Positions 1 to 64,000 of a stretch of 64,000 nucleotides of DNA are shown here, piece after piece. Numbering within the stretch: position 1 is the stretch's first letter; every line of letters starts with the position of its first letter. The notes beneath the pieces are model-generated. The model was not told where the DNA came from, did no database searches, and worked only from the letters and a program-made list of their open reading frames with translations. Origin of the DNA: an uncultured Thermoleophilaceae bacterium (GTDB taxonomy: Bacteria > Actinomycetota > Thermoleophilia > Solirubrobacterales > Thermoleophilaceae); contig CAWGUV010000010.1 in assembly GCA_963825775.1 (NCBI GenBank), positions 43,144 through 107,143 of the forward strand. Direction: 5' to 3'. Position numbers and translations under genes: made by a program.

Positions 1-732
<732 letters not shown>

Positions 733-758
733 ACGCGGCCAACCTTACCACGGTTGTG

Positions 759-1320
759 TCAAGGTTTGCGCTCGTATGTGAGCAGCACCACGCCGCCGCT
801 GGTGGTCCTCGAATCGGCGAGGTGGAGCCTTCTCGGCCCACCCTGGTCCTTGAACAGGCGCGGGCCGCTGCCCTCCAGCGCGGGGTAGACCTCGAGATGC
901 ATCTCGTCGAGCACGATCCGCCTGCAGCAGCGCTTCGACGAGCGTGGGGCTCCCGTGTACGCCGAGGGGCCCACCGGGCTGCTGCTTCAGCTCGTTCACC
1001 GCGTCGGCGAGGTCGCCCTTGATCAGCGTCGCGTCGTCGTGGTCCGGCCACGGGGCGGCGTCGAGCGATCGCGAGACCACGTACTTGGGCACGTTGTTGA
1101 TGTGGCTGGCGAACGGCTCACTGTCCGAAGTGGGCCAGTGGTCCGCCCACTCCTCGTAGGTCACGCGACCGAGCAGCATCGCGTCCTCCTCGGCGACTCG
1201 GCCGAAGAAGTCGTCCAGGACCTCCGGGGTGTCACGCAGCTCGACGATGTGCTCCATGGCGGCATCGACGACGGCGACGCCATCCAGCGTCATGAAGGTG
1301 TGGGAGACGACCTTCCTCAT
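759..1320 (-). pseudogene. Dihydrofolate reductase-like (RibD C-terminal domain) family protein, one frame break near nt 915-925
   Basis: N-terminal part MRKVVSHTFMTLDGV...GRVTYEEWADHWP...PKYVVSRSL...LGVHGSPTLVEALLQA comes from ORF 745..1320. The C-terminal part VLDEMHLEVYPALEGSGPRLF...VVLLTYERKP comes from ORF 759..974 in another frame. Confidence 0.7.
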
Positions 1321-1381
1321 GGCATGTCCTCAAATTCGGGGTTACTGGTGCATCGAACGGCGATCGCCAGGATCGACATCG

Positions 1382-2365
1382 TCAGAGGCGCGACTTGAAA
1401 CCCTCGATCGCCTGCACCGGCGTCGCCTCCACCCCGGCCAGCTCCGCCAGGCGCACGCTCACGAGGTCGCCGAGCATCACCAGCGAGAGCACGCGCGCCA
1501 CCGGCGTGTCGCCGCGCGCGGCCACACGGGCCACGGGGGCGCCCAGGCCCGCGAGCACGTCCGCGTACACCTCGGTGCGGCGCTTGATCCGCGTCGTGGG
1601 CGTCCGGGTCCTCCAGGAACACCGCCGCCAGCGAGCCCAGCTCGCGGCCGTGCTCCCAGCCCTCGATCTCGTTGTGGTTGGCCTCGGGAAGCTCGCTCGC
1701 GAAGGCCGCCACCTTGGCGTTCTCGTTGATCTGGGTCTTCCAGCGGCGAGCGGCCGGCGCGGTGAGCCCCGCCCCATGCACCACCGGGATCGTGTTGAGC
1801 AGCGCGCCCGCGACACCGGACGGGCTCGGGATCGTCGGCCAGCGCCGGACAGCACCTCCTCACTGCCCTCGAGCTCATCCTTGAGCGAGGGCCCGGCCCC
1901 GCAGAGCGCCGCGCACTCCAGCGCGGCGACGGTCATGTAGACGACGGCCGCGCGCGGCTGCATGCCCGACGGCACGCCGATCACGGGCACCTCCGCCTCA
2001 CGAGCCCGCTCGGCAAGCGCCCCACCGGTGGTGAGCACGACGCGCTGGGCGCCGGCCGCGCCCACGGCGTCGAAGCACGCCAGCGTCTCCTCGGTGGAGC
2101 CCGAGTAGGACGCGCACAGCACCAGCGTGTCGGAGGCGAGCGAGGGCCCCGGCGTGTACCCGCGCGCCACGCGCAGCGGCGCGGTGGCGCGGTCGCCGAT
2201 CGCCGCAGCCGCGAGGTCGCCGCCGATCGCCGAGCCGCCCATGCCGCACACCAGCAGGCCGCCGGAGCGCTCGGTAGCGGGGATCGACGCGGCCTCGACG
2301 CGCCACAGCGCGTCGCCGATCTGCGCGGGCTGGGCGAGCACGTCGGCGAGCATCGGATCGCTCAT
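1382..2365 (-). pseudogene. Bifunctional phosphoglucose/phosphomannose isomerase (SIS domain), two frame breaks (~1595, ~1840)
   Basis: MSDPMLADVLAQPAQIGDALW...LLVCGMGGSAIGGDL...VLCASYSGSTEETLACF is in one frame. RRWKTQINENAKVAAFASELPEANHNEIEGWE is in a second frame (ORF 1317..1784). The reading then returns to the first frame for RIKRRTEVYADVLAGLG...IEGFKSRL. The start overlaps the manC stop (ATGA at 2362-2365). Confidence 0.75.
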
Positions 2366-3396
2366 GCGAGCACCTTGCCCGGTTCCACCCTGGCGCCGGC
2401 CTCCACCACCACTCCGTCGCCGATCCTTGCGTCCGAGCCGACGATCGCGCCGGGGTCCACCCGCGCTCCGTTGCCGACGCGCGACTCCGCGCGCCAGCAC
2501 CGCCTCCCGGATCGTGCAGTCGGAGCCGACGATCACCCGATCGTGAAGCACCGAGCGCTCCACCGCGGAGTCGCTGCCCACCGCGCAGTGGGCGCCGAGC
2601 ACCGACTGCGGGCCGATGTGCGCCCCGCTGGTGAGACAGCCCTCTCCGATCAGCGAGCCCGTCACGTCGCGTGGCGGCAGCGTGGATCCGATCCGGCCGG
2701 CGAGCAGGTCGTAGGTCGCCTCGAGGTAGCGCTCGGGAGTGCCGATGTCGATCCAGTACCCGGACGCCGTCGAAGCCGTAAAGGCCGCCGCCCTCCACCA
2801 GCCGGGGAAACACCTCGCGCTCGAACGACACGGCGCGGCCGGGCTCGATCGCCTCGACCACGGAGCGCTCCAGCACGTAGGCGCCCGCGTTGATGCGGTT
2901 CGTGGGCGCCGGGCCGTCGGACTTCTCGAGGAACGCCTCCACCCTGCCGTCCTCGGCCGTGGGCACCACGCCGAAGCTGGATGTGTCCTCCACCTCGATC
3001 AGCGCCAGCGTGGCGCGTGCGCCCGGTCTCCTCGTGCCGGGCGAGCTGGGCGGTGATGTCCATGTCGTTGAGCACGTCGCCGTTCAGCACGAACAGGCGC
3101 TCCTGCAGCAGGCCCTCGTCCAGGGCCAGGCGCACCGGCCCGGCCGTGCCGAGCGGCTCCTCCTCGATCACGTAGCGCAGCCGCATCCCGGCGTGGATGT
3201 CGCCCAGCACCTCGCGCACGCCGTCGGACATGAAGCCGCAGGAGAGGATCACCTCGTCCACGCCGTGGGAGGCGACCCAGTCGAGCATGAACGTGAGGAA
3301 GGGCCGCCCCGCGAGCGGAATCACCGGCTTGGGCGTGGTGAGGGTGAGCGGCCGCAGCCGCGTCCCCTCGCCGCCGGCGAGGACGAGCGCCTGCAT
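2362..3396 (-). pseudogene. manC: Mannose-1-phosphate guanylyltransferase (NTP-transferase + left-handed beta-helix), three frame breaks (~2475, ~2770, ~3015)
   Basis: MQALVLAGGEGTRLRPLTLTTPKPVIPLAGRPF...EEEPLGTAGP (ORF 2662..3396) continues as EDTSSFGVVPTAEDGRVEAFLEKSDGPAPTNRINAGAYVLE (ORF 1998..2993 frame). It then runs GYWIDIGTPERYLEATYDLL...VTGSLIGEGC... and ends with the hand-translated tail VGNGARVDPGAIVGSDARIGDGVVVEAGARVEPGKVLA*. Confidence 0.8.
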
Positions 3397-3399
3397 GCG

Positions 3400-4680
3400 C
3401 TACCTGCCGATGCCCTCGTAGGTGAAGCCCGCCTCGCGCAGACCCTCGCGGTCGAGGAAGTTGCGGCCGTCGACCACGATCGGCTGGGCCATCCGGCCCT
3501 TCACGTCACCCGCCCAGTCCAGCTCGGCGAACTCGGGCCACTCGGTGACCAGCACGGCGGCGTCGGCGCCGTCGAGGGCCTCCTCGGCCGACTCGCAGAT
3601 CACGGCGCTGCCGAGCATCTCGCTCGCGCCGACGGCGGCCACCGGGTCGTACACCCGCACGTGCGCGCCCTCGCCCTGCAACCGCGCGGCCAGCACGAGG
3701 CTCGTGGCCTCGCGGATGTCGTCGGTGTCCGGCTTGAAGGCCACCCCGAGCAGGGCGATCTCCTTGCCGACCAGCGAGCCGAGGTGCTTCTGCAGCTTGC
3801 CCACGGCCCGGCGCTTCTGAAGGTCGTTCACCTCGATCACCGACGTGAGCAGCTGGAACGCGTAGCCCGAGTTGCCCGCGAGCTGCTTGAGCGCGCTCAC
3901 GTCCTTCGGGAAGCAGCTCCCGCCGAAGCCCAGGCCGGCCTGCAGGAACTTCGGGCCGATGCGGTCGTCGAGGCCCATGCCGCGCGCCACCTCGTTCACG
4001 TCCGCGCCCAGCTCCTCGGACACGTTCGCGATCTCGTTGATGAACGAGATCTTGGTGGCCAGGAACGCGTTCGACGCCAGCTTCACCATCTCCGCGCTGG
4101 CGACGTCGGTGCGCACGATCGGCCCGCCGAGGGGCTCGTAGAGCGCCGCCACGCGGTCGGCGAACGCCCCGGAGTGCTCGTCGGCGCCGACCACCACGCG
4201 GTCGGGGTGCATGAAGTCCTTGATCGCCGAGCCCTCCTTGAGGAACTCGGGGTTCGACACGTAGCCGAGGCCCTCGCGCTTGCGCTGGATCGACCGGCCG
4301 GTGCCCACCGGCACGGTGCTCTTCATCACGATCGCGTGCTCGGAGGAGTCGCCCAGCTCGTCGATCACGGCCTCCACGCGCGAGAGGTCGGCGTCGCCCG
4401 AGTAGGTGGGCGGCGTGTCCACGCAGCAGAACAGCAGCCGGGTGCGGTCCAGCACCTCGGCCATGTCGGTGGTGAAGGTGAGCCGATCGGCGTTCTTGCT
4501 CACCAGCTCGGGCAGGCCGGGCTCGTGCATGGGCACCTCGCCGCGGGAGAGGGACTCGACCTTCTCGGGGAGGATGTCGCGGGCCACCACCTCGTGTCCG
4601 AGCTCGGCGAAGCAGGCGGCCGTGCACAGACCGACCCAGCCGACGCCTATCACCCCGATGGGTTCTTTCTCCGTGCCCAT
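3400..4680 (-). CDS. ugd: UDP-glucose 6-dehydrogenase
   Basis: Intact 426 aa ORF. It has the Rossmann start IGVIGVGWVGLCTAACFA, the catalytic region GFGGSCFPKDV, and NPEFLKEGSAIKDF and AFKPDTDDIREA motifs. Confidence 0.92.
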   Translation of the reverse strand: MGTEKEPIGVIGVGWVGLCTAACFAELGHEVVARDILPEKVESLSRGEVPMHEPGLPELVSKNADRLTFTTDMAEVLDRTRLLFCCVDTPPTYSGDADLSRVEAVIDELGDSSEHAIVMKSTVPVGTGRSIQRKREGLGYVSNPEFLKEGSAIKDFMHPDRVVVGADEHSGAFADRVAALYEPLGGPIVRTDVASAEMVKLASNAFLATKISFINEIANVSEELGADVNEVARGMGLDDRIGPKFLQAGLGFGGSCFPKDVSALKQLAGNSGYAFQLLTSVIEVNDLQKRRAVGKLQKHLGSLVGKEIALLGVAFKPDTDDIREATSLVLAARLQGEGAHVRVYDPVAAVGASEMLGSAVICESAEEALDGADAAVLVTEWPEFAELDWAGDVKGRMAQPIVVDGRNFLDREGLREAGFTYEGIGR

Positions 4681-4693
4681 GAGCGCCGTGAGG

Positions 4694-6184
4694 TTAGGGG
4701 AGTCGCGTCGAGCGGGCGATGGCGAGCATCTGGCGCTCGGTGAGCGTCTGCAGCAGGGTGTTCGAGACCCAGTAGACGGCCTTGTTCGTCCGCCACGCGA
4801 CCAGCCGCAGGCGGTCGCCGTCGTAATGCAGCTCGAAGGTCCGCTTGCCCATCTTCTTCTTGTCGAACTTGTCGGCCAGGATCGGCGGGTCCTTCCAGGT
4901 GGTGCCCTGGATCCCGTAGTACTCGCCCACGAGCCCGCGCTTGGCCACCATCCGGTAGCTCTTGTGGCGCTCGCCGTTGCGGGTCACGATCTTGTAGTAG
5001 CGCGGCGGCCCGGTGAAGAGCGAGTTCTTCACGCGCACCGTCGGGAAGTAGACGGGCAGCTGGCCGCCGGCGCCCTGCTGGATCGCCTGGATCGCCTGGT
5101 CGTTGCCCAGGTTGAACGCCTTCTCCAGGCCACCGTCGCCCTGCTCCTTGCGGGCGCGCTTGCGGTTGCGCTTGTCCTTTGGCAGCAGCTCGCCGCGCGG
5201 GCCCTGAGTCTCCTCGACGCCCAGGAACTGGCGGGTGAGCTTCTTGACGCCGGCGCTGCTGGCGGTCACGTAGCTCGGCGCGCCCGTGCTGATGTCGCCG
5301 CCGGTGATCTGGCCCTCGAAGTGCACCTCGCGGATCGGCTGGTCGACGGAGAAGACCGCGAGCTTGAGCAGGGTCAGGATCTCGCCTCGATCCTTCAGGC
5401 CGGCGTCCGAGCTCGTGTACTTGCCGAAGATCCTCAGCAGCTTCGCGCGGTCCTTCACGAGGTTGCCCACGCCCACCTGCTGCTTGGCCGCGCGCAGGAG
5501 GTCCTGCTGGCGGATGCCTCGCACGAGGTCGGAGTCCTCGTGGCGGAAGCGCGCGTACTCCAGCGCCTCCTCGCCGCACATCTTCTGGTAGCCGGCGGGC
5601 ACGTCGATGTACGCGTAGCCGGGGCTGTCGTTGAAGTAGCGGCGGTCGATGTCGGCGTAGATGCAGCCCAACGCGTCGATCGCCTTGCGGAAGCCCTGGA
5701 AGTCCACGTTGATCACGTGGTTGATCGAAAGCCCGGTCGTCGCCTTGACCGTCTTGAGCGTGAGCGCGGGACCGCCGAGCTCGTAGGCGGCGTTGATCTT
5801 GTCGGTGCCGTGACCTGGGATCTGGACCTTCAGGTCACGCGGCAACGACATCAACGCGGTTGCCTGCTTGTCGGGGTCCAAACGCACGAGGATGATCGTG
5901 TCCGAGCGCCCGCCCGTGCCTGCGCCGCCGTCCTTCGCGTTCTTCGGCCGCTTGTCGGAGCCCAGCAGCATGATCGTCTGAGGATCGCCGGGATCGGTGT
6001 CGGCGATGTCGGTCTCGACGCCCTTGATGCTCGGCGTGTCGTCGATCGCCTCGACGATGTTGTCGACCTCCCGGAACGCCGCGACCGAGGTCGCGCCGGC
6101 GGTTGCGAACAACACCAGGAGGGCGCCGATCAGCCAGCGCTTCCAGAGCGACGGGCGGGGGATGTCCTCGAAGGAGGGATTCAC
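4694..6184 (-). CDS. LytR-CpsA-Psr (LCP) family glycopolymer-peptidoglycan ligase with N-terminal TM anchor and long C-terminal domain
   Basis: TM segment WLIGALLVLFATAG, and an LCP core DTIILVRLDPDKQATALMSLPRDLKVQIPGHGTDKINAAYELGGPALTLKTVKATTGLSINHVINVDFQGF. The start is placed at GTG 6184, which forms a GTGA overlap with the upstream stop. The ORF is open to 6283. Confidence 0.85.
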   Translation of the reverse strand: MNPSFEDIPRPSLWKRWLIGALLVLFATAGATSVAAFREVDNIVEAIDDTPSIKGVETDIADTDPGDPQTIMLLGSDKRPKNAKDGGAGTGGRSDTIILVRLDPDKQATALMSLPRDLKVQIPGHGTDKINAAYELGGPALTLKTVKATTGLSINHVINVDFQGFRKAIDALGCIYADIDRRYFNDSPGYAYIDVPAGYQKMCGEEALEYARFRHEDSDLVRGIRQQDLLRAAKQQVGVGNLVKDRAKLLRIFGKYTSSDAGLKDRGEILTLLKLAVFSVDQPIREVHFEGQITGGDISTGAPSYVTASSAGVKKLTRQFLGVEETQGPRGELLPKDKRNRKRARKEQGDGGLEKAFNLGNDQAIQAIQQGAGGQLPVYFPTVRVKNSLFTGPPRYYKIVTRNGERHKSYRMVAKRGLVGEYYGIQGTTWKDPPILADKFDKKKMGKRTFELHYDGDRLRLVAWRTNKAVYWVSNTLLQTLTERQMLAIARSTRLP

Positions 6185-7302
6185 GCGATCTTCAGATCCG
6201 GCTTGCCGGCGGCGGCAGGGATCAGGTTGACGAATTCGACCAGCGCCCGGCGATATTCGTCGAGCGACCGGATCGAAACCCATTCGTCAGGCCCGTGGTG
6301 ACCATCCCCCGTCGGGCCGAACTCAACACCCGGGATGCCGGCGTTGAGGAATGAGATGACGTCGGACGTGCCGTCGCGGCCAACCGCGATGCTCGACTCC
6401 ACCGGGCTCACCTTCGACACCGCCTCGGCCAGAACCTGCACGTAGGGCTCGTCGCGCGAGACCACGATCGGATCGCGGTGGAAGACCTTGGTGACCTCGG
6501 TGTCGCGCTGCTCCGCCACCGCGGCGATGATCTCGTCCGGGTCCTGGCCCGGCAGGTAGCGAATGTCGAGGTCGATGGTGCACGAGTCCGGCACGCGGTT
6601 CACCGCGTCGCCCCCGACGATCTTGCCCAGGCTGATCGAGGGCCGGTCGAACAGGTCGGAGGACTCGCGCGCGAACGGCAGCGACTCGATGCTGCGGAAG
6701 GCGTCGACCGCCTTCACCACCGCGTTGTCGCCCAGCCACGGCGTGGAGCCGTGCGCCGAGCGCCCGGACACGAGCAGGCGCAGCACCAGCACGCCCTTCG
6801 CCTGGACGCCGATGTGCAGGTCGGTGGGCTCGCCGGTGATGGCGAAGTCGCCGATGTAGCCCTTCTCGACCAGGAAGTCCGAGGCGCGCTGCTCCTGCTC
6901 GTCGGACTCCTCGTCGCAGACGACCACGAAGTGCACCTTCACCGCCTCCTGGGAGGCGAGGTCGCGAACCGCGCACATCATCGACGCGAGGCCGCCCTTC
7001 ATGTCGTAGGCGCCGCGGCCGATCAGCTTGTCGCCGTCCACCCGCGGCTCGTACTGCGTGGGGTTCGCGGGCACGACGTCGAGGTGGCCGTGCAGCACGA
7101 CGGTGGGTCCGGAGGCGGCGCCAACCGTCGCGGCCAGAACCGGCCGGCCGTTGTGCGTCTCGCCCTTCACCCCGACGTCGCGGGCCTCCAGCCATCCGTA
7201 GACGAAGGCGGCCGCGGCCTGCATGCCCTCGAGGGTGGAGGTGTCGTAGGTGATCAGGCGCTCGGTGAGAGCGCGCTCATCCACTCGGGGCAGGATAGAC
7301 AC
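6181..7302 (-). CDS. M20 family metallopeptidase (ArgE/DapE-like)
   Basis: 373 aa with VVLHGHLDVVPA, GRGAYDMKGG, the CDEESDE metal-ligand region and a C-terminal GPDEWVSI motif. GTG start at 7302. Confidence 0.85.
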   Translation of the reverse strand: MSILPRVDERALTERLITYDTSTLEGMQAAAAFVYGWLEARDVGVKGETHNGRPVLAATVGAASGPTVVLHGHLDVVPANPTQYEPRVDGDKLIGRGAYDMKGGLASMMCAVRDLASQEAVKVHFVVVCDEESDEQEQRASDFLVEKGYIGDFAITGEPTDLHIGVQAKGVLVLRLLVSGRSAHGSTPWLGDNAVVKAVDAFRSIESLPFARESSDLFDRPSISLGKIVGGDAVNRVPDSCTIDLDIRYLPGQDPDEIIAAVAEQRDTEVTKVFHRDPIVVSRDEPYVQVLAEAVSKVSPVESSIAVGRDGTSDVISFLNAGIPGVEFGPTGDGHHGPDEWVSIRSLDEYRRALVEFVNLIPAAAGKPDLKIA

Positions 7303-8851
7303 AGAAGAGCCGGGCAGAGGCAGAAGCCCCGATCACCTCCTGCGGCCGCGTGCGGCGGTCGCGCCGCCCGATCAGCGTGCGGTCGACGAAGCGGTTCGTG
7401 ACCACGAAGGGGTCGGGGCGCCGCACCCAGGCGATCGTCTCGGCCACCGAGCCGATCCTCGCGCGCGGGTCCAGGCGCACCCTGAAGCGCCTGCGCGCCG
7501 GCGTGCCGCGCAGGCGCCGCACCGTGAACCGCACCTGGCGACCGTCCGGCAGCTGGACGTCAACGGGCACGTTGCGCGCGCCGCCACCGGAGTTGAGCCC
7601 GACGAGGACATCGATGGCCACGCGCCTCCCCGGTCGCGCCGTCTCGAACCCGTCGTCCACCTGCACGCCGATATCCACGCGACCGGCCGGCTTTCGCTGG
7701 CGCTTCACCGCGCGACGGCTCACCGGCCTCAGCGCGGCACGGTCGATCGACAGCACGTCGATGCCGCGCTCGTGGTCGATCGCGTACACCACCGACGCGT
7801 CCCCCGGAGCAAACAGCGCCGCCCAGAACATCGACCGCCGCGGCACGTGGAACCCCACCTGGCGAATCCGGCGCGGGTCGCGCACGTCGAGCAGGCGCAG
7901 CCCTGCCTCGTAGAAGCCGGCTGCCACGAGCCCGTCGCGGTGGTCGAAGTAGTGGGCCGAGCAGGCCAGGCGCAGCCGGTCGTCGCGCTCCACCGCGAAC
8001 CGGTCCAACGGGCGCGCGGTGCGCCCGGCGATGCGCCACGTCTGGAACGAGCCCGCTCGCCTGCAGCCGTCGCCGAAGTCCTCCTCGGTGACCAGCAGCG
8101 TGTCGTCGGACACGCGCAGCGAGTTGTGGTGGATGAAGTCGTTGTAGGGCCCGAGCGCGCCGCTGCGGTTCGTGCGCGTGACCAGGCGCGGCTTCGCGGG
8201 GTTGGTGGTGTCGTAGGCGGCGGTGCCGTTGCCCCCGGCCACCCAGGCCAGCCCGCGGGAGTCCACCTGCACGTCGTGGCTCGACAGGCCCGTCGCGGCG
8301 GCGGCGCGCACGCGACCCGCGAAGCGCGGGTTGGCCGGGTCGCGCAGATCCACAACCTCGATGCCGTCGGGCGAGCCGGCCAGCCACGCGTAGCGGCAGC
8401 CCTGGATGCAGGAGGCCGTGTGGCCGATGCCCCCGCGCCCGCGGCGGCGGGCGCGCCCCGGGCTCTCGCTGAGCAACCCTGGAGCCCAGGTGGAATAGGT
8501 GGACAGCAGGCGCGGCCTGCGCGGATCGCGAACGTCGATCACCTGGAGGACGCCGCGACCGCCGTAGGGATCGTCTGACAGGAGCAGGATGCCGTTGCCC
8601 ACGTCCACGTCCTCGTTCTGCACGTTGGGCAGGTCGAGCCGGCCGATGCGGACCGGCGCGCGGGCGTTCGAGATGTCGTAGATCGAGATGCCCGAGGTGC
8701 CCGAGGTGTAGAGGAGGTTGCCCTGGGCCCGGGCCGAGACGATGCCCGGCTCGGGGATGGTTGTGGTGGTGGTGATCCCTGCGGACGCTTGTGCAGCCGC
8801 CGGCGTTGCCAGGAGGGCTAGTAAGGGGAGGATCAGGAGCCGCTTCATCAA
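7277..8851 (-). CDS. Secreted LVIVD-repeat (beta-propeller) protein
   Basis: Signal peptide MMKRLLILPLLALLATPAAAQA. Repeated hhhhD-x-x-x-P-x-x-P units: ISIYDISNARAPVRIG, LQVIDVRDPRRPRLL, IEVVDLRDPANPRFAG, LRLLDVRDPRRIRQVG. Confidence 0.65.
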   Translation of the reverse strand: MMKRLLILPLLALLATPAAAQASAGITTTTTIPEPGIVSARAQGNLLYTSGTSGISIYDISNARAPVRIGRLDLPNVQNEDVDVGNGILLLSDDPYGGRGVLQVIDVRDPRRPRLLSTYSTWAPGLLSESPGRARRRGRGGIGHTASCIQGCRYAWLAGSPDGIEVVDLRDPANPRFAGRVRAAAATGLSSHDVQVDSRGLAWVAGGNGTAAYDTTNPAKPRLVTRTNRSGALGPYNDFIHHNSLRVSDDTLLVTEEDFGDGCRRAGSFQTWRIAGRTARPLDRFAVERDDRLRLACSAHYFDHRDGLVAAGFYEAGLRLLDVRDPRRIRQVGFHVPRRSMFWAALFAPGDASVVYAIDHERGIDVLSIDRAALRPVSRRAVKRQRKPAGRVDIGVQVDDGFETARPGRRVAIDVLVGLNSGGGARNVPVDVQLPDGRQVRFTVRRLRGTPARRRFRVRLDPRARIGSVAETIAWVRRPDPFVVTNRFVDRTLIGRRDRRTRPQEVIGASASARLFCVYPAPSG

Positions 8852-8872
8852 TCTTTTGGCGCCTGAACGGGG

Positions 8873-10039
8873 CTATGACCCCGTTGATTCGCCACTCGAT
8901 CGCTCGAACGTCTCGATCACGCGCCGGATGCCCGCTTGGAGGCGCTCCAGGTCGTCCACCGCCACCCGCTCGTCCACCGCGTGCGCCAGCTCCAGACCGG
9001 GCGTTCCGACCATCACGCACGGTATGCCGCGCTCGCAGAAGAGGCGCATGTCCGCACCGTAGGGCACCCCGATCGGCTGTGCTCCGGGGAAGGCGGCGAG
9101 CACCAGCTGGGTGAAGGGATGATCCGCGGCGGTCTCGCCCGGGGCGAAGCGCGCGCCGTCGAAGCGCAGGTCCACCGGCAGGTCCGACAGGGCGGCCCGC
9201 AGTGCCGCCGCGGCATCCTCCAGCGACTCGCCGACCCTCACCCCTAACCGCCCCTCGAACCGAGCCCGGTCCGGTACCGAGCTCGACCACTCACCGGCAT
9301 TCAGCCGACCCACCGAGATCGGGTACGGCAGGTCCAGCTCCGCCAGCAGGGGGTTCGCCACGTCGGCGTTCACCTCCCGCTCGTGCTCCGCGAGCGCTCG
9401 ATGGACCTCGATGTACGCATCGATCGCCGACACGCCCTCGAGCCGCAGCGCGGCGTGGGCGCCGCGCCCGTGCACCTCGCCGCTGAAGGTGAGCGCGCCG
9501 GCCTGTGCGCAGACCACGTCGAAGCCCGTCGGTTCGGTGATCAGGCAGGCGTCGAAGCGATCGTCCGCCTCCAACGCGGCGAAGGTGCCCAGCCCGCCGT
9601 CCTCCTCACTGCCCACCGCCTGGAGCACGATCTCGCAACCGGGCTCCTCGACCGAGGCCAGGGCGTGCAGCGCCGCCACCACCGCGCCCTTCATGTCCAC
9701 CGACCCACGGCCGTGGAGGTACCCGTCCTCCATGGCCCCCGACCACGGGCCCAGCCGCCACTCCTCGCCCCCCGGCGCCACCACGTCGAGATGGCCGTTC
9801 AGGCACAGCCGCGGCGCGCCCAGCGGCCCCGGCCGCGTAACCGTCACGCCGACGAGCTCGTCCCGGGACGCCTCCTCACCTGGGTATGACGGGTGCGCGC
9901 GGAGCGCGTCGAGGTCGTGCACCGAGACCTCCGCTCGGAGGCCGAGCCCGTCCGCGATCTCCACCAGCCTCTCCATCACAGCCCGCTCGTCCCCCGTCAC
10001 CGATGGGATCTGGACGAGTGAGGCTGCGTCCCTGATCAA
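8873..10039 (-). CDS. M20 family peptidase / ArgE-DapE type deacylase
   Basis: 388 aa with LCLNGHLDVVAPG, GRGSVDMKGAVVA, GSEEDGGLG and HAVDERVAVDDL. TTG start forms a TTGA overlap with the upstream gene's stop. Confidence 0.85.
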   Translation of the reverse strand: MIRDAASLVQIPSVTGDERAVMERLVEIADGLGLRAEVSVHDLDALRAHPSYPGEEASRDELVGVTVTRPGPLGAPRLCLNGHLDVVAPGGEEWRLGPWSGAMEDGYLHGRGSVDMKGAVVAALHALASVEEPGCEIVLQAVGSEEDGGLGTFAALEADDRFDACLITEPTGFDVVCAQAGALTFSGEVHGRGAHAALRLEGVSAIDAYIEVHRALAEHEREVNADVANPLLAELDLPYPISVGRLNAGEWSSSVPDRARFEGRLGVRVGESLEDAAAALRAALSDLPVDLRFDGARFAPGETAADHPFTQLVLAAFPGAQPIGVPYGADMRLFCERGIPCVMVGTPGLELAHAVDERVAVDDLERLQAGIRRVIETFERSSGESTGS

Positions 10040-10737
10040 GTGGGCTTCGTGGCCCCGTAGCGCTTCCAGTGGCGCTCGGGGATGTCCTCACGGCGCTTGT
10101 ACCAGTACCAAGTGCAGGGATCGGTGGAGTAGTCCTCGGGCGGGTCGGATGGATAGACCGGATAGCCCGACCACTGGATCGGCATCGACTCGTTCATGAA
10201 CGAGCAGTGGGTGCAGTAGAGCGGGAAGTCCTTGCGGCCGTAGGACCAGTCGTGCGCCTCGTTCGTGGTCCCGTAGCCGTTCTTCTCGTACAGGCCCTTG
10301 CGCACCAGCCGCTGCCCGGACCCGCACGGGTTCATCGTGAAGGTGATCTTCTCGTCGTCCTCGGTGATCGTGAACGAGCCGGGATGGTCGCCCACACCGG
10401 AGCCGGAGTGCGCGCGCCAGGTCGCGGCCAGCAGGTCCACGATCTGACGCCGATCGAGCGCCTCGATGGCCGAGTGGTGGCGCTTCCAGCCCTGCTCGCA
10501 GTTCACCTCCCACGCCTCGGCGACGCCCTCGTCACCCAGCTTGTCCTGCACGAACGTGATCAGGCCGAGGATCGACTCGGCCATCAGGTCATGGAGCATC
10601 AGCCACTCGTGCTTCATCTCGCCGCAGAGGCGCTTGGCGGTCTCGAGGTCGCCGGCCTCGATCGCCTCGATTGCACGATCCATCGTGGGCCGCGACATCT
10701 CGGCCAGCTCGTCGGCGTCGAACCAGCGGTCCGTCAC
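10036..10737 (-). CDS. Hypothetical Cys/Trp-rich protein (unknown function)
   Basis: 233 aa from GTG 10737 (GTGA overlap with the GT4 stop). It has non-biased composition and Cys motifs NPCGSGQ, YCTHCSF and DPCTWYW. No family was recognised by eye. The annotated ORF 10036..11466 extends further in an Arg/Gly-rich, non-coding-looking region. Confidence 0.6.
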   Translation of the reverse strand: MTDRWFDADELAEMSRPTMDRAIEAIEAGDLETAKRLCGEMKHEWLMLHDLMAESILGLITFVQDKLGDEGVAEAWEVNCEQGWKRHHSAIEALDRRQIVDLLAATWRAHSGSGVGDHPGSFTITEDDEKITFTMNPCGSGQRLVRKGLYEKNGYGTTNEAHDWSYGRKDFPLYCTHCSFMNESMPIQWSGYPVYPSDPPEDYSTDPCTWYWYKRREDIPERHWKRYGATKPT

Positions 10738-11936
10738 CGCACGTCTCCTCGCACACGGGTGACGAGCCCGGCCCTGGGGCCGCGCGGCTGCCGGCGGCGG
10801 TCGGACTCGCCGCGTTCGGCGGGGACCTCGGCCGCCGCCTTGTTCACCTCCCGGGGGAACTCCTTGCGGAAGACCTCGGCGCTGAAGCGCTGGGCGTTCG
10901 CGAGGCACTCCTGGGGGTCGATGGCGGCGGTGTCGAACTCGCGAACGGCAGTGGCGAGCTCGGCCGGGCCGCCCTCCCACAGGTGGCCGGTGCGGCCATC
11001 CACGATCGTCTCGAGCACGCCCCCGCCGCGGCGGGCGATCACGGGACGGCCCGCGGCCTGGGCCTCGACCGCGGCGATGCCGAACTCCTCGGTGGCGGTG
11101 ACCACGAACGCGCGGCAGCTGGCCATGAGCCGCGCGGTGGTCACATCGTCGACCCTGCCCACGAAGCTCACGTTCGGCGTCGCGAGCTTGCGCAGCCGGC
11201 GCAGCGCCGGGCCGTCGCCCACCACGACGAGGGGCCGACCGAGCTCGGCGAACGCCTCGATCGCCACGTCTATCTGCTTGTGGGAGATCAGCTCGGAGAC
11301 AACGAGGTAGTGGTCGCCCGTCTCCGCCGTGGGCTGAAAGCGCGAGATGTCCACCGGCGGGTAAACCACGCTCGAGGAGCGCCCGAAGAAGGTCTCGATC
11401 CGAGCCTGGGTCAACTGCGAGATGGCGATGTAGCGATCCACGCGCTGCGCGGCCACCCAGTCCCACTCACGCCAGCGGCGAAACAGCGCGCGAGCCACGG
11501 CCCGGGTGACCGGGTCGCCGCGGCCGGCGAGCGTGCTGTGCCGCTCGTTCCACGCGTAACGGAACGGGTTGTAGCAATAGGAGACGTGCACGGCGCCCGG
11601 GTCGCAGATGACCGCGTGAGCCCATGCGCTCGAACTGGACACGACGAGGTCGTACCCCGTCAGGTCGAGGCTCTCGATGGCCGCGGGGTACAGCGGCAGC
11701 AGTGCCCTGAAGGTGCGGCGCGTGGGATGGATCCTCTGCAGGAACGACGTCTGCACCCGCCTGTGGGCGAGACGTCCCTCCATGCCGCGCTCGTCGTAGA
11801 CCGGGGTGAAGATGTCGGCCTCGGGCCACAGGTCGCACATCTCGAGGAACACACGATCGGCTCCTCGCAACCCGAGAAGGAAGTCATGGACCAGAGCCGT
11901 GCGCTGGCCTCCTTCAGCGCTTCCTTGCATCACCAC
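10734..11936 (-). CDS. GT4 family glycosyltransferase
   Basis: 400 aa with a C-terminal GT-B signature AFVVTATEEFGIAAVEAQAAGRPVIARRGGGVLETIVDGRTGHL (E-x7-E type). Confidence 0.85.
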   Translation of the reverse strand: MVMQGSAEGGQRTALVHDFLLGLRGADRVFLEMCDLWPEADIFTPVYDERGMEGRLAHRRVQTSFLQRIHPTRRTFRALLPLYPAAIESLDLTGYDLVVSSSSAWAHAVICDPGAVHVSYCYNPFRYAWNERHSTLAGRGDPVTRAVARALFRRWREWDWVAAQRVDRYIAISQLTQARIETFFGRSSSVVYPPVDISRFQPTAETGDHYLVVSELISHKQIDVAIEAFAELGRPLVVVGDGPALRRLRKLATPNVSFVGRVDDVTTARLMASCRAFVVTATEEFGIAAVEAQAAGRPVIARRGGGVLETIVDGRTGHLWEGGPAELATAVREFDTAAIDPQECLANAQRFSAEVFRKEFPREVNKAAAEVPAERGESDRRRQPRGPRAGLVTRVRGDVR

Positions 11937-11947
11937 TGGGAGCGAGT

Positions 11948-12841
11948 TTAAGTCGCCTTCCGGCGGCTTGCCAGAAATCCATGGAGCTGGGCGCGTTCGC
12001 GCCGGTCGTCTCGGCGGAGCAGACGGCGGGCCAAGGCGCGCGTGGCGAACGTGGTCCCTTGCGCCAGATCGTCGAGGGCCGCGGCTCGCTTCCCGAGCCG
12101 CGCGGTCACCACCTCACGGCGTCGGCGGGCGAGCACCTCGTGCGGCTCGCCGCCGTACGCGGGGGTGGTCGAATGGCCGCCGGTGTGCACCATCGCGATC
12201 TCCGGATGCAGCTCGGTGGGCGCGCCCGCGGCGGCCGCACGCAGGCACAGGTCCATGTCCTCGTAGAAGAGGAACTGCTCGGCGTCGAAGGGGCCGAGCG
12301 ATCGCAGGAGCTCCGTGCGCGCGGCGAGGCAGGCGGCCACCGCCCATCCCACACGCCGCGGCCGCTCCGAGCGCCACGGGTCGGCCGCGAGGCGCAGCGG
12401 GCGAGGCAGCGCACGCGGGTGCACGAGCGCGGGCAGCAGGGCCCGCATTCGCCCGGGAAGCGGGTGGGCGGTGCGCTGCACGCTGCGGTCGGAGTTCAGA
12501 AGCCGCGGCGCCGCCAGCACGGGCCACGCCGCCGCGATCTCCGCCAGGCGCGCCAGGCCGTCATCGAGCAGCTCGACATCGGGATTCAGGAGCACCGTGA
12601 CGCCCGTGGTCGCCCGCTCGACGCCGGCGTTGCACGCCGCCCCGAAGCCCGGGTTCTCGCCCAGCGCCACCACCTCCGCGCGTCCCTCGGCCACGTCCAG
12701 CGTGGCGTCCGCCGATCCGGTGTCGACCACGATCAGCTGCGGCAGCGGATCCAGGTTCCGCTCGGCCGAGTCGAGCAAGACCGCCAGCTCACCGGCCGAC
12801 TCGTGCGTGACCACCACGGCGCTGAAGGGCGGCTCAGGCAT
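11948..12841 (-). CDS. GT2 family glycosyltransferase
   Basis: 297 aa with FSAVVVTHES...LIVVDTGSADAT...NPGFGAACNAG...FLFYEDMDLCLR, a typical GT-A DxD/ED architecture. Confidence 0.85.
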   Translation of the reverse strand: MPEPPFSAVVVTHESAGELAVLLDSAERNLDPLPQLIVVDTGSADATLDVAEGRAEVVALGENPGFGAACNAGVERATTGVTVLLNPDVELLDDGLARLAEIAAAWPVLAAPRLLNSDRSVQRTAHPLPGRMRALLPALVHPRALPRPLRLAADPWRSERPRRVGWAVAACLAARTELLRSLGPFDAEQFLFYEDMDLCLRAAAAGAPTELHPEIAMVHTGGHSTTPAYGGEPHEVLARRRREVVTARLGKRAAALDDLAQGTTFATRALARRLLRRDDRRERAQLHGFLASRRKAT

Positions 12842-13847
12842 CGGCGGCCTCCACGAGCGCGGCGTGCAGCGCGTCGGCGGCTCGGTCCCAGCTCAGGGCG
12901 TCCAGTCGAGCCGGAGCCGCGGCAAGCAGGCGTGCGCGCAGCTCCTCGTCCGCGTCGATCTCCAGCAGCGCGCCGGCCAACGCCTCCGGGTCGCCGGGCG
13001 CCACCACGAGCGCCGCGTCGCCGAGCGTCTCGCGCAGCGAAGGCAGGTCGCTCACCACCACCGGCGTGCCCGCGGCGAGCGACTCGAGCGGGGTGAAGCC
13101 GAAGCCCTCGAGCAGCGACGGCAGCACCGTTGCGCGCGCGCCCGCATAGAGGGCGGCCAGCTCGTCGTCGGACACGCGGCCGCAGGGCACCACACCGGGT
13201 CCGCGCAGCTCCTCGCGCAGCGGGCCGTCGCCGGCGATCACGAGCTCGGCCGTGAGCCCGCGCTCACGTGCGGCGGCAAACGCCTTGGTGAGCACGTCGA
13301 GGCCCTTGCGCGGCTCGAGCGCGCCGACGTAGAGGAGGTAGGAGGGCGGCAGCCCCTGGGGTGGGCGGGTCCCGGCCGGCGGTGCCCAGAACCCCGGGCG
13401 CACGACGCTCACCCGCTCGGCATCGAGCGCCCAGCGCTCCACCGCCTGGTCGCGGGTCTGCTCGGAATCCGTGATCACGCGCGCCGCACCCCGGGCCAGC
13501 CGGGGCTGGCGCGCCGCGCGACTCCAGAGGCGGGCATAGGGGCTGAAGTCCCCGGGACGCAACTCGCTCGAGAGGTCGTGCACCGTGAGCACGTACGGCA
13601 CGGCCGGTGCGACGGGCGCGGGAGCGGGCAGCCAGGCGGCGTCCGCGCCGATACCCAGCCGGGGGCGGCCGATGAACGCCGCCGCCGCGTTGGCCACGCG
13701 TCCCCTGCTGGGCACGACCCCCCAGTCGTCACCGGGATGCCGCTCCACCAGCGCATCGATCATCGCCGACGCATAGCGCGCGATCCCGCGCGCCTGGCGC
13801 AGGCCGGGCGCATCCGCAAGCGCGCGTCCGTCGACAGCGACCCTCAC
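12834..13847 (-). CDS. GT4 family glycosyltransferase
   Basis: From GTG 13847: VRVAVDGRAL...YLLYVGALEPRKGLDVL...LPSLLEGFGFTPLESLAAGTPVVVSDLPSLRE. The ORF is open to 14126, but that upstream part is Arg/Ser/Thr-rich junk. Confidence 0.8.
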   Translation of the reverse strand: MRVAVDGRALADAPGLRQARGIARYASAMIDALVERHPGDDWGVVPSRGRVANAAAAFIGRPRLGIGADAAWLPAPAPVAPAVPYVLTVHDLSSELRPGDFSPYARLWSRAARQPRLARGAARVITDSEQTRDQAVERWALDAERVSVVRPGFWAPPAGTRPPQGLPPSYLLYVGALEPRKGLDVLTKAFAAARERGLTAELVIAGDGPLREELRGPGVVPCGRVSDDELAALYAGARATVLPSLLEGFGFTPLESLAAGTPVVVSDLPSLRETLGDAALVVAPGDPEALAGALLEIDADEELRARLLAAAPARLDALSWDRAADALHAALVEAADA

Positions 13848-13956
13848 CGAGGTTCCCGTCGCCCGGACGGCCGGCCGCGACCTCCGCGACTTGCACGTGA
13901 ACGCTGCCTGTCTCTGTCGGGTCGCGCCAAGGGCATCACCGTAACCTTCGGCGGCT

Positions 13957-16597
13957 GTGGCCCCCGACCTCGACGTACGCCTCGACGCACCCCTCCCCCG
14001 CTCGGTGACCGTCGGCAGGGGCACCGCCCTGTTCGTGTGCGGCACGGCCTTCTCGCGCAGCGCCCCCGTCGACTCGCTGAGCTTCGTGGTGGACGGCGAG
14101 GCCCAGCCGGTGAGCGCACACGGCATGCCGCGGCTGGACCTCTTCCGGACGCTCGGCGGAACCGAGGAGGACCCCCACGACCACAGCTACCGCAGCGGCT
14201 TCTGGGGCATGGTGCGGGTCGGCCCGCGCACGAACGGCGAGCTCGACCTCTCGCTCCGCGCGCGCTTGGCGGGCGGCGGTGAGAGCGACGCCGAGCTCGC
14301 GGAGCTCGCGGTGAACCGTGTCCCGCCGACGGCTCAGGTGGACGCACCCGCGACCACCGGGCCGCTCGTGGCCATCTGCATGGCCACCCACGAGCCGCCG
14401 ATGGAGCTGTTCCGGCGCCAGCTCGAGTCGATCCGAGAGCAGACGCACGGCAACTGGGTCTGCCTGGTGAGCGACGACTGCTCGAGCCCCGCGCGGTTCG
14501 CGGAGATGGAGGCAGAGCTGGGGGGTGACCCGCGCTTCACGGTCTCGCGCTCGCACAGCCGGCTCGGGTTCTACGCGAACTTCGAGCGCGCCCTCTCGAT
14601 GGCGCCGCCCGAGGCGGAGTTCGTGGCGATGGCGGATCAGGACGATCGCTGGGACGCCGACAAGCTGGAGACCCTGCTCGGCGCGATCGGCGACGCCCAA
14701 CTCGCCTACAGCGACGCCCGGCTCGTGACTCCCGAGGGCGAGCTGCTGGCCGACACCTACTGGGCGCTGCGGCGCAACAACCACGCGGACATCTCATCGC
14801 TGCTGATGGCCAACTCGGTGACCGGCGCGGCGTCGCTGCTGCGGCGCGACCTGCTCGACTACGCGCTGCCGTTCCCGCCGGCGCAGTTCGCCCACTTCCA
14901 CGACCATTGGATCGCGCTCACCGCACTCGCCCTGGGCGACATCGAGTTCGTGGATCGGCCGCTGTACGACTACACGCAGCACGACGCGGCCGTGCTGGGC
15001 CACGCCGCCGCGAACCGCCGGACCGCGATGGGCGACCGGGTGGCGAAGCTGGGCGAGGATCCGCGTGAGCGGGTACGGCGCTGGCGGATGCACTTCTTCG
15101 TGGACAACTGCCGCCTGAGCCAGTACTCGACGGTGCTCGAGCTGCGCTGCGGCGACCGGATGACGCCGCCCAAGCGGCGCGCGCTGCGCCCGTACACCGC
15201 GGCGAACGCCTCCCCGGCCGCGCTGGGCCGCTTGGCCGTGCGCGGAGCGCGCGAGCTGACCGGCAAGCCGCAGACGCTGGGGGCCGAGGTCGGGGTCTTC
15301 TTCGCCTTCCTCTGGCGCCGGCTGGTGGCGCTCTCGGCCGGGCGGAGCCTCCGCCCGCGCCGGCGGCTGCGCCTGGACGCCGTACCGCCGCCGAACCTGG
15401 CACCGCGGCCGGGGCGCCGCGGGCCCGAGGGTCCAGGCCCGCGTGCCGTGGCCGAGAAGATCGCCCCACTCGAGCTGCTGGTGTCCGAGGACGCGCCGGC
15501 GCGCGTGAACCTGCTGATTCCCTCGATCGACCTGACCCACTTCTTCGGCGGCTATATCGCCAAGTTCAACCTGGCCCGGCGGTTGGCCGAGCGCGGCGTG
15601 CGGGTGCGGATCGTGACCGTCGACCCCGTGGGCCCGCTCCCGCGCGACTGGCAGCGCCGGGTGGAGTCCTACGAGGGGCTCAGCAGCGTTTTCGAGTCGG
15701 TCGAGGTGGCCTTCGGTCGTGAGTCACAGGGCCTGGAGGTGAGCCGCGACGACCGTTTCATCGCCACCACGTGGTGGAGCGCGCACATCGCCGCGAACGC
15801 GCGTCGAGACGCTCGGCGCCAAGCGCTTCCTCTACCTGATCCAGGAGTACGAGCCGTTCACGTTCCCCATGGGCACCTGGGCCGCGCTGGCCGAGGAGTC
15901 CTACCGCTTCGACCACGCGGCGCTGTTCTCCACCGAGCTGCTGCGCGACTTCTTTTCCGCGCGCGGAATCGGCGCCACGGACTCCGCCACGTTTCGCAAC
16001 GCCATCACCGCGGTCCGCCCACCCACCGAGGAGGAGCTCGCGGCTCGCGAAACGCGCCGGCTGCTGTTCTACGCCCGGCCCGAGGACCACGCGCAGCGCA
16101 ACATGTTCGAGCTCGGGGTGCTGGCGCTCGACCGGGCGCTGGCGCGGGGCGCGTTCCGCGGCTGGGAGCTGCACGGCATCGGCACGGTGGAGTCGGGCCG
16201 GCGGGTGTCCGTGGGCGGCGGGGCCGCGCTGGAGATGCTGCCGCGTGCCGCCCAGGACGACTACGCCCAGCTTCTGCGCGACCACGACGTGGGCCTCGCG
16301 CTGATGTACACCCCCCACCCCAGCCTCGTGCCAATCGAGATGGCATCCGCGGGGATGCTCACGGTGACCAACACCTTCGAGAACAAGACGGCCGAGGCCA
16401 TGGCCGCCATCTCACCGAACATCACGGCTGCCGAGCCGGGCATCGAGGCGGTCGCGGACGCCCTCTGCGCGGCCTCGGAGAACGCCGGCGATGTGTCCCG
16501 GCGCGTGTCCGGCAGCGCGGTCGGCTGGAGCCGCAGCTGGGACGAGTCGTTCGACGACGAGCTGATGGACCGCGTGCTGGCGCTGATTCGGGTCTAG
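13957..16597 (+). pseudogene. Large bifunctional glycosyltransferase: N-terminal GT2 domain fused to a WsaF-like (rhamnosyltransferase-type) GT-B domain; one frame break near nt 15800-15812
   Basis: GT2 part: PLVAICMATHEPPMELFRRQLESIREQTHGNWVCLVSDDCS...MADQDDRWDADKL. The second domain starts ARVNLLIPSIDLTHFFGGYIAKFNLARRL. After ATTWWSAHIAANA the sequence continues in ORF 15869..16597 (VETLGAKRFLYLIQEYEPFTFPMGTW...PSLVPIEMASAGMLTVTN). Confidence 0.75.
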
Positions 16598-16606
16598 GCT
16601 GGCGAG

Positions 16607-18142
16607 GTGAGCAGACTCGCAGGGCTACTGGCCGCCCTGGTCGCTGTGTTTCCCGCCGCCGCCGTGGCTGCGCCCGCCCCGTCGCGCCCGCCGGTGATCC
16701 TCGTGGTGTTCGACGAGTTCCCGACGGACTCCCTGGTGGGGGCCAACGGGCGCATCGACGCGGTGCGGTATCCCGGCTTCGCGCAGCTGGCCGGCACGTC
16801 CACGTGGTTTCGCAACCACCACGCGGTCGCGGACACCACCTTCACGTCGATTCCATCGATCCTCACCTCCACGCGCCCCGCCCGTCACCAGCGCTTCAAG
16901 CGCAGCTACAAGGACTTCAGGCACAGCCTGTTCACGCTGCTCGGCCGGCGCGGCTACCGCATCACTCAGATCGACGGCGACACCCACATCTGCCCCCCTC
17001 GCTACTGCAAGAACGACGGCCCGCTCGGGCTCCGGCCGCTCACCCCGGTCCGCGAGCGGGTGGACGAGATGGACTCCTTTCTCAGAGGGCTGCGCAGGGA
17101 ACGCCGGCCGCGGTTCGCCTACCTGCACTCGCTGCTTCCACACGTCCCGTGGCATCTCACGCCCAGCGGTCACCTGAGAGATCCGGGACCACCGAACACG
17201 GCGGCACGGATCCTCGGCGGTCCGTTCGGGTTCGACGATCCGTTCCTGACCCTGCAGGACGAGCAGCGCCACCTGTTGCAGGTGGGCTATCTCGATCGCG
17301 TCATGGGGAGACTGGTCAGGCGGCTCAAGCGCCTCGGCACGTTCGATCGCTCCCTGATCGTGATCACCGCCGACCACGGCATCTCGTTCGAGCTCGGAGT
17401 GGCCAACCGGCGAGCCGTGCGCCGGGACGGAACAAATGTCGAGGAGATCGCCCCCGTGCCGCTGTTCGTGAAGGCGCCGCGGCAGCGACGGGGCCGCGTT
17501 AGCCCGGCCTGGGTGCGCGGCACCGACGTCGTGCCCACCGTGGCCGACCTGCTCGACGTGCGCCTGCCGTGGCGGGCGGTGGGCAAGTCGGCCTACTCCC
17601 GTGCCGCCCGCGCGCGGCGGCACCTGATCACATCGAGCCCCGACGTGGGCTACACGGTGAAGGTCCGCGGCTCGGTGGTGGAAGCCCGCCGGCGGGCCAA
17701 CCTCGCCCGCCGCCACCGCCTGTTCGGGACGGGCGCCTGGGAGAACGTGTTCCGCATCGGCCCGAACCCAGAGTTGCTCGGCCTCAGCCCCGACCGGCTA
17801 CCGCAGGTGCCGGCTAACGGCCTGAGGGCCGACTTCGACCTGCCCACCGACCTTCGCAACGTGAACCTCAGCAAGCAATTCCTTCCCTCGTGGGCCGTGG
17901 GAGCGCTGCGCGGGCGCGACGCGGGCCCGGCCACCAGGCGCGACGTGGCGCTCGCCGTGAACGGCACGATCAGGGCGGTGGGGCGCACCACACATCTGGA
18001 CGGTGTGAAGGCATTCTCCGACGAGTACTTCTCGCTGATCGTGGACGAGCGCCATCTGCGCGCTGGACGAAACTCGATGCAGCTGTACGAGGTCACGCGG
18101 TCCGGCTCGAATCTGGCTCTGGCCCCGCTGGGGGGACGCTGA
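16607..18142 (+). CDS. Secreted sulfatase / alkaline-phosphatase superfamily protein
   Basis: Signal peptide LLAALVAVFPAAAVAAPAP. VILVVFDEFPTDSL, HSLLPHVPWH and LIVITADHGISF resemble the metal-site and active-site blocks of the sulfatase/phosphoethanolamine-transferase fold. Confidence 0.7.
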   Translation: MSRLAGLLAALVAVFPAAAVAAPAPSRPPVILVVFDEFPTDSLVGANGRIDAVRYPGFAQLAGTSTWFRNHHAVADTTFTSIPSILTSTRPARHQRFKRSYKDFRHSLFTLLGRRGYRITQIDGDTHICPPRYCKNDGPLGLRPLTPVRERVDEMDSFLRGLRRERRPRFAYLHSLLPHVPWHLTPSGHLRDPGPPNTAARILGGPFGFDDPFLTLQDEQRHLLQVGYLDRVMGRLVRRLKRLGTFDRSLIVITADHGISFELGVANRRAVRRDGTNVEEIAPVPLFVKAPRQRRGRVSPAWVRGTDVVPTVADLLDVRLPWRAVGKSAYSRAARARRHLITSSPDVGYTVKVRGSVVEARRRANLARRHRLFGTGAWENVFRIGPNPELLGLSPDRLPQVPANGLRADFDLPTDLRNVNLSKQFLPSWAVGALRGRDAGPATRRDVALAVNGTIRAVGRTTHLDGVKAFSDEYFSLIVDERHLRAGRNSMQLYEVTRSGSNLALAPLGGR

Positions 18143-19421
18143 CCCGCCTCCCGTAGCGGCGAGCCCAGCGGCGGATCGGCTGCTCCACGTAGCGCGCCGA
18201 CGCCCAGCCGTATGCGACAGAGATCGGCACGACGATGGCCGTGAGCACCAGGAACTCCCTGACGGTGCCGTCGCCGGTCACGAGCAGGCCCTGGGCGACC
18301 GCGACGTCGAATGCGCCCCCCAGCCGGGTGGTTCCGAGGGCGTGCACCGCAAACGTCACGACGATCATGTGGACGAGGAAGATCCCGTAGCTGATGTCGC
18401 CGAGCCGGCGGGCGTAGGTGTTCGAGAAGGGAAGCTGGACGGACCTCGGAGCGAGGGACACGGCCACCATCGCCGCGGCCAGCGCGCCCGAGAAGCCGAT
18501 CGCGAGCAGCGGTGACCGGCGCGCCACCTCGGCGCCGATCAGGGCGCCGTCGTCCGCGCCGATCAGGTAGGCGAAGAGGGCCAGTGCGAGCACGGCCGCG
18601 GCAGCGCAAGCCGCCGCACGCCGTTCGAGCGCCTCGGCGGGATGCGTGTCTCGCAACCGCACGTACACCCAGGCGCCGGTCATCCCCGCCGCGAACGAGA
18701 ACGCGAAGAACGGGAACTGCGTGAGCAGGCTGAACTGCACCCGGATCGCGTCGCCCGCGCCGAGGCCGAGCACGTCGTTCACCCGGTCGAAGTGCACGAA
18801 CGCCTCGTGCCACGCCGCGGTGAGCGCCGCCGCCACCGCCAGGCCCACGAACGGGCGGCGGTAGTACCAGCCGGCGATGAGCGGGAGCAGGAGGTAGAAG
18901 GTGACCTCCAGCGAGAGCGTCCACACGGCGCCGTCCACACCGAACCCCAGCGGCACCGACGAGCTGAACAGCTGCCACGGGGTCTGGAGGAAGGCGGCGT
19001 GCACGGCCACGTCGCCAACGCCGGGCTTGTAGAGCGCGGGGTCCGTCGGGATCAGCGCGACCAGCACGAGCGCGATCGCCAGCACCAGCCAGTACGCGGG
19101 CGCCAGCCGCGCGGCGCGCCGAAGCGCGTAAGCGCCGACGCTGCCGAACTCCCCCCGGCGCGCGACCGTCGGCAGGAACACCACGAACCCGCTGATCACG
19201 AACAGCACGTCGATCGCCTGCCCGAACGTGCCCTGCACGAAGCGCAGGAAGAAGCCGGGCCCCGACGCCGCGAGCAGCCCCGAGCTGGTGACCAGGTGCA
19301 GCGCGACGATCCCGAGGATCGCGTAGGCGCGGTACCCGTCGAACGCTGGGACGACCGGGATGCCGGCCGCCGCCCGGCCCTCCTTGCCCGGATCGCCCCC
19401 CGGCGCGACGGCGCTACTCAC
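18093..19421 (-). CDS. Acyltransferase family 3 (OafA-like glycan O-acyltransferase), polytopic membrane protein
   Basis: VPAFDGYRAYAILGIVALHL plus about 10 hydrophobic segments. The start is placed at GTG 19421 (GTGA overlap with the wzm stop). The ORF is open to 19568. Confidence 0.8.
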   Translation of the reverse strand: MSSAVAPGGDPGKEGRAAAGIPVVPAFDGYRAYAILGIVALHLVTSSGLLAASGPGFFLRFVQGTFGQAIDVLFVISGFVVFLPTVARRGEFGSVGAYALRRAARLAPAYWLVLAIALVLVALIPTDPALYKPGVGDVAVHAAFLQTPWQLFSSSVPLGFGVDGAVWTLSLEVTFYLLLPLIAGWYYRRPFVGLAVAAALTAAWHEAFVHFDRVNDVLGLGAGDAIRVQFSLLTQFPFFAFSFAAGMTGAWVYVRLRDTHPAEALERRAAACAAAAVLALALFAYLIGADDGALIGAEVARRSPLLAIGFSGALAAAMVAVSLAPRSVQLPFSNTYARRLGDISYGIFLVHMIVVTFAVHALGTTRLGGAFDVAVAQGLLVTGDGTVREFLVLTAIVVPISVAYGWASARYVEQPIRRWARRYGRRVSVPPAGPEPDSSRTA

Positions 19422-20269
19422 AGCTGCTCGGCGATGCGCGGCGCCTCGCGGCGGAACACCCAGACCGAGAACGCGCACACCGCCACGTAGATCACCACGG
19501 CGGGCACCAGGTGCACGGCGCCCCCCACCGCCTCGACGGGCCCGGGCGCGGTCGGGTCGATCACCCACAGGCGGGCCAGCTCGAACAGCGGCGCCAGCGG
19601 GTTCACCTCGATCACGTCACGCAGCGTCTGCGGCACGATCTCGAGCGGGTAGAGCACGGGGGTGCCGTAGAACAGCACCGTGGCCAGCACGCCCCAGATG
19701 ATGGCCGTGTCGCGGAAGCGCGGGAAGAGCGACGAGACGATCATCGACACCGCGGTGGTGAACACGAACAGCGCGACGAGGATCAGCGGGAACCCCAGCC
19801 AGCTCCACTCCGGCGCGATGCCCCAGGCCAGGATGAACCCGAACACCACCACCAAGTTCAGCCCGAGGTTGAAGAGGGCGGTGAGCACCACCGCCAGCGG
19901 GATCACGAGCCGCGGGAACTGAGTCTTCCGCACGATCGCCTCCTGGCCGACGATCGACTGGACCGCTGTGTTGGTGGCCTCCGAGAAGAAGCCGAACAGC
20001 ACGATGTTGAACAGCAGCAGCACCGGATACTCGGGCACCTCGGAGCCGATCCGGAAGATCTGCGTGAACACGGCGAGCAGCACGCCGAAGAGCATCAGCG
20101 GCCGGGCCAGCGACCAGACGTAGCCGAGCGCGGTGCCGAAGTAGATCTTCTTGAAGTCGGTGACCGCGATCAGCCGCAGCAGCTCCCACGACCGGCGCCA
20201 GCCGCCGCCCAGCGCGGACGGGCCGCGCACCGGGCGCAGCTCCGTGCTGTCGGTCACCTCGACGCTCAT
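19418..20269 (-). CDS. wzm: ABC-2 type polysaccharide export permease
   Basis: 283 aa with six TM segments and an ABC-2 signature region FKKIYFGTALGYVWSLARPLMLFGVLLAVF. ATGA overlap with the wzt stop. Confidence 0.88.
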   Translation of the reverse strand: MSVEVTDSTELRPVRGPSALGGGWRRSWELLRLIAVTDFKKIYFGTALGYVWSLARPLMLFGVLLAVFTQIFRIGSEVPEYPVLLLFNIVLFGFFSEATNTAVQSIVGQEAIVRKTQFPRLVIPLAVVLTALFNLGLNLVVVFGFILAWGIAPEWSWLGFPLILVALFVFTTAVSMIVSSLFPRFRDTAIIWGVLATVLFYGTPVLYPLEIVPQTLRDVIEVNPLAPLFELARLWVIDPTAPGPVEAVGGAVHLVPAVVIYVAVCAFSVWVFRREAPRIAEQL

Positions 20270-21436
20270 GGCTCCCGCACGACCTCGATGTCGTTCTGCA
20301 CGGAGACCAGCCCGAAGGGCGCCGCCGCGCCCTCCACCGCGAACTCCAGCAGCCGCAGGCCCTGCACCGCGAAGTCGCCGTCGTCGCTCTCGCCCCGCAC
20401 CCAGCAGTCCAGCGTGTAGGGGCCGGGCACCAGCGAGTTCTCGATCGTGCCGGTGAGGCGGACCTGCGTGCCGGCGGTCAGGTCGCCGGCCATCTCGCGA
20501 GTGAGGCCGAAGATCACGGTCCCCTCCCCGTCGCGGGCGTGAATGGTGAACGTGGGCCGGGCGATGTCACGCCGCGCCTCGAGCAGCACGTCCAGGCGGA
20601 TCGGCTCCCCCTGCGGGACGTCGGCCGCCTGGGCCTGCACGACCCTCACGTTCACGTCGCGCGCGAGCGGTGCGCACCTCGCCACCCACCTCGATCGTGT
20701 CGACGAGGTTGCGGCGCAGGTACTGCCGGGCCGCCTCCTCGGGGTCGCCGATGTGCGACATCTCCCCGTCGTGGATCAGCATCGCCCGGTCGCACAGGGC
20801 CTGGACGGACTCCATGTCGTGGGTCACGAGCACCAGGGTCTTCCCGGCCCGGCGGCGCTCGTGGAACACGTCCATGCACTTGCTGGCGAACGCCGCGTCG
20901 CCCACGGCCAGCACCTCGTCGATGAGCATGATGTCGGCGTCGGCCTGCACCATCACCGCGAACGCCAGCCGCACCATCATTCCCGACGAGTAGTTCTTCA
21001 GCTTGAGCTCGTCGAACTCCTCGAGCTCGGCGAACTCGAGCACGGCGCCGAGCCGCCGCTGGGCCTCCTGGCGGCTCAATCCCATCAGCACCCCGTTGAG
21101 CACCGCGTTCTCCCGGCCGGTGAGCTCGGGGTCGAACCCCACGCCCAGCTCGATGAAGGGCGCCAGCCGGCCGGCCATGCGGATCGTGCCGGAGTCGGCG
21201 CGGTAGATGCTGGCGAGCACCTTGAGCAGGGTGCTCTTCCCAGCCCCGTTGCGGCCGACGATCCCGAAGAACTCCCCCTTGTGCACATCGAAGGTGATGT
21301 CGCGCAGGGCGCGCAGCTCGCGGTACTCCATCCGCGTGAGCGGATGCGTCGCGCGCTCCTTGAAGGAGTCCATGCGGTGCTCCGGGAGGCGGAAGGACTT
21401 GTGGATCCCCCGCGCCTCGATCACTACCGGCGGCAT
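20266..21436 (-). pseudogene. wzt: Polysaccharide ABC exporter ATP-binding protein with Wzt-type C-terminal glycan-binding domain; one frame break near nt 20670-20690
   Basis: Walker A GRNGAGKSTLLK, signature YSSGMMVRLAF and Walker B IMLIDEVLAVGD are in ORF 20567..21580. The C-terminal beta-sandwich-like domain VNVRVVQAQ...PTFTIHARDGEGTVIFG...YTLDCWV is in ORF 20266..20685. Confidence 0.85.
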
Positions 21437-21461
21437 GCGGTCATTCTTTAGGGTTCGCCGG

Positions 21462-22964
21462 ATGCGCGCACGAGCACTCCGTGCCGGCCCCGCGCTGGCG
21501 CTCGCGGCGCTCTGCGCGGCGGGTGCCGCGCTGCGCCTGTCTCTCCTCGACCAGAGCTTCCTCTCCGACGAGCTGGCCACCTACTGGGACATCTCGTTCC
21601 GGAGCCTGGGCGATCTGTTCTCCACGATCCACTCCGACGCCGAGATCAGCCCGCCGCTTTCCTTCGTGCTCTCGTGGATCGGGCTGAAGGTGAGCGCCGA
21701 GCCGGAGTGGGTGCGCGTGTTCTCGTTCCTCGCGGGCACGGCCACGATGCCGGTCCTGTACCTCATCGGCAAGCGCATCTCCGGCCGCGGCATGGGCCTC
21801 ACGGCCGCCGCGCTCGCGGTCCTTCGCGCCGTTCATGGTCTTCTACTCGACCGAGGCCCGCGGCTACGGGGTGATGATGTTCCTGGTCGCCCTGACGCAC
21901 CCTCCTGATGCTGGTGGCGGCGGACGACGGCCGGAAGCGCTGGTGGGCGGCCTACGCGGTGGCCACGTGCGCGGCCGCGTACACCCACTACACCTGCATC
22001 TTCGTGCTCGCGTTCCAGCTCGGGTGGCTGGTGTGGGCACATCCCGGCACCCGCAGACTGGCATTGATCGCAAACGGCGCTGCGGCGCTCGCGTACATCC
22101 CGTGGCTGTCGGGCCTGCGCGCGGACCTGAACTCGCCCACCACCGAGATCCTCTCGTTGCTTCAGCCCTTCACGGGCGAGGCTGTGCGCACCAGCCTCGG
22201 GCACTGGTCGATCGGTTATCCGTACTCGCTGATTCCCTTGCGCGATGTTCCCGGCAGCCCTGCGCTGGTCGTGCTCGGATCGGCCTGCGGTGTCGCTCTC
22301 GTCGCCGTCGTCGGCCCGTCGGCGGCTGGCCGCCTCGAGGCCGGACGCGCTGCTGGTGTGCGCGCTGGCGCTGGCGGTCCCGGTGAGCGCGGCCGTGTTG
22401 AGCGCAGTCGGCGACAACCTGTTCAGCACACGCAACCTGGCCGCTTCCTGGCCGGGCCTGGGGCTCGCAGTCGCACTGTTGCTCGTGTCGGCCGGGCCGC
22501 GCCTTCGCTACGCCACCGCGGGCCTCGCAGTATTCGCGCTGGCGATCGGGGCGGTGAAGCTGCTCGACGAGACGCGCCAGCGCCCGCCGTATGAGGAGAT
22601 GGCGGACTACATCAACGCGAGAAGCGGTCCGGGCGACGTGGTGATCGACGAGACGGCGGCGATCAGCCCCGGCCCGCTGAGCTCGATCGACCCCTATCTC
22701 GAGCGCAAGGGTCCGGTGTTCCGCTCGCTGAAACCGCAGCAGCGACGGCGCCCGTTCGCGCTCGGCGAACGCGCGCCGACCATGAATCAGGCGGCGCGCC
22801 GGGCCGTGGCCGGCGCGGAGGGCAAGTACCGGATCTTCCTGGCCACCGACGTGGGGCGCGCGCCGCTCAAGCGCCCGCTCGGCCGCTACCGGCTGGTGGC
22901 GGCCCGCCGCTGGCCGGGGCTGTTCGGGATCGAGGTGCGCGTGTACGACCCGCCGGCTTCGTAG
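21462..22964 (+). pseudogene. PMT/ArnT-like (GT39/GT83, GT-C fold) membrane glycosyltransferase; three frame breaks (~21818, ~21898, ~22318)
   Basis: Four consecutive ORF-track fragments (21207.., 21835.., 21908.., 22245..) join into one polytopic protein. Joined sequence: LSLLDQSFLSDELATYWD...PPLSFVLSWIG...FMVFYSTEARGYGVMMFLVAL...WWAAYAVATCAAAYTHYTCIFVLAFQLGWLVW... Confidence 0.6.
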
Positions 22965-23637
22965 CCAAGATCACGTTGTGGGCGCCCATGCGGCGCACCA
23001 GCGGGGTGCGCTCCGCCGCCCGCTCGGCGAGCGCGGCGGCCGTGACCGCACCGGGTGGCACGAAATCGGGCACCCAGCCGAGCTGCACCGACGCCAGCAC
23101 CTCCGCCCCGCCGGCATGCAGGCCCTCGATTGCCTCCGCCTCCTCCACCAGGCGCTCGTCACCCGTGTCCTGGGGCACCCGCGCCATCAACCGCTTCCAG
23201 TAAGGGTTGCGCGGGTTGTGATCCCAGTGCAGCACGCGGCCGCCGGGGCGGGAGACCCGCACCATCTCCCCGAGCGCGCGGCGCACGTCGCCAGGGCTGG
23301 CCACGTGGTGCATGACCGCGACGCTCATCACCAGATCAAAGCTCGAGTCCTCGAACGGCAGCTCGGTGGCCGAGCCCTCGACGGCCACGACATCCGGGGC
23401 ACGGCGGCGCATCACGGCGAGCATTCCGGCGGACGGGTCGATGCCCGTCATCGCGAAGCCCTCACCCGCCAGCCGGGCGGCGAGCACGCCTGTGCCGCAG
23501 CCCACGTCCAGGCCCTCGCCCGGTGGGCAGGTCGCGAGCACGAACCTGGTTCGCTTGACGAGGTAGTGCTCGACGACGTGGGCCGGTAGCGACTCGTCGT
23601 ACTCCGCCGCTATGTGGTCAAAGTGGGAGCTGCTCAC
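22867..23637 (-). CDS. Class I SAM-dependent methyltransferase
   Basis: Motif I LDVGCGTGVLA, plus FDLVMSVAVMHHV and RPGGRVL. The last ~35 codons are low-complexity and overlap the convergent GT-C gene, so the true stop is uncertain. Confidence 0.8.
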   Translation of the reverse strand: MSSSHFDHIAAEYDESLPAHVVEHYLVKRTRFVLATCPPGEGLDVGCGTGVLAARLAGEGFAMTGIDPSAGMLAVMRRRAPDVVAVEGSATELPFEDSSFDLVMSVAVMHHVASPGDVRRALGEMVRVSRPGGRVLHWDHNPRNPYWKRLMARVPQDTGDERLVEEAEAIEGLHAGGAEVLASVQLGWVPDFVPPGAVTAAALAERAAERTPLVRRMGAHNVILATKPAGRTRAPRSRTAPASGGPPPAGSGRAGA

Positions 23638-24376
23638 GCGGCGCCCTTCCCGGAGGACGGACGGGCCAGCGCGGCACCCGCCGGCGGTAGTGGGCGACCA
23701 AGCCGATCATCCGCAGGCCGACGTCGATGGCCGCCACTCGCTTCCCGGTGACCGACGAGGTGCCCACCCGTGGGAGGTAGTTCACCGGGACCTCGATGAA
23801 GCGCGCATCCGACGTGACGGTGAGCAACATGATCTCGGCGCCGGCGTGGCTCCCGCCCACGGTCATCGCGCCGGCCACGTGCTCGGCCGTCTCCTTTCGC
23901 AGCAACCGGTAGGTGCAGCCCACGTCGCTCAGGTGGCTCGTGTTGAACAGCCACTCGATCAGCTTCGCCACGGCCCAGTTGCCCCAGCGCAGGAACCAGT
24001 CCATGTTGGCGTCGGCCCAGATCATCTCCCTGGTGGTCCGGGTGCCGAACACCACCTCGCACTCGTCGCTGTACACGAGCAGCTTGTGGATGTCGCCCGG
24101 CAGGAAGGTGCCGTCGGGCTCCGCCAGCACCACAAGGTCGCCCGAGGCCTCGAGCAGGCCGCGCTTGGTGGCGTGGCCGTAGCCCTGCTGGGACTCATGG
24201 ACGATGCGGGCGTCGGTCTTCGCGACCTCCTCCGCGGTGCCCGCTTCCGCGTTGTTGTCCACGACGAGCACCTCGTCGACCCAGCCCGTGGCGAAGAAGC
24301 CCTCGATCACCTCGCGGATCGAGTCCCGCTCCGCGTAGGTCATGAGCACCACTGAGACGTTCTTGCCGTTCCACAT
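23618..24376 (-). CDS. GT2 polyprenyl-phosphate sugar synthase (DPM1/GtrB-like)
   Basis: VSVVLMTYAERDSI...VLVVDNNAEAGT...GYGHATKRGL...LAEPDGTF. The start is placed at ATG 24376 because the ORF extension to 24433 would overlap the divergent gene at 24408. Confidence 0.8.
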   Translation of the reverse strand: MWNGKNVSVVLMTYAERDSIREVIEGFFATGWVDEVLVVDNNAEAGTAEEVAKTDARIVHESQQGYGHATKRGLLEASGDLVVLAEPDGTFLPGDIHKLLVYSDECEVVFGTRTTREMIWADANMDWFLRWGNWAVAKLIEWLFNTSHLSDVGCTYRLLRKETAEHVAGAMTVGGSHAGAEIMLLTVTSDARFIEVPVNYLPRVGTSSVTGKRVAAIDVGLRMIGLVAHYRRRVPRWPVRPPGRAPREQLPL

Positions 24377-24407
24377 CAGGTCGGGGGTCTTAGCATGAGC
24401 GGCCGCC

Positions 24408-25304
24408 ATGATCGCCTTCGGCTCCCCCATCACCCAGCGCGACGTCTACGACCGCTGCGCCGCGCCCGGGATCAGCCGGGCGCGGGAGGACGACTCGGTG
24501 GTGCTGGCCGGCCCGGCGAAGGGATCGATCTTCGAGAGCTACAACGAGCTGCTCGAGCAGGCGGCCGCGCTCGACGATCTCGAGGCGCTCGTGCTCATCC
24601 ACCAGGACACCGAGATCGTGGATGTGGACTTCGCCGCCAAGGTCCGTGACGCGGTGGCCGATCCCGACGTGGGCCTGGTGGGCTGCGTCGGCTCCATCGG
24701 CGTCCGCAGCATCGCCTGGTGGGAGGGCTCGGTCACCCAGGCCTCGTTCATCCACCGCTACCACGAACACGGCGGCGGGGACGTGCAGGCCTTCTCCTGG
24801 GCATGGGGCGACGCGCCGGCCTACGCGCGCCTCGGCGAGGTCGAGACCCTCGACGGGTTCCTGCTCGTGCTCTCGCCATGGGTGGTGCGCAACCTGCGCT
24901 TCGACGAGGCGCTGGGGCGGCTGCACGGCTACGACCTCGACTTCTGCCTTCAGGTGCGGGAGGCCGGGAAGAAGGTGATCACGGCCGACGTCCGCGCCAT
25001 CCACCACCACTCCCTCGACCCGATCTCCGAGCCAGAGGAGTGGATCAAGGCGCACATCGACATCGCCGAGAAGTGGGACGGCCGGATGCCGGGCATGGGC
25101 TCCGCGCCGGGCACCTGGAAGGAGCGCGCGCGCCGGGCCGAGGCCGAGGCCGAGGCGGCACGAGCGCAGGGGCACAAGCACAGGCTCGAGGTGCACGCCC
25201 GGGTCGACGACCTCGAGCGCGCGCTCGACGTGATGCACCAGAGCCTCTCGTGGCGCCTCGGCGCGCCCCTGCGCCTGCTCGAGCGACGGAGGACGGAGCG
25301 ATGA
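24408..25304 (+). CDS. Glycosyltransferase-like family protein (Glyco_tranf_2_5-like, tentative) with C-terminal coiled coil
   Basis: 298 aa: MIAFGSPITQRDVYDRCAAPGI...LVLIHQDTEIVD...DGFLLVLSPWVVRNLRFDE...HGYDLDFCLQ. The tail is ARRAEAEAEAARAQ...SLSWRLGAPLRLL. Confidence 0.7.
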   Translation: MIAFGSPITQRDVYDRCAAPGISRAREDDSVVLAGPAKGSIFESYNELLEQAAALDDLEALVLIHQDTEIVDVDFAAKVRDAVADPDVGLVGCVGSIGVRSIAWWEGSVTQASFIHRYHEHGGGDVQAFSWAWGDAPAYARLGEVETLDGFLLVLSPWVVRNLRFDEALGRLHGYDLDFCLQVREAGKKVITADVRAIHHHSLDPISEPEEWIKAHIDIAEKWDGRMPGMGSAPGTWKERARRAEAEAEAARAQGHKHRLEVHARVDDLERALDVMHQSLSWRLGAPLRLLERRRTER

Positions 25305-26231
25305 TCGCCTTCGGGTCGCTGATCACCAAGTCCGAGCCCTACCGGGTCTACGCCCGGCCGGGGATCGACCGGGTGGCCGAGCCCGACTCTGAGGTGTTCG
25401 TGATCTCCTCCGTCAGGCACGGTCGGGCGCGGCTGCAACCTGCTCCTGGACACCGCCGCCGCGCTCGACGACCTCGAGGCCCTGGTGCTGCTGCACCCCC
25501 ACACCGAGGTGGTCGACCCGCAGTTCTGCGCGAAGGTCCGTGCCGCACTGGCCGACCCCGACGTGGCCGTGGTCGGCGCCGCCGGCAGCACCGGTCGCCC
25601 GTCGCTCGCGTGGTGGGACGGGCACATCGCGGCCGGCGACGTGACGCTGAGCTATCCCGAACACCGCGGGGGCAGCCTCCCCGCCTACTCGTGGAAAGCG
25701 CTCGGGCCCGCGCCGGCGGAGGTCGACGTGGTCGATGGCTTCCTGATGGTGCTGTCTCCGTGGGCGGTGCGCAACGCCCGCTTCGACGAGTCGCTCGCCC
25801 TCGGCCATGGCTTCGACGTGGACTTCTGCCACCAAGTGCGGAAGGCCGGGAAGAAGGTGACCGTGGCCGATCTCGCGGTAATCCACCACCACTCGCTCGA
25901 CCTGTTCGACGACGGGGCGAAGTGGATCGAGGCGCACATTCAGCTGGCGGACAAGTGGGACCACAGCACGGCCAATGACGACGAGGCCGGCTGGAAGACC
26001 AGGGCCCGGCGCGCCGAGGCCGAGCGGGAGGTCGAGCGCGCCGTCACCTACAGCCTGGAGCTGAACTCCGACGCCCGTGTCCTGAGCCTGGAGCGCGAGC
26101 TCCAGGAGGCTCTCGACTCGAGGGCGTGGCGGCTGACGGGACCGCTGCGGGCGCTGAACGCCGCCCTGCGCCGCCGCCGCGAGCGGCCGCCCAGGGGCCC
26201 GACCGACAACGGCTCGGCGATCAGGATCTAG
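25301..26231 (+). pseudogene. Tandem paralogue of the 24408..25304 glycosyltransferase-like gene; one frame break near nt 25410-25430
   Basis: Starts MIAFGSLITKSEPYRVYARPGI (ATGA overlap with the preceding stop). It continues in ORF 25485..26231: LVLLHPHTEVVD...DGFLMVLSPWAVRNARFDE...HGFDVDFCHQ...ARRAEAEREVE...SRAWRLTGPLRAL. Confidence 0.7.
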
Positions 26232-27221
26232 TCGAGAGCCCGGCGGATCTCCTCCTTGGAGACCACCGACTGGCTCTTTGCGATCCCGAGCCTCACGCGT
26301 AGGCGCGAGAGCCTCTCCGCCACGCCGAAGGCGCTGGATTCGAGCATCCGGCGCAGCACGGCCTCCTGGCGAGCGCGGCGGTCGCCCGCCTCCCAGAGCT
26401 GGTTCTGCAGGACGTGCCCCGCGGCGAGGTGGTGAACCCGGCCCGCCTCCAGGCGCGCCACCAGGTTGTTGTCGTCCCACGGCGCGAGGATCTGCTCGAT
26501 TCGCCCGGCCCAGTCGGCCTGCTCGTGCCACACGACCCCCAGGCCGAAGAAGGCGGGCACCACGGCGAACCGCAGTCCCTCACGCGCCTCCACGAAGTCC
26601 TCGACGGCGGTGCGCACCCCGTTGCGCGGCCCGCCCTCGCTCTGCGCGGAGTTGCGATACGGCAGGCCCCCGTCGTGCAGGCCGGGCTCGCCGGGGAACA
26701 GGCCGCCGGTCTCGCCGGCCACCGGCTGGCGGTAGTCCGCGCGGGATCTGCTCGGCGTCGAAGTAGTCGTCGCGGCGGGCGTGCGGCCACGCCACGTCGT
26801 GCAGGAGGATCAGCGGAAGGGTCGCTGCGGGGGCGCGCTCGGCGATCAGGCGCAGCTCCTCGGCCACCGTCCAGTAGTTGTGGTCGCCGTCGATGATCAC
26901 CACGTCGGGCAGATCGAGCTCGGGGAGCGCCTCCAGGCTCGTGCGACGGACCAGGTCGAGGCCGGGACGCTCCTCCGCGAGCGCCACCAGAGCCGGCTGG
27001 GGCGAGGGATCGATGGCCAGGACCGCCACCTCCTCGTCCCGCGTCGCCGCCCAGTCGCAGAGCAGCCGGGTGAGGTCGCCCGCGTAGGCGCCGACCTCCG
27101 CCACCGAGCGGGCATCCACCGCCTCGAGGCACGGCAGCATCACCTCGGCCACGTTCGCCAGGGAGGTCGCCCAGCCGGCGGGATCTTCGCTGTAGGCGTC
27201 GAGGTCGAATCCGGGTGTCAC
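26228..27221 (-). pseudogene. Class I SAM-dependent methyltransferase (Methyltransf_24-like); one frame break near nt 26737-26742
   Basis: N-terminal part VAEVGAYAGDLTRLL...VVIIDGDHNYWTV...LLHDVAWPHARRDDYF is in ORF 26580..27221. It continues as ADYRQPVAGETGGLF...FAVVPAFFGLGVVW in ORF 26228..26722. Confidence 0.7.
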
Positions 27222-27269
27222 GAGGGCGGCAGTGTAGTCCCGGCTCGCGGCTGGCTAGGCTGGCCTGCT

Positions 27270-29532
27270 TTGCGTCCCGCCCTCGGCCCCACCCTCGCGC
27301 TCACGCTCGTCCTGGCGCTGGCGGCGGTAGCCGCCCTCGTCTGCGCGATGGTGCTCCTCGTCGAGCCCGAGCCGATTCCGGGGCTGGCGGCCAGCCAGCG
27401 CCAGGACGCCGAGACGGGCGTGTATGTGATCTCGCTGCTGATCCTGCTGCCGCTCGCGCTGGTCGCGGGGCCGCGACTGGCCCGCGCGATCGACAGCGGC
27501 CCCAACACGGCCGCGCTGCCGGGGCTCACCGCCGTCCTCGCGATCGGGCTCGCCTCGGCGCTGCTCGGGGCGCGCGCCATCGATGAGGCCGCGGGCGGCG
27601 GCACCGAGGTGCTGCTGGGGGCTCTGCTGGTCTGGAGCGCGGGCGCGGACGCCGCGCTGAGCCGGGCCCAGGCAGGCCGGGAGTGGCGCGCCACGGCCTC
27701 CCTCGCCCGCCATTCCCGCACGCTGTGGCTGGGCGCCGCCGCCGCAGTGGCCGCCACGCCGCTGGTGGTCACCTCGCTGAGCTCGCTCAGCCCCGCCGTC
27801 GTGGTCATCGGCGCGGTGGCCGTGCTCGTCTGCGCCAGGCGGCGCGCTCCCGCGCTCGCCGGCCGCGCTGGGCTGGCGGTCGACGCGCTGGCGATCGTCC
27901 TGCTGGCTCTGCTCATCCCGGACCTGGTGGTGGTCAGGCCCGAGGACCCCGGGCTGTCGTCGCTGGACCGCTACCTCGCGTCGATCATGCAGTTCCACCA
28001 CAACTTCCTGGTGGGGCCCGCCAACCAGGTGATGGGCGGGGACGTGCTGCTGCGCGACACCGCCTCGCAGTACGGCGTCGGGTCGATCTACTTCCTCACG
28101 GGCTGGTTCGAGCTGGCGACGATCTCCTACGGCAGCTTCGCGCTGCTCGACGGCCTGCTCACGGCCGGCCTGTTCTGCATCGCCTACGTGATCCTGCGCC
28201 TTGCCGGCTGCTCGCGGGCGGTGGCCTGGGCCGCCATGGCCGTGGCGGTGGTGGCGCTGGTCTTCAACCGCATCTATGCGGTGGGCATGCTGCCCCAGGA
28301 GGGGCCGTTCCGGTTCGGGCTGCCGATCGGGGTGATCCTCGCCGCCGTCGTGGCCGCGCGCTGGCCCGAGCGGGCCCGTCCTGCGCGAGCGGCCGGCCTG
28401 GTCGTGGTGGGCGTGAGTGCCATCTGGGCGCTCGAGGCGTTCGCCGCAACCGCCGCCGTGTTCGCGGCCCTGGGCGCCTTCGAGGCGTGGCTGCTCCCGC
28501 CCGGGCAGCGCGATGCGGCTCTTCCTGCGGCGCGCGGCAGAGGCCGTCGGCGCCGCCGTGGTGGCCCACGTGCTCTTCGCGATGGCCGTGCTCGTGGGCA
28601 CCGGGCACCTCCCGGCGTGGGGCCAGTACCTGGCCTTCCTCGACGAGTTCCTCACCGGGCCCCTGGGCGACCTCACCTACGACTTCGACCGCTGGTCGGC
28701 CGGCCTTGCGCTCGGCGCCGCCTACCTGGCCTCCGCGCTCGCGCTGCTGGTGGTGCTGAAGATCCGCCTGCCGCTGGCCGCGGAGCGGCGGACGGCGTTC
28801 ACCGCCATCACGGGCATCACCGCCTACGGGCTCGTGCAGTTCGCCTACTCGTCGATCGCTCGGCCGAGCACGTTCTGGTCTACGTGGCCCTGCCGGCCGT
28901 GATGGCCGCCGCGCTGTGGCTGGCGCTGGTGATCGACACCCGGTCGCGTGTCCCGGCGGTGCTGGTGACCGGCGCGGCGGCGGTGCTGCTGGTGGGGGCC
29001 GGCTGGTCGTCGGTGCAGCGGCCGCTCGAGCGCTCGGCCCTCTCGCAGCTGCTGCCCGGCGGTGACTCCCCGCGCGCGGCGATCGCCCGGCTTGCGCGCC
29101 TTCCCCGCCATCGACAGCTCCGCGCCAGAGGGCGAGCGCCTGCTCGACACCCACATGCCGGGCGAGCGCCACTCGGTCGTGCTCGTGGAGCCCAACCTCA
29201 GCGTGGAGGTACTCATGCGGCGCAAGCGCGTCAACGCCCTCCACCTCTCCAACCCGCGCGAGGACGACTTCACCTTCGACGAGCGGCTGCCCGGGGTGCT
29301 GGAGGCGGTGCGCGAACTCAAGCCGGGGCGGCGCCTGCTGATCGACGCCGGGGCGCTCTCCGCGCTGGCGGAGCTGAGGCGCAACCCGCGGTCCCGCGTG
29401 CGAAACCAGGGCACCGCCACGGTCTCGATCCTCCAGGCGCGCGCGCTCGAGGCGATCGACCGGCGCTTCCGCCTGCGCCCCGTGGCGCGCGGCAGCGGAG
29501 GGCTGGCGGTGGCCGAGCTTCTAGACCGCTAG
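27270..29532 (+). pseudogene. Large polytopic membrane protein (possible GT-C-type glycosyltransferase/polymerase; function unknown); three frame breaks (~28500, ~28850, ~29090)
   Basis: There are more than 12 hydrophobic segments. Fragments from ORFs 26781..29846, 28417..28902 and 29062..29532 join colinearly. The start (TTG 27270) is a guess. No family was recognised by eye. Confidence 0.45.
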
Positions 29533-30549
29533 CGGGCTGTACTCGCCCGGCCAGCCCGAGCCGCCGAAGAACCAGCTCTCGATGGCGTAGCGCGGGTTGG
29601 GCATCGACGGGTCAGAGCCCGTCTGGTGCAGGAACAGCTCGTCGAAGAAGAGGGCGTCGCCGGCCTCGAAGATCGGCCGGACGATGCCGGTCTTGCCGGC
29701 CGTGCGCTCGGCGTTGGCGTCCGACACCGCGTAGTCGAGGATCGCGCCGTCGGTGCCGGCGGACACCAGCTCGTTCAGTCGCCGCGGCACCAGGTCGAGG
29801 CCCGGCGACTCGTCGCCGCAGCGGCATAGCGACAGCCACAGGTTGAGGGCGCGGACGGGGCCCATGAAGGCGCCGTCCTGGTGCCACGCGCCAGCCGTCT
29901 CGGGCTTCACCTTGCGCAGCGTCGTCTTCTCGAGAGTCACCATCGGCCGTTCGCCGAGGTAGCCCTCCACCAGGTCCTGGACGCCCGCGTTCCGGAACAT
30001 CTCGATCATCTGGATGGCGAGCCGGGGCGAGTCCGCCGCCAGCAGCCCGCCCCCTTCGCGCACCCATCCGCGCGCGCCGAACTCGATGCCGTAGGGCGCC
30101 TGTCCCTCGAACTCCTCGTACTGCCCGGGATCGCCGTCCTCGCCGGCGAGCACGCGCTCGCGCTCCTCGTACGCGCGGTCCATGGTGCGGGCGAACTCCT
30201 CGGCGACCTCGCGATCGACGAGTCCGCGCACCAGCACGCAGCCGTCGCGCAGGATGCCCGCGCGGATGAGCTCCGGAGTCAGGTCCTCGGCGGCTATCTC
30301 GGGAAGGCCTCCGGTGTCCGGCAGCTGATCCTCCGCGGGCTCGGGGTGGGTGCCCTTGCTCTCGTCGCGGATCAGCGCCCGCACTCCCGCCAGGTGGCGG
30401 AGGCGCAGCAGGTGGCGGAGGTGGTCCGAATCGGACTCGGCGGAGGTGCTCGCGCTCAGCCGGTCGATCTCGGCGTGGAGCTCCTCGTCGGAGCCCGGGA
30501 AATCGTCATCCACCTCCGTCGGGCGGGGGATCACCGTGCGCTCGACCAC
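29521..30549 (-). CDS. Phytanoyl-CoA dioxygenase (PhyH) family Fe(II)/2-oxoglutarate oxygenase
   Basis: 342 aa with an H-x-D facial-triad motif in AGAWHQDGAF, a distal His in LFLHQTG, and Arg in NPRYAIESWF. Confidence 0.7.
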   Translation of the reverse strand: MVERTVIPRPTEVDDDFPGSDEELHAEIDRLSASTSAESDSDHLRHLLRLRHLAGVRALIRDESKGTHPEPAEDQLPDTGGLPEIAAEDLTPELIRAGILRDGCVLVRGLVDREVAEEFARTMDRAYEERERVLAGEDGDPGQYEEFEGQAPYGIEFGARGWVREGGGLLAADSPRLAIQMIEMFRNAGVQDLVEGYLGERPMVTLEKTTLRKVKPETAGAWHQDGAFMGPVRALNLWLSLCRCGDESPGLDLVPRRLNELVSAGTDGAILDYAVSDANAERTAGKTGIVRPIFEAGDALFFDELFLHQTGSDPSMPNPRYAIESWFFGGSGWPGEYSPLAV

Positions 30550-30632
30550 CGCGGTGACGCCCTCGGCTTCGCCGTTGCCGTTCGCGTCGACCTTCCTTGT
30601 TGCGCCTGAGCTTTCGCCACATGGAATTCACC

Positions 30633-31207
30633 TTATAGCTCCGTTGCCGGGACGCCGCCAACGGTCGCTCCGGCCGGCACGTCGCCCACCACCACGGCGT
30701 TCGCTCCGATGACGGCGCCCGCGCCGACGCGCACGTTGCCGATCACCTTCGCGCCCGTGCCCACGCTCACGTCACGCTCGATCGTCGCGCCGTGCACGTC
30801 CCCGCCTTGAGGCCGATCGTGATCCACGGGAACAGCTGCGTGCCGGGGCCGATCTCGACCAGCCCGTCCACCACCACCTGCCCGTGGACGATGTAAACGC
30901 CCGGGTGCATCACGACCGGATCGCCGATCGAGACCTGGGCGAGCATCATCGACAGCCTGTGGGCGAGGCGAGGCAGCAGCGGCACGCCCAGCGCCTGCAT
31001 GCGCGCCTTGGCGCGGTACAGCGCCTGGGCGAGGAACGCGTCGCTCACCAGGCACAGCCGCAGGACCTGAGCGGCCAGGTCGCCGCGCGACCGGAACTCG
31101 TGCCGTTCGCCGCGGAAGCGGGCGGTGATCGCGGCGTCGGCGGCCACGGCTTCGCGGAAACGCGGATGCCGCGACCGGATGTCGCTCCAGATCGTCTCCT
31201 CAACCAA
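30633..31207 (-). pseudogene. Hexapeptide-repeat (serine O-acetyltransferase/WcaB-like) acetyltransferase; one frame break near nt 30808-30815
   Basis: CysE-like N-domain FLAQALYRAKARMQALGVPLLPRLAHRLSMMLAQVSIGDPVVMHPGVYIVHGQVVVDG is in ORF 30767..31276. The LbH tail GDVHGATIERDVSVGTGAKVIGNVRVGAGAVIGANAVVVGDVPAGATVGGVPA is in ORF 30633..31055. Start is TTG 31207, or up to 31276. Confidence 0.7.
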
Positions 31208-31242
31208 GGGGCGCCAGCCTAACCAGTGGCCCTTCTGGCATC

Positions 31243-32110
31243 GTGCGCTCGATGGCCGAGAGAGAACGCCCGGCACCCGACTCGCCAGCCTTCTGGGAGG
31301 AGGTCAAGGCCGAGCTCGACCGCGCCCGTGAGCCCGCAGCCCCCGGACCGGGCCCCGGCGCCTCGCGGCTTGCCGACGCCTACCTGGGAGTGCTGAAGCT
31401 CGCGCTCTGCGACCTGGTCTCACCGCGCACGATGTCGGTGGTGCGCACGCCCGACGGCGTCGACTCGCTCGAGCTGAGCGACGGCGAGCTGCGCAAGCGC
31501 ACGCTGGGATCGGACTGGCCCGCCTACGGGCTCACCATGGTCGGCCTGGCGCGTCTCGACGACCTCGAGGCATGCGTGCGCGAGGTCGTGGCTGACGGCG
31601 TGCCAGGCGACCTGATCGAGGCGGGCGCGTGGCGAGGCGGCGCGTCGATGCTGATGCGCGCCACCCTCGACGTGCTCGGCGACGAGCGAGGCGTGTGCGT
31701 GGCCGACTCCTTCGCCGGCTTTCGCGAGAACCTCGAGTCCGAGGACCTCGCGGAGGTCGACTTCCTGGCGGTGTCGCTGGAGGAGGTGCGCGCGAACTTC
31801 GCCCGCTTCGGCCTCGGACGAGGGCGTGGAGTTCGTGCCCGGCTACTTCGAGCAGACGATGGCCGGCCTCGCCGGGCGCCGATGGGCGATCTGCCGCCTC
31901 GACGGCGACAGCTACGAGGCCACGCGCGTGTGCCTCGACGCGCTCTACCCGGGCCTGTCGGAGGGCGGCTACCTCGTCGTCGACGACTACTACGTGCTCG
32001 ACGAGTGCGCCCGGGCGGTGGACGAGTTCCGGGCCGAGCACGGCATCGACGAGCCGATGGAGCGCGTCGACTGGACCTGCTCGCGCTGGCGGCGCGGCGC
32101 CGGCGCCTGA
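31243..32110 (+). pseudogene. TylF/macrocin-type O-methyltransferase family protein; one extra base near nt 31816
   Basis: PAYGLTMVGLARLDDLEACVREVVADGVPGDLIEAGAWRGGASMLM...VADSFAGF is followed by DEGVEFVPGYFEQTM...CRLDGDSYEATRVCLDALYPGLSEGGYLVVDDY in ORF 31826..32110. Confidence 0.75.
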
Positions 32111-32112
32111 CC

Positions 32113-32541
32113 TCAGCGGGCTGCTTCGAAGCGCTCTATCTGGCGAGCGGCCTCGGGGTCAAGGGCGATCGCCCTTCGTCGCGCACGGACCGCGACGGGG
32201 TCCCGCGGACTCTTCGACATCGAGTACATCAGCACCCACGCGTCCACGTTGTCGGGCTCGGCGCGCAGCACCTCTCCGAGCAGCCGCGCGGACCGCTCCG
32301 GTCGCGCGAACACCAGGATGCCGGCCTCGCGCAGCTTGAGCTGAGCATCGGGCCCGAACCGGCGCGCATCGCGAAAGGTCCCGCTGGCGCGATTCACGTC
32401 CGACGGCAGCCCGCCGTCCTTCAGCGCCTGCCCCATCTCGGTGAGGGCGTCGGCCTCCCGCTCCACCGACCGCAGGTTCCCGGCGAGCCAGAGACCCACG
32501 AGCAGCGCGCCCACGGCAAGCAGCAGCCTCGTCGCCATCAC
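32113..32541 (-). CDS. Hypothetical membrane-anchored helical (TPR-like) protein
   Basis: 142 aa with an N-terminal TM MMATRLLLAVGALLVGLWLAG followed by a helical repeat-like sequence. No family recognised. Confidence 0.45.
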   Translation of the reverse strand: MMATRLLLAVGALLVGLWLAGNLRSVEREADALTEMGQALKDGGLPSDVNRASGTFRDARRFGPDAQLKLREAGILVFARPERSARLLGEVLRAEPDNVDAWVLMYSMSKSPRDPVAVRARRRAIALDPEAARQIERFEAAR

Positions 32542-32577
32542 CGGGGCAGTGTAGGAGCGCCGTTACGCTCCCGCCGC

Positions 32578-34066
32578 ATGACCGCCCGGGTCCGCCTCCT
32601 CGCCGCGGCAATCCTGATCGCGGGTCCCACGGCCCTCGCGTTCTTCTCCGGCGGCTTCTTCGACCGGCCGCGGCTGGTAGCTGCCATCGTCGCGTGGGCG
32701 CTGGTGGTCGTTGCCGCGCTCGTGGCGCCCGCCCCGCTGCCGCGAACCCGGCCCGCGGTGGTGGCCCTGGCCGGGCTGGCGCTGCTCACGGCATGGACGG
32801 GCCTGTCGTATGAGTGGGCGCCGCTCGGCGGCCGCGCTCAGGACGACGTGCAGCGGCTGCTGCTCTACCTCGGGTTCTTCGCGGCCTCGCTCGCGTTCGT
32901 GCGCGAACCGCTGGCGCGCAGGGCGGTCGAGCCCGGTGTGGCGCTCGGGGCGTTCGTCGTCACGGCCTACGGGCTGTCGGGCCGCCTGCTGCCCGGGGTG
33001 GCCGACCTCGACCGCAGCGTCTCGGCCGACGGCCGGCTCGAGCAGCCGCTCACCTACTGGAACGCGATGGGCTGCCTCGCGGCGATCGGGCTGGTGGTGT
33101 GCCTCCGGATCGCCGCCGACGGCCGCCGCCACCACGCGCTGCGAGCCGCGGCCGCATTCGCCGGCCCGACGCTCGCCCTGGGCGTGTACCTCAGCTTCTC
33201 GCGCGCGGCACTGCTGGCGCTCGCGGCCGGCGTGGTGCTGCTGGTGGCGCTGGCGCCGTCAGCGCGAGACCAGCTCCGGGCAGGCGGGGTGATCGTGGGA
33301 GCGGGACTGGTGGCCGGGCTCGTCGCGAGCCGGCTGTCGCGCGTGGAGACGCTCGCCCCGGCCCAGGGCGCCGAGAGCGGCCAGGGGCTGGTGATGCTGG
33401 CGGTGCTCCTCCTGCTCGGTGCCGCGGCGGCCCTTGCCGTCACGCGCGCTCCGTGCCTCGGCCGAGCGTTCCGCCACACCCATTGCCCGGCGCCGCGCCG
33501 TGGCGATCGGGCTCGTGGGCGTCGTGCTCGCGGCCACGGCGGCCGCGGCGCTGATCGAGCGCAACCCCTCCCCCAGCTCGGGCGCCCGCGCGACCGACCC
33601 TTCGCGCTTCACCTCCTCCGACAGCACCCGCTACGACTACTGGGAGGTGGCGCTCGACGCCTTCGCGGAGGATCCGCTCAAAGGCACCGGCAGCGGGGGC
33701 TTCGCGGTCGAGTGGCGTCGGCAGCCCGAGCGCACCGAGCGCGCGGTGGACGCGCACTCCCTCTACCTCGAGACGCTGTCGGAGCTGGGACTGCCCGGAG
33801 CGGCATTCCTGCTCCTGTTCCTGGGTGGGGTCGCGGTATGCGCCGCGCGGCTCCATGGCCGCGATGCCGCGGCCGCCGCGGGGCCCGCGGCGGGCCTGCT
33901 CGTCTGGGCCGTGCACGCGGGCCTCGACTGGGACTGGGAGATGCCGGCGCTCACGGGCTTCGCCCTGCTTCTGGCGGCCGCCCTCGTCAGCTGGGAGGAC
34001 GACGCGGCTGGCGGCACACCGCCACCACGTCGAGCGCCGACCCCAGGTCCTCCGAAGCCAGCGTGA
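32578..34066 (+). pseudogene. O-antigen ligase/polymerase-like (Wzy_C/WaaL domain) membrane protein; one frame break near nt 33400-33450
   Basis: The polytopic N-part contains GRLEQPLTYWNAMGCLAAIG and GVYLSFSRAALLALAAGVVLLV (Wzy_C core). It continues in ORF 33419..34066 with YDYWEVALDAFAEDPLKGTGSGGF...AHSLYLETLSELGLPG. Confidence 0.75.
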
Positions 34067-34763
34067 AGTCCTCCGGCCCGATGGCGGCGGCCTCGGGGTG
34101 CGCGCCCGCGCGCTCGCGGCTCAGCCGCGTGTCGTACAGCCACTGCCGGGCTCGGCGGGGCACGAGCCGCCTCAGCTTCAGGGGGTCCACGCGCAGCAGG
34201 CGGTCGAGCTTCGCGTGTTCGGCCGCCACCAGGGCGCGGTAGCGCTCGGATCCGAACAGCCCGGCCGACTCGACCGAGCCGAAGGAGCCGCGGCACAGCT
34301 CCGCGAGCTGCCCGCTGTCGAGCTCCACGTGGTGATAGGGGTCGATGATCTCGTCGGGGCGCGCGAACGTGAGGCGGTTCGGGGTCACCAGCACCGCGGT
34401 CCCGCCCGGCTCGAGCACCCGCGCGATCTCGGCCAGGGCGCGCTCGGGGTCCGGCACGTGCTCGATCGAGTGGACCGAGAGCGCGCCGGCGAAGGAGGCG
34501 TCCGCGAACGGCAACTCGCGCATGTCGGCGACCACCGTCTCCCTCGCCTGGCCCTCGAGCGCGCCGGGATCCACGTCCACGCCGACGGTCTCGCGCGGCT
34601 CGAGCAGCCGGTAGCTGTGCCCCACCCCGCAGCCCACGTCCACGATCCGGCCCTGGGGCAGGAAGCGCGCGGTGAGGGAGTACGCGGCCACATGGCGCTG
34701 CCACGTGGGGTTGAAGCCGCCCTCGGCCGTCACCACCCGCTCGCCGGTGACCGACGGGGTCAC
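33987..34763 (-). CDS. Class I SAM-dependent methyltransferase
   Basis: From GTG 34763 (GTGA overlap with the upstream stop). Motifs: motif I IVDVGCGVGHS, FAGALSVHSIEHVPDP and LEPGGTAVLVTPN. Confidence 0.8.
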   Translation of the reverse strand: MTPSVTGERVVTAEGGFNPTWQRHVAAYSLTARFLPQGRIVDVGCGVGHSYRLLEPRETVGVDVDPGALEGQARETVVADMRELPFADASFAGALSVHSIEHVPDPERALAEIARVLEPGGTAVLVTPNRLTFARPDEIIDPYHHVELDSGQLAELCRGSFGSVESAGLFGSERYRALVAAEHAKLDRLLRVDPLKLRRLVPRRARQWLYDTRLSRERAGAHPEAAAIGPEDFTLASEDLGSALDVVAVCRQPRRPPS

Positions 34764-35533
34764 TGGTCTTCGATCGGCGCCGCCGGCGAGCGGAACTTCG
34801 GCGACCGCAGGATGCCCGACCGATGCAGGATCAGCCGCAGGCCCGTCGACAGGGTCTTCAGCCCGTACACGGTGCCGCTCCGGAGCCCCACCGACGACGC
34901 CTCCTCGAAGTAGCGCCCGCTGGCCGGCACCTCCTTGATCCGCATGCCGAAGTGAGCCGCCTGCATCAGCAGCTCGGAGTCGAAGCTGAAGTCGGCGGAG
35001 TTGCGAAGGAACGGGACCGTGAGCAGCAGGCGGCGGGAGTAGGCGCGGTAGCCCGTGTGCGCCTCGGACAGCTGAGTGCCCATGATCCGGTTCTCGACGG
35101 CGGTCAGCGCGCGGTTCACCACGTACTTCCACCGCGGCATGCCGTTGGCCAGCGCCATCCCCGGCACCGCCAGCCGGGAGCCGAGCACCAGATCTGCCTC
35201 GTCCCTGAGGATGGGCTCCACCATGCGACCGATCAGGGCCGGGTCGTACTGGCCGTCGGGGTGCAGCATCACCACGGCGTCGGCGTCGCGCTGCAGGGCC
35301 TCGAGGTAACACGTCTTCTGGTTCGCGCCGTAACCCGCGTTGTGGGGATGCCACACCAGCTGGAGCGGCAGTCGGCGCGCGAGCGCGACCGTGTCGTCGC
35401 TGGACGCGTCGTCCACGAGCAGCACCTCGTCGACCCACTCCATCGGGATGCCCTGAACGGTGGCCTCGAGCGTGCGCCCCGCGTTCATCGCGGGCATCAC
35501 CACGATCACCTTGCCCGGGGGCCGGTCAGTCAT
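34760..35533 (-). CDS. GT2 polyprenyl-phosphate glycosyltransferase (GtrB/DPM1-like)
   Basis: 257 aa: VIVVMPAMNAGRTLE...VLLVDDASSDDT...HNAGYGANQKT...LHPDGQYDP...GYRAYSRRLL. Confidence 0.85.
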   Translation of the reverse strand: MTDRPPGKVIVVMPAMNAGRTLEATVQGIPMEWVDEVLLVDDASSDDTVALARRLPLQLVWHPHNAGYGANQKTCYLEALQRDADAVVMLHPDGQYDPALIGRMVEPILRDEADLVLGSRLAVPGMALANGMPRWKYVVNRALTAVENRIMGTQLSEAHTGYRAYSRRLLLTVPFLRNSADFSFDSELLMQAAHFGMRIKEVPASGRYFEEASSVGLRSGTVYGLKTLSTGLRLILHRSGILRSPKFRSPAAPIEDQ

Positions 35534-36425
35534 GGCGCGCCTCGACGTAGACGGTGCCGGCCCTGCGGGCCGCGATCTCGGCGGCCGTCGCGACGGCGGC
35601 GACGGGGAACAGCACCACGCCCGCGGCCAGCGCCAGCGCCCGGCGGGGCGGGGACATGGGGCTGCTGCGGGCCTCGGGCCGGCGGATCGCGTCGTAGAGA
35701 TCCGGGTGCCCGGGAAGGCTGCCCACCAGCCCGTGCAACCAGCCGAACAGCGCCTGGCCGCCGCGCCAGTGGCTCACCCGCGTGACGCGCAGCCCGTGCT
35801 TGCGCAGGCGGTCGAGCAGCGTGGCGGCGGGCAGATGGACCAGGTGGCGGGGAAGATCGAGGTGAAACCAGCGATCCCCGAAGGCACGCGCCTGCAGGCT
35901 CGATGCGTTGGGCACGGCCACCAGCAGAGCCCCGCCCGGGCGCAGGTGGCCGGCGGCATGCTCGAGCGCCTCGGCCGGACCGGGCAGGTGCTCCAGCGAG
36001 TGCCAGAACACGATGCCCGACCAGTCGCCCTCGACCTCGGTCACGTCCGCGTCGCGCACGTCGGGCCGGCGAGGCTCGGGCTCCAGGCCGAGGGCCTCGC
36101 GACCGTTTGCCGCGAGGGCGTCGAGCAGGGTGCCGTCTCCCGCGCCCACGTCCAGGACTGGCCCGGCGGGAGCAAGCCGGTCGACTCGCGCCGCCAGCCT
36201 GCCGCGTGTGCGGCGCAGGAGCGCGTCGCCGGCGCCGGAGAAGCGGCCGCTCTCGGGCCGGTAGCGCGCGTACGCCTCGCGGAGCGTGGCGGCATCGGGC
36301 CACGGATCGGTGGTGGCGGCTCCACAGGCACTGCAGGCGATCCTCCCACGCAGACGAATAGACGACTCATCGAAGAGCACGCCACACCAGACGCATTTGG
36401 GCGGCGAAACGCCGTCGGAGGACAT
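35526..36425 (-). CDS. Class I SAM-dependent methyltransferase with N-terminal Cys4 zinc-ribbon
   Basis: CVWCG...CSACG is followed by motif I VLDVGAGDGTLL, WHSLEHLPGP and LRPGGALLVAVPN. There is a C-terminal hydrophobic segment. Confidence 0.8.
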   Translation of the reverse strand: MSSDGVSPPKCVWCGVLFDESSIRLRGRIACSACGAATTDPWPDAATLREAYARYRPESGRFSGAGDALLRRTRGRLAARVDRLAPAGPVLDVGAGDGTLLDALAANGREALGLEPEPRRPDVRDADVTEVEGDWSGIVFWHSLEHLPGPAEALEHAAGHLRPGGALLVAVPNASSLQARAFGDRWFHLDLPRHLVHLPAATLLDRLRKHGLRVTRVSHWRGGQALFGWLHGLVGSLPGHPDLYDAIRRPEARSSPMSPPRRALALAAGVVLFPVAAVATAAEIAARRAGTVYVEARHD

Positions 36426-36470
36426 CGCGGCGGCACTATAGGTCCGGCCCGGTCTGCTAGAAGTTCGGGC

Positions 36471-36830
36471 GTGTCTTCGTTCAGGGGTCCCATCGTCGCG
36501 ATCGTCGCGGCTCTCTGTCTCGCCATTCCCGCCTCGGCGTTCGCCCAGAGCGCCGGTGACGACCAGTACGCGGATCCGTTCAACGAGCAGCCGTCCGGCA
36601 ACCAGCCCGTGGGGCAGACCGATGACAGCGACTCCGGTGGCGGTGGCGGCAACACCTCTCCCACACAGGTCGCCGACACCACGTCGACCTCCACGAGCAC
36701 GAGCTCCGCGAATCGCCTCGCCTACACCGGCTTCGACCTGCCGCTGCTGTTCGTGACGGGCGCGGTCATGGCGCTTGCGGGCTTCACCGTCAGGCGTGTC
36801 GTGGCGGGGCCGTACTCCGCCCCACGCTGA
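36471..36830 (+). CDS. Small secreted LAXTG-anchored cell-wall protein, Ser/Thr/Gly/Asp-rich
   Basis: GTG start and signal peptide IVAIVAALCLAIPASAFAQS. The low-complexity region is DDSDSGGGGGNTSPTQVADTTSTSTSTSS. The sorting signal is LAYTG + FDLPLLFVTGAVMALAGFTV + RRVV. Confidence 0.7.
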   Translation: MSSFRGPIVAIVAALCLAIPASAFAQSAGDDQYADPFNEQPSGNQPVGQTDDSDSGGGGGNTSPTQVADTTSTSTSTSSANRLAYTGFDLPLLFVTGAVMALAGFTVRRVVAGPYSAPR

Positions 36831-37846
36831 CCGCCCCCGTAGCCATCAACGCCCGGGCGGCGGTCCGGCCGGAGATCGGCGGCGTCGAGCGCGTCGCCCG
36901 CGAGCTGGTGCAGCGCCTCCCCGCCCTGCGACCCGGCCGCTACCGCGTGGTGGCGCCCAGGGCCTCCCTCACCGGCGCGCGCGGACACGCGTGGGAGCAG
37001 CTCGCACTTCCGGCACTCGCCCGCGGATCGCAGCTCATCCTCTCCCCCGCAAACGTCGCGCCGGTTTCATCCCGGCGAAGCGTGGTGATGATCTACGACC
37101 TCGCCCCGTTCATGGGTGACTGGTACTCCCCCGCGTACGCGCGCTGGCACCGGACGCTGGTCCCCCGCGTGGCACGGCGAGCGCGGTTGGTGCTCACCAC
37201 CTCCGAGCTCGTGCGGCGGCAGCTGTCGGACCTGCTGGACGTGGACCCCGGAAAGATCGCCACGGTCCCGCTGGGCGTGGATGAACGCTTCGGCGAGTCC
37301 CCCGACCGCGAGGCCGTCACGCGGCGCCTTGGCCTCGACCGCCCCTACGTCCTCGCCCTGGGCACCGACCTGCCGCGCAAGAACCTGGCCCTGCTGGACC
37401 GCATCGGGCCCCGGCTCGAGGCGGAGGGCCTGGAGGTTGTGCTGGCCGGATCGACCCGCACCTACATGCCCTCGGGCGACTACCGCGCGCGGCGCCTGGG
37501 CTACGTGTCCGACGACGACCTCCCGGGGCTGTACGCGGGCGCCGCCGCGCTGGCCGTGCCATCCCTCTACGAGGGCTTCGGCCTCGGATGTCTCGAGGCG
37601 ATGGCCGCGGGCGCGCCGGTGGTGGCCGCGGACCGGGGCGCGCTGCCGGAGACCTGCGGGGACGCCGCGCTAATCGCCGACCCCGACGACGAGGACGCCT
37701 TCGCGGAGGCCGTCGTACGAGCGGCCACGCCCGGCTCGGAGCGCGACGGGCTGATCGCACGGGGCAGATCGCGTGCGGCAATCTTCACGTGGACTTGGAC
37801 GGCCGAGCAGGTGGACGCGGCCCTGGAAGGCTTACTGCACGGCTAA
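36827..37846 (+). CDS. GT4 family glycosyltransferase (start uncertain)
   Basis: C-terminal GT-B motif LAVPSLYEGFGLGCLEAMAAGAPVVAADRGALPE. The first canonical start is GTG 36908. However, GT4-like N-terminal sequence (VAINARAAVRPEIGGVERVAREL) is in frame upstream, back to a CTG at 36827 that overlaps the preceding stop (CTGA). Confidence 0.8.
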   Translation: MTAPVAINARAAVRPEIGGVERVARELVQRLPALRPGRYRVVAPRASLTGARGHAWEQLALPALARGSQLILSPANVAPVSSRRSVVMIYDLAPFMGDWYSPAYARWHRTLVPRVARRARLVLTTSELVRRQLSDLLDVDPGKIATVPLGVDERFGESPDREAVTRRLGLDRPYVLALGTDLPRKNLALLDRIGPRLEAEGLEVVLAGSTRTYMPSGDYRARRLGYVSDDDLPGLYAGAAALAVPSLYEGFGLGCLEAMAAGAPVVAADRGALPETCGDAALIADPDDEDAFAEAVVRAATPGSERDGLIARGRSRAAIFTWTWTAEQVDAALEGLLHG

Positions 37847-38988
37847 GGGAGGCAATACGCCCACTTGGGCGACTTGACGCAGCCCTGGGCTCTCAATGCG
37901 CTCTTCCGGAAGGCGTCGAGAGCCGGTTGGATCACGTACTGGGTGCCGGTGCGCGAACGCACCAGACCTGAGAACTCGAAGTTGCTCTGCTTGCGCCCGT
38001 AACGGGTGGACCAGCTGTACCAGTAGATCCTCTGCAGGTTGTAACGGCGCCGGCGCGCGCCGAGCTTGTTGTAGAGCTCGGAGAGCCGCTTGGCCATTCC
38101 GGCCGCCGTCTGCTGCGGCTGGCCCTTGATCCGCTTCGCCCTGCCCTTGGAGGCGGGGAACGCGACCTCGGTCACGTACATCGCGCGGCGCCGGTCGCCC
38201 GCGCGCACCAGCTCCTGTCGCATCCGCCGGACGGCCTCCACCTCGCGCTTCACCGACTGCGGATAGACCTGCAGCGCCGCCACGTCGAAGTGCCCCTTCA
38301 CCTTCCCGAGCTTGTAGGCGCGCCGCAGCTCCAGCCACGCGATGCCCGTCAGGCCCGCGAACACCACGCGCGCGCCCGGGTCCTCGTCCTTGATCACCTT
38401 GCGGGTGCCGCGCAGCAGCCGTCCGTAGCCCTGCGGCCAGCCGTAGCTGCTCTTCTTCGGCGCGTCCCAGTAGGAGCGAAGGCTGGGCTCGTTCCACAGC
38501 TGCCATTGGCGGATCTCGCGGCGGGGGAGGTTGGGGTACTTGTTCCAGAACGTGCCGTCTGGGCCGTAGCGGCGGATGGCGGACCGCACGAAGCGCGAGT
38601 AGTCCCTGGTGCGCTTCGGGGGCGAGTGCGTGCGGCGCTTGTACTTGCGCGCCCAGTACGGCGCGTAGAGCACCTGCGGGAGGATCTCGAGTCCACGCTG
38701 CGTGGCGAGATAGACCTTGATGTCCATCGCCCTGAAGTCCGGCCTCATCTTGCGCCTGGGCTGCATCGTCTCCCACGCGAACAGCAGCCGCACCGACTCG
38801 ACGCCCGACGCCGCCATGAGGTCGAACTGCTCGGTCTGGCGCTCCACCGACTGGTCCGCGAACGGCCCGTCGTATGCGACGCCGAAGAAGCCCTGGGGCA
38901 CCTTGCGCGCAGCGGACGCCTCGCCGGCAAGGGCGAGCATCAGAGCCAGGACCGTCAGGAGCGCGGCGAGGGTACGCACCTTCATCAA
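37843..38988 (-). CDS. Secreted clan GH-A (GH5/GH39-like) glycoside hydrolase-like protein
   Basis: Signal peptide MMKVRTLAALLTVLALMLALAGEASA. Acid/base-type motif WQLWNEP and candidate nucleophile motif MYVTEVAF in a TIM-barrel-length protein (381 aa). Confidence 0.6.
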   Translation of the reverse strand: MMKVRTLAALLTVLALMLALAGEASAARKVPQGFFGVAYDGPFADQSVERQTEQFDLMAASGVESVRLLFAWETMQPRRKMRPDFRAMDIKVYLATQRGLEILPQVLYAPYWARKYKRRTHSPPKRTRDYSRFVRSAIRRYGPDGTFWNKYPNLPRREIRQWQLWNEPSLRSYWDAPKKSSYGWPQGYGRLLRGTRKVIKDEDPGARVVFAGLTGIAWLELRRAYKLGKVKGHFDVAALQVYPQSVKREVEAVRRMRQELVRAGDRRRAMYVTEVAFPASKGRAKRIKGQPQQTAAGMAKRLSELYNKLGARRRRYNLQRIYWYSWSTRYGRKQSNFEFSGLVRSRTGTQYVIQPALDAFRKSALRAQGCVKSPKWAYCLP

Positions 38989-39110
38989 GACAATCCAGGC
39001 TAGTGGGAGTTGCGGCGGGTCGCCCGCTTTCCATCCTGGTGAATCGCGGCTAGTGTGGAGCGGACCGGCTCGGGAGGCTGGTCGTTCCCCCCATGTAAGG
39101 AGAGCAACGC

Positions 39111-40694
39111 ATGCAGAGCCTTCCCTTTTCCCGCCGTGAGTTCGTGGCCGGTGCCGGAACCCTCGGAGCGGTCACGATCTTCTCGCCGCAGGCGCTCGCC
39201 CAGGAGCTGAGCGCGCGGAAGCGCAAGGCGCCGACGCTGCGCGGCGGGCGGTTCAAGGAGGGCATCCTGTCGGGCGACCCGACGCCGAAGAGCATCACGC
39301 TCTGGACCAGGGTCGCGGGCGTCGAGGGCCGCGGCAGCGTGGAGCTCGAGGTGGCGACCGATCGCGGCTTTCGCCGCGTCGTTGCACGCAAGCTGATCCC
39401 CACGTCGGGACGCATCAACCACGCGGTGAAGGCCCGCGTCGCCGGGCTTGACCCCCACGAGCAGTACTACTACCGCTTCTCCACCAAGACGGCCAACAGC
39501 TCGGTGGGTCGCTTCCGCACCGCTCTCCCCGCGGACTCGCGCCAGACCGTGAAGTTCGCGTTCTTCTCCTGCCAGGACTACACGTTCGGCTACTACAACG
39601 CCCACGCCCTGCTCGCCAGGGAGGACGTCGACTTCGTGGTGAACCTCGGCGACTACATCTACGCCGAGGCCTACCACAACGCCGGCAGCGCATCGGGCGG
39701 CGTGCGCACCGACCCGATCGGCGTGGCCAATTCGCTCAAGGACTACCGCGCCAAGTACGAGCTCTACCGCAGCGACAAGAACCTGCGCCGGATGCACGCC
39801 AAGTTCCCGATGATCTCGATCTGGGACGACCACGAGGTGATCGACAACTACGCCGGCGGCGCCCCGGGCAACGGTGAGGTCCCGCCGCTTGCGGAATCGA
39901 TTCAGCGCGCGGCGTACCGCGCGTACTTCGAGAGCATGCCCACCTACGCGGGCCCGCCCCGGAAGGGCACCCGGACCTACCGGGCGATGCGATTTGGCCG
40001 CAACGTGGACCTGGTGCTGCTCGACCAGCGCCAGTACCGAGACGACCAGCCGTGTGGGGACGAGCAGATCGGCCCGCCGTGCCCCGAGCTCGAGCAGCCG
40101 CGCGATTTCCTCGGCCGCAAGCAGATGAGCTTCCTCAAGAAGCGGCTCGACAGCTCGAAGACCGCGTGGAAGCTGATCGCCAGCCAGACGATGGCTATGA
40201 AGACCATCTACCCCGGCGGGCAGTACATCGGGTTCGACGCGTGGCAAGGCTACCCGCGCGAGCGCCGGGAGCTGCTCCAGTTCATCCAGGCCAAGAACAT
40301 CAAGGACGTCGCCTTCCTCACCGGAGACATCCACACGTTCATCGCCGGCGACGTGCGCGTGAACGACAACGACAAGGTGCCGGTCGCGACCGAGTTCGTC
40401 GGCGGCTCGATCACCTCCCAGGGGCTCGGCGAAGGTGGCGGCGGCATCGTCCCGGGTGCCAACCCCCGCAACCCCAAGACCCCCCAGTCGATCATCGATC
40501 TCCTGCGGAGCGCGAACCCGTGGGTCAAGGACGCGGAGTTCGACCACCATGGTTACGCGCTGGTGAGCGCATCGCGCTCGGCGCTGAGCGTGAAGTTTCG
40601 GCGCACGTCGAGCACCAAGCAGCGCGGTGCGGGCAGGCTGCCCGACGCCCCGTTCACCTACCGGCTGAAGCGCGGGCAGAAGAGCTTGCTCTAA
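39111..40694 (+). CDS. phoD: Alkaline phosphatase D (PhoD family), Tat-exported
   Basis: Twin-arginine signal FSRREFVAGAGTLGAVTIF...ALA. PhoD blocks GILSGDPTP, FFSCQDY, NLGDYIYA, WDDHEVIDNY and LTGDIHTF. RBS AAGGAG lies upstream. Confidence 0.9.
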   Translation: MQSLPFSRREFVAGAGTLGAVTIFSPQALAQELSARKRKAPTLRGGRFKEGILSGDPTPKSITLWTRVAGVEGRGSVELEVATDRGFRRVVARKLIPTSGRINHAVKARVAGLDPHEQYYYRFSTKTANSSVGRFRTALPADSRQTVKFAFFSCQDYTFGYYNAHALLAREDVDFVVNLGDYIYAEAYHNAGSASGGVRTDPIGVANSLKDYRAKYELYRSDKNLRRMHAKFPMISIWDDHEVIDNYAGGAPGNGEVPPLAESIQRAAYRAYFESMPTYAGPPRKGTRTYRAMRFGRNVDLVLLDQRQYRDDQPCGDEQIGPPCPELEQPRDFLGRKQMSFLKKRLDSSKTAWKLIASQTMAMKTIYPGGQYIGFDAWQGYPRERRELLQFIQAKNIKDVAFLTGDIHTFIAGDVRVNDNDKVPVATEFVGGSITSQGLGEGGGGIVPGANPRNPKTPQSIIDLLRSANPWVKDAEFDHHGYALVSASRSALSVKFRRTSSTKQRGAGRLPDAPFTYRLKRGQKSLL

Positions 40695-40704
40695 GGGAGG
40701 GCCT

Positions 40705-40732
40705 CAAAGGGGGGAGAACTCTCCCCCCTTTG
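40705..40732 (+). terminator. Perfect 12-bp GC-rich hairpin 11 nt after the phoD stop (intrinsic-terminator-like, weak U tract)
   Basis: caaaggggggag-aact-ctcccccctttg. The arms are exact reverse complements and are followed by caacccc. Confidence 0.55.
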
Positions 40733-40913
40733 CAACCCCCCGAACGGCACCTTCGCTCACGCTCGGCGCCTAGCCCTCCGAGGAGCCTCACCACAGCTTG
40801 CGCCAAAGAGTGAATCGTGGTTCACTTCTTGTATCGCCTACCGCGCGACCCCTAAGACCGAAGCCCGCAAGGCGGCCACCCGCGAGCGCATAGTCACCGC
40901 GGCGCTCGAGCAG

Positions 40914-41477
40914 GTGGCCGAGGGCGGCTACGGCTCGGCCGGGGTCCAGGCGGTGGCGGCCCGCGCCGGTGTTGCCGTGGGCACGGTGTACCGCCACTTC
41001 CCCTCCAAGGCCGAGCTGTTCGCAGAGGTCTTCCGCATCGCCGCGCAGCGCGAGCTCGACGTGATGGCGCAGGTTGCCCGGCCGGACGACCGCACCGCCG
41101 CCGAACGCGCCGGGGCCGCCGCGGAGACGTTCTCGCGCCGCGCGCTGGCCGGCCCGGTGATGGCCTATGCCCTGATCGCCGAGCCGGTCGATCCCGCCGT
41201 GGAGAGCGAGCGCCTGAGGCTGCGCCGCGGGTACCGCGACGTGTTCGCGGGGCTGCTCGAGGAGGGCGTCGAGGCCGGCGACATGCGCCCGCACGACTCG
41301 CCCACCGTGGCCGCCGCCCTCGTGGGCGCGCTCGGCGAGGCGCTGGTCGGCCCGCTCTCCCCCGGCCGCCGCCGGCGCCGGGACGAGGCGCTGATCGCCT
41401 CGATCGTGGACTTCACACTGAACGCCCTACCGAGGAAGGAGCGCACCCATGACGGTGCTCGACATCAACACGCATGA
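40914..41477 (+). CDS. TetR family transcriptional regulator (N-terminus unresolved)
   Basis: HTH GSAGVQAVAARAGVAVGTVYRHFPSKAELF. The in-frame upstream sequence TEARKAATRERIVTAALEQV looks like TetR helix 1 but has no ATG/GTG/TTG. A GTG at 40810 lies in another frame, so a frame error or a non-canonical start is possible. Confidence 0.8.
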   Translation: MAEGGYGSAGVQAVAARAGVAVGTVYRHFPSKAELFAEVFRIAAQRELDVMAQVARPDDRTAAERAGAAAETFSRRALAGPVMAYALIAEPVDPAVESERLRLRRGYRDVFAGLLEEGVEAGDMRPHDSPTVAAALVGALGEALVGPLSPGRRRRRDEALIASIVDFTLNALPRKERTHDGARHQHA

Positions 41478-43029
41478 GGTTCTGAACCAGGCTCCGCCGC
41501 TCGTTCCCTACAACGTGTTCGAGGCCGACAACTCGATCCGCGACGCGCTGCCGCGCGAGGGAGGCGAGTGGGGCACCGACCGCCTGCGCGACATCGGCGC
41601 GCTGGCCGGTTCCGCCGAGGCTCACGAGCACTCCGAGCGCTGCGAGCGCAACGAGCCCGTCCTGCGCAGCCACGACCGCTACGGCAATCGCGTGGGCGAG
41701 GTGGAGCTCGACCCGTCGTGGCACTGGCTGCTGCGCGAGGCCATCGAGCGCGGCATCCACTCCCTCCCGTGGCGCGACCCCCAGCCCGGGGCGCACACCG
41801 TCCGCGCTGGGCTCATGTACATCTGGAACCAGGTGAACGGCGGCGTGATGTGCCCGGTGTCGATGACCTATTCCGTGATCCCCGCGCTGCGCGAGAACCC
41901 CGATCTCGCCGAGGAGTGGGAGCCGCGCCTGGTGCTCGAGGACTACGACAAGGGCGCGCTCGCCGGCATGGCGATGACCGAGAAGCAGGGCGGATCGGAC
42001 GTCCGGGCGAACACCACCCGCGCCGAGGAGCAGTCCGACGGCACGTATGAGATCACCGGCCACAAGTGGTTCTGCTCCTATCCGCCCTGCGACGTGTTCC
42101 TCACGCTCGCGCAGGCGCCGGCGGGCCTCTCGTGCTTCCTGATCGAGGGCCGCGACCCGGGCTTCCGCGTCCAGCGGCTGAAGGACAAGCTGGGCACACG
42201 CTCGCTGCCGTCGTCCGAGGTCGAGTTCCACGGCGTCCGCGGCCGACTGGTGGGCGAGGAGGGCCGCGGGGTGCCGACGATCATCCGCATGGTCAATCAC
42301 ACGCGCCTCGACTGCCTGATCGGCTCGGCCAGCTCGATGCGCTGGGGGACCGCCCATGCGGTCCATCACGCCCGCCACCGGTCCGCGTTCGGGAAGGTCC
42401 TCGCCGACCAGCCCGCGATGCAGAACGTGCTGGCCGACCTGGCCATCGAGTCCGAGGCGGCCACCGCCACCGCCATGCGCATGGCTCGCGCATACGACGA
42501 GGACAACTCGGCGTTCCGGCGCTTCGCCACCGCGGTGTCGAAGTACTGGGTCTGCAAGCGGGCGGCCCACCATGCGAGCGAGGCGCTCGAGTGCCTCGGC
42601 GGCAACGGCTATGTGGAGGAGTCGGGCATGCCCCGCCTCTACCGCGACGCCCCGCTGAACTCGATCTGGGAGGGCTCCGGCAACGTTGCCGCGCTCGACG
42701 TGCTCCGGGCCATGGTCAAGGAGCCGGAGGGGCTGCCGGCGTTCCTGGAGGAGGTCGAGGAGGCGGCGGGGGCGAACGCGCACCTGGACGCCCACCTGGC
42801 GCGGCTGAAGGACTCACTCGTGGCGGAGGACCCCCAGTTCGGCGCTCGCCGGACGGTGGAGGACCTCGGGGTGGCGCTGCAGGGATCCCTGCTCGTGCGC
42901 CACGCGCCGGCCGCGGTGGCGGACGCCTTCTGCGCGTCCCGTCTCGGCCGCGAGGGCGGCCAGGCGTTCGGCACGCTGCCCTCCGGCGTGGATGCGCCGG
43001 CGATAGTCGAACGAGCCCTGAACGTCTGA
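41449..43029 (+). CDS. aidB: AidB-type acyl-CoA dehydrogenase family protein
   Basis: 526 aa with GMAMTEKQGGSDVRANTTRAE, GHKWFCS, RLKDKLGTRSLPSSEVEF, GGNGYVEESGMPRLYRDAPLNSIWEGSGNV. This is colinear with E. coli AidB as I remember it. Confidence 0.85.
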   Translation: MTVLDINTHEVLNQAPPLVPYNVFEADNSIRDALPREGGEWGTDRLRDIGALAGSAEAHEHSERCERNEPVLRSHDRYGNRVGEVELDPSWHWLLREAIERGIHSLPWRDPQPGAHTVRAGLMYIWNQVNGGVMCPVSMTYSVIPALRENPDLAEEWEPRLVLEDYDKGALAGMAMTEKQGGSDVRANTTRAEEQSDGTYEITGHKWFCSYPPCDVFLTLAQAPAGLSCFLIEGRDPGFRVQRLKDKLGTRSLPSSEVEFHGVRGRLVGEEGRGVPTIIRMVNHTRLDCLIGSASSMRWGTAHAVHHARHRSAFGKVLADQPAMQNVLADLAIESEAATATAMRMARAYDEDNSAFRRFATAVSKYWVCKRAAHHASEALECLGGNGYVEESGMPRLYRDAPLNSIWEGSGNVAALDVLRAMVKEPEGLPAFLEEVEEAAGANAHLDAHLARLKDSLVAEDPQFGARRTVEDLGVALQGSLLVRHAPAAVADAFCASRLGREGGQAFGTLPSGVDAPAIVERALNV

Positions 43030-43167
43030 CGGCTGAGGTCTGAGGTCTGGCTGCACAACAGCCTGCAGCGCTTCGTAACTCCGCAGGCTCTCGGAGGAGG
43101 CCCGCCACCGCCCGCGAAGGGCGGGGGTACCCCAAGGAAGGGACCGATCCCGAAACAGGAGTAACGG

Positions 43168-44016
43168 ATGGCCTTCCGTGGGACGAAGCAAGTGTGCGGG
43201 CTCGCGATCGCACTGATCTGGGCGCCGGCCGCATCGGCGGGAGTGCCCCACATCGTCCAGCCCGGCGAGACCCTGTGGTCGATAGCCGCGGGGAACAACC
43301 TCAGCACCCGCTACCTGGCCGCCACGAACGGCCTGTCGGAGACGTCGAACGTGGTGCTGGGATCGACCCTGGATATCCCCACCACGTCCGCTCCGCCCCC
43401 GGCGGGGGCCTACACGGTGCGCCCCGGCGACACGCTCAGCGGCATCGCGGCCCGCGCAGGGGTCGGCACGGCACAGGTCGCAGCGATGAACGGCTTGGCG
43501 GCGGACACCCATGTCATCTCGGGCACCGCTCTGAGGCTGCCGGCCACCTCGGCCCCGGCCGCTGCTCCCAGTCCCGCTCCCACCCGGGCACCCGCCGCCG
43601 CCCCGCAGGCGACGGGCGGCAGCGTGACGGCGGGCCAGATCGGCCAGATCGCCGCCGACCACGGCGTCTCCCCCTCCCTCGCGTCGGCGATCGCCTGGCA
43701 GGAGAGCGGGTTCAACAACAACCTCGTTTCATCCGCGAACGCGCGCGGTGTGATGCAGATCCTGCCGGGCACGTGGTCGTGGGTGGAGGGCAACATCGCC
43801 CGCCGCCGGATCGACCCCGCGTCGCCCCAGGAGAACGTGCACGTCGGGGTGATGTACCTCGACCGCCTCATCCGCGACGCGGGCGGAGACGTAACCCGCG
43901 GCCTTGCTGGCTACTACCAGGGCCCGGCGTCGGTGGCGCGCAACGGACTGCTGCCTGATACCCAGCGCTACGTGGACAACGTGGAGGCGCTGCGCTCCCG
44001 CTTCGGCGGCGAGTGA
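43168..44016 (+). CDS. Secreted 2xLysM + lytic transglycosylase (SLT) domain protein
   Basis: Signal peptide, two LysM units (HIVQPGETLWSIAAGNN..., YTVRPGDTLSGIAARAG...), and an SLT catalytic block AIAWQESGFNNNLVSSANARGVMQILPGTW. Confidence 0.85.
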   Translation: MAFRGTKQVCGLAIALIWAPAASAGVPHIVQPGETLWSIAAGNNLSTRYLAATNGLSETSNVVLGSTLDIPTTSAPPPAGAYTVRPGDTLSGIAARAGVGTAQVAAMNGLAADTHVISGTALRLPATSAPAAAPSPAPTRAPAAAPQATGGSVTAGQIGQIAADHGVSPSLASAIAWQESGFNNNLVSSANARGVMQILPGTWSWVEGNIARRRIDPASPQENVHVGVMYLDRLIRDAGGDVTRGLAGYYQGPASVARNGLLPDTQRYVDNVEALRSRFGGE

Positions 44017-44864
44017 GATTCCGCGCGGCCCTCCTGGCCGCGACAGTCCTTGCGTTGAGCGCTTCCGCCGCGGATGCGGCGGGGCGGTCGAACGTGGCCG
44101 CCGTTCAGGTGGCGATGCGCGCGCACGGGCTCTACGGCTCCACCGTCGACGGCGTCTACGGGCCGAGCACCCGTGCCGCCGTGCGTGCGTTTCAACGCCG
44201 GCGCGGGTTGACGCGGGACGGCATCGCCGGGCCGCAGACCCTCCGCGCGCTCGGGCGCCGCGGCCGGCCCCGGCTCGGGCGCCGCGCGATCCGAGTCGGC
44301 GCAACGGGCTTCGACGTCGCCGCGCTGCAGTTCCGCCTGGCATGGCGCGGCTTCCCATCGGGGCCGATCGACGGCGGCTACGGACCCCGTTCCGCCGCCG
44401 CCGTGCGCCGGTTCCAGCGCTGGGCCGGGCTGGGTGCCGATGGGGTGGCGGGCTCGGCCACGATCCGCGCCCTGCGCCGCCCCATCCGCCGCTCCCCCGT
44501 CCGGCTGTCCCGGCCCGTCGCCGCCCCGATCGGCGACCGCTTCCGCCCGCGCGGCAACCGCTTCCACACCGGGCTCGACTTCCCGGCGCCGCGCGGGCGC
44601 AACGTGCGGGCCGCCCGGGCGGGAACGGTGATCACCGGGGGCTTCAACGCGGGCGGCTACGGCAACGCCGTCGAGATCTCCCACGGGTTGGGCGTCACCA
44701 CCTTCTACGCGCACCTGAGCCGGATCACCGTGCGGCGCGGCGAGCGGGTCGCCGGCGGCGAACGCGTCGGAACGGTGGGCTCCACCGGCTTCTCGACCGG
44801 CCCGCACCTTCACTTCGAGCTGCGCCTGCGCGGCGCGATGCTCGACCCGCTCACCGGCCTTTAG
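44013..44864 (+). CDS. Secreted peptidoglycan-binding (2x PG_binding_1) M23 metallopeptidase
   Basis: VDGVYGPSTRAAVRAFQRRRGLTRDGIAGPQT and IDGGYGPRSAAAVRRFQRWAGLGADGVAG repeats. M23 motifs HTGLDF and GSTGFSTGPHLHFEL. GTGA overlap with the upstream gene. Confidence 0.85.
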   Translation: MRFRAALLAATVLALSASAADAAGRSNVAAVQVAMRAHGLYGSTVDGVYGPSTRAAVRAFQRRRGLTRDGIAGPQTLRALGRRGRPRLGRRAIRVGATGFDVAALQFRLAWRGFPSGPIDGGYGPRSAAAVRRFQRWAGLGADGVAGSATIRALRRPIRRSPVRLSRPVAAPIGDRFRPRGNRFHTGLDFPAPRGRNVRAARAGTVITGGFNAGGYGNAVEISHGLGVTTFYAHLSRITVRRGERVAGGERVGTVGSTGFSTGPHLHFELRLRGAMLDPLTGL

Positions 44865-44874
44865 GCTCCCGCCC

Positions 44875-45756
44875 GTGGACACGGTGACCTACGAGGTCGA
44901 CGGCCGGATCGCGCGCATCACGCTGAATCGACCGGAGCGCGGTAACGGCATCACCCTCGCAATGCCGCGCGAGCTCGCGGAGTGCGTGGAGCGGGCGAAC
45001 CTGGACCCCGCGGTCCACGTGATCGCGCTGGCGGGCAACGGGAAGGGCTTCTGCGGCGGCTACGACCTCGTCGAGTCGGCCCAGGAAGGGATGACGTCGG
45101 GCGCCCAGGGACCGCCCGGCTCCCCCCTCGACCCCGCGGTCCAGGCGGCCAACCACAACCCCGCAGAGAACTGGGACCCGGTGGTGGACTGGCAGATGAT
45201 GAGCCGCAACCTGCGCGGGTTCATGTCGCTGTTTCACTCCGACAAGCCGACCCTCTGCAAGGTGCACGGCTTCTGCGTGGCGGGCGGCACCGACATGGCG
45301 CTGTGCAGCGACCTGCTGGTGATGGCCGAGGACGCGCGCATCGGCTACCCGCCGGCACGGGTGTGGGGCGTGCCGACCTCGATGATGTGGGCGCAGCGCG
45401 TCGGCCCCGCGCGCGCCAAGCAGCTGCTGTTCACCGGTGACCTGATCGACGGGAAGACGGCCCACGAGTGGGGGCTGGCGCTGAGCGCTCCGCCCGCCGG
45501 TGAGCTCGACGTGCGCTTCGAGGAGCTGCTCGATCGGATCTCGCAGACGCCGATCAACCAGCTGGTGATGATGAAGCTGACCGTGAACCAGGCCCTCTAC
45601 GCGCAGGGCCTCCAGGCCACGCAGACGCTCGGGGTGGTCTTCGACGGCATCGCCCGCCACACGCCGGAGGGCTATGCCTTCCAGGCGAAGGCGGCAGCCG
45701 AGGGCTGGCAGGCCGCCGTGCGCGAGCGAGACGAGCCGTACGGCGACGCGAAGTGA
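44875..45756 (+). CDS. Enoyl-CoA hydratase/isomerase (crotonase) family protein
   Basis: RITLNRPERGNGIT...VIALAGNGKGFCGGYDL...KVHGFCVAGGTDMALCSDL. Confidence 0.85.
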   Translation: MDTVTYEVDGRIARITLNRPERGNGITLAMPRELAECVERANLDPAVHVIALAGNGKGFCGGYDLVESAQEGMTSGAQGPPGSPLDPAVQAANHNPAENWDPVVDWQMMSRNLRGFMSLFHSDKPTLCKVHGFCVAGGTDMALCSDLLVMAEDARIGYPPARVWGVPTSMMWAQRVGPARAKQLLFTGDLIDGKTAHEWGLALSAPPAGELDVRFEELLDRISQTPINQLVMMKLTVNQALYAQGLQATQTLGVVFDGIARHTPEGYAFQAKAAAEGWQAAVRERDEPYGDAK

Positions 45757-46439
45757 GCGGCAGGGCGAGGTTCAGCCTTGGGATAGGCGCTGTCGCCCTC
45801 ATCGCCATCCTCGCCGTGGCGGTGCCCAAGATCGATTTCGGGAGCGACGACGACTCCTCCGACCCCGTCGCCGAGACGACTCCGCCGCCGGCCGAGCCGG
45901 AGAAGCCCGAGAAGCCGGAGCCTGAGAAGCCGGTGGAGCCCGCGAAGCCCACGCCCCCGTCCAGCCCCGACGACGTGAAGGGAAACGAGCAGCGCTCGCT
46001 CACCCGCCCCGCCAACTTCCGCAAGGCGCTGGCGGTGCTCGAGCGCAGGCGGCGAACGACCGAGGGTGTCTTCGACGGCCTGCGCGTGGCCCCGGGCCGG
46101 ATCGACACGACGATCGAGACGAAGACCCGGAGGATGACCCTGCAGGTGCGGACCGACTTCAAGATCGGCTTCTCCACCGACCACGAGTTCCCAAACCGGC
46201 CCGACTTCCGCCGCTACGGCATCGTGGCGAAGGACGTCGACGTGCGGGCGCCGGCCCAGATCCTCGAGCGCATCGACGGCGTGCGCAAGGGCGAGAGCGC
46301 GGCCAGGGACATCGATTACGTGGTGATCCGCCGCGACATCATCGACTTCAAGGTGAATGTCTCCGCTTTCCTGCGCACAGGGCCGCCCCCGCGCGCCTTC
46401 TCGCAGGAGCCGGGTGAGCCGTTCCGCGTAATCGGCTGA
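45753..46439 (+). CDS. Hypothetical membrane-anchored protein with Pro/Glu/Lys-rich linker
   Basis: GTG start (GTGA overlap), TM GIGAVALIAILAVAV and linker PPAEPEKPEKPEPEKPVEPAKPTPP. The C-terminal domain has normal composition. No family recognised. Confidence 0.5.
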   Translation: MSGRARFSLGIGAVALIAILAVAVPKIDFGSDDDSSDPVAETTPPPAEPEKPEKPEPEKPVEPAKPTPPSSPDDVKGNEQRSLTRPANFRKALAVLERRRRTTEGVFDGLRVAPGRIDTTIETKTRRMTLQVRTDFKIGFSTDHEFPNRPDFRRYGIVAKDVDVRAPAQILERIDGVRKGESAARDIDYVVIRRDIIDFKVNVSAFLRTGPPPRAFSQEPGEPFRVIG

Positions 46440-46457
46440 TACCGTCCCGGGGTCTAA

Positions 46458-46592
46458 TTAGTCAGCCGAATCCGCCTGCGTCCTGCGTCGGCGGTACGGG
46501 GGAACCAAGAGTTGGGGCGAGTCGGCCGCGAGCGGCCGTAGCGCGAGAGCGCAAGCCCGTCAGCTAACCCCGGAGGCTCAATCGAGAGGGTC
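46458..46592 (+). promoter_or_regulatory. Cyclic-di-AMP riboswitch (ydaO/yuaA class)
   Basis: Sequence blocks GCCGAAUCC, GGUACGGGGGAACC, UUGGGGCGAGUC and CCCGUCAGCUAACCCCGGAGGC appear in the order and spacing of the pseudo-two-fold ydaO motif. They closely resemble the crystallised Thermoanaerobacter c-di-AMP riboswitch sequence as I recall it. The element lies in the 162-nt gap directly upstream of an M23 peptidase gene. Confidence 0.8.
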
Positions 46593-46601
46593 TGAACGGT
46601 C

Positions 46602-47711
46602 TTGACGCACGCGTACGCGCGCGCAACAGCCACATCGGTCGTATTGCTCCTCGCCACAGCCGGCGCGGCCCACGGGTCGGGCACGGGCAGTGGTGGCGCC
46701 GCCATGCCCGGAGCGCCGAAGCTGCGCGCCGTGAAGTGCATGTCGTCCGCGGACCTCGCGTGCGCCTCGCGCAGCCGGCTCGTTCGCGGCGGCACGGTGC
46801 GCCTCGGAGGCAGCGACCTCGACCAGGCCGCGAAGGTCGTGTTCCTCGGCGGCCGCACCCGCCGCGACGACGCCGCCGTGAGGGTGCGCAAGCCGCGCGC
46901 CAACCGGATCGACCTCGAGGTGCCCGTCAAGGCGCGCAGCGGCCGCATCATGGTGGTGGACAAGCTCGGTCGCAGAACCACCACGAGGCGCTCCTACCGG
47001 GTCGGCCGCGCGCCCGCCATCGACGTCGCGCCTGGCTCCGGCTTCTTCTTCGGCGGGCGGCGCAAGCCCACGGTCACCTTCACCGCCCGCGCCGCCGGAC
47101 CCACGACGATCGAGGTCGTCCGCCCCGGCGACGCGTCGGTGCTCACCACCTTCCAACACACGGCCACGGCCGGGCGCAACGTCGCCACCTGGAACGGCAA
47201 GGTCGGCTCCAAGCCGGCGCCCAGCGGCGCCTACGCGTTCCGCATCGCCGGAGCGGCGATGGCCTCGCAGACGGGCGGCACGTTCGCCATGTACGACCAC
47301 CTCTTCCCCATCCGCGGCAAGCACGACCTCGGCCAGTCAGAGACCAACAACTTCGGCGGCGGTCGCGGTCATCAGGGCCAGGACAACTTCGCCCGCTGCG
47401 GCACCCGAGTCGCCGCCGCGCGCGGCGGCAAGGTCCAGTACGCGGGCTACCACGGCCGGGCCGGCAACTACGTGGTGATCGACGGCGCCGGCACCGGTGT
47501 GGACTACACCTACATGCACCTGCGCAAGCCGCCGCTGGTGAGCACCGGCCAGCATGTGTTCACCGGCCAGAAGATCGGCGAGGTCGGCGACACCGGCCGC
47601 GCCAGCGGCTGCCATCTGCACTTCGAGATGTGGAGCGCGCCGGGCTGGTACGAGGGCGGCAAGCCCTTCGACCCGCTGCCCTCGCTCCAGCGCTGGGACG
47701 CGTACAGCTAG
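46602..47711 (+). CDS. Secreted M23 family metallopeptidase with N-terminal Ig-like/FlgD-like domains
   Basis: TTG start and signal peptide SVVLLLATAGAAHG. M23 motifs GHQGQDNF and GDTGRASGCHLHFEMW. Confidence 0.85.
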   Translation: MTHAYARATATSVVLLLATAGAAHGSGTGSGGAAMPGAPKLRAVKCMSSADLACASRSRLVRGGTVRLGGSDLDQAAKVVFLGGRTRRDDAAVRVRKPRANRIDLEVPVKARSGRIMVVDKLGRRTTTRRSYRVGRAPAIDVAPGSGFFFGGRRKPTVTFTARAAGPTTIEVVRPGDASVLTTFQHTATAGRNVATWNGKVGSKPAPSGAYAFRIAGAAMASQTGGTFAMYDHLFPIRGKHDLGQSETNNFGGGRGHQGQDNFARCGTRVAAARGGKVQYAGYHGRAGNYVVIDGAGTGVDYTYMHLRKPPLVSTGQHVFTGQKIGEVGDTGRASGCHLHFEMWSAPGWYEGGKPFDPLPSLQRWDAYS

Positions 47712-47762
47712 CGCTCCCGCCCTTGCGGGATTAGGATCGCCAGACCCGATCGATGGAGGGTC

Positions 47763-47921
47763 ATGAGCGACGAGAAGCCTGGCCAGGAGCAGTACCACCC
47801 GCCGGAGGTGGAGACGATTCCCACCGACTCCGGCCCGTCCGTGACCGCGGCCGGCGACTCCCCGGCACAGGACGGCCAGGGCGGCGGCCCCGAGTGGCGC
47901 CCGACCGAGAAGGACGAATGA
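47763..47921 (+). CDS. Small acidic peptide, paralogue 1 (52 aa), candidate RiPP precursor
   Basis: Hand translation: MSDEKPGQEQYHPPEVETIPTDSGPSVTAAGDSPAQDGQGGGPEWRPTEKDE*. GGAGG lies just upstream. Its stop overlaps the next peptide's ATG (ATGA). It is not called in the ORF track. Confidence 0.6.
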   Translation: MSDEKPGQEQYHPPEVETIPTDSGPSVTAAGDSPAQDGQGGGPEWRPTEKDE

Positions 47922-48079
47922 GCGCGGAGAAGCCGGGCGAGGAGCAGTACGACCCGCCCGAGGTCGAGCAGATTCCCACGGACGCCGGCCCATCGGTCAC
48001 GGCCGCCGGCGACTCCCCTTCGCAGGACGACGTTCCCGGCGTCGAGTGGCGCCCGAGCGTTCCCCCGGACGAGGACTGA
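47918..48079 (+). CDS. Small acidic peptide, paralogue 2 (53 aa), candidate RiPP precursor
   Basis: MSAEKPGEEQYDPPEVEQIPTDAGPSVTAAGDSPSQDDVPGVEWRPSVPPDED*. This is the C-terminal part of track ORF 47753..48079. Confidence 0.6.
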   Translation: MSAEKPGEEQYDPPEVEQIPTDAGPSVTAAGDSPSQDDVPGVEWRPSVPPDED

Positions 48080-48161
48080 GGGCCGCCGCCTGCCGCGACT
48101 GATCGACGAGAGCTTCACCCTCCGCCGCCTGGCCCGGCGGGCGGGGTGGCGCACGAGCCAC

Positions 48162-49514
48162 ATGCGAGCTCAGCCGCCGGAGCGCCCGGTGGGCGCCAAG
48201 CTCGAGCTGACCCACGCGTGCAACCTGCGCTGCGGGTTCTGTTACACCGATTCGCCCCGCCACACCCTGCTGCGCACACCCGACCTGCCCGACGAGGCGT
48301 GGCACCGGATCGCATCCGAGGCCGCCGACCTTGGTGTGATCGAGCTCGTCCTCACCGGCGGCGAGCCGTTCCTGCGCCGCGACCTGGTGCTCTCGCTGCT
48401 CGACGAGCTGTCAGGCCGCGACGTGGGGCTCACGCTCAACACCAACGGCTGGTTCGTGGACGATGAGATCGCCGACCGCCTCGCGGAGGTGCCCGGCCTC
48501 CAGGTGGACATCTCGATCGACGGCGCCACGCCCGCGCTCCACGACGCGTCACGCGGCGTACCGGGAAGCTGGCGTCGCGCCGTCGAGGCCGCGGGGCGCC
48601 TGCTGGACCGTGGTGTGCGCCTTCAGGTGGTGCATGTCGTCACGCCGGTCAACGAGGCGTTCTTCGAGTCGATGCTCGAGCAGATGTGGACCCTCGGCGC
48701 GACCTCGGTGCGGGCGACCCCGGTGGTCGAGGTCGGCGCGGCCGCCCGAGGAGGCCGGTGGCCGGTGAACCGCGATCGGCTGCGACGCACGATTCGCTCG
48801 TTCAAGAAGGCGCACGGCGACGGCATGCGCGTGACCCTGCAACACGGGAACGCGGGCGTGCTCGCCATCCACGATCACGCGGCGCCGGTGTCGATGCTCG
48901 TGCGCCCGGGCGGCGCGGTGCTCACGGACTCACTGCACCCGTTCCGGTTCGGCAACGCGCTGGAGGACGGGCTGGAGCAGTGCTGGCAGCGGATCGTGTC
49001 GGACTGGCGCGACCCCGAGATGTCGCGCTGGGCACGCTCCTTCCGGGGATCGCGTGACCTGGCGGACGGGAACCTGGTGCCCTACCTCAGCGACGAGGTG
49101 GAGGTGGGCGAGCGCGCCGAGGCGCCGTCACATATCTCCGACGCCGTTCCCGAACGCTCCCAGCCGCGAGACGACAGCGGCGACCCGGCCGAGAACCTCG
49201 CGCGCGCCCGTGACCACGTGCGCGGCCTGGCGCTGGACCGCCGCTACCGCATGGCGCCCGCGAAGCTGGGCGGCGGGCCGGAGGAGCACTACGTGCGCCA
49301 GCCCGAGAGCGGTCGCGTCGTGCGTCTCAATGCCTCGGCCATGGCGATGCTGCGCGAGCTCGACGACGGCTCGGGCGCCGAGGCGGTCGAGCGCCTGGCC
49401 GATCGCTGGGCCGGCATCGAACGCTCACGCCTGGAGGCCGACGTGCTGGCCACCGGCCGATCCCTCCTGCGCGAGGGGATCCTGCAGCCCGCCGGCGCAC
49501 CGGTCAACGCCTAG
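48162..49514 (+). CDS. Radical SAM enzyme with Cys-less SPASM-like region and C-terminal PqqD-like (RRE) domain
   Basis: 450 aa with the CX3CX2C motif in ELTHACNLRCGFCY and GGEPFL. The C-terminal ~75 aa are YVRQPESGRVVRLNASAMAMLRELDDGSGAEAVERLADRWAGIERSRLEADVLATGRSLLREGIL, which is PqqD-like. There are only 4 Cys in the whole protein. Confidence 0.85.
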   Translation: MRAQPPERPVGAKLELTHACNLRCGFCYTDSPRHTLLRTPDLPDEAWHRIASEAADLGVIELVLTGGEPFLRRDLVLSLLDELSGRDVGLTLNTNGWFVDDEIADRLAEVPGLQVDISIDGATPALHDASRGVPGSWRRAVEAAGRLLDRGVRLQVVHVVTPVNEAFFESMLEQMWTLGATSVRATPVVEVGAAARGGRWPVNRDRLRRTIRSFKKAHGDGMRVTLQHGNAGVLAIHDHAAPVSMLVRPGGAVLTDSLHPFRFGNALEDGLEQCWQRIVSDWRDPEMSRWARSFRGSRDLADGNLVPYLSDEVEVGERAEAPSHISDAVPERSQPRDDSGDPAENLARARDHVRGLALDRRYRMAPAKLGGGPEEHYVRQPESGRVVRLNASAMAMLRELDDGSGAEAVERLADRWAGIERSRLEADVLATGRSLLREGILQPAGAPVNA

Positions 49515-50076
49515 CGGCGTCCGCTATCTCACCCACCGTCGTCTGCCAGCCGCGTGTGAGGAGATGGTCCACGCTCTGGCGCTCGGACCGGCTGTGGTAG
49601 CTGCCTCCGCCCGCCTGCGGCCGGCCCGGGCAATCGCCCTTGCGGATCTCGGGCCAGGTCTCCCGGAACAGCGTGACCAGCTCGTCCTGAACCGCCCACC
49701 ACGCGTCCTTCAGCGTCTGCTCGCGGTCGAGCGCGACCTCCCGCTGAGCGATCACCTCACCCGTGTCGAAGTGCTCGTCCATGTGGTGGATAGTCACGCC
49801 GGCGGGCGTCCCCTCGAGCAGGCCCCAGAGCAACGCGTCCCAGCCGCGGTTGTGGGGCAGGAAGCTGTTGTGCAGGTTCACGGCCCGGCCGGGAAACCGC
49901 CCGAGCGCCCATGGCCTGACCCGGTGCAGGTACAGGTGGCTCACCACGAAGTCCGCGCGAAGCACCCGCGGGTCCACCGGCAGCAGCGGGCGCGACGTGC
50001 GGAACACCCGGTCCTCGACCTCGCGCAGGTGGGCAAGCACCGGCGAGTCGGCGCGGCCGAGGAAGAGCACGTCCAT
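49504..50076 (-). CDS. Formyltransferase-fold protein (Formyl_trans_N-like; sugar or peptide N-formyltransferase candidate)
   Basis: 190 aa with NLHNSFLPHNRGWD (HxSLLPxxRG-type motif) and VTIHHMDEHFDTGEVI (catalytic Asp block). Confidence 0.7.
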   Translation of the reverse strand: MDVLFLGRADSPVLAHLREVEDRVFRTSRPLLPVDPRVLRADFVVSHLYLHRVRPWALGRFPGRAVNLHNSFLPHNRGWDALLWGLLEGTPAGVTIHHMDEHFDTGEVIAQREVALDREQTLKDAWWAVQDELVTLFRETWPEIRKGDCPGRPQAGGGSYHSRSERQSVDHLLTRGWQTTVGEIADAARR

Positions 50077-50114
50077 GCCTCGAACCTATCGGCGGGGTGT
50101 GAAAGGGTGTTCCC

Positions 50115-50240
50115 ATGAGCGACCCCAAGAAGCCCCAGGACGATTACGATCCGCCCCAGGTCGAGCAGATCTCAACCGAGTCTGGACCGGCGGTGACCGC
50201 CGCGGGCAAGTCGCCTCCGGACGACGGCCCCGGCAACTAA
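50115..50240 (+). CDS. Small acidic peptide, paralogue 3 (41 aa), candidate RiPP precursor
   Basis: Hand translation: MSDPKKPQDDYDPPQVEQISTESGPAVTAAGKSPPDDGPGN*. It aligns residue-for-residue with paralogues 1 and 2 over the first 34 aa. It is not called in the ORF track. Confidence 0.55.
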   Translation: MSDPKKPQDDYDPPQVEQISTESGPAVTAAGKSPPDDGPGN

Positions 50241-51451
50241 CCCCCGGCCAGCGACTCGGCCAGCTGGGCCGCGTTCGCGGACCCGTCCCACAGGCGCAGC
50301 CTGTCCGCCAGCGCCGCGCTGCGGCGCGCGAACCGCGGCTGGTCCAGCACACGCCTGACCGCCGCCCTCACCGCCCCGTCTCGGCGGGCGGGAGGCCAAA
50401 CCGCCACCCCCACGCCCAGACGCTCGACGCGGTTCACACGCGCGGTCTGATCGATCCGGTACGGGGTCACCACCAGCGGGGTTCCGATCGCCAGCGCCTG
50501 GCAGAAGGTGAGGTGGCCTCCGTGCACCACGGCGGCGTCGGCGGCCTCCAGGCACTCGCGGTTGGGCAGCAGGGACGCGGCCCGGATCCGCGGCCCGAGC
50601 TCCTCGAGTTTCCCTGGATCGCAGAGGCCGCCCGTGGTCACGAGCACGTCCACGTCCTCCCCCGCCAGCTCCGTCACGGCCGTGGTGAGCAGATCCGCGC
50701 TTCCGGTCGATCCCTGCGTCACGTAGACGAGCGGGCGATCACCGCGACGTATCGGCGCGCCGGCGCCGGCTGGAGCCGACCAGGCCAGCGGGCCCACGTA
50801 GCTCCAGGTCGGCGGCAGTGCCTTCGCCGGATCGATGAAGGGCGCGCTGGTGATCGCGACCTGCGTGTCGCGCACGCCCCCTCGCGCGGGGTCGCCGTCG
50901 GCCCGGAGGCCGAGCAGGGGCCTGACGGCCCGAACGACGTCATGGGTGCGCGGCCCTGAAGGGGTTCCCCTCGCACGGCGTACTCGGGCCCGCATGACCC
51001 TGAGGGCGCGACGCGGCTTGCGCACGTCGCGCCGGCGGTCACCCCAGACGGTGGCGCGGCGCCCGTAGGGCGTGGTCTGGATGTAGTGCATCAGGTGCAG
51101 CTGGGGCACGCCGGAGACCTCGCAGGCCAGCTGCGCGGCCACGCCGGAGCTGGTGATCACGGCGTCGGGCGCGACGCTGTCGATCACGGATCGATGCGCG
51201 TCCACATGCTCCAGAAGGGAGGTCTCCGACGCGTACCAGCCCGCCGGGTGCCATTCCCGCTCCGGGATCACGTCGGGCACCCGGTGCAGCCGCAGGCCCT
51301 CGGCCTCGATCACGTCCGCGCGGGTGCCTCCGTACGCGATCTCGACCTCATGGCCGTGCTCGCGCAGGCGCCTGCCGACCTCGAGGCACGCTCCCAGGTG
51401 CGCGAGCCCCGAGGTTGGCGCATGGGGCGCCAGCAGGAACCGCGCCGTCAA
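50237..51451 (-). CDS. GT1 family (MGT/OleD-like) glycosyltransferase
   Basis: 404 aa GT-B protein. The C-terminal nucleotide-sugar motif region is AADAAVVHGGHLTFCQALAIGTPLVVTPYRIDQ. TTG start forms a TTGA overlap with the upstream CDF gene's stop. Confidence 0.8.
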   Translation of the reverse strand: MTARFLLAPHAPTSGLAHLGACLEVGRRLREHGHEVEIAYGGTRADVIEAEGLRLHRVPDVIPEREWHPAGWYASETSLLEHVDAHRSVIDSVAPDAVITSSGVAAQLACEVSGVPQLHLMHYIQTTPYGRRATVWGDRRRDVRKPRRALRVMRARVRRARGTPSGPRTHDVVRAVRPLLGLRADGDPARGGVRDTQVAITSAPFIDPAKALPPTWSYVGPLAWSAPAGAGAPIRRGDRPLVYVTQGSTGSADLLTTAVTELAGEDVDVLVTTGGLCDPGKLEELGPRIRAASLLPNRECLEAADAAVVHGGHLTFCQALAIGTPLVVTPYRIDQTARVNRVERLGVGVAVWPPARRDGAVRAAVRRVLDQPRFARRSAALADRLRLWDGSANAAQLAESLAGG

Positions 51452-52359
51452 TCGAGTCGCTCGATCTCGAGCAGGTGGTGAGGCTCACGCTCGTGCTCCA
51501 CCTGGAGCGTCGCGTGCTCGATGCCAAAGCGCTCGGCCAGCAGCTGGGACAGCTCGCGCCGGCGCGCGTGACAGTCGTCGCCCGGCGGGACCATCACGTG
51601 CGCGGACAGGGCGGGGAAGCCCGACGTGACCTCCCAGATGTGCAGGTCGTGCACCTCCTCCACGCCCGGATGAGCGGCCATGGCCTGCCCGATCTCTCGC
51701 GCGTCCATCCCCTTCGGCGTGCCCTCCAGCAGCACGCGGCCGGTGTCCCGCAGCAGCCCGAAGCCGCCCCACAGCATGAGGGCGCAGACGCTCAGCGCCG
51801 CTATCGCGTCGGCCTCGTCGAAGCCCGTGGTCACGATCAGCACGCCGGCCGCCGCCGCGGCCAGCGACGAGAGCAGGTCGGCCAGGTTGTGCAGGAAGGC
51901 GCCCTCCACGTTCAGGCTGGCCCGGTTGGCCCGCGCGAGGGCGAGCGCCGCGGCACCGTTGGCCACCGCGCCCGCCAGGCCCACGGCGATCACGAACGCG
52001 CCGTCCACGTCCATGGGGTCTCCGATCCGGCGCACCGCCTCGAACCCGATCACTCCCGCCAGCACCAGCAGGGCGGCGCCGTTCACCTGCGCGCTCAGGA
52101 TCTCGGTGCGCTTGAGCCCGAAAGTGAAGCGCCCGTCCGGAGGTCGCTCCGCGAGCTTCACGGCCGCCAGCGCCAGGGCGATGGCGCCGGCGTCGGTGAG
52201 CATGTGCGCGGCGTCGGAGATCAGGGCGACCGAGTTGGCGATCAGGCCCGCCGTGATCTCCACGGCCATGAAGCCGAGGTTGATCCACAGCGCGACCCAC
52301 AGCCAGCGCGGAGCCGCGGCGGCCGAGACCCCGTGCGAGTGATCGTGGTGTGCGCCCAT
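51448..52359 (-). CDS. Cation diffusion facilitator (CzcD/ZitB-like) metal efflux transporter
   Basis: His-rich N-terminus MGAHHDHSHG, TM2 motif ALISDAAHMLTD, TM5 LHNLADLL, and a cytoplasmic domain VHDLHIWEVTSG. The ORF is open upstream to 52770 in non-coding-looking sequence. Confidence 0.88.
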   Translation of the reverse strand: MGAHHDHSHGVSAAAAPRWLWVALWINLGFMAVEITAGLIANSVALISDAAHMLTDAGAIALALAAVKLAERPPDGRFTFGLKRTEILSAQVNGAALLVLAGVIGFEAVRRIGDPMDVDGAFVIAVGLAGAVANGAAALALARANRASLNVEGAFLHNLADLLSSLAAAAAGVLIVTTGFDEADAIAALSVCALMLWGGFGLLRDTGRVLLEGTPKGMDAREIGQAMAAHPGVEEVHDLHIWEVTSGFPALSAHVMVPPGDDCHARRRELSQLLAERFGIEHATLQVEHEREPHHLLEIERLD

Positions 52360-52361
52360 GG

Positions 52362-53135
52362 CTAGGGGTCTAACTCGCCCGCGAACAGGCCGAACACGGC
52401 ACCCTGGTCGTCCTGGGCCACGAACAGCTCGCCGGCCGGGACCGGCAGGATCGGCGACAGGCTCGCGCCGCCGAGCTCCTTTACCCGCGCCTCGTGCTCC
52501 TTCAGCCCCGCGGAGGCGAAGTACGGAGTCCAGTTCGGCGGCGCGTCCGTGCCCGGTTGCAGGCCCATAACCCCGCCGTTGAGCCATCCCTCGGAGTTCT
52601 TGAAGCTCCAGAACGACCCCTCTCCGCCCTCGGGCGCCTCGGTCGTCCACCCGAAGAGCTCGGTGTAGAAGGCGATCGCCGCGTCGGGGTCGCTTGTGCT
52701 GAGCTGGTTCCAGCTGAGCGCCCCCGGCACGTTCACCAGCTGGGCGCCCGCGTAGCCGATCGGCTGCCACATGGCCACCACCGCACCCTGCGGATCGGCG
52801 ATTACTGCTAGCCTGCCGCCTTCGCCGACGTCGGTGGGCTGCGCGAGCACGGTGCCTCCCAGGTCGACGGCGCGTCCGACGTCAGCTTCGGCGTCGGTGA
52901 CGGACACATAGCTCAGCCAGTTCGAGGGTATGCCCGCCTCACGCTGGTCGTCCGGCTGACTGATGATGCCGGCCACGATCTTTCCGTCGAGTAGGCAGCC
53001 GGTCCAGCCCCTGTAGGGCTCGCCGTGATCCCATCCGAAGAGCCCCGCGTAGAACGCCTTGCCCCTCTCGGGATCGGCGGCCGCCAAATCGACCGCACAG
53101 AAGGTTCCAGGCGTGTATTCCGACCGTTCGCCCAT
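52362..53135 (-). CDS. Two-domain VOC (glyoxalase/bleomycin-resistance fold) family protein
   Basis: 257 aa with an internal duplication: FYAGLFGWD...[17 protein letters not shown] and FYTELFGWT...[17 protein letters not shown]. Confidence 0.8.
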
Positions 53136-53160
53136 CGTGGCGCGCAGCGTACAAACCCAG

Positions 53161-53190
53161 GCGACAACTTACCAAAGATAAGCTATACTG
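53161..53190 (+). promoter_or_regulatory. Candidate sigma-70-type promoter (-35 GCGACA, 18-nt spacer, -10 TATACT) for the sigma-factor gene
   Basis: The only AT-rich patch in the 60-nt intergenic gap. The -10 hexamer ends 5 nt before the GTG at 53196, which suggests a leaderless or near-leaderless mRNA. Confidence 0.35.
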
Positions 53191-53195
53191 ACACC

Positions 53196-54038
53196 GTGAC
53201 AAAGACCACTCCCGAAGTAACCACAGACTCAATCCAGCTCTTCTTCAACGAAGCGGCCAAGCATCCCCTGCTCACGGCCGCCGAGGAAATCGAGCTCGCC
53301 AAGCGCATCGAGAAGGGTGATCTCGCGGCAAAGGAGCGCATGATCAACGCGAACCTGCGCCTCGTGATCTCCATCGCGCGCAAGTACCAGGGCCAGGGCC
53401 TGCCGCTCGGCGACCTGATCCAGGAGGGCATGCTCGGTCTCATCCGCGCGGTCGAGAAGTTCGACTGGCGCAAGGGCTTCAAGTTCTCCACCTACGGCAC
53501 GCTGTGGGTGCGCCAGGCCATCGGCCGCGGTCTCGCCAACTCGAGCCGCACCGTTCGCCTGCCGGTCCACATCGCCGCTCAGGCGCGCAAGATCCGTGAC
53601 AAGGAGCGCGAGCTGGGCGCGACGCTGCTGCGCGACCCCACCGACGAGGAGCTGTCGGACGCTCTCGGCCTCAGCGCCGAGGAGATCCACGACATCCGCA
53701 TCGCCGACCAGGGGCCGACCAGCCTCGACAAGGGCGTCGGCGCGGACGAGGACACTGCGCTCGGCGATCTGATCGCCGACAAGTCCGACGGCCCCGCCGA
53801 GGAAGCGGAGATCAACGAGCACGACCGCACGGTGATGCGCGCGGTGAGCGATCTGCCCGACCAGGAGCGCGACGTGCTCCGACTGCGATTCGGCATCGGC
53901 CGAGCGGAGCCGGTGGCGCTGCGCGAGACCGGGCGCCAGCTCGGCATGTCGGCGGAGAACGTGCGCCAGATCGAGGACCGGGCGCTGAGGCGCCTGGCCG
54001 ACCGCGAAGAGCTCGCGGCGCTGCGCGAAGCTGCTTAG
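53196..54038 (+). CDS. RNA polymerase sigma-70 family factor, primary-like (group 1/2) without long region 1.1
   Basis: Region 2 [57 protein letters not shown], region 3 [14 protein letters not shown], and region 4 [10 protein letters not shown]...[26 protein letters not shown]. Confidence 0.88.
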
Positions 54039-54256
54039 GGCTTGGGCGCCGGCTTCTCCTGAGGCCGGCGCTTCGGCTCCTTGCCGGGCGCGCCGGGATC
54101 CTTGAGGGCGCCGGCGGCGGCTTTCGCCTTGTCGCCTGCGCTCCCCTTGCCCTTCACGATGTCGCCCAGCTCCTGAGCGTCCTCCCGAAGGGCATCCGTG
54201 CCGCCGCGCTTCTCGACCAGCCGCTTCGCCCGCTGTGTAAGCCGTCCTAGGTTCAT
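54035..54256 (-). CDS. Small hydrophilic Lys/Ala/Gly-rich protein (MT0933/CsbD-like, tentative)
   Basis: 73 aa: [51 protein letters not shown]... Composition and length resemble small actinobacterial stress/antitoxin-like proteins. Weak call. Confidence 0.4.
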
Positions 54257-54316
54257 GTCCCGACCCTAGCGCCCGCCGCTGGCGGCTACCCCCTATCGGG
54301 GGTAGCTTGGGCCGGA

Positions 54317-55468
54317 GTGGCGCAACGTGCGGCCCTCTTGGCCCTCCTTCTGGCTGCCGTCATCTACCCGGCCGCACCCGCGCGGGCGCAGTGGCTGCAA
54401 TCTGATCCCTGGGTCGAGCCCGGCATCGTCTCCACCGGAGATGGCGATCTCTACGTCGAGCCGAACGAACACGTGCGGATGCGTCCTCGCCTGCACAACG
54501 ACGGCTTCGACCCCGACACGCTGACCACCGTTCGCGGGACTCTCGACTGGTCCGGGATCGTCTCGGCTCCCAGCGGGCAACTGATCTGGCCTGACCTCGC
54601 TCCCCACGAGTCGGCGCCTGCGATCAACGAGTTGGCCATCGACCCCATGGCGAGCTACGCGTTCGAGTGCGGACAGGAGCTCCAAGTGGACATAGATGTT
54701 CAGACCGACCAGGGGCGCAAATGGGCCCCGCTAACGATTCCAACGGGCGAACCTGACGGTCGCTGCCAGAACGACAACAACATCCCGCCGCGCTTCTCCC
54801 TCCGGCTGTACCAGACCCCGGCATACGTCGGCAATTGGAACCAGATCGGCTTCTGGGACACGCAGGATCCAGACGGGTGGATCGCGTCGGTTCGCGTGAC
54901 GGTCAACGGGCGTGACGTGACCTACGAGGGCGACTACGACGGCGGCTATTCGTTCCAATGGCACACCCTCGGCCGCCGAGTGGTCCGGGTGTCGATGACC
55001 GACAACGACGGCGCGACCACCACCAAGACGTTCAACGTGGACGTCGTGCCCAAGCAGGTCCCGCGGCAGTACGGCGGCCGGCCGCCCACCATCGGGCCGC
55101 GCTTCTCCTTCTTCGTGCCTCGCCGCTACCGCACCAAGACAGCCAACCGGATCGGCATTCCGGTGCGGGTCCACTGCCGCAGCGGCTGCGCGGCCGCTGT
55201 GGAGCTCCAACTCACCCGATACCGGGCGCGAAAGCTCGGGATCAGGCCGCTCCCCAAGCAGAGGAAGATCACGATCTCATCGGGCGAGAATCACTACTGG
55301 AACGGCGACCACTCGTTCAGGTTGAGGCCGGACCTGGCGGCCGTTCGCCGAGCCCTTCGCCGCCACCGCCGAGTGCCCGTGCTCCTGAAGGTGACCTCCT
55401 TCGGCCCGACCGGCATCACCCGCAGCACCCAGGCCGAGATCGACCTGATCGGCGTACGGCGCCGCTAG
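54317..55468 (+). CDS. Secreted hypothetical protein with PKD-like domain
   Basis: GTG start after GGAG and signal peptide LLALLLAAVIYPAAPARA. The PKD-like block is YSFQWHTLGRRVVRVSMTDNDGATTTKTFNVDVV. Confidence 0.5.
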   Translation: MAQRAALLALLLAAVIYPAAPARAQWLQSDPWVEPGIVSTGDGDLYVEPNEHVRMRPRLHNDGFDPDTLTTVRGTLDWSGIVSAPSGQLIWPDLAPHESAPAINELAIDPMASYAFECGQELQVDIDVQTDQGRKWAPLTIPTGEPDGRCQNDNNIPPRFSLRLYQTPAYVGNWNQIGFWDTQDPDGWIASVRVTVNGRDVTYEGDYDGGYSFQWHTLGRRVVRVSMTDNDGATTTKTFNVDVVPKQVPRQYGGRPPTIGPRFSFFVPRRYRTKTANRIGIPVRVHCRSGCAAAVELQLTRYRARKLGIRPLPKQRKITISSGENHYWNGDHSFRLRPDLAAVRRALRRHRRVPVLLKVTSFGPTGITRSTQAEIDLIGVRRR

Positions 55469-55889
55469 GACTCGATCGCGAGAAATGCCTCGGCGCGCGC
55501 GATGTCGCGCCGGTGCCGCGCGGCCTCTTCCGAGCCCTCCTCGGCGTTGTTCAGCCCCTCCTCGGCCTCCTTGAGGCGCGACTCCAGGGCTGAGCGGTCC
55601 AGGTCCTCCGGCTTGATCGCGTCCTCCACGATCAGCAGCGCGGAGTTATCGACCACCTGCAGGTAGCCCTCGCCCTGCGCAAACCGGATGGAGTCGCCCC
55701 CCGGCGCGTTCTCCGAGCCGGACTCGTACAGCTTCAGCTCGGTTGGCTCCAGCATCGCCATCAGCGGGGCATGGTTGGCCAGCACGCCGATCGAGCCGGT
55801 GCCGGTACGGGTCGAGACCATCTCGACCTCGCCCTCGAACACCTGGCCCTCGGGGGTGAGGACCTCTACGGGGAACGTGTTGCGGGCCA

Positions 55890-55890
<1 letters not shown>
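55465..55890 (-). CDS. atpC: F1 ATP synthase subunit epsilon
   Basis: 141 aa: FPVEVLTPEGQVFEGEVEMVSTRTGTGSIGVLANHAPLMAML. Last gene of the atp operon. Confidence 0.9.
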
Positions 55891-57392
<1,502 letters not shown>

Positions 57393-57400
57393 TTATCTCC

Positions 57401-58333
57401 TTAGCTCAAGCCTTCAGCGCCGGCGACCACTTCCATGATCTCCTGGGTGATCTCCGCCTGGCGCACTCTGTTCATCTCGAGGGTCAGGTCCTCGATCATG
57501 TCTGTGGCGTTCTCCTGCGCGTTTCGCATGGCGGTCATGCGCGCGCCGTGCTCCGACGCCGTTGACTCCAGCAGCGCCCGGAAGATGGTGATCTCGATGA
57601 AGTCGGGGATGAGGCGGGCGAGGATCTTCTCCGGGTCGGGCTCGTAGAGCCACTCGCCCTTGATCTCGCCGGACTCCTCGCTCGGATCGACCTCGTCGTC
57701 GGACCCCTCCGCGTCCTCGGCCTCCGCCTCGGCCACGATCTGCGCCATGTCCTGGAGCGGCAGCAGCACATCGGTCCGCACGATCTGCGTGAGCGGGGAG
57801 ACGTAGCCGTTGAAGATGATCTCGACGCGGTCGACACCGCCGTCGATGTACTGGCTGGCCACCTCGGAGGCGATGTCGCGCGCGTTGGAAAACGCGGGGC
57901 GGTCGGTGAAGCCCTGCCACGAGCCCGACATGTCGCGGCCGCGGAACTGCAGCGACGACACGCCGCGGCGCCCGGAGGCGTACCAGAGCACCTCCTTGCC
58001 CTCGGCCTCGAGCTCCTTCGCGCGACTGTTCCCCGCGCGCAGGATCTGCGAGTTGAAGGCGCCGGCCAGACCGCGGTCGCCGGTGATGAGCAGCAGCCCG
58101 ACCTTGTTCTCGCTGTCGTGCTCCTCCAGCAGCGGGAGGTTGGGGATGTTCTCCGCGGCCTCCACCGTGCGCCGCGTCATCCTGCGAACCGCCCGGGCGT
58201 AGGGCCGGAGCGCCTCGATCCGCTGCTCGGCGCGGCGCAGCCTGGCGGCGGCGACCATCTCCATCGCGCGGGTGATCTTCGCGATGTTCTTCACGCTTCC
58301 GATGCGGTTCTTGACGTCCTTTTGGGATGCCAT
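57401..58333 (-). CDS. atpG: F1 ATP synthase subunit gamma
   Basis: MASQKDVKNRIGSVKNIAKITRAMEMVAAARLRRAE...ITQEIMEVVAGAE. Confidence 0.93.
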   Translation of the reverse strand: MASQKDVKNRIGSVKNIAKITRAMEMVAAARLRRAEQRIEALRPYARAVRRMTRRTVEAAENIPNLPLLEEHDSENKVGLLLITGDRGLAGAFNSQILRAGNSRAKELEAEGKEVLWYASGRRGVSSLQFRGRDMSGSWQGFTDRPAFSNARDIASEVASQYIDGGVDRVEIIFNGYVSPLTQIVRTDVLLPLQDMAQIVAEAEAEDAEGSDDEVDPSEESGEIKGEWLYEPDPEKILARLIPDFIEITIFRALLESTASEHGARMTAMRNAQENATDMIEDLTLEMNRVRQAEITQEIMEVVAGAEGLS

Positions 58334-58362
58334 GCCTGATGCCTGATGCCTGAGGCCTCCGC

Positions 58363-60027
<1,665 letters not shown>

Positions 60028-60042
60028 TGGGTTCGTGTCTCC

Positions 60043-60576
60043 TTAAGCGGCCGCGGCCACGTTCTTTCGCAGTTTTTCCAGCCGGCCGCGCACGCTGGCG
60101 TCCAGCACCATGTTGCCGACCTGCAGCACCAGCCCGCCCAGCACGTCCTCGTCGACGTTGCTGGTGAGCTCGACCTTCTGCCCGGTCTGGTCCTCGATCT
60201 TCTTGCCGATCCCCTCCACGGTCTGCGAGTCGAGCTCGACCGCGCTCGTGAGGGTTACCGGCAGCAGCTTGTTCTCCTCGCGCCAGAGCGAGTCGAAGCC
60301 TCTACGGATGCGGAAGATCGCCGGCATCCGGTGGCGTTCGGCAAGCAGCTCGAGGAAGCGCACGAAGCTCTCGTCGGCGTCCTCCAGCAGCTTGCCGATC
60401 GCTTCCTTCTTCTCTTGGGACGAGAAATAGGGCGAGAAGAAGAACACCTGGAGCTCGCGGCTCTCGTCGAGCGCGTCGGCGAACTGGCCGAGCTCCTCGT
60501 GCACGCGATCGAGGTCGCCGTGCTCGGAGGCGACCTCGAACAGCGAGCGGGAGTAGACCTCGGCGATCTCTTCCAT
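60043..60576 (-). CDS. atpH: F1 ATP synthase subunit delta (OSCP)
   Basis: 177 aa in operon position between atpF and atpA. C-terminal block DEDVLGGLVLQVGNMVLDASVRGRLEKL. Confidence 0.88.
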   Translation of the reverse strand: MEEIAEVYSRSLFEVASEHGDLDRVHEELGQFADALDESRELQVFFFSPYFSSQEKKEAIGKLLEDADESFVRFLELLAERHRMPAIFRIRRGFDSLWREENKLLPVTLTSAVELDSQTVEGIGKKIEDQTGQKVELTSNVDEDVLGGLVLQVGNMVLDASVRGRLEKLRKNVAAAA

Positions 60577-60581
60577 CAGGG

Positions 60582-61148
60582 CTAGTTGTCCTCCGGCGCG
60601 AGGGCCGAGAAGTCGACCTCGCTCAGCGCCTCTTCGATGAGCCGCTTGTGGTCGTCGGAGTCGAGCGACTTGCGCGTGACCTTCTCCGTGGCGATCACGG
60701 TGAGGTCGGCGACCTCCTTGCGGATCTCGTCCAGCGCCCGCCGGGTCTCGGCCTCGATGTCCTTGCGCGTGGTCTCCATGAGCTCCTCGCGGTACTTCTT
60801 GGCGTCGATCTTGGTCTCATCGAGGTGGGAGTCGGCCGCCCTACGGGAGCGCGCCACGATGTCGTCCGCCTGCTCGCGCGCCTCCTTCAGCCGGGCGCGG
60901 TACTCCTCCAGCAGCTGATCGGCCTCCTGCTTGGCGTGCTCAGCGGCGTCGAGCGACTCCGCGATGGCGTCCGCCCGGCGCTGGAGGAACTCATCGATCT
61001 GCGGGTAGGCGTACTTGCGCAGGATCAGGAACGCGGCCCCGAAGGCGATCAGCGTCCAGATCATCAGGCCGACGTTCGGCGAGACCAGGAAGCTGCCGCC
61101 CTCCTCCTCGGAGGCGGCCAGCACCAGTGTGTTGAGCAGGGCGTCCAA
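60582..61148 (-). CDS. atpF: Fo ATP synthase subunit b
   Basis: 188 aa with a single N-terminal TM LMIWTLIAFGAAFLIL followed by a long charged helix. Operon position supports the call. Confidence 0.88.
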   Translation of the reverse strand: MDALLNTLVLAASEEEGGSFLVSPNVGLMIWTLIAFGAAFLILRKYAYPQIDEFLQRRADAIAESLDAAEHAKQEADQLLEEYRARLKEAREQADDIVARSRRAADSHLDETKIDAKKYREELMETTRKDIEAETRRALDEIRKEVADLTVIATEKVTRKSLDSDDHKRLIEEALSEVDFSALAPEDN

Positions 61149-61151
61149 GGC

Positions 61152-61427
61152 CTAGAGGAAGAACGCGATCAGGCCGAAGATGAACGTGTAGAAGGCGACC
61201 GCCTCGCAGAGCGCGAAGCCGAGCCAGCGGATCTGCTGGAGGTCGTCCTTCATCTCTGGCTGGCGGGCGACCGACTCGATCTCGGACGCGAAGATCAGGC
61301 CGATGCCGATGCCGGCGCCGATCGAGCCCAGGCCGGCGCCGACGCCGAGGGCGATCGCCTTGCCGGCGGCCTCGGTTGCCTCCGCCTGCGCGGCGCCTCC
61401 TTGTGCAAGTTGAAGCAGCGTGTTCAA
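61152..61427 (-). CDS. atpE: Fo ATP synthase subunit c
   Basis: 91 aa hairpin with the GxGxGxG helix [16 protein letters not shown], an RQPE loop, and the ion-binding Glu in FALCEAVAF. Confidence 0.92.
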
Positions 61428-61435
61428 GCTTCCTC

Positions 61436-62335
61436 CTAGTGGGACTCGGCGGTCGCGCCGCCGAGATAGATGGACGTGAGGATTGCGAAGATGAATGCCT
61501 GCAGGGTGGCCACCAGGCCGACCTCGAACAGGAAGAACGGGATCGCCATGCCGAGCGTGAAGACGCCGACGGCCGAGAGCCCGAGCAGGACGACGAGTCC
61601 GCCGGCCATGAACAGGATCAGCAGGTGGCCGGCGAGGATATTGGCGAACAACCGGACAGACAGCGAGATGATCCGCACGAAGTCCGAGATCACCTCGATC
61701 ACGAACAGCGGCGCCGCCCCCGCGCCGGACATGCCCGGCGGGACGAAGCTCTTCATGAAGCCGAAGAAGCCCTTCACCCGGATGCCCTCGACGTGGTACG
61801 CGACCCAGACGACCAGGGTCAGGACCAGCGGGATCGAGATGTTCGCGGTCGCGGCATAGATCGCGAACGCAGGCAGTTCGAGCCCGAACACCTCAACCGT
61901 GTGCTCGGTGTTGGTCGGCAGCGGGATGTACCCGATCATGTTCGAGAACCAGATGAAGAAGAAGATGGTCACGATGAACGCGAACCACTTCTTGGCCATC
62001 GTCTCGTCCATGTTCTGCCCCACGAGGTTCTTGCGGATGCCGTCGTAGGCCCATTCCGTGCCGGCCTGGACCTTGTTCGGCCGGGTGGTCATGCGGCGCG
62101 CGATCCAGAGCAACGTCCCGGTGGTGAGCGTGGCCGCGATGAAGAGGTACATCACGGCCTTGTTGATGCTCATGTCGATCGGACCGAGCTTGAGCTCGAT
62201 CCAGGGGTCGAGCTTGAACTCGTTCTGGGGCTGGAACTCCTCGTTCTTGCCGTCGGAGCCGAATATCGCGAACAGGATCAGCGCGAAGGCGAACCAGACC
62301 GCGAGCCCGATGAGGACCTTCGTCCTGGTTTTCAT
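61436..62335 (-). CDS. atpB: Fo ATP synthase subunit a
   Basis: 299 aa polytopic protein with the essential Arg block [17 protein letters not shown]. Confidence 0.92.
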
Positions 62336-62745
62336 CGGCGGGCCGCGTCCTCGAGCGGCTTCACGATCAGAAGGGTCACGAAGAAGGTGGTGAACAGTGC
62401 GACGGCCAGCAAACCTGCCGCCACGCCGGCCTCGCGCTCGATCAGCCCCGCGGTGAGCACGCTCAGCCCGAGCAGCCAGATCCGGGCGACCATCGTGCCC
62501 CCGATCACGCCGATCGCGGCGCGCCTATCGCCCGTCTCGACGGCCTTCGCGGCCGCGAAGTTCTGGAGCAGGCGCTGGGCGATCCACGCCACCGCGACGA
62601 TGGCGTAGGCCACCAACGGGAAGCCGCCCACGAGGAAAACGGGCAGGGCCAGGGCAAGCACCCCGAGGTCGAGGTTCTTGAGGACCGTCAGACCGGTGCC
62701 TGATTGGCTGGAAGCTGGGGTTTTTTCGAGGGCGTGCGTGGTCAA
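62332..62745 (-). CDS. Small membrane protein upstream of atpB (AtpI-like, tentative)
   Basis: 137 aa with four hydrophobic segments and an ATGA overlap with atpB. The call rests on position and topology only. Confidence 0.55.
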   Translation of the reverse strand: MTTHALEKTPASSQSGTGLTVLKNLDLGVLALALPVFLVGGFPLVAYAIVAVAWIAQRLLQNFAAAKAVETGDRRAAIGVIGGTMVARIWLLGLSVLTAGLIEREAGVAAGLLAVALFTTFFVTLLIVKPLEDAARR

Positions 62746-62774
62746 GAGGGTCCCGAGGGACGGAGGACTCTATC

Positions 62775-63959
62775 TCAGACCACTCGCAGCAGAGCCTCCA
62801 CCACGCGCTCGTCGAACTGGCGCCCCGCGCCGCGCCGCAACTCGTCAGATGCCGCCTGCGGATCGAGTGGCGGGCGGTACGGCCGAACGGCGGTCATCGC
62901 CTCGTAGGCGTCCGCCACGCCGAGGATCGCCGCCTCCAGCGGGACCTCCGCCGCGTCGCGCCCGTCCGGGTAGCCGGTGCCGTCGGGGCGCTCGTGGTGG
63001 GCATGGATCCAGTCGCCGATATCGCCGAAGTCGGTGGTCTGCAGCATCCGCGCGCCGATCTCCGGGTGCGAGCGCACCCAGTGCCATTCCTCCTCGTCGA
63101 GCGGGCCCGCCTTGGCGAGCAGCTCGTCCGGCACGCCCACGCGGCCGACGTCGTGGAGGATCCCGGCGATCCGCACCCGCTCGACCGAATCGGGCGCCAG
63201 GCCCAGCTCGCGGGCGATCAGCTCGGAGTAGCGCCCCACGCGCTGGCAGTGGGTGGAGCTGCCGCTGTCGCGCACATCCAGGGCCTCGGCGAGGGAGAGC
63301 AGCGTGGCCAGCTCCACGTGAGCCTCCTCGCGCCCTCGCGGCGCGCGGGCCAGGATGCCGGGCACCTCGGCGCTGGAGATCACCGTGCGGTTGCGGCCCA
63401 GGCGCTTGGCGGCGTAGAGCGCCTGGTCGCCGGCCTGGAGCAGCGAGGCCGCCGTCTGGCCGTGGACCGGGAAGCTGGCGATGCCGAAGCTGGCGGTGAC
63501 GCCGCCGCGTCCCTGGCGGCCCGATGACAGCTCCACCGCGCCCCGGATGCGCTCGGCGAGGATGTAGGCGCCGTGCTCGTCGGTGTCAGGGGCGAGGATC
63601 GCGAACTCCTCGCCGCCCACCCGCGCGGCGGCGTCCCAGCTGCGCTTGCCCGAGCTGAGGGCGTCGCCCACCGCGCGCAGCACCTCGTCGCCCGCGGCGT
63701 GCCCGAACTCGTCGTTGATCTCCTTGAAGTGGTCGAGGTCACCGACGATCACGCTCAGCGCCTGCTCGGTGCGGCGCGCGCGCTCGATCTCCACGTCGAA
63801 CGCCTCCTGGAACCCGCGCCGGTTGAGCAGCCCGGTGAGCGGATCGCGGCGCGCGGCGTCGCTGAGGTTGGAGATCACATCGCTGAGGCGGTCCCGGACC
63901 ACGGACACGACCAGGCCCACCAGCAGGAGCGTGCCGATGGTGGTCACCCACTCCGCCAC
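62775..63959 (-). CDS. GGDEF diguanylate cyclase + HD-GYP phosphodiesterase dual-domain protein (may start beyond window end)
   Basis: DPLTGLLNRRGF...RVGGEEFAIL (GGEEF active site) is followed by ILHDVGRVGVPD...HHERPDGTGYPDG (HD-GYP). A GTG start lies at 63959 with a TM helix after it, but the frame stays open to nt 64000. Confidence 0.85.
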   Translation of the reverse strand: MAEWVTTIGTLLLVGLVVSVVRDRLSDVISNLSDAARRDPLTGLLNRRGFQEAFDVEIERARRTEQALSVIVGDLDHFKEINDEFGHAAGDEVLRAVGDALSSGKRSWDAAARVGGEEFAILAPDTDEHGAYILAERIRGAVELSSGRQGRGGVTASFGIASFPVHGQTAASLLQAGDQALYAAKRLGRNRTVISSAEVPGILARAPRGREEAHVELATLLSLAEALDVRDSGSSTHCQRVGRYSELIARELGLAPDSVERVRIAGILHDVGRVGVPDELLAKAGPLDEEEWHWVRSHPEIGARMLQTTDFGDIGDWIHAHHERPDGTGYPDGRDAAEVPLEAAILGVADAYEAMTAVRPYRPPLDPQAASDELRRGAGRQFDERVVEALLRVV

Positions 63960-64000
63960 CGGCGTGTGGGCCAGATCGCGGTCGGCCAGCTCCAGCGCGA

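Follow-up and report, generated by a model that had tools for sequence, protein, structure and literature searches.

A candidate peptide maturation system of Thermoleophilia with a radical SAM enzyme that carries a C-terminal RRE and a putative cluster-less twitch-like region

The window analyzed here, a stretch of 64,000 nucleotides from an uncultured Thermoleophilaceae bacterium, contains a gene for a radical SAM enzyme with a fused RRE, which adjoins three small peptide genes on the same strand (Table 1). Two of these, A and B, precede the enzyme gene, the start of B overlapping the stop of A (ATGA), and the third, C, follows it, an arrangement that is also present at the related locus L001. 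No promoter or terminator was found in a scan of positions 47600–50400.

Table 1. Genes and predicted protein regions at the locus (positions within the window; residue numbers of the enzyme)
Feature	Position	Strand	Details and basis
Precursor peptide gene A (putative), 52 aa, MSDEKPGQEQYHPPEVETIPTDSGPSVTAAGDSPAQDGQGGGPEWRPTEKDE	47763..47921	+	sequence reading, family motif
Precursor peptide gene B (putative), 53 aa, MSAEKPGEEQYDPPEVEQIPTDAGPSVTAAGDSPSQDDVPGVEWRPSVPPDED	47918..48079	+	motif search, alignment
Candidate N-terminal extension of the enzyme, LPRLIDESFTLRRLARRAGWRTSH	48090..48161	+	in frame; protein-level conservation with homologs
Radical SAM–RRE fusion enzyme gene	48162..49514	+	450 aa counted from ATG
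Radical SAM core, residues 15–173, CX3CX2C at C20/C24/C27	48204..48680	+	Pfam PF04055
Putative cluster-less twitch/SPASM-like remnant, residues ~228–302	48843..49067	+	AF2, SkfB alignment, Foldseek, invariant columns
Acidic linker, residues ~303–341	49068..49184	+	variable length, poorly conserved in homolog alignment
C-terminal helix and PqqD-like RRE, residues ~342–441	49185..49484	+	Pfam PqqD, profile match
Precursor-like gene C, 41 aa, MSDPKKPQDDYDPPQVEQISTESGPAVTAAGKSPPDDGPGN	50115..50240	+	motif search, alignment

The reading frame of the enzyme gene is uninterrupted, and the GC3 of 0.90 over positions 48162–49514 of the plus strand corresponds to the codon bias that a gene should show. 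Translation from the ATG agrees with the 450-aa protein of the first-pass annotation, but the enzyme probably comprises 474 aa, because the 24 codons upstream of this ATG encode a segment that matches an N-terminal extension conserved among the homologs. The extension would start at CTG 48090, a position at which homologs have ATG or TTG, and GAGGG lies 7 nt upstream of this codon. Nucleotide differences between the extension and its counterpart at locus L003 are mostly synonymous, and the model of the 474-aa protein (pLDDT 92.8) contains N-terminal helices at residues 2–7 and 9–17.

In the 450-aa translation, cysteines are found only at positions 20, 24 and 27, which form the CX3CX2C motif (ACNLRCGFC), and at position 274 (EQCWQRI), in agreement with the four cysteines that had been counted before. 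PF04055 matches residues 15–173 with an E-value of 2.7e-23 and 83.4 bits, the gathering cut-off being 29.5, which places the protein in the radical SAM superfamily. The homolog search returned at least 626 clusters, and the 120 that are listed, on which all counts of cysteine patterns are based, are almost all full-length with both domains, a few being truncated or without a recorded PqqD match. Their pattern consists of CX3CX2C, a cysteine at +247 (= C274), and sometimes a cysteine at +128; a twitch or SPASM set of cysteines was found in none of the 120. The fourth cysteine had been regarded as isolated, but it is not incidental, as it hardly varies among close relatives, with an equivalent in all but two of the full-length members among the 120. 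It also occurs in 14 of the 26 full-length relatives that are divergent; several of the 26 have no cysteine at either candidate position. CX3CX2C and the core motifs are invariant in the homolog alignment, the conserved motifs being FCYTDSPR, RGVPGSWRR, GAAAR and C274-W275. The cysteine-poor pattern is, judged by these alignments, a family trait, and because homologs that are collinear over their full length share it, a frame error hiding a cysteine-rich segment—the possibility that was to be checked—is excluded. The gene is predicted to encode a real, single-cluster radical SAM enzyme without auxiliary Fe–S sites.

The nearest curated families in NCBIfam are MftC, Rv1681, ScmF, StsB, AhbD, PqqE and SkfB, and all of them score far under their cut-offs (90 vs 265 for MftC, 68 vs 381 for PqqE, 63 vs 300 for SkfB, TIGR04403). 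The first-pass annotation had offered a different chemistry or a new subfamily as explanations; the new subfamily is supported, since NCBIfam and Pfam contain no family-specific model and the protein scores below the cut-off of every known family, and a different chemistry is an inference. A literature search found no paper describing the enzyme family. Its genomic relatives are all Thermoleophilia MAGs, and most genomes of Solirubrobacterales and Thermoleophilaceae contain the system, many of them more than once. Sequence comparisons thus far support an own, uncharacterized family of radical SAM–RRE proteins that is so far confined to Thermoleophilia. An exhaustive search also revealed a sister family of ~360-aa radical SAM proteins with the motif CNLxCxHCYNxSG, which is unnamed and likewise below all NCBIfam cut-offs. 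It shares the core and the cluster-less hairpin domain with the enzyme, and its PqqD partner is either a separate protein or fused, but, unlike the enzyme, most members lack a fused RRE. One member has a YERPLV precursor.

Auxiliary [4Fe-4S] clusters are bound by seven to eight cysteines in SPASM domains and by three to four in twitch domains. The enzyme has no such set, C274 being family-wide the only cysteine outside the radical SAM motif. In the AF2 model (pLDDT 87.6), the region behind the barrel folds into a β-hairpin (244–247/252–254) followed by helices at 266–302, and the features that recall a twitch domain are the hairpin at 244–254, the GN..E....C274-W275 helix, and the invariant W275, W282 and W290. 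The alignment of the family profile with SkfB (6efn, E 3.8e-26) continues across the twitch hairpin, and where the twitch cysteines of SkfB bind its auxiliary cluster, the enzyme has Ala, Pro, Asp or Ser. Peptide-modifying radical SAM enzymes come first in Foldseek, SkfB (E 8.4e-14) and SuiB at the top; the Foldseek and HMM neighbors also include viperin, DesII and BlsE, and EpeE ranks only about 35th. SkfB, the twitch-domain maturase of the sporulation killing factor, is the best solved-structure match by both profile and fold, and the core resembles SPASM/twitch families most, with MftC, ScmF, StsB, AhbD, PqqE and SkfB as best matches in NCBIfam and the PDB. The sister family keeps a single cysteine at the canonical hairpin position (DC..PF..GN, aligned to S257) in place of C274. 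Contrary to these indications, the SPASM model PF13186 gave no match even at E<=1 in the Pfam search, and a profile of residues 215–305 alone recovered no SPASM/twitch protein and no meaningful match from the PDB sequences, so that the remnant cannot be demonstrated from the isolated sequence. Taken together, alignment and models speak for the earlier description of a SPASM/twitch-like region with replaced ligands, a putative cluster-less remnant of such a domain, and on the best explanation the enzyme would descend from the SkfB-, MftC- and PqqE-like SPASM/twitch branch through loss of the cluster ligands.

The acidic linker and the C-terminal PqqD-like domain were recovered as described before: Pfam PqqD matches residues 378–441 (E 9.8e-9), and the linker appears flexible in the AF2 model (pLDDT 65–80). 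SkfB is an RRE-containing RiPP maturase, as we propose for the enzyme, but its RRE-like domain is N-terminal. The predicted RRE of the enzyme has its closest counterparts in lasso B1 chaperones, as its profile matches the lasso B1 protein TfuB1 (6jx3, E 7e-6) and the best NCBIfam model is that of a lasso PqqD chaperone, lasso_PqqD_Strm (NF033530). Lasso-type RREs recognize the motif [Y/W]xxPx[LVIAFY] (PMC13381572, PMC12710340), and the system shares with lasso B1 systems both the PqqD-like RRE type and a YxxP-type leader. It differs from lasso systems in the fusion of the RRE to the radical SAM enzyme and in the absence of a lasso cyclase, a B2 protease and a SipW-like peptidase; neither an Asn-synthetase-like cyclase nor a B2 peptidase was found among the genes at 43168–53135 or among the neighbors conserved across 80 related loci. 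Paeninodin-like/LPP systems have an HprK-like kinase and an NTP_transf_5 protein as companions (PMC13381572), and the first recurs in most relatives of the enzyme, the second in some: an HprK-like P-loop protein, the assignment of which is weak (E ~3e-4, far under the cut-off), is adjacent in 56 of the 80 loci, and an NTP_transf_5 protein in 14. Neither occurs in the window or in its closest relatives L001–L003. The pairing in the relatives suggests that the chemistry of the family may be linked to phosphorylation.

The adjacent peptide genes, which the first-pass annotation had not mentioned, are the strongest evidence about function. Precursor A matches a motif found in 170 unique peptides beside homologous radical SAM genes, and precursor B, which has no cysteine, is 76% identical to A. 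The motif reads Y-x-x-P-x-V-E-[EQ]-[IVL], with Y-E-x-P-x-V-E-E as the shared form of this first part, then P-x-x-T-A-[AP]-G, and finally a tail rich in Ser, Thr, Pro and Gly; Y1, P4, V6, E7, P15, T18 and G21 are its conserved positions, and Thr18 is the most conserved residue behind the leader (154 of 170 peptides). Small open reading frames with this motif occur in 77 of 80 related loci, one to six per locus, and encode peptides of 31–55 aa; all 171 are on the strand of the enzyme, and 147 lie upstream of it. An NCBIfam search with the precursors gave no match. Ser and Thr abound in the tails, many of which have Ser as their last residue, while Trp, Tyr, Phe, His and Cys each account for at most 0.5% of residues, which argues against cross-links based on cysteine or aromatic residues as the common chemistry of the family. 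The enzyme is very probably a RiPP maturase that acts on the neighboring peptides with its RRE as guide, and since it adjoins three small peptide genes whose products it most likely modifies, the locus is a candidate for a new peptide natural-product system.

The first-pass annotation had implied that the layout of the enzyme is without precedent, which does not hold. [quoted passage not shown] The differences are equally clear: PoyD is not captured by PF04055 (PMC9477430), unlike the enzyme with its 83 bits, C372 of PoyD lies before the hairpin and C274 on the helix behind it, and proteusin precursors have long NHLP/Nif11 leaders, in contrast to the short YxxPxV peptides described here. Homology to PoyD and CcaD, whose sequences were read by OCR from a supplement, was considered and rejected, as hmmsearch gave 5.8 bits, confined to the cluster motif, and hhalign a probability of 17% over 39 columns. 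Because the core is closest to SkfB, MftC and PqqE, the likeness to PoyD-type epimerases is, as far as sequences can tell, convergent. EpeE/YydG differs from the enzyme in having an auxiliary [4Fe-4S] cluster in its T-SPASM domain, for which the enzyme lacks the ligand cysteines.

What reaction the enzyme catalyzes can be proposed in outline. The RRE would bind the YxxPxV leader as an added β-strand and would present the conserved T-A-A-G segment and the tail to the barrel, where the 5'-deoxyadenosyl radical would abstract a hydrogen, most plausibly the Cα-H. As there is no auxiliary cluster for an electron or a thiol, the substrate radical would be resolved without net oxidation, and most likely C274 would then return a hydrogen atom to the opposite face, which would result in L-to-D epimerization as in PoyD, OspD and EpeE. 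Epimerization requires a cysteine as hydrogen-atom donor and no net oxidation (PMC8326336, PMC13012085). The occurrence of C274 in just over half of the divergent relatives, together with members that lack a candidate cysteine, weakens the idea of a universal cysteine donor. The closest characterized homologs, SkfB, MftC and PqqE, all carry out oxidative chemistry, and this, the missing homology to PoyD and CcaD, and the kinase pairing of the relatives count against epimerization. Our best overall explanation, an active single-cluster peptide maturase with redox-neutral Cα chemistry, is tentative, and redox-neutral epimerization with C274 as the donor, which draws on analogy, is the best guess at the reaction but a doubtful one.

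Other readings of the locus have to be weighed against this. It is conceivable, if somewhat speculative, that the enzyme and its YExPxVEE...TAAG peptides define a new RiPP class, near-universal in Thermoleophilia, and that the cluster-less twitch region supports a radical SAM peptide chemistry not yet described, for which backbone scission or a Thr/Ala-centered rearrangement at T-A-A-G, rather than epimerization, would be candidates. An oxidative modification without an auxiliary cluster is unlikely; it would be a cross-link or dehydrogenation in or near Thr18-Ala-Ala-Gly, for example a Thr-derived ether or C–C link or an α,β-dehydro residue, with the second electron passed to the radical SAM cluster or to an external acceptor. 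Such chemistry would be in line with the two-electron peptide oxidations of the nearest characterized relatives, SkfB, MftC, PqqE and the sactisynthases, and with the conservation of Thr18, but the ligands of the auxiliary cluster have been lost family-wide, and in the tails a conserved partner residue is missing and aromatic residues and cysteines are very rare. Still less probable is a radical lyase-type dehydration or phosphate elimination on Ser/Thr or phospho-Ser/Thr, on the model of viperin, DesII and BlsE, which also have a single cluster, and coupled to the HprK-like kinase in other clades. These three enzymes are indeed among the structural and profile neighbors, the HprK-like and NTP_transf_5 genes accompany many relatives, and the Ser/Thr-rich tails often end in Ser; however, the locus studied here and L001–L003 have no kinase, and the HprK assignment itself is weak. 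Radical backbone scission, in which Cα hydrogen abstraction in T-A-A-G without a hydrogen donor would free the tail or the leader, is very unlikely. A peptide cleavage by the enzyme itself would explain the absence of a conserved leader peptidase, the 80 loci having no protease in common, and removal of the donor cysteine in EpeE leads to breakage of the peptide (PMC8326336). Some divergent members lack a candidate donor cysteine. Against this, no enzyme is known to have scission as its native role, close family members almost all retain C274, and the gene for a leader peptidase often lies at another place in the genome. An artefact or decay, that is, a frame error or an inactive pseudo-enzyme, can be dismissed, as only the low cysteine count speaks for it, and the intact frame with its codon bias, hundreds of collinear full-length homologs with the same cysteine pattern, the invariant CX3CX2C and core motifs, and the two confident models speak against it.

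If the proposed maturase function is correct, the locus represents a so far untouched RiPP system in a class of soil bacteria with few cultured members and a second, independently evolved single-cluster radical SAM enzyme with a C-terminal RRE. It would then pose the testable question of whether loss of the auxiliary clusters predicts redox-neutral chemistry such as epimerization. The system is minimal, consisting of one enzyme with its own RRE and of peptides of 31–55 aa, which should make reconstitution easy, and it could potentially be used to install modifications in short peptides. As to the surroundings, a cation-efflux gene (cluster c14) that lies near four of the loci was considered as a part of the system and judged to reflect housekeeping synteny.

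The radical SAM protein is very probably an RRE-guided RiPP maturase of the small peptides encoded beside it. Translation of its uninterrupted frame agrees with the first-pass annotation, which had described 450 aa with four cysteines, three in the CX3CX2C cluster motif (positions 20, 24 and 27, ACNLRCGFC) and one isolated (C274, EQCWQRI), and Pfam recovered the PqqD-like RRE that it had placed at the C-terminus; a SPASM match was absent in Pfam even at E<=1. Codon usage in the frame is biased as in a genuine gene (GC3 0.90, in a window of ~72% GC). In NCBIfam, the N-terminal core alone matches (MftC, Rv1681, ScmF, StsB, AhbD, PqqE and SkfB), always far under the curated cut-offs.

Features of the enzyme and its neighbourhood
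Feature	Position	Strand	Remark
Enzyme	48162-49514	+	450 aa
Radical_SAM	residues 15-173	+	Pfam E 2.7e-23
PqqD	residues 378-441	+	Pfam E 9.8e-9
Precursor A	47763-47921	+	52 aa, Cys-free, directly 5' of enzyme region
Precursor B	47918-48079	+	53 aa, Cys-free, tandem with A
Precursor C	50115-50240	+	third copy, precursor-like, from motif search
Cell-wall hydrolase, LysM+SLT	43168-44016	+	upstream of precursors
Cell-wall hydrolase, PG_binding+M23	44013-44864	+	upstream of precursors
Cell-wall hydrolase, M23	46602-47711	+	just upstream of precursors
Formyltransferase-like, 190 aa	49504-50076	-	nearest to sugar N-formyltransferases and ArnA
GT1 glycosyltransferase	50237-51451	-	macrolide-GT family

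The search of a large protein collection gave at least 626 homolog clusters, and features were read from 120 listed homologs. Save for a few truncated entries, these are mostly 434-527 aa long, nearly all have the same two domains, and the only names that their sources give are 'radical SAM protein' and 'PqqD family peptide modification chaperone'. CX3CX2C is present in every full-length homolog among them and the Cys at +247 (equivalent to C274) in all but two, an extra Cys at +128 is found in many, and the Cys set of a twitch or SPASM domain is missing from all 120. Judged by these sequences, the Cys-poor pattern is a family trait and no sequencing or frame error; the hidden Cys-rich frame that the first-pass annotation had considered is refuted by homologs with the same pattern. 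Invariant in the alignment are FCYTDSPR, RGVPGSWRR, GAAAR, P260-F261, G264, C274-W275, W282 and W290, and residues ~303-341 represent a linker, since they differ in length and sequence between homologs. The proposed separate subfamily was borne out as a distinct family; NCBIfam holds no curated model that matches it or the precursor peptides, and literature searches found no paper describing it.

The enzyme probably starts at CTG 48090, 24 codons before the ATG at 48162 from which residues are numbered here. These in-frame codons (48090-48161) encode LPRLIDESFTLRRLARRAGWRTSH, which matches the N-terminal extension of homologs whose ATG or TTG corresponds to the CTG. Between the window and L003, one of its closest relatives, the extension shows six synonymous and three conservative changes, and L003 lacks the window's ATG, as GAC occupies that position. 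No ATG, GTG or TTG is available in the conserved extension, and a Shine-Dalgarno-like GAGGG lies 7 nt 5' of the CTG. A model of the 474-aa form reached a pLDDT of 92.8 and has two N-terminal helices; because the alignments differed, the gain over the 450-aa AlphaFold2 model (27 sequences, pLDDT 87.6, pTM 0.89) is only suggestive.

The first-pass annotation lacked the precursor context, and three small motif ORFs were found in the window. Precursors A and B overlap (ATGA) and are 76% identical. When one genome was scanned for each species, 80 related loci emerged, all in Thermoleophilia MAGs (Solirubrobacterales, Thermoleophilaceae, Gaiellaceae and Conexibacter), and 77 of them contain one to six such ORFs. 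All 171 motif ORFs share the enzyme strand (147 upstream and 21 downstream in the 80 loci, three in the window), and the pattern common to the 170 unique peptides is Y1-E-[AP]-P4-x-V6-E7-[EQD]-[IVL]9 ... P15-x-x-T18-A-[AP]-G21. Their tails are usually 4-12 residues long and Ser/Pro/Thr/Gly-rich, with W, Y, F, H and C at <=0.5% each; the window's subclade has longer tails and an E-W-R-P motif. A Thermoleophilaceae MAG that carries three paralogous loci matches the window at 99% identity; the Thermoleophilaceae genome CAWEEH01 has three paralogous enzyme and precursor loci (L001, L008, L074). A Cys directly follows Thr18 only in the precursors of L008 and L022 (ETCAMIVTDS, DTCALVSTLAD). Some Conexibacter-type precursors (L066 6987-7193; L079 3586-3762 and 4329-4511) have a long basic C-terminal extension past the usual tail (e.g. 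...SDLRLKRSLRPLEGATPRLR), which may represent follower peptides or another type of core.

Discrete lasso-peptide RREs recognize [Y/W]xxPx[LVIAFY], a sequence that PQQ and 'LPP' precursors contain as well (PMC13381572, PMC12710340). Among curated models, the Streptomyces-type lasso PqqD chaperone fits the fused domain best (E 1.5e-4 in the window enzyme, 3.3e-10 in a Solirubrobacterales homolog, both scores below cut-off), and the C-terminal portion of the family profile matches the lasso B1 protein TfuB1 (6jx3, E 7e-6). Binding of the YExPxVEE leader would thus fall to the C-terminal RRE, which the flexible linker would allow to deliver the T-A-A-G segment and the tail to the barrel.

The 450-aa model shows a partial barrel, a beta-hairpin (244-247/252-254) and helices (266-302), with the linker at lower confidence. 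Foldseek against the PDB ranked SkfB first (6efn, E 8e-14) and SuiB second, followed by viperin, MoaA, anSME, CteB, PqqE, EpeE, DesII and BlsE; the family profile matches SkfB (E 3.8e-26) in an alignment that spans the twitch hairpin, where other residues replace the Cys of SkfB. A profile of residues 215-305 alone gave no meaningful match among PDB sequences, and the SPASM-like domain with lost ligands claimed earlier is therefore supported by collinearity, predicted fold and a sister family, but not by independent sequence significance. The post-barrel domain is probably a cluster-less twitch remnant.

An exhaustive profile search gave 336 representatives at E<1e-30. Outside the full-length family, the likewise unnamed sister group of ~360-aa proteins has the motif 'CNLxCxHCYNxSG' and the same hairpin domain, but where the canonical hairpin Cys is expected it retains one Cys ('DC'), which aligns with S257 of the enzyme. 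Its members are accompanied by separate or fused PqqD; one adjoins a B12-rSAM gene, and another has a YERPLV precursor. C274 is found in 14 of 26 divergent full-length relatives, and in some both positions lack Cys, a distribution that, in sequence, looks like stepwise decay of the twitch domain. In the sister-family locus L083 (5001-8250), genes for the ~360-aa cluster-less rSAM, for PqqD as a separate protein and for a B12-binding rSAM enzyme follow one another, a set that recalls proteusin-type hypermodification.

The probable cluster-less twitch remnant, the C-terminal RRE and the distinct family thus stood, but the unusualness of the layout had been overstated, as cluster-less maturases with a C-terminal RRE are known (PoyD/OspD). 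Membership in the PoyD family was rejected: with the sequences of PoyD and CcaD taken from the supplement of a paper, the family HMM scored 5.8 bits against PoyD, at the cluster motif alone, hhalign against PoyD/CcaD gave 17% probability over 39 columns, and PF04055, which captures the enzyme, fails to capture PoyD (PMC9477430). The likeness in layout is therefore convergent. The enzyme is placed among the known rSAM-RRE RiPP maturases, and the locus may define a RiPP class of its own.

What is established is that the rSAM core is conserved, that auxiliary ligands are absent, that a lasso-type RRE is fused to the enzyme and that the adjacent YxxPxV peptides are free of Cys and aromatics. The enzyme would abstract hydrogen from a residue within T-A-A-G or after it, and the substrate radical would be resolved redox-neutrally. 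By analogy, we tentatively favour epimerisation with C274 as possible donor, because the clusters are lost, a single Cys is conserved, the cores consist of aliphatic and small residues, and PoyD/OspD provide a precedent. Oxidative modification, with the RS cluster as electron sink, seems unlikely; lyase-type elimination on Ser/Thr or phospho-Ser/Thr, for which viperin, DesII and BlsE are models, is rather improbable, and radical backbone scission very improbable.

Neighbour clustering showed a ~300-aa P-loop protein with weak kinship to HprK-related kinases (E about 3e-4) adjoining 56 of the 80 loci and an NTP_transf_5 protein (E 9e-38) at 14. Paeninodin-like lasso and LPP clusters typically have these two types of enzyme as their tailoring pair (PMC13381572). 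Neither gene occurs in the window or in L001-L003, its closest relatives, and the minimal module therefore comprises precursor(s) and rSAM-RRE enzyme. Many Solirubrobacterales homologs (e.g. P0070, P0083, P0110) carry a conserved tail of 15-20 residues behind the RRE (E-x-G-T-[ST]-D-L-P-G-x-E-P-x-G); the window enzyme is missing this tail, which may serve to dock the HprK-like partner. lipB-lipA synteny is frequent among the 80 loci; in Solirubrobacterales (L007, L010-L015 and about 40 of the 80 loci), HprK-like gene, precursors and rSAM-RRE occupy a fixed chromosomal site, with lipB-lipA and an E2 acyltransferase gene immediately upstream, which suggests vertical inheritance and not a mobile biosynthetic gene cluster.

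The cell-wall hydrolase genes form a run next to the precursors; a counterpart of the adjacent M23 gene also adjoins L001 and L003, and an M23 gene lies near the sister-family locus L084. The precursor-like gene C is flanked by the two minus-strand genes, an arrangement present in L001 and missing in L003; the two flanking genes may serve glycosyl tailoring specific to the subclade or be unrelated.
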